A stretch of DNA of 18,242 nucleotides from Candidatus Bathyarchaeota archaeon (GCA_963706285.1 CAVPLU010000002.1:1-18242), one strand, 5' to 3'. Positions 1 to 18,242 are shown, counted from the stretch's first letter. Numbers and translations: made by a program. The notes: generated by a model not told the origin, from the letters alone.

Positions 1-29
1 CCGCGAAGTTTACTGAGAGTTCTCTCGCT

Positions 30-689
30 TTACCGGCCATGTGGGAATCCAGTGATGATCCCGCCGGTCCTACCGTCTACTCTGACGTCGCCGACGGGAT
101 TGCCGTTGGAGTCTATGATGGGCACGTTGTAGGTGAATCCGAATTGCTTCGGCGCTCCAGCGGTCCAGCCCTTGCCTATGGAATCTTGAACCGCTTTTAC
201 AGCAGCTCCAGATGTTGGGGTGTTGAGCTTTGCGAGAAGCACCATCATGACCACATTATCCTTGTATTTGATGCTCACCATCCACCCGTTGCCGCTGTCA
301 TTTACCCCGCCAACGGTGAACGTCTTCACGGCATCGCTTACAATCGTCTTAGCCTGATCACTGGTCACCGTTAAGTTTCCAGACCAAAATGGCCCTGTTA
401 CGTTTCCAGGCCAGGGGGGCCTCGTCACATTTTCAGGCCGGGGTGGATGCGTCGCGTTTCCAAGTGGCGGTGGTCTCGTCATGTTTCCAGGCCAGGGTGG
501 TCTCGAGTGTGGGGGTGCTGACGAGTCTGAGGGCGAGCCTGAACCTGTGTTTGTTACAGTTGCGAAGGCTCCACTTGCTACCAGCGCTGAACCTATTACT
601 GTTGCGATAACTATCGCCAATAATGCGATTCTACGGTTAGACCCCACTCTTTCCACCGACCTTGATAGGATGGGATGAGAGAGTCGCAC
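30..689 (-). CDS. Secreted/membrane-anchored hypothetical protein with Pro-rich repeat linker and two PepSY-like C-terminal units
   Basis: 219-aa ORF. Basic N-terminus plus hydrophobic stretch (IALLAIVIATVIGSALVASGAFA), then five 9-aa repeats, then a C-terminus ending YNVPII...VRVDGRTGGII, which resembles a PepSY terminal strand (V.A.TG.I). Confidence 0.7.
   Translation of the reverse strand: MRLSHPILSRSVERVGSNRRIALLAIVIATVIGSALVASGAFATVTNTGSGSPSDSSAPPHSRPPWPGNMTRPPPLGNATHPPRPENVTRPPWPGNVTGPFWSGNLTVTSDQAKTIVSDAVKTFTVGGVNDSGNGWMVSIKYKDNVVMMVLLAKLNTPTSGAAVKAVQDSIGKGWTAGAPKQFGFTYNVPIIDSNGNPVGDVRVDGRTGGIITGFPHGR
369..503 (-). repeat. Degenerate 27-bp (9-aa) coding tandem repeat, 5 copies
   Basis: Units read RPPWPGNMT / RPPPLGNAT / HPPRPENVT / RPPWPGNVT / GPFWSGNLT; tttccaggccagg recurs on the + strand. 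Confidence 0.85.
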
Positions 690-952
690 TAAAGCATTTG
701 TCAGATTTGTACCCGATTTTCACCCAAATTATACCTGCAGAACGTTCTGGTCGAGTGGACGAGCATATGTACAGTTTGAATGTTGGCTGGGCCAAATTCT
801 GGCCAGTTCGACTGGGAATCCAGATCTAGGAATCTCTTTCACTTGTGACTCCTAGTTGGTCACCTCTTCGACTCATATTCACGAAATCCTTTCGCGTTAA
901 TTCATGATGCGTAGAACAAAACGATTGAGAGACTATCCACAGCTGCCTTGGG

Positions 953-1090
953 TTGACCAAAATATCTGCCCACACCCACTACCCAACTCTCCTGCTGAAA
1001 TTCAATGATGCCGATGAGAACGTCTACCGTTGCGATGCCTGTGGAAAAATCATCAGCTACATCGAAGTTCCCAACGAGGATCTGAGGTGA
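953..1090 (+). CDS. Small putative Zn-ribbon protein (45 aa; HxH...CxxC)
   Basis: Manual translation from TTG: MTKISAHTHYPTLLLKFNDADENVYRCDACGKIISYIEVPNEDLR*. YRCDACGK is a typical zinc-knuckle. The stop overlaps the next GTG (GTGA). Start codon uncertain. Confidence 0.55.
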   Translation: MTKISAHTHYPTLLLKFNDADENVYRCDACGKIISYIEVPNEDLR

Positions 1091-1095
1091 ATAAG

Positions 1096-1194
1096 TTGAC
1101 TGAACCTCCAAACGAAGCCTGCATGTGCTGCGGAAAGGAACTCATTAACGGTCGCTGCTTCAGGTGCGGAACCTGTGAACGATGCGGCGCCTAG
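1096..1194 (+). CDS. Cys-rich mini-protein (32 aa, three CxxC)
   Basis: Manual translation from TTG: MTEPPNEACMCCGKELINGRCFRCGTCERCGA*. GAGGTGA SD at 1084-1090; alternative in-frame GTG start at 1087. Confidence 0.6.
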   Translation: MTEPPNEACMCCGKELINGRCFRCGTCERCGA

Positions 1195-1525
1195 GCGTCA
1201 AACGGAGTATCCTCCGCGCTGGAGTAGAGTCTCAAGATGGGTGAGGGGTCGAGCCAGCTGGCGTTGCGAACTATGCGGAGTCAAGAATGGACCTCCTCCG
1301 AACCTCCTCACAGTTCACCATCTGAGATGGTAACAAGTGGAATCTGCTGCCGTGGAATTTGGCTGCGCTCTGCCAGAGATGCCACTACCAGGTTCAATGG
1401 ACACTAGACTTCTGCCAATCCACTCTCATGGACATCTACCCTCATGTGGATGCGGGACTCACGTTAGAGCGTACAACGCGTGGGCGCGAATGAAAGGACG
1501 CACCCGCCTCGCCTTGGCCGAGTGA
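1175..1525 (+). CDS. HNH endonuclease (Zn-binding McrA/HNHc-like), frameshifted
   Basis: From GTG1175: MNDAAPRRQTEYPPRWSRVSRWVRGRASWRCELCGVKNGPPPNLLTVHHL. Skipping one base near 1325 continues DGNKWNLLPWNLAALCQRCHYQ, completing the CxxC...VHH.DG...N....NL..LC..CH signature. C-terminus ends at 1493 or, with a further shift, at 1525. Confidence 0.8.
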
Positions 1526-1617
1526 AACAAGGACGAAGGTTCTACCGCTTTGCAGTGCGGTCGTTTCATTGGAAAATCTGGGGTGTTACGCGGTTAGTAA
1601 GACGAAGAACAAAGTGA
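1522..1617 (+). CDS. Small basic hypothetical peptide (31 aa)
   Basis: MKQGRRFYRFAVRSFHWKIWGVTRLVRRRTK*. The GTG overlaps the TGA at 1523-1525 (GTGA coupling); no homology recognised. Confidence 0.3.
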   Translation: MKQGRRFYRFAVRSFHWKIWGVTRLVRRRTK

Positions 1618-1809
1618 GCAAAGTCTAGTTCAGCTTGATTCTCGTGAGAACTCAGGGATGGTTTCTGCCACCACGTCAGATTCTTAATGGAAGGGCACTT
1701 GAAGCTTGAGTTCAGTGCTCGCCCTCAACGCCTAGGCCAGACCCGCTGGACCTTTGTTGAACCCTCTATCCGGAACCATCTCCCGGCTGGTCACATGCTC
1801 TTTCTGACT

Positions 1810-2037
1810 TCAGAAGTACGGCGCTGCTAGCGTTATTGCCTCGTATCCGACCTTCTTGATCAACGCCACAATCTCAGCCTCGTTGGTGACTTTCTCGTCA
1901 TAGTCCACGAGAATTAGGTCCAACATGTAGTTCGATCCTACTGACTTGACGCCCTCAGCTTTTTCAAGCGCCCTACGAACGGGGAGGATGCAAGTCGAAC
2001 AATGCACCCCCACTATTCTCAGTCTAGTTCTCTGCAA
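1810..2037 (-). CDS. Heavy-metal-associated (HMA) domain protein, CopZ-like metallochaperone
   Basis: LRIVGVHCSTC (GMxCxxC-like) ... VDYD ... IKKVGY fits the HMA fold pattern. Likely TTG start at 2037; the ORF track extends it to 2070. Confidence 0.85.
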   Translation of the reverse strand: MQRTRLRIVGVHCSTCILPVRRALEKAEGVKSVGSNYMLDLILVDYDEKVTNEAEIVALIKKVGYEAITLAAPYF

Positions 2038-2188
2038 AGGGCATCCATCCAGGAGAATGCGCGCAGCCAAGTAACAGGCAGACCTCTGCTCATTAAATCA
2101 TCAGAACTCAAGACCAAAGTCAAGAATAATAGAAAAGAAGTGGGGCTTCAGAAAGAGCGAGCCATCAGGAGGAACCCTTGGCTCCCGC

Positions 2189-2365
2189 CTATGCCTGCTT
2201 GATGGCGGCGTTGACCTTCATCATGAGATCCGGAGCTATAGTAGTGATATTGTGCGCTTCTTTCGCGTGATTCGCTATGCTCATCATCAATTGCTCTTTG
2301 CTATCAGCTTTAGTTTCGAATCCACACTTCATCCCGACATCCGCACACTTGAAACTTAGACCCAA
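2189..2365 (-). CDS. DUF1059 family small metal-binding protein
   Basis: FKCADVGMKCGFE...HAKEAH...KV.AAIK signature. GGAGGTGA SD precedes the TTG at 2365. Confidence 0.9.
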   Translation of the reverse strand: MGLSFKCADVGMKCGFETKADSKEQLMMSIANHAKEAHNITTIAPDLMMKVNAAIKQA

Positions 2366-2763
2366 ACAGTTCACCTCCCAGACTCGCTGAGTAAGCAAAC
2401 TGCAGTTGCTGACTTCTATTCTACGTGACGCTTGTCAAAGTAGACGATAACGACGCTGAAATCTATCTTTCGGCAGGTAACCCGTACGTTTCCACTTACA
2501 CTGTAGCAATCTCTGCCAGCGTCCTCTGCATTAAGCGTTTGAGGCACAAGGGTGTCCTCTGAATTCACTCAACTCTTTGATGCGGGCGGCGAGTTATGGA
2601 TTGAGGGATTCCTGAGGTTTGGTGGAGAATTAGCGTCTGTCACAATCAAGATAAGAAAAACGGAAAGGCAGAGACCGATGTAGTTCGGCTGCTAGCTGGG
2701 TCTGAGCCAGAAACGTCCTGCTGATCAATGGATGGCACCGTGTTCATGCGTTAATGGGATAGG

Positions 2764-4210
2764 TCATCGTCGCGTCAGTTGGTAGTGATGTTGAAGAAGA
2801 TGCCGGTACTGCTCCAAGTCATTGTCGATTGGAATGCGCGTTGGACCACTTCGCTCATTGCAGGATGAATATGCATAGCGTCAAGCAGCGGGCGGGCGTT
2901 CTGATCCGGCGTGTACATGAGATTGACGATCTCTTGAATCAGAGAAGACGCATATGGTCCGATAATGTGTGCTCCAAGAATTCTGGAACTGTCTCTCTCT
3001 AGGATGACCTTGACGAAGTAGCTCTTTCAGGTCCATCGCCTCGCCCTTCGCAGTATCCTCGTACCGTTGGAAGCCGACGTCAGATATGCGATCCTCACCG
3101 TATTGTTTGGCTGCCTCTACTTGCTTGAGGCCAACGCTGGCTATCTCAGGATACGTGAAGACGGCATGGGGGACAGCGTGATAGTCGACTCTGATCTTCT
3201 CTTTCATCACAGCATTGTAGTAGACGATAATGGACTCGTAGTTGGCCACATGCTCGAAGTAGATGTCTCCCATTCGGCATCGCCGAAAGCCCAGACGTTA
3301 GGTTGGGAGGTCTCGAGGTACTCGTTGACACTGATCCATCCTTTCTCGTCGGTCTTGATGCCTGCTTTCTCTGGATGCAGGATGTCAGTTTTAGGGCCCC
3401 GCCCCTGACGGGACTAGGAAATCTCATCCGCTATGATCGTCTTGGTCTCCCCAGTCTGTCTATGGACGGCGACGATCTTCTTCTTGCCCTCCTGCGTCCT
3501 CTCGGTCTGGACGGCTTCATAATTCGTGAGTATGGTCATGTGCTTGCCCAATTCACGCATGGCTAGGGCTCGAGACTTCCGGTTCCTCCTGTGGTAGGAA
3601 TTGACGGTTGCGGCCGATAATCGAAACCTTTGAGCCCATGGCTGATAGGAAGTGACCGTATTGCAGCGGCAATGTATCCTCCACCTATGACAGCCACACT
3701 CTCCGGGAGCTGCGTCTGGTGAAGGATAGTATCACTCGTCTGGTAGCCTGTCTGCTCAAGTCCTGAAATTGGGGGTATGATTGGTTTCGATCCTGTACAG
3801 AGGAGGAACATCTTCGACGTGATATTCTCCCGCCCTACCTTCAAGGTATACGGACGGACAAACTCAGCTGGCAAATGGTAGTAGTCGATGTTCTCCGACC
3901 CAGTCAGTCCTTGTCGGATGGAATCAATTTCTCCGTCAATTAGCGTTCTCATTCGTTTCATTACTTTCGCGAAATCAACTTTCTCGATCTTCAAGTCGAT
4001 ACCGAAAGTGTTCGCGCTTTCCATTATGCGCACCAGCTCGGCAGGCTAGAGCAGAATCTTTGATGGAATACATCCTCGAGTGAGGCAGATTCCACCTGGC
4101 TCATCCTTATCGACTACGGCCACCTTGATGTTCGGATCACGTCGTAACATAGCGTCGACAACGTTCATCGCTGAACCTGAGCCAATAGCGATCAGATCAT
4201 ACTCTTTCAT
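2764..4210 (-). CDS. Pyridine nucleotide-disulfide oxidoreductase (dihydrolipoamide dehydrogenase / mycothione reductase-like), interrupted by one in-frame TAG and several frameshifts
   Basis: ATG4210 gives MKEYDLIAIGSGSA...GGICLTRGCIPSKILL*PAEL. Later segments across frames: VIGGGYIA, VWAFGD, VPHAVFTYPEIASVG, ILGAHIIGP, HIHPAMSEVV. 3' end approximate. Confidence 0.88.
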
Positions 4211-4241
4211 GCGCTCATAGGTCATGGGTCTACGCCTGCAG

Positions 4242-6713
4242 TTATCTGCGAACAGTCTCGCGTCGCTGTTGAAATAGCAATTTGCAGTCCGGGTTTACAA
4301 TCCGAGTCTTCTGAACACGTAGTGTTTCGGCAAATCTATGCCCAATGTGAGGGCTGCTGAGATATGCAAGAATGAAGAGGACCTCGAATATTGTAAGTTG
4401 CGGCACAATGACACCGTACACTCCTAGCAACGCGAAGCCGATTATGGTGGCCGTGCTTGCGATTAGCAGTTCCCTACCAGGCCACGATGACCAGGAGTGC
4501 CTTCTCTCGCGGACGATGTATATTCTGAACTGGCTTGTGAATATGAGCATCAACATTACGTAGCTCTGGAGTTCTCCCCATTTCAGGCCGAAGTAATCTA
4601 TGCCGACCAGAACCGCAACTGCACCGCCGGCGACCAGCAAGACGCCGATAACAAGCGATGCCAGAATGATTTTTTTCACGTTCCAAAGATTCGGGCTGCT
4701 TGTGTACTCAACGTTGTCAGTTGCGACAGACATTGTAACGAAGTCGTTTGCGAACACGACCAGAACCATGCCTAAGACAGAAATTATGGCGCCTTGCAGC
4801 CAGAAGTAGCCTAGGACGAGCAGGCCTACGAATTGTATGACCTTTGAGACCTTATTGATCACCCAGGTGAGCATTCGCTGGTAGATCTGCCTGCTTGTCT
4901 TTATCGTTTGGATGATTTGACGCGTGCCTGGCTCGGTTAGGACTATGCTCGCGGACGCTTTTGCGACGTCTGTTGAGTTGCTTACCGCTATCCCGACCTC
5001 CGCTTGCTTGAGAGCTGGTGCATCATTGACGCCATCTCCGGTCATTCCGACCATGTGCCCTCGGGATTGTAGAAGCTTGACGATTCTGTACTTGTCTTCT
5101 GGATATATCTCAGCAAACCCGTCGTACTCATCGAGTATCTTTGCCTGTTCGGCTTCGCTTTGGCTCTTGAGATCGGATGCTCGGTAGATCTTGTCACCAA
5201 TCGATACTTGGTGTGCTATCTCCTTGGCAACCGCAATGTTATCGCCTGTGAGCATCTTCGTCTTCACTCCCAAAGTCTTGAGCTCCTCTATCACACCCTT
5301 CGAGTCTGGTCTGATGGGATCGGCCAGCGGCAGCAATCCGACGAGTTGAAAAGTGTCTGGGGCACCAGCTTCCGACTTAGCCACCGCTATTGTTCGGTAG
5401 CCCTTCTGAGATAATTCCTCTACTGCCTTGTTGGCTTGAGTTCGGGTCTCTTCACTCACGGAGTGGCAAATGGAGATTACCATTTGCGGCGCTCCCTTCG
5501 TAACTTTGAAGCGCTGTGCGCCGCGATCTATGATTGCCTCTGATCTCTTGGTTGCAGGTTCGAAGGGAGTGAACGAAACCTGTTTGTACGCGCTAGAATC
5601 TATGCCGGCAGCCTTCGCGTAGCCGATTACTGCTAGATCTATCACGTCCTTGGTTTCATCTCTGGAAGCCAAGCTTGCGAACAAGACCACGTCTTCTTTC
5701 TTGAACCCTAGAAACGGTATCGGATCAGTGATCGACAGTCTGTTCTGGGTGATTGTGCCTGTCTTGTCCAGGAGGAGTACTTCCATCGAGGCTGCGTCTT
5801 CGATTGAATCGAGCCTTGTTACTAGTGCGCCTTTCTTTGAGAGTTCTATTGCTCCCACGGCTAGGACGACGGCGAAGACGGCTGGTAATGCGACAGGGAC
5901 AGCTCCTAGGAGAAAAGTCAAGGTGAGGTTCAGCAGTGATGGGATGTCGGCGTGCACAAGAACAGAGTCGGCGCCAACTACGACCAACGCCGCCAAGCTC
6001 ACGTACATCATGTATTTGACGACGGCCATCATTATCTGTTCTTGATGTGATGCTGGTTTAGCTATCCTGACTAGTTGTGCTGTCGTGCCGAAATATGTGT
6101 TCGCTCCTGTGTTGACTACGATACACCTAGCCTCTCCACGCTTTACTACGGAGCTTGAATAGACGATTCCCGATTTGCGGGCGGTCACTGGAAGAGATTC
6201 GCCTGTGAGTGCTGACTGATCAACTGAGACTTCACCGTCACCTGATACCTTGGCATCGGCTGGTACCAGATCGCCTAGCCCGATACCAATTATGTCCCCT
6301 GGGACCAAGTCTCTGGCATCTTGAATTTTCCATTCGCCGTTGCGCAGAACCCTCGCCTTGACCGCCAGTCTCTTCTTCAGAAGGTCTAGGGCCCTCCGCG
6401 AACTGCGTGTGTGCAAGAAACCTATGATAGCGTTCGTCGTGAGCAGTCCGAAGACTATTGCTAGTTCCAGATAGTGGCCTAGAATGTAGGAAAGTGCCAT
6501 TGCTGATTCTAGGAGCCAGGGCATCGGACCCCAGTAACGCGACAAGAAGTCAAGCACTGGATTCCTCTCCTTCTCCACAACCTCGTTTCGTCCAAGTCTA
6601 CCGATTCGCTCCAAGACTTCAGACTCAGTGAGACCGTTGGAAGACGTTTCGAGCAGCCTGATTGTTTCTTCGACCGAGATCTCTTCGTATTCATTTGTGC
6701 TTCTGGGGTTCAC
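4242..6713 (-). CDS. Plasma-membrane proton-efflux P-type ATPase (type IIIA)
   Basis: Motifs YWGPMPWLLE, TGES, PVALP, DKTGTIT, KGAP, MLTGD, GDGVNDAPALK, and TM6 ND. GGAGG SD upstream of the GTG. The last ~30 aa look frameshifted near 4340. Confidence 0.93.
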   Translation of the reverse strand: MNPRSTNEYEEISVEETIRLLETSSNGLTESEVLERIGRLGRNEVVEKERNPVLDFLSRYWGPMPWLLESAMALSYILGHYLELAIVFGLLTTNAIIGFLHTRSSRRALDLLKKRLAVKARVLRNGEWKIQDARDLVPGDIIGIGLGDLVPADAKVSGDGEVSVDQSALTGESLPVTARKSGIVYSSSVVKRGEARCIVVNTGANTYFGTTAQLVRIAKPASHQEQIMMAVVKYMMYVSLAALVVVGADSVLVHADIPSLLNLTLTFLLGAVPVALPAVFAVVLAVGAIELSKKGALVTRLDSIEDAASMEVLLLDKTGTITQNRLSITDPIPFLGFKKEDVVLFASLASRDETKDVIDLAVIGYAKAAGIDSSAYKQVSFTPFEPATKRSEAIIDRGAQRFKVTKGAPQMVISICHSVSEETRTQANKAVEELSQKGYRTIAVAKSEAGAPDTFQLVGLLPLADPIRPDSKGVIEELKTLGVKTKMLTGDNIAVAKEIAHQVSIGDKIYRASDLKSQSEAEQAKILDEYDGFAEIYPEDKYRIVKLLQSRGHMVGMTGDGVNDAPALKQAEVGIAVSNSTDVAKASASIVLTEPGTRQIIQTIKTSRQIYQRMLTWVINKVSKVIQFVGLLVLGYFWLQGAIISVLGMVLVVFANDFVTMSVATDNVEYTSSPNLWNVKKIILASLVIGVLLVAGGAVAVLVGIDYFGLKWGELQSYVMLMLIFTSQFRIYIVRERRHSWSSWPGRELLIASTATIIGFALLGVYGVIVPQLTIFEVLFILAYLSSPHIGHRFAETLRVQKTRIVNPDCKLLFQQRRETVRR

Positions 6714-6939
6714 GCGGGGAACAACCTCCTGACTTAATCATACTTGTGAGAGGTCTCGGCTCCAGAGATCGCCTCTTGGACCAAATCGATTAGTCATCCA
6801 GCGGGCTTCAGTATCTTCTTTGCTAATTTCGAAAGGCCCGCTGGGTCTTACGATGCGTGACGGAGGGTTGAGTGGACCCGGGCAATTCCGAAGCTTTTTT
6901 CAGTTCAAGCTATCATCTTGACGCGTACGGTCGTTAAAC

Positions 6940-7203
6940 ATGTCGCGGATCACCTTCAGGGCCCCGCTCTTCTACTCTATGCTGAGTCTCGGTCTTCTCA
7001 CGATGGTAACAGGTTTCATCCTGTACCTGTGGCCGCATGGTCCCCGTTCGGGTCAACTCATATTCCTGGGACTCGACAAGAGCGGATGGGGAACGTGGCA
7101 CACATACATCACGCTCATCGCCATCGCCCTGATACTCGTGCATTTGGTAGAGAACAGGAAGTGCGTAGACGTCTACGTTAAGACCACACTTGAGAAAGCT
7201 TGA
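6940..7203 (+). CDS. DUF4405 domain membrane protein (two His-bearing helices)
   Basis: TGFILYLWP.G......FLGL.K..W...H.......I..ILVHL.EN pattern. Confidence 0.8.
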   Translation: MSRITFRAPLFYSMLSLGLLTMVTGFILYLWPHGPRSGQLIFLGLDKSGWGTWHTYITLIAIALILVHLVENRKCVDVYVKTTLEKA

Positions 7204-7279
7204 CCAACTGATTACTGGACTGTCTGGACACAACCGCCATTGCACCCTCTTATCAAGATGGGTGCGGTCGAAAGAGTTA

Positions 7280-7299
7280 ATTCGAATATCTATTCAATA
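7280..7299 (+). promoter_or_regulatory. Putative operator copy (GAATA-N2-TATTC) downstream of a BRE/TATA-like element
   Basis: ATTCGAATATCTATTCAATA preceded by cgaaagagtta, about 40 nt upstream of ORF 7340. Confidence 0.5.
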
Positions 7300-7339
7300 A
7301 CTCCTGGCGTCGAAACATCGGTCTGGGGTCTGCGGAAGG

Positions 7340-7810
7340 ATGTCATCAGCCATCAAACAGGCGTGCGGTATAGTTGGGCAGTTGAGGGCGCAGGGGAGAC
7401 CTTGGCTTGAAGTTCAAGATGAACTGGAGAAGGCAGCGATCAAGCAGGGTGACTATCGGCCTTTGTACTTCGGATGCGAAACCGCACCTTACAGGATGCG
7501 CTTTATTCCGAAACGCGAACCGCGAATACTCTCGAGAGAATTCGATGAGGAGCTTACACGGATCGCGCGAGAGCACTCGTTGGTGGTTCAGATGAGGTGC
7601 ACAGGCTACAACCTCTTCATAGACACGCGGAAACCAGACGGAGCCTTGCAGATGGTTAGGAAAGCTATTCACTTGCCTCATAGAACTGAATGGTTGAAAG
7701 CTTTCTGGCTTGACAAGTACTGCATCGAGGTGGACCGCCCTGACCTACCAGGCATGCCAGAGGCTCTTGAGAAGATCGGAAGCCGACTCTACGGGATGGC
7801 CACCAAGTAG
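7340..7810 (+). CDS. Hypothetical protein (156 aa)
   Basis: Uninterrupted ORF with natural composition, a GGAAGG just upstream and a promoter-like element upstream; no family recognised. Confidence 0.7.
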   Translation: MSSAIKQACGIVGQLRAQGRPWLEVQDELEKAAIKQGDYRPLYFGCETAPYRMRFIPKREPRILSREFDEELTRIAREHSLVVQMRCTGYNLFIDTRKPDGALQMVRKAIHLPHRTEWLKAFWLDKYCIEVDRPDLPGMPEALEKIGSRLYGMATK

Positions 7811-7903
7811 TATCGCGCAACTCTCATCGACTGGCGACACGCCTGAATTCGCCTAAACTTTGCATGGGAGCGAGCCTACACTTACTCCAGCCCGTTAGTT
7901 CGA

Positions 7904-8667
7904 CTAGAACTGCGTTTTCTTGTTCAGCACAATGACCGCGACTGTCTGAAGGATGATAGCCCATGCCAACAGGACTCCCAGATCTAAGGCGAACTTGATG
8001 CTCGGAACCATCATGGCTTCTCCCAACGCATCGGTCAGGTAAGTAAGCGGTGTCAGGTAGGATATGATTTGCAGTTCAAATGGGAGAGTCTGTATCGGGA
8101 TGAACACTCCACCGATGAACATCATCGGCAGCCTCAGAGCGGTCAACGACATGTTCGCGGTCGGCATATCCTTCGCAGCTGCTGCAAACAGCATTCCAAG
8201 AGCAGAGAAAGCAAAGGTTCCAACAACTATTGCAACCACGAAAAGGATTGGATTCGCTATCCGTCCTCCACCCAACACAGTAGCTCCCACTGCAGTTGCG
8301 AGTGAAAGCATTATGCCAAAAGCAGAACCAGCAAGCGACTTCCCGAGCACTATAGTTGCGGTTGAGACTGGAGCGGTCTGAAGAATCTCATAGGTCTGCG
8401 TCTGCTTCTCAATCGTAATAGATATCGCCTCAACGGAAGACGCTCCGAATAGGGAGACCATACCGACGAGTCCTGGGATCAGCAGATCAGGAGGGATTTC
8501 ACGTCCAATAGAGAAAGAAAGGTACAGGAAAGCCGGTATCAGTATGCCGAACCCGAGTATCTGAGGTTTGAAGTAGTAGATCTTCGCGTCCTTCTTGGCA
8601 ATGCAGCCGCCTTGCTCATCGCGCCGAAGATCGACTTTCTTGAGCGGTTTGGGTATGCGTCAGCCAT
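7904..8667 (-). CDS. ABC-2 type exporter permease (frameshift near 8605)
   Basis: IAKKDAKIYYFKP, LIPGLVGM, EKQTQTYE.L..AP, GGVFIPIQTLP...PLTYLTDAL. ATG8667 overlaps the stop of the upstream ATPase gene. Confidence 0.88.
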
Positions 8668-9650
8668 GTTGACCGCCGCCTTTTACAGCTCGAAGAGATT
8701 CCATCCTCTCGACTTGAACCGCATCTAACCCAGTGTACTTGACGAAAACATCTTCCAGACTGGGTTCCTTAGTGTTCAAGCTTACTATCTTCAGACCGTT
8801 CGATCTGGCAAATTGAGCTACTTCCGCGATGATGACGCTAGCATCTGATGTGTGGATCTCGTACTTGCTACCGCGCTTCGCAACTTCCCCTCACGCCTGC
8901 GCGGGATGCAAGAAGATTTACCAGATCTGGGACGTCCTTGTCGAAGACAACTTCAACGACATGTTCGCCATGAAGCGAGGATTTCAATCTCTCAGGAGAA
9001 CCTTCCACAACGATTTTGCCCTGTCTTATTATGGCGACTCGGTCGCATAGCTGGTCGGCTTCATCGATGTAGTGGGTTGTTAGAAAGACCGTCACACCTT
9101 CCCTGTTCAGTTCTCTGATGATCGACCGGATAAGCCTAGAACTTTGGACGTCTAGCCCGCTTGTTGGTTCGTCGAGGAAGAGAACTTCGGGACGGTGGAG
9201 CAATGCAGCGGCTATGCGTATTCGGCGTTTCATGCCCTTGGAATATCCGAATAGGCGGTCCTTTCTTCTATCGTATAGCTGAAAGGCTTCAAGCAGTTGC
9301 TTAGCTCGTGCTTCTCTCGTGAGTTTCTCGACGCCGTAGAGTTCGCCGATGAACATCAGGTTGTCCCATGCGGACATCTCATTGTAGAGATTGCTTACCT
9401 CGGATACGACGCCGATCCTCTGCTTGACCGCTAGGGCTTCCCGAGCGCAGTCTCGGCCGGCGACCTTTGCGGTTCCGGATGATGGCTTCGTAAGCCCTGT
9501 CAACATACGAATCGTGGTCGTCTTACCGGCACCGTTCGGTCCGAGGAGACCGAAGAATTCACCTTTAGCAACTCTGAAATCTATGCCATCCACGGCTGTC
9601 AGATTACCATACTTCTTGGTCAGGTTGCCAACTTCGATTGCGCTTTCCAT
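8660..9650 (-). CDS. ABC exporter ATP-binding subunit (DrrA/CcmA-like; frameshift near 8890)
   Basis: Walker A GPNGAGKTT, signature YSKGM, Walker B LFLDEPT, H-loop TTHY. The C-terminal EPSLEDVFVKYTG lies in a shifted frame ending at TGA 8660. Confidence 0.92.
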
Positions 9651-9672
9651 CCTCTTCCATTCTCGCCCAATA

Positions 9673-9780
9673 CTATCGTTTCAGCTCAAGGATCTGTTCT
9701 TCAACAGGTGCAAGTTCTTTCTTCGGTCCTTCCTCACACTTCCTGAGAACCTCAACTTCGCCAACTCGTCTGAGCAACAT
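9673..9780 (-). CDS. Small coiled-coil ORF, possibly DUF5320-like and possibly degenerate
   Basis: MLLRRVGEVEVLRKCEEGPKKELAPVEEQILELKR* resembles the E.L......LKKEL..VEE.I.ELK tail of small proteins I recall upstream of archaeal ABC-2 operons. Alternative GTG start at 9798. Confidence 0.4.
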   Translation of the reverse strand: MLLRRVGEVEVLRKCEEGPKKELAPVEEQILELKR

Positions 9781-9851
9781 GGCTGTGGGCTTACGCACCT
9801 AGTATCCTGTGACTCTCTTCAGATTACACGTACCGAGTGCGGCATCGGATT

Positions 9852-10487
9852 CTATTCTTTGAATCGCAGGTCAAGGTCAACATTTAGGCCTTCAAAGGCA
9901 TCGTGAATGTCCTCCGTCAGACTCTTCGCGAGCTCACTGTCCGGTTTCGCCTTCAAGTCCAAAACTATCTTGTTGCCCTCGATCTTTGTGCCTTCCAGTA
10001 ATTTGGAAGAGACTATGTCCGCTCCCTGAACTGGGTCAAGTACGCCACGTAGTATTTTGTTGACGAAAGGTTCGTCAATCTTGACGCGTCCTCTCTTTGC
10101 CTCGTATTTGAGAAAGGCCGTCTCGAGACCTTGCCTTGAGAGAACGGCGCAGTGAAGCTTGATTTTGGGGAGACCGCCAAGGTTTTCTGAAATATTCTTG
10201 AATGTGACGTTCCTTGCCTCCTCGATCGTCTTGCCTTTCACCATCTCTGTCATCATGGAACTTGCTGCTATGTTGGCGGCGCAACCATGTGACTCGAACT
10301 TTATGTCCTTGATTTGATCTCGATCAGGAACGAATTTCAAGTACAGTTTGATCAGATCACCGCAAGATATGCTTCCGACCTTGGATGTGACATCTGCATC
10401 CTCGATGACCCCGACGTTTCTAGGATTCTTGAAATGATCCATCACTTTCTCGGAGTAGCCGAACTTCTTCGCTAGAGTTTCAGACAT
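9852..10487 (-). CDS. iscU: IscU/NifU-type Fe-S scaffold with C-terminal DUF59 (FeS_assembly_P)-like extension
   Basis: YSEKVMDHFKNPRNVG, CGD, GCAANIA, LPKIKLHC, with all three scaffold Cys present. The C-terminus ILRGVLDPVQGADIV resembles the DUF59 L..V.DPE...DIV pattern. Confidence 0.88.
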   Translation of the reverse strand: MSETLAKKFGYSEKVMDHFKNPRNVGVIEDADVTSKVGSISCGDLIKLYLKFVPDRDQIKDIKFESHGCAANIAASSMMTEMVKGKTIEEARNVTFKNISENLGGLPKIKLHCAVLSRQGLETAFLKYEAKRGRVKIDEPFVNKILRGVLDPVQGADIVSSKLLEGTKIEGNKIVLDLKAKPDSELAKSLTEDIHDAFEGLNVDLDLRFKE

Positions 10488-10716
10488 TCGCCATCACTTC
10501 CTCTGATACGCCCTTGCTTGCAAGCGGGCTATTGGCTCTGGGAGTCTCCGCGACTTGTTTGACCGATTCGGTCGCATAGGCTAAGCCCTCTTTCGTCATC
10601 CACTTTGAGAGACTCAGACGAGTTGAGCTGTGAGACTCTTCGAGCGTGCCTCCGATGGCTCGGATAACGTGGCTTGGCTAGAACAAGGAGGGATCCAGTC
10701 TGCTGTGTACGAGGTT

Positions 10717-11112
10717 TCACTGGTGGTGACATGATCCGTTCGCGCTGGTGTGTTGTCCGCACAGACTATCTTGTGTCATTGCGTATGTTTCTCCTCTTAG
10801 ATAGGAGTCGATGGCATCACTTACGGTTCCTGTGATTCCGCATCTGATCTCGATTCCTAGTTGTTTGAATACCAAGTATGGGCGCATTCCCATTCCTCCC
10901 ACAAGCATTAGGTTGACTCCTTTCTCTGCGAGCGCTCTCACGGGGCTAGCGCAGTCAGAGTGCCCTCCATTCAATATCGACTCCGTCGCCTTTAGCTTTC
11001 CTTCTTCTAGTGTTACTATCGCGTAGGAGTCGCATCGGCCGAAGTGAGGTGATACTTGCGATTGGAGGCTTGCCTCACCTGTGCATGGTATTGCTATCTT
11101 GATTCTATCCAT
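10717..11112 (-). CDS. NifB/NifX-family (MTH1175-like) cofactor-binding protein
   Basis: KIAIP...VSPHFGRCDSY...GGMG.RP motif and a Cys/His tail (CGQH...CHHQ). GGAGG SD before ATG11112. Confidence 0.9.
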   Translation of the reverse strand: MDRIKIAIPCTGEASLQSQVSPHFGRCDSYAIVTLEEGKLKATESILNGGHSDCASPVRALAEKGVNLMLVGGMGMRPYLVFKQLGIEIRCGITGTVSDAIDSYLRGETYAMTQDSLCGQHTSANGSCHHQ

Positions 11113-11116
11113 TTGC

Positions 11117-11452
11117 TTAGCGTCCTCCTGTCCTTCCACGTTTTCCGGTTCGTTTTCTTTCTTTAACGACATATTCTCCACCTTCAATTCTGATTGCTTT
11201 ACCGTTGACCAGGGCGTCTGCGACCTTGCTATGTGCAGATTGTAGGATTCGATGAAATGTCGGCTGGGACACATTCATCGTCGCGGCGGCTCTCTCCTGC
11301 TCCATCGATTCGAAGTCTTTCAATCGTATTGCCTCAAGCTCGTCCACCGCCAAGCTGACCCTATCGAGTTCAGTCATTGGTATCCCTCTTGGTTTGAAGT
11401 AGTTGACGGATGGCTCGCAGCAGACCGTCCGACATATCTTCGGCCTGGCCAT
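11117..11452 (-). CDS. DUF134 (UPF0251) HTH DNA-binding protein
   Basis: MARPK..R.V...P....FKPRGIP...ELEAIRLKD...QE.AA..MNVSQPTFHRIL.SA..KVADALVNGKAIRIEGG. Confidence 0.93.
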   Translation of the reverse strand: MARPKICRTVCCEPSVNYFKPRGIPMTELDRVSLAVDELEAIRLKDFESMEQERAAATMNVSQPTFHRILQSAHSKVADALVNGKAIRIEGGEYVVKERKRTGKRGRTGGR

Positions 11453-11454
11453 AA

Positions 11455-11474
11455 TAACGAATAAATATTCAGAA
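11455..11474 (-). promoter_or_regulatory. Putative operator immediately upstream of DUF134 copy 1
   Basis: Minus strand reads cgaaaggcttatctgg TTCTGAATATTTATTCGTTA tt ATG; 18/20 identical to 15909-15928. Confidence 0.7.
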
Positions 11475-11567
11475 CCAGATAAGCCTTTCGAATGAGGAAG
11501 GCGATCTAGCGGACGTTGAGCAGCGCCAGAGTCCTGTGTTGCGCTCGTTTCCGGGCTTCTCGAGTTC

Positions 11568-12234
11568 TTAGAGTCTGATCTTCGGAACCAGCTTTCCATG
11601 CTTCAGCCCTTTGATGGGGTTGTGATCTAGTAGTCGGTCTTTGACGATGAAAGTTGTGACGAGCGCGTTTGAGTTCTTTGTGAAGAGCATGTCGTGACCT
11701 ACACACAAGCCAACGATTATGTTGACTTGCGCCCCAGCTCTGTTGAGCATTTCAGCTTGAAGTATCGGGTTGCATGCTGCTTCAAACACGTTTTTCCTTT
11801 AGTTTTGTATTTTTCTGGAACTCCGAGGTTTGTCTTGTCGGCAGCGCCGCATTTGCAGCAGACAGATGCCACATCAAAGCCTTGCTCTCTTCAGCAACTT
11901 CACTAGCGTTGATGCTTCGTCACGCAGCGCGACGCAGAAGGCAACGCCCATTGTTTCGATGCCTTGAAACTTCCCGAAATCTACTAGTTGCTCTATTCGA
12001 GACTTGACTACTCTGGGAACTCCCAGGATAGTGGGAGTTGCTGCTTTCTGAGTGGCTGCGGCGTTAACGTAGGTTTCCTTGACATCATCGTCAGAGTACC
12101 GATTAGCCGACCGCTTGATAGCATCAGGATTGCTTCGCATGGGGCAGTATGCGTGGCAGCGCGTCTGCGTTCAGCTCTTCCATGGGAGACGAACGACAGT
12201 AAGCGCCAGGACATTCCGCACATCGAGGACTCAA
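11568..12234 (-). CDS. DUF1847 Cys-rich metal-binding protein (frameshifts near 12155 and 11885)
   Basis: From TTG12234: SPRCAECPGAYC...YCPM, then GVAFCVAL, SVCCKCGA.DK, ACNPILQA..LN, IVGLCVGHD.LF, VKDR.L.HNP. Confidence 0.9.
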
Positions 12235-12283
12235 TGCTGAACCTATCACCGACAATCACTCTGCCCGTCAGGAGCATCGCTCT

Positions 12284-12297
12284 TGATTGGCCAATCA
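12284..12297. promoter_or_regulatory. Perfect 14-bp intergenic palindrome TGATTGGCCAATCA
   Basis: Read directly, about 50 nt upstream of the DUF1847 start; function unknown. Confidence 0.4.
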
Positions 12298-12434
12298 TAA
12301 TTCGATCTTGCACGCTGTCTCCACCCGCAACCCAGCATCAACGTGTCTTGCGCGTTAGGCTAGTGCTCCATTGCATGATGATCCAGGTCCAACCTCAGAA
12401 CTCGTCGAAAGGAATGTGAGCGCCGTATTTTCCC

Positions 12435-13452
12435 TCAAGACACATCGCGTTTCGTCGCGCAAGGGGATGGTCCTGTAAGGAGTCTCAAATCCGGCTTCCC
12501 ACAGCATTCTCCGACATTCTTCAACAGACAAGCCTCTTCCGCGCGAGGTGGAGGTGTCAAACTCCGCGTCCCTCGGATTTGGCCCTGCCTCTGCCCACAG
12601 TAGATTCGCGCCAGCAAGCAGAGAAGGCAGATTTGGTTCATGTGTGCAGTGCGCAAGGAGAGAATCACCCATGACGAGCCTGCAAACCGCGACTGCCTTG
12701 GCGAGGCTTGGCGAAGTTATGTCTCCGTGGTGGTGAAGTGGCATACCCTCAGCTGAGACTCTTCGCATAGCTCCGTGCAGACTCACGCCCAGGTCTTTTC
12801 CAAGAAACATTAGATCAACCATCTCTTCAGCTGTGTGTTCAGGTCCGATCGGCTCAAGACAGAAGAGCGCAGATAGACCGACGTTTTGAGCCGATTTGAT
12901 GGTTCGCACTCGCACGTCTGGGTCTATCGTGGTATCACGTCCCTCTCTGAGTCTGACCGCATGGTAGATCGCAGTGAACCCTGCTTCAGCCATGGACTCT
13001 GCTTCGCTCGGACCGAAGTCTCCTATGTTAGCCACCATTGGCATACGAGGTGAAAGAGAGGCCTTGACTTGTTTTCCAATTTTGAGGAACTCGTCAAAGT
13101 CGTACCCATCGGTTGTCATGAGGTAGATTGCATTTGCCCCAGACGCTTGAAAGATTTTAGCTCTGGCCACAACCTCGTTAACATCAAATTTGACGCGCTT
13201 TTCAGCGATTGTGCCGAATACACAGAACTTGCATCTCTTGGAACATGGCGAATAATCAATCCCGATCTGAGCGTGAACTTCGCCCATGTTGTGGAACTGT
13301 TGCCTTGTCATCCTGTCCGCGACGAAATAGAGCGAGTACATTTCAGGCGAATGGACATCAATCTCCATCAACCTCAATGCCTCCTCCCTAGTAATTCCGC
13401 TTCGCGAAAGTCCCTTGCTTAAGATGGCCTCTACGTCGGAATTTGCTTTCAT
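12435..13452 (-). CDS. Radical SAM protein, biotin-synthase (BioB)-like fold, function unknown
   Basis: CSKRCKFC (CxxxCxxC), YHAVRLREG.DT, EPIGPEH, CTHEPN, EAGPNPRD. Likely ATG at 13452. The C-terminus is probably frameshifted (~12478); the unshifted frame ends at 12355. Confidence 0.85.
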
Positions 13453-13533
13453 TTCAATCCTCAGAACCGTCACCTTTCGACGAGCAAAGATCTTGCGGCT
13501 GTTAGTCTGAGCTGTGATTCGGACATAAACTCG

Positions 13534-13553
13534 TAACGAATATTCATCCAAAA
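13534..13553 (-). promoter_or_regulatory. Putative operator upstream of the radical SAM gene
   Basis: Minus strand reads gcaaaagcctta TTTTGGATGAATATTCGTTA; 15/20 identical to the 11455-11474 site. Confidence 0.55.
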
Positions 13554-13672
13554 TAAGGCTTTTGCTGCTTTCATTCTGCGTTGGTTCGCATTGCATCGAG
13601 TTATGATATTCCAAAGAATCGTCCTTGAAGGACACCCAAGCCTACTGTCTCGCAAAGACTCGTGCCTAGTCG

Positions 13673-14447
13673 TTATTCACGCTCGACGTTCGATGCCAAT
13701 ACTCCGTCCAGCAACCTCTCAATACTGTCGGCTGCTGTTCCAAATTCCAGCGTCTTTCCATGTAATGCTGATTGAAACAGATCGTTATCGTAAGGTATCG
13801 AAGCCTCCACCTTGATGTCTCTTCTCGCTAATTCTCCTCTCATGAATGCGACTGTGTCTTCGTCTCCGACCTTGTTGAGGACTGCGCGAAACTCGATACC
13901 CACAGAATCGGCGAGTCTCTTCGCTTCTTTGCAGAGTTCCAGAGCTTCATATGACGGATCAACGACGAACAAGATCATCTCAGCAAGCGCGTCCAAGCCT
14001 CTTCCGAAGTGTTCCACACCTGCCTCCGTGTCAAAGACTCACAAGAGTTCTACCCTTGAATGGATAGGAGAGGATCTCTCTCGATACTGCTCCATGAGGA
14101 CAAGCACACCCTGAACCGGCCTCTCGAATCTTTCCAACCTCGACAAAGGAGAGATCCCTGAGCTGTCGGTCTTTTCCATGACAGACTTGACTGCGGCTTG
14201 AAGCTCATCAGACGCAGCGTCCTTCAGCGTTCCAAACGCGTGAGTCCTACCCCCTATCATGTCCATCAGGGTCGGATTGGACTCGTTCACGCCGAGCATT
14301 CTCCTGATTCCCGGATTAGACTCGTCCGCGTCCACTACGACCCACATGGAGCCCGCGCCTGGCAGCGAGCTTCGCTAGAAGTGCAGCTGTGGTAGACTTG
14401 CCGCTGCCGCCTTTCCCCGCCACAATGATACGCGTCGCGCGTTCCAA
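13673..14447 (-). CDS. cooC: CooC/AcsF-like nickel-insertion ATPase (three frameshifts)
   Basis: Reconstructed segments: IIVAGKGGSGKST, VDADESNP, VGKIREAGSGCACPHG (Ni-binding CxC, in an alternate frame at ~14150-14045), DTEAGVEHFGRG, VVDPS, VLNKV, IPYD. Confidence 0.85.
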
Positions 14448-14640
14448 ACCAACATCGAACAGCCGTTGATATGAGGATGATAATATCTGTTTTCGAGATT
14501 CGCAAGCGCTTCCTCAATGACTGGTAGGCCCGATAGAAGCCGCTGGCAAAGCCCCGAACGTGATTCCTAGGAGAAGTTGACGGGCCCGGTGGGGCCAAAT
14601 GGGCACGTGATCGGACGTTTTCTGAGTCCATGTTTCGTTC

Positions 14641-15525
14641 TCATTTACCACTCCCCAGAGAATTCTGCTCCTCTATCCTTCCTACGATTTCCATGAATGC
14701 TTTCGCAGCAGGAGAGTCAGAGTGCTGGATTATGAATGGAGTACCTTCATCTGAGTCAGCACAGACTCTCGGGTCGAGAGGTACACTCCCCAAGAATGGG
14801 ACCCCCAACTGTTCCGCAATCTTCTTACCTCCTCCACTCTTGAAGATATTCGTTTCTGTACCGCACTTGGGACATACGAAACCACTCATGTTCTCAATGA
14901 TGCCTAAGACAGGTGCACCCAACTGGCGAGCAAATGTGACAGCCTTCTTGACAACTATCTGCGATACCTCAGATGGAATAGTGACTATGACCACCCCTCC
15001 GATGTTTTGGATGGACTGCACCACCGTCAAAGCCTCGTCGCCCGTCCCTGGTGGCATGTCGACGAGGAGAAAGTCGAGATCTCCCCACACAACTTCACCT
15101 AGAAACTGTCTTATGGCTGCAGACTTCATGGGCCCGCGCCAGATTACAGGGGTCTCGTCACTTGGTAGAAAGTAATCCATCGAAATGACCTTCATATCGA
15201 AAGGACCCAGCGCGGGGAATACTCCCGGTGGACCCATGGCAAGTCCATGGGATCTCACTCCGAGCATCTTCGGTATACTTGGACCTGTGATATCGGCATC
15301 AAGAATTCCAACTCGGCCGGCGTGACCTTTTCTTGCCAGCGCAATACCTAGGTTCGCTGTCACGGTACTCTTGCCAACACCGCCCTTGCCGCTAAGCACA
15401 ACTATCTTGTGTTTGATCTTGTCCATGGAGGCCTTGACGCGCTGGTCTTGTTCCTGTCTTTCAGAATCACATGGACTTGACGCTCTTCCTCCCTCCGGTT
15501 GACCAATCGATTGTTTCCCGGTCAT
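14641..15525 (-). CDS. mrp: Mrp/NBP35 (ApbC) family Fe-S cluster carrier ATPase
   Basis: SGKGGVGKSTV, DADITGPSIP, VIWRGP, DMPPGTGD, ENMSGFVCPKC. Confidence 0.95.
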   Translation of the reverse strand: MTGKQSIGQPEGGRASSPCDSERQEQDQRVKASMDKIKHKIVVLSGKGGVGKSTVTANLGIALARKGHAGRVGILDADITGPSIPKMLGVRSHGLAMGPPGVFPALGPFDMKVISMDYFLPSDETPVIWRGPMKSAAIRQFLGEVVWGDLDFLLVDMPPGTGDEALTVVQSIQNIGGVVIVTIPSEVSQIVVKKAVTFARQLGAPVLGIIENMSGFVCPKCGTETNIFKSGGGKKIAEQLGVPFLGSVPLDPRVCADSDEGTPFIIQHSDSPAAKAFMEIVGRIEEQNSLGSGK

Positions 15526-15906
15526 CCCCGGACTCTCTCCCCAGGCTTCCGGGCTAAGCCTTCAGCTCCTACTGACCGTAGCCGAGCGGGTGACGGTTCG
15601 CGAGCGCGGGTCTTCTTGATGACGTAGCTGCAACCCTCAATCCTGAGGGCCTTTCCGTTGACCAGGGCGTCTGCGGTCTTTCTATGCGCAGACATGAGCG
15701 TCCTGTGAAGGGTCGATTGAGATTATCCGCATCTTGACTGCCGTTGGCTCCTGCCCGAGTCCTTCCAAGTCCTTGAGCCGGACAGCTTTGAACTCTTCAG
15801 CTGTGAGACAGATCTCCTCAAGCTCGATTAGCGGGATTCCTCTTGGTTTGAAGAACGTTGCCTCAGGCTCGCAACATACCCACCGGTTTTTCTTCGGCCT
15901 TGCCAT
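15522..15906 (-). CDS. DUF134 HTH protein, copy 2 (frameshift near 15722)
   Basis: MARPKKNRWVCCEP..FFKPRGIP..EEFKAVRLKD, then a shifted frame SAHRKTADALVNGKALRIEG ending in TGA that overlaps the mrp ATG (ATGA). Confidence 0.88.
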
Positions 15907-15908
15907 AG

Positions 15909-15928
15909 TAACGCATAAATATTCATAA
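15909..15928 (-). promoter_or_regulatory. Putative operator immediately upstream of DUF134 copy 2
   Basis: Minus strand reads cgaagactttattag TTATGAATATTTATGCGTTA ct ATG. The TATA-like tttatta lies about 25-30 nt before the ATG, a leaderless geometry. Confidence 0.7.
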
Positions 15929-16060
15929 CTAATAAAGTCTTCGAAACAGTGACATAAATCCTGAGACCATCTCTGAAGGTTGACGTTCCAATAATGTCAA
16001 GATAGTGACATGCTGACGCAATGCGTCTTCGGACCAAAAACAGAAAGGAATGAGGGACTG

Positions 16061-16954
16061 ATGAGTGCAGATGATGCCAGAACGATCCTACTTCGAAGGG
16101 GGATTACCGTCTCAAGTAGGTCTACGCTTGTTCTGGTGGTTCTGTCCATCGCCAAGGTGACTGTCGGTCTACTCTCTGGGAGCATAGCGTTACTTGCCGA
16201 CGCTGCACACACACTCATGGATATTGCAGGATCCGTGATTGTGTGGCTGGGCCTACGATTATCGCTGAGGAGACCCACCGATCAATTCCCATACGGTTTC
16301 TACAAGGCAGAATCCATCTGCACGCTAATCGTCTGCATTATCATGATCTTCACGGGGGCAGAAATCTTACGGGATTCCATAGAGCGGTTCTACGTTCCTT
16401 CTGTGATCTCATTTAGGCCGCTCGTGATTGCCGTTGCTGTCGGGTCTGGCTTTGTCTCCTACTTTCTAGCTCGATACAAGGAGAAGGCAGGACGAGAGAC
16501 CAACTCTCAAGGCTTGAGGGTCGAGAGCAGGCACTCCTTCGCCGATGTCCTGAATTCCGGTCTGGTCTGTGGGGGTGTGCTCTTCACCTATCTGAACGTA
16601 TCTTGGGTGGAGCCGTTGGCGGCGGTCATCATATCCGCTTTCATATTTTGGGCGGCGCTCACGTTCGGTAAGGATTCCATCTTTTCACTCATGGATGTCT
16701 CACCCCAGCCGGCGATCAGAAAGGCAATCGAAGACACCATAGTTGGCACTCCCGAAGTAAAGGGCGTTCACGCCTTAAGAGTCAGAAGATCAGGCCCGTT
16801 CATTTTCGTAGAAGCACATGTTGAGGTCAACGGAACAACCAGCCTCGAAAAAGCTCACATGATAGCAGATGAGGTCCAAGACAGAGTCCAAGAGAAATTC
16901 AAAGAAGTAGATTCGATGTCGATACACGTCGGCATGCGCGAAAAACACAGTTGA
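16061..16954 (+). CDS. Cation diffusion facilitator (FieF-like) transporter
   Basis: GSIALLADAAHTLMD, FPYGFYKAE, HSFAD, LRVRRSGPFIFVEAHV. The ORF track start at 16010 is also possible. Confidence 0.92.
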   Translation: MSADDARTILLRRGITVSSRSTLVLVVLSIAKVTVGLLSGSIALLADAAHTLMDIAGSVIVWLGLRLSLRRPTDQFPYGFYKAESICTLIVCIIMIFTGAEILRDSIERFYVPSVISFRPLVIAVAVGSGFVSYFLARYKEKAGRETNSQGLRVESRHSFADVLNSGLVCGGVLFTYLNVSWVEPLAAVIISAFIFWAALTFGKDSIFSLMDVSPQPAIRKAIEDTIVGTPEVKGVHALRVRRSGPFIFVEAHVEVNGTTSLEKAHMIADEVQDRVQEKFKEVDSMSIHVGMREKHS

Positions 16955-17050
16955 ATCAGGCAGTTGTGGCTGGGACTTGGCGAAATGAAAGAGACCGCCG
17001 TGTCAGTGTTAGGCGAGAGAGGGATCTAGGAGAGGGTGGTGAGGGAGAAG

Positions 17051-18242
17051 ATGGGTGTTGAAGAGAAGGTCCAGCTTCTGCGGAAAGGGGCGCGAGCCGC
17101 CAAGCGTTCCACCTGCGTGACGATCATGCTCACTGGCATGAAGGTTGCTGTTGGTTTGCTGTCGGGCAGCATCGCGCTTCTAGCGGATGCCGTACACTCG
17201 GTTTCTGATGTCTTCACATCACTCGCCGTGTGGCTCGGGATGAAGCTGTCCCAGAGGAGACCGTCTGAGAGGTTCTCATATGGCTTCTACAGGGTGGAGA
17301 CCCTAGCGTTCCTGGTCGTCTCTATCGTTGTTGCAGTTTCAGGAATACAAGCCCTCTTGGTTTCGTTGAGCCGAATCCTCAACCCGTCACCTGTTGCTCT
17401 TGCTTCCGCCACTCTCTCGGTGGCAGCTGTCTCAGCGTTGGTCTCGTATGTGCTGTATCGATACAAATCGCGAATAGGAGATGAGACGAATTCTCAGGCG
17501 TTGCAGGGCGAAGCAAAGCACTCCTTGGTCGATGTCTCATCCTCGGCGCTCGTCTTTGTCGGAATACTCGTTCACTACTTCGGTTTATCTTGGGCGGAAG
17601 GAATCGCGGGGCTGCTGATAGGTCTCCTGACCATTAGACTCGGTTTCGGAATGGGCAGGGATGCTGTCTTGTTCTGTTGGATGCTTGCTTGAAACCAGAA
17701 TTCATCTCCCAAATGAAGAAGATCGCATCCGAGGTCAATGGAGTCAGAGGCGTTCATGAAATCAAAGTGAGAAGGTCCGGTCCGTTCATCTTCGCAGAGA
17801 TGCACGTCGAAGTGGACAGGGCAATGCGGATGGACGAGGCTGATGTGATCTCGAGAACCATTGAAGAGAGAATCAGAGACTCGATAGGTGAGGTGGATTC
17901 CGTGATGCTCCACGTGGAGCCCTCGAAGAAGGATCTTTAAAGGATTGCCATACCCGTCGAACAGGACAAAGGTCTTGATTCGAAAGTATCCCAGCATTTT
18001 GGGAAGAGCCCCTACTTCATACTGATCGATCTGCACAAAGATGGCCCGCAAAGCTGGTTCGTGATAGAGAATCCTGGGGCGGGAATTGAGAGGAAGAGAG
18101 GAATCGAAGCTGCGCATCTTTTTGCCCATCACAAGGCAGACGTCCTTGTCGCCAGGGAAGTCGGTGAAGGTCCCTACCACGTGCTTAGAGACAGCTCAAT
18201 TGCGATCCTTGCCCTCGATAACGAATTAGACGTAGCAGGCCT
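17051..18242 (+). CDS. CDF transporter fused to a C-terminal NifB/NifX domain (frameshift ~17675, in-frame TAA 17938-17940, runs off the window)
   Basis: GSIALLADAVHSVSD, YGFYRVE, HSLVD, KVRRSGPFIFAEMHV...LHVEP. Past the TAA the same frame reads RIAIPVEQDKGLDSKVSQHFGKSPYF...VGEGPY. Confidence 0.85.

Follow-up and report, generated by a model that had tools for sequence, protein, structure and literature searches.

Candidate DUF134 operators in core promoters of DUF134 operons and of a conserved gene in a Bathyarchaeota archaeon

Among four 20-base sites in an 18-kb stretch of archaeal DNA, three are very likely operators (here called DUF134 boxes) of the helix-turn-helix protein DUF134, which would repress the DUF134-NifX-like and DUF134-Mrp operons and the conserved gene orf7340. 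The stretch of 18,242 nt that was analysed (the window) is GCA_963706285.1 CAVPLU010000002.1:1-18242, from a Candidatus Bathyarchaeota archaeon with a 2.13 Mb genome. All four sites are present exactly where the initial annotation had placed them: S1 at 15909-15928 (-), S2 at 11455-11474 (-), S3 at 13534-13553 (-) and S4 at 7280-7299 (+). Judged on sequence, S1, S2 and S4 are convincing copies of the palindrome and S3 is doubtful. Two parts of the original interpretation, autoregulation and metal or iron-sulfur gene content, hold up; the motif extends beyond the proposed core, and the inclusion of S3 in the regulon is doubtful. The annotation knew of no characterised archaeal DUF134 operator; literature searches likewise found no published DUF134 operator and no paper on this regulation.

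The core proposed earlier, GAATA-N2-TATTC, is correct as the centre of the site, but the functional unit is a 20-bp dyad, TTATGRnnAT-ATnnYCATAA, with TGAA-N6-TTCA geometry. Its ideal form is TTATGAATAT joined to ATATTCATAA, in which six bases separate the two TGAA/TTCA half-sites. The DUF134 box is a class defined by comparison in this analysis, without a published family behind it; a box is a match to TTATGRnnATATnnYCATAA (16 specified positions) with both half-sites in register. S1 and S2 are boxes by this definition, each matching at 12 of the 16 positions (hand count), and both lie in the core promoter before a DUF134 gene or operon. S4 has a perfect GAATA-N2-TATTC core. S3 falls outside the definition: both of its halves are good, but the distance between them is 4 bp short. 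GAAT-type halves are found in all four sites, in agreement with the local recognition-helix class.

The sites were scored with a matrix trained on 14 sites, all from archaeal DUF134 loci outside the Bathyarchaeia (other archaeal phyla). At 4 bits or more, this independent matrix finds only S1 (22.4 bits), S2 (21.7), S4 (16.3) and S3 (13.7) in the window. All four rank among the six best distinct loci of the 2.13 Mb genome, S1 first and S4 third. Order-3 Markov genomes (n = 10) contain on average 2.9 positions of at least 13.6 bits and 0.9 of at least 16 bits per 2.13 Mb, which gives a chance expectation in the window of about 0.025 at S3's score (at least 13.6 bits) and about 0.008 at 16 bits or more. 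A genome scan against a randomised background had been suggested as a check, and the four window sites exceed that background. Beyond DUF134 promoters the genome-wide excess is small (5 further positions of at least 13.6 bits against 2.9 expected). Four exact GAATA-N2-TATTC cores are present in the 2.13 Mb genome, where simple arithmetic predicts about 2. Measured by plain likeness to S2, S3 (15/20) is one of 9 such genome positions and S4 (14/20) one of 72. By plain likeness, the sites are no more than chance would give; by the independently trained matrix, they are more than chance. Conservation in relatives adds to this for S1, S2 and S4.

S2 lies in the core promoter of DUF134-1 (11117..11452, (-)), from -22 to -3 relative to the ATG, and ends 2 nt before this start codon. 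DUF134-1 is a candidate repressor of 111 aa (PF02001 107 bits, cut-off 27). The recognition helix of this protein starts with SQPTFHR and is of the Q..H class, whose partner half-sites are GAATA; the protein also has a conserved N-terminal arm, a C-terminal NGKAIRIEGG strand region and the cysteines C7, C11 and C12. The BRE/TATA-like string of this promoter (11475..11489, (-)) is kept in relatives. An S2-type site is found at the same place in six loci of four related genomes (G002, G004, G008 and G036), where the flanks beyond the BRE diverge. A NifX-like (Nitro_FeMo-Co) gene (10717..11109, (-); PF02579 64 bits) directly follows DUF134-1; its probable start, ATG 11109, is 8 nt after the DUF134-1 stop. 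The NifX-like protein matches the C-terminal domain of the NCBIfam model MrpORP, only at model positions 265-364. Downstream on the same strand is a NifU/IscU-type scaffold gene (9852..10487, (-); Pfam/NCBIfam matches), which does not imply operon membership.

A further PF02001 gene, DUF134-2 (15618..15906, (-)), has S1 at the equivalent place in its core promoter (-22 to -3, with 2 nt left before the ATG). S1 also lies within the 103-nt divergent region towards a CDF cation-efflux gene (16010..16954, (+); Pfam/NCBIfam matches). The BRE/TATA-like string of this promoter (15929..15943, (-)) is read from the sequence and from comparison of relatives. A 1-nt frameshift splits DUF134-2 directly ahead of the recognition helix, which would read SQSTLHR; the first piece matches PF02001 at 33 bits (cut-off 27) and the second is in another frame. 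The gene may be either a pseudogene or an assembly error, and is perhaps non-functional. Its orthologues are intact in loci L158 and L159, and a 20-mer identical to S1 precedes the one in L159. The downstream Mrp/NBP35 gene (14641..15525, (-); PF10609 326 bits), which is probably in the same operon as DUF134-2, resembles the N-terminal part of MrpORP; its protein scores 343 bits against NCBIfam MrpORP, below the cut-off of 450. In other Bathyarchaeia, a CDF gene is found in or beside the DUF134 operon. The iron-sulfur or metal-cofactor regulon that had been proposed is supported by the kind of target genes involved (NifX-like, Mrp, CDF, NifU and DUF5320).

At both S1 and S2, TTAT begins 30 nt ahead of the ATG (first T to A). 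The box fills the TATA-to-start space of two apparently leaderless DUF134 genes, and a DUF134 dimer recognising the 20-bp dyad there would keep RNA polymerase off and repress both operons; on this reading, S1 and S2 are autoregulatory operators. The variant box S4 partly covers the orf7340 TATA region, and this gene would be repressed too. We infer that DUF134 binds, that it represses rather than activates, and that its signal is related to metal or iron-sulfur. Archaeal repressors often bind between or over the TATA box and the start site, an example being MDR1, the metal-dependent repressor of Archaeoglobus fulgidus. As proposed for DUF134, MDR1 has its operator between the TATA box and the start of its own operon, next to metal-handling genes; MDR1 is of DtxR type, however, and belongs to a different protein family.

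The survey covered 79 archaeal and bacterial loci, each fetched by a DUF134 match, with 80 DUF134 starts and 778,260 nt. A match of 13/16 or better is found within 120 nt upstream of 41 of the 80 starts. The sample contains 106 hits at this level, 42 of which are within 120 nt upstream of a DUF134 start, and 20 perfect (16/16) matches. Where no box is adjacent, a strong one is in most cases found 270-1800 nt upstream, before the preceding same-strand gene. S3 and S4 precede other genes of the same cluster, like extra boxes in other loci. Archaeal boxes directly adjoin the start codon, and those of bacterial loci lie 10-30 nt before it, ahead of an SD. Conservation of the motif upstream of DUF134 orthologues had been named as a further check, and the dyad is indeed found in the core promoter of DUF134 genes and operons across many phyla of both domains. 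Since the palindrome accompanies DUF134 genes in many archaea and bacteria, it is very probably DUF134's own binding site. In some lineages the NifX-like domain is fused to DUF134; here it is encoded adjacently. A DtxR-type gene is divergent from the box in locus L069.

Half-site class follows the first recognition-helix residue in 68 of 68 loci, a perfect association which nevertheless has no statistical weight of its own because few independent changes underlie it (about three independent switches on the protein tree, and one independent pair on well-supported branches). Where this residue is Q, the best site has a GAATA half-site (44/44 loci); where it is R, GAATA is absent (0/24) and GAGCA, GGACA, GGGCA or GAGTA is found instead. 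Sub-classes follow the fifth residue of the helix (H, Q or G). Comparison across phyla, with the palindrome placed before DUF134 genes and operons, strongly backs the suggestion that DUF134 would regulate itself through the motif.

S4 had been described as preceding a hypothetical ORF. It does precede the ORF, 40 nt before ATG 7340; this ORF, orf7340 (7340..7810, (+)), is rather a real conserved gene with a conserved site. It encodes a conserved 156-aa protein with 74 homologues (54-97% identity), for which no Pfam or NCBIfam family and no fold match were found. S4 overlaps the 3' end of the TATA-like string; the BRE/TATA-like string CGAAAGAGTTA (7269..7279, (+)) is identical or nearly so in box-bearing orthologous upstream regions. 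Of 48 distinct orthologous upstream regions, 31 have an S4-type site (in relatives of the form TTGAATA-N2-TATTCAA) at a distance of 39-44 nt from the start; the 17 without a box belong mostly to more diverged orthologues. Half-sites and the fixed position are kept while the spacer turns over, which is a sign of selection. orf7340 is a candidate lineage-specific member of the DUF134 regulon.

S3 consists of a good left half, ATGAATAT, which overlaps an S2-type right half, ATATTCGTTA; the resulting dyad is too short and its half-sites are out of register. The downstream radical-SAM gene (12355..13452, (-)) is weakly BioB/PylB-like (PF04055 34 bits; bioB 48 bits, far below cut-off). Its probable start is ATG 13452, an in-frame start which follows GAGG, and this places S3 81 nt upstream of the gene; another ATG, 7 nt beyond S3, is in a different frame. 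The sole copy of the S3 region for comparison (C8, 93% identical) has an A to C change inside the core, and no box is found at paralogous radical-SAM genes (41-47% identity). The site lies where the initial annotation placed it, but membership of the radical-SAM gene in the regulon is doubtful. S3 may be a weak site or half-site, or a decayed copy of a DUF134 promoter; for S3 alone, the decayed leftover is preferred.

The AF2 model of DUF134-1 has a pLDDT of 75.9. Its best Foldseek match is 7bhy, the operator-bound DNA-binding domain of DeoR (38% identity; rmsd 0.7 A over 40 columns; prob 1.00; E 0.05), followed by sigma-70 region 4; 7bhy is also the best PDB match by phmmer (E 0.11), and both E-values are above the usual thresholds. 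Ten other DUF134 proteins have Pfam Sigma70_r4_2 matches. DUF134 has a helix-turn-helix of the DeoR/sigma-70-region-4 type. A predicted DUF134-1 homodimer scores 0.80, and the best of three controls 0.00. Of 30 proteins whose structures were solved as pairs of one chain, 20 reach the dimer mark, as does 1 of 23 solved as single chains. Contact agreement between the runs is at least 95%, and the partner has a pLDDT of at least 81; the contacts listed omit residues 50-70, including the start of the recognition helix. The dimer result may be partly owed to solved DeoR-type dimers.

Three other explanations were weighed. It is very improbable that the 20-mers are simply core-promoter sequence (a TATA-proximal element plus the initiator of strong leaderless promoters) and no specific regulator's site. 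The boxes at S1 and S2 do fill the TATA-to-start interval exactly, and the BRE/TATA string at S4 is as conserved as the box; because box and entire core promoter are conserved together, conservation does not by itself tell an operator from a promoter. However, bacteria, whose transcription machinery differs, have this dyad at their DUF134 genes too, at other distances from the start codon. The dyad is moreover a near-perfect palindrome whose half-sites stay while the spacer varies and whose class tracks a DUF134 residue. With only four occurrences in the window and about six distinct loci genome-wide, it is not a general promoter feature.

Quite improbable is a role for a different regulator that co-occurs with DUF134, such as another metal or iron-sulfur cluster factor. 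The assignment of the box to DUF134 is comparison-based, and other regulators are found near some loci, for example the DtxR-type gene in L069. All 79 loci were nevertheless fetched by DUF134, no second DNA-binding family came up repeatedly in the scanned operons behind a box, the DUF134 helix tracks half-site class in 68 of 68 loci, and DeoR, whose fold type DUF134 shares, reads the same TGAA-N6-TTCA geometry. It is also improbable that only S1 and S2 function, with S3 and S4 as leftovers of duplicated DUF134 promoters kept by descent. DUF134 genes are indeed duplicated in the window (298 nt at 68% identity), the promoter at S3 is similar to that at S2, with indels (common AAGSCTTATTT..GG..TGAATATT..CGTTA), and S4 resembles the DUF134 promoter of G036; for S4, though, the fixed position before orf7340 and half-sites which outlast the spacer point away from mere descent. 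Operators of DUF134 itself are the preferred reading.

According to PMC11229326, Bacillus subtilis DeoR (SorC family, DeoR subclass) acts on the dra-nupC-pdp operator (PDB 7bhy, 8r7y), and its OL site is TTGAA-N6-TTCAA. DeoR and DUF134 share a small HTH of the sigma-70-region-4 type, and the recognition helix starts S-R-P-T in DeoR and S-Q/R-P-T in DUF134. A dimer of DeoR domains binds an inverted repeat, as DUF134 presumably does at TGAA-N6-TTCA; DeoR represses its own locus, as DUF134 would. DeoR has about 313 aa and a sugar-phosphate effector domain and binds as a tetramer to a 39-bp two-part operator. In contrast, DUF134-1 has a single 20-bp dyad, single dyads being seen at S1-S4, and was modelled as a dimer; Pfam and NCBIfam searches of its 111 aa found no C-terminal sugar-phosphate-binding effector domain.

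Archaea are not known to have sigma-54. The orp cluster of Desulfovibrio vulgaris Hildenborough is reported to be controlled by sigma-54 and OrpR (PMC8359166, PMC6345978). The cluster and the window both have an Mrp/NBP35 carrier and a Nitro_FeMo-Co (orange-protein/NifX-like) domain, whereas control is by sigma-54 and an enhancer-binding activator there and by a small HTH with a core-promoter dyad in the archaeon. MrpORP is a single Mrp/NBP35-Nitro_FeMo-Co fusion; here the two parts are encoded by separate genes, one in each of two operons. The window showed no recognisable MinD-ferredoxin gene of the Orp3/Orp4 type.

A broader reading is tentative. DUF134 proteins may be small cross-domain repressors that use the dyad in archaeal (TATA-to-start) and bacterial core promoters, and that couple orange-protein-type carriers of iron-sulfur or metal clusters, together with metal exporters, to metal or cluster state. 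This state would be sensed by variable N-terminal cysteines (C7, C11 and C12) or by the NifX-like domain, and orf7340 would have been recruited in this Bathyarchaeia lineage as a new pathway component.

Four copies of a 20-bp pseudo-palindromic operator were described in the initial annotation, and the sequence holds all four 20-mers exactly at the stated places. S1 (15909-15928, minus strand) and S2 (11455-11474, minus strand) each end 2 nt before an ATG, as claimed; the genes behind them, DUF134-2 (15618-15906, minus strand) and DUF134-1 (11117-11452, minus strand), match the small HTH family PF02001. S4 (7280-7299, plus strand) ends 40 nt before ATG 7340 of orf7340, which encodes a 156-aa protein (7340-7810, plus strand). 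S3 (13534-13553, minus strand) does lie upstream of the radical-SAM gene (12355-13452, minus strand) that it was said to precede, though at a distance of 81 nt, because the start of this ORF is most probably ATG 13452, which is preceded by GAGG.

At both S1 and S2 a purine-rich BRE-like string is followed by TTAT, whose first T is 30 nt away from the A of the ATG. Such spacing is consistent with leaderless transcription, in which case the 20-mer would occupy -22 to -3. The two genes together with their upstream 20-mers align at 68% across 298 nt, and the 20-mers alone agree at 18 of 20 positions; the sites are read as descended from one promoter, in line with the gene duplication that had been proposed. 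S1 and S2 are best read as candidate autoregulatory operators.

Plain likeness between 20-mers was rejected as evidence, as it does not lift S3 and S4 above background. S3 and S2 agree at 15 of 20 positions, a level found at 9 places in the genome; S4, at 14 of 20, is one of 72. The exact core GAATA-N2-TATTC occurs at 4 places (one of them a copy on contig C8) versus about 2 expected. A scoring matrix independent of the window was trained on 14 sites, all from archaeal loci outside the Bathyarchaeia, and used to scan both strands of the 2.13-Mb genome. The best distinct loci are S1 (22.4 bits), S2 with its C8 copy (21.7 bits), S4 (16.3 bits), C18:11211 (15.4 bits), C10:158039 (14.9 bits) and S3 (14.2 bits in the C8 copy, 13.7 bits in the window). 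Within the window only S1-S4 reach at least 4 bits, and all four are intergenic. Ten order-3 Markov genomes hold on average 2.9 positions at 13.6 bits or more and 0.9 at 16 bits or more; the corresponding chance expectations in 18.2 kb are about 0.025 and 0.008. By this comparison the motif stands above random background within the window. The genome-wide excess past the DUF134 promoters is small (5 further positions versus 2.9 expected), so the two hits outside the window may be due to chance. C10:158039 falls inside a 327-aa ORF and is hence taken as chance. C18:11211-11230, the best box-like site outside the window, is intergenic and is preceded by CAAAGAGTA, a string like that of the S4 promoter. 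No clear gene lies downstream of it in matching orientation; the N-terminus of the adjoining ORF looks like a short-chain dehydrogenase.

The motif is kept upstream of DUF134 orthologues, both in close relatives and at distant loci. Three genomes of the same genus (G002, G004, G008) and one of another family (G036) carry TTATGAATATTTATTCGTTA or a near variant at the same place before their DUF134 genes, in upstream regions that are unalignable past the BRE. A further 79 loci were fetched by matches to the DUF134-1 protein; they include archaea (among others Bathyarchaeia, Methanosarcinales, several DPANN lineages and Thermoplasmata) and bacteria (among others Dehalococcoidia, other Chloroflexi, Deltaproteobacteria/Desulfobacterales, Elusimicrobia and Leptospirales). 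At these loci the core GAATA-N2-TATTC, proposed as the consensus, proves to be the centre of a longer unit, a 20-bp palindrome. Most archaea and some Deltaproteobacteria have it as TTATGAATATATATTCATAA; Dehalococcoidia have TTATGAGCATATGCTCATAA and TTATGGGCATATGCCCATAA, and other Chloroflexi TTATGGACATATGTCCATAA. The window's own sites are degenerate in the promoter-proximal half, with TTCGTTA in place of TTCATAA; this deviation is itself kept in the genus.

The dyad TTATGRnnATATnnYCATAA is here called the DUF134 box. A box with at least 13 of the 16 specified positions is present within 120 nt of 41 of 80 DUF134 starts. The 778,260 nt of these loci contain 106 matches (20 at 16/16, 25 at 15/16, 20 at 14/16 and 41 at 13/16), and 42 of these are found no more than 120 nt ahead of a DUF134 start. 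Where a locus has no box next to the gene, there is in most cases a strong one farther upstream, at 270-1800 nt, ahead of a preceding same-strand gene that is often DUF5320. The box abuts the start codon in archaeal loci; bacterial boxes are 10-30 nt upstream of it and are followed by a Shine-Dalgarno string. Judging only by the position of the box, DUF134 would act as a repressor.

DUF134 itself is the best candidate for the binding protein: all 79 loci were retrieved through their DUF134 gene, and among the box-preceded operons that were scanned no second DNA-binding family turned up repeatedly. The recognition helix of DUF134 begins S-[Q/R]-x-T-F-[H/Q/G]-R, and the half-site varies with it; in DUF134-1 the two variable residues are Q63 and H67. 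In the Q class, the best site has a GAATA half-site at 44 of 44 loci, the window's gene included, and leaving the window aside GAATA is found in 83 of 86 half-sites; in the R class it is found at 0 of 24 loci. R..Q helices pair with GAGCA or GGGCA half-sites, R..H helices with GGACA or GAACA, and R-A..G helices with GAGTA or GAGAA. Contacts of Gln with A and of Arg with G are a common pattern. The link crosses taxonomy: Deltaproteobacteria are split, some having Q with GAATA and others R with GAGT, and one archaeon has R with a G(T/A)GCA half-site. On a protein tree built with the motif columns left out, both traits change only 3 times, always jointly, and the well-supported branches hold only 1 independent pair; a phylogeny-aware sign test is unable to reach significance. 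The link between helix and operator is suggestive, not statistical proof.

In the AF2 model of DUF134-1 (pLDDT 75.9), residues 36-47, 52-58 and 63-83 are helical. No Foldseek match reaches E <= 0.001; the best is the DNA-binding domain of DeoR on its operator (7bhy; probability 1.00, E 0.05), at an rmsd of 0.7 A over 40 columns with 38% identity, followed by sigma-70 region 4 domains. A phmmer search of PDB sequences also places 7bhy first (E 0.11). The left operator of DeoR, as given in PMC11229326, is ATTGAACAAAATTTCAAT, i.e. TTGAA-N6-TTCAA. It has the same geometry as the DUF134 box, TGAA-N6-TTCA, and the S4-type sites of relatives (TTGAATA-N2-TATTCAA) literally have its form. DUF134-1 is predicted to form a homodimer, with a score of 0.80 versus 0.00 for the best of 3 controls; the mark for a dimer is reached by 20 of 30 proteins solved as one-chain pairs and, among 23 proteins with a single-chain structure, by 1. 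Contact agreement between runs is at least 95% and partner pLDDT at least 81. Residues 50-70, where the recognition helix starts, are absent from the listed contacts, and the result may partly reflect solved dimers of the DeoR type. The model supports pairing of DUF134-1 as a predicted homodimer; pairing is backed, not proven.

Orf7340 has 74 homologues at 54-97% identity, all of them unnamed and outside any Pfam family. Judged from sequence conservation, it is a real gene. Metagenome loci that extend 100 nt or more upstream of the gene number 55, and they represent 48 distinct upstreams. An S4-type box is located 39-44 nt before the start in 31 of the 48, in each case behind a nearly invariant CGAAAGAGTTA; in the window, the S4 box and the TATA-like string overlap at the 3' end of the latter. 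The half-sites of these boxes are constant while the two central bases vary (TG, TC, CC, CG, GA, AA). The 17 upstreams with no box belong mostly to more diverged orthologues (at most 74% identity), with a further group at 79-80%. On most contigs that carry the box, orf7340 is convergent with a DUF134-NifX-like operon 1.3-1.9 kb farther on, which has a box of its own. Proteins of this family (about 156 aa) have invariant Cys, Trp and Tyr positions and match no Pfam or NCBIfam model. The AF2 model of orf7340 is confident (pLDDT 84); Foldseek finds no PDB match for it at E <= 0.001, and the best VIA-align wide hit (Z 5.8) is within the stated noise level of that tool.

S3 is of a different quality. 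It consists of a perfect left half (ATGAATAT) and an S2-type right half (ATATTCGTTA) that overlap, leaving the dyad 4 bp short, and its promoter looks like the S2 promoter with indels. The C8 copy has an A to C change within the core. The radical-SAM gene turned up in 3 of the 41 genomes searched (E <= 1e-20), and no orthologue for a comparison of conservation was found in relatives; apart from the near-identical C8 copy, the matches are paralogues at 41-47% identity with no box. An ATG 7 nt past S3 is out of the radical-SAM frame and opens an 18-codon ORF (13470-13526, minus strand), either a leaderless mini-ORF or the remnant of a duplicated DUF134 start. A TTAT string again lies 30 nt ahead of this ATG. 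That S3 is functional is possible, though rather doubtful.

The window is the whole of contig C2 in a 21-contig genome of about 51% GC. Among the listed data sets that contain this DNA there is no RNA set; those listed are DNA sets in which it makes up a small share. Two large parts of the window recur at the ends of other contigs, 10715-14502 on C8 (C8:109426-113207, 93% identity) and 2698-7206 on C9 (C9:150398-154895, 95% identity); genome contamination is given as 7.5%. The contig may therefore represent a second strain or strain variant, or a true recent duplication. A stretch of about 200-310 nt at 1311-1638 is also copied on C13, C16, C18 and C19 at 79-87% identity, probably as a short repeated or mobile element. 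A 1-base frameshift directly before the recognition helix interrupts DUF134-2, which may be a true pseudogene, or the assembly may be wrong there; its orthologues are intact in two metagenome loci. Genes at 2881-4033, 13673-14631 and 17036-17692 look broken or frameshifted. The three short ORFs at 13673-14631 match no Pfam or NCBIfam family and give the impression of pieces of a broken CooC/MinD-type ATPase gene.

S2 heads DUF134-1 and the NifX-like (Nitro_FeMo-Co) gene (10717-11109, minus strand), with a NifU/IscU gene and an ABC transporter farther down the same strand. S1 heads DUF134-2 and Mrp/NBP35 (14641-15525, minus strand) and faces the CDF exporter (16010-16954, plus strand). S4 heads orf7340. 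The Mrp protein corresponds to the N-terminal part of the NCBIfam MrpORP model (343 bits) and the NifX-like protein to its C-terminal part (56 bits), against a cut-off of 450. In contrast to the fused MrpORP of sulfate reducers, the halves here are in two different DUF134-headed operons; the window holds a putative orange-protein-type system with its two domains split. In other loci, the 131 ORFs of box-preceded operons comprise DUF134 (32), DUF5320 (19), Nitro_FeMo-Co (18, 6 fused to DUF134), ArsP_1-like permease halves (8), Cation_efflux (4), DUF364/DUF4213 (4), Mrp-type ParA (3), MinD/CbiA-type ATPases (3, 2 with a ferredoxin insert), DnaJ (2), NifU (1) and ZIP (1), among others. The proposed Fe-S/metal-cofactor label of the regulon fits this census. 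Some DUF134 regulons may have to do with a metalloid or a different ion that is exported, as hinted by pairs of half-size ArsP_1-like permease genes, which often accompany DUF5320 and DUF134 in box-preceded operons (L056, L064, L067, L081 and L091; DPANN, Methanosarcinales). As to the sensor, the N-terminal cysteines of DUF134-1 (C7, C11, C12) are not a general family feature: of 77 sequences, 36 have Cys at position 7 and 28 no Cys in the first 16 residues. The NifX-like domain, fused or adjacent, is an alternative candidate sensor.

Literature searches by family names and identifiers gave no work on DUF134 function and, as had been stated, no characterised archaeal DUF134 operator; the palindrome (14- and 16-base forms) was likewise not found. 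As far as these searches reach, the function of the family, its operator and the residue-to-base rule are not in print. The proposed scheme is of a familiar kind, an autoregulated dimeric HTH repressor with a dyad in its own core promoter. DUF134 (UPF0251, COG1342) is an old family of 'unknown function', widespread among anaerobic archaea and bacteria, and its Pfam model also gives a match in Methanosarcina acetivorans. With a defined 20-bp site and a dimer prediction, together with a simple rule that links residue to base (Gln goes with GAAT halves, Arg with G..C halves) and a set of candidate targets, it becomes a regulator open to direct test. The candidate targets are little-understood genes for iron-sulfur or metal-cluster carriers (NifX-like/orange protein, Mrp, DUF5320, CDF). 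In this uncultured Bathyarchaeia lineage, which lives in peat, wetland or sediment habitats, the conserved orf7340 is flagged as functionally tied to the DUF134 system.
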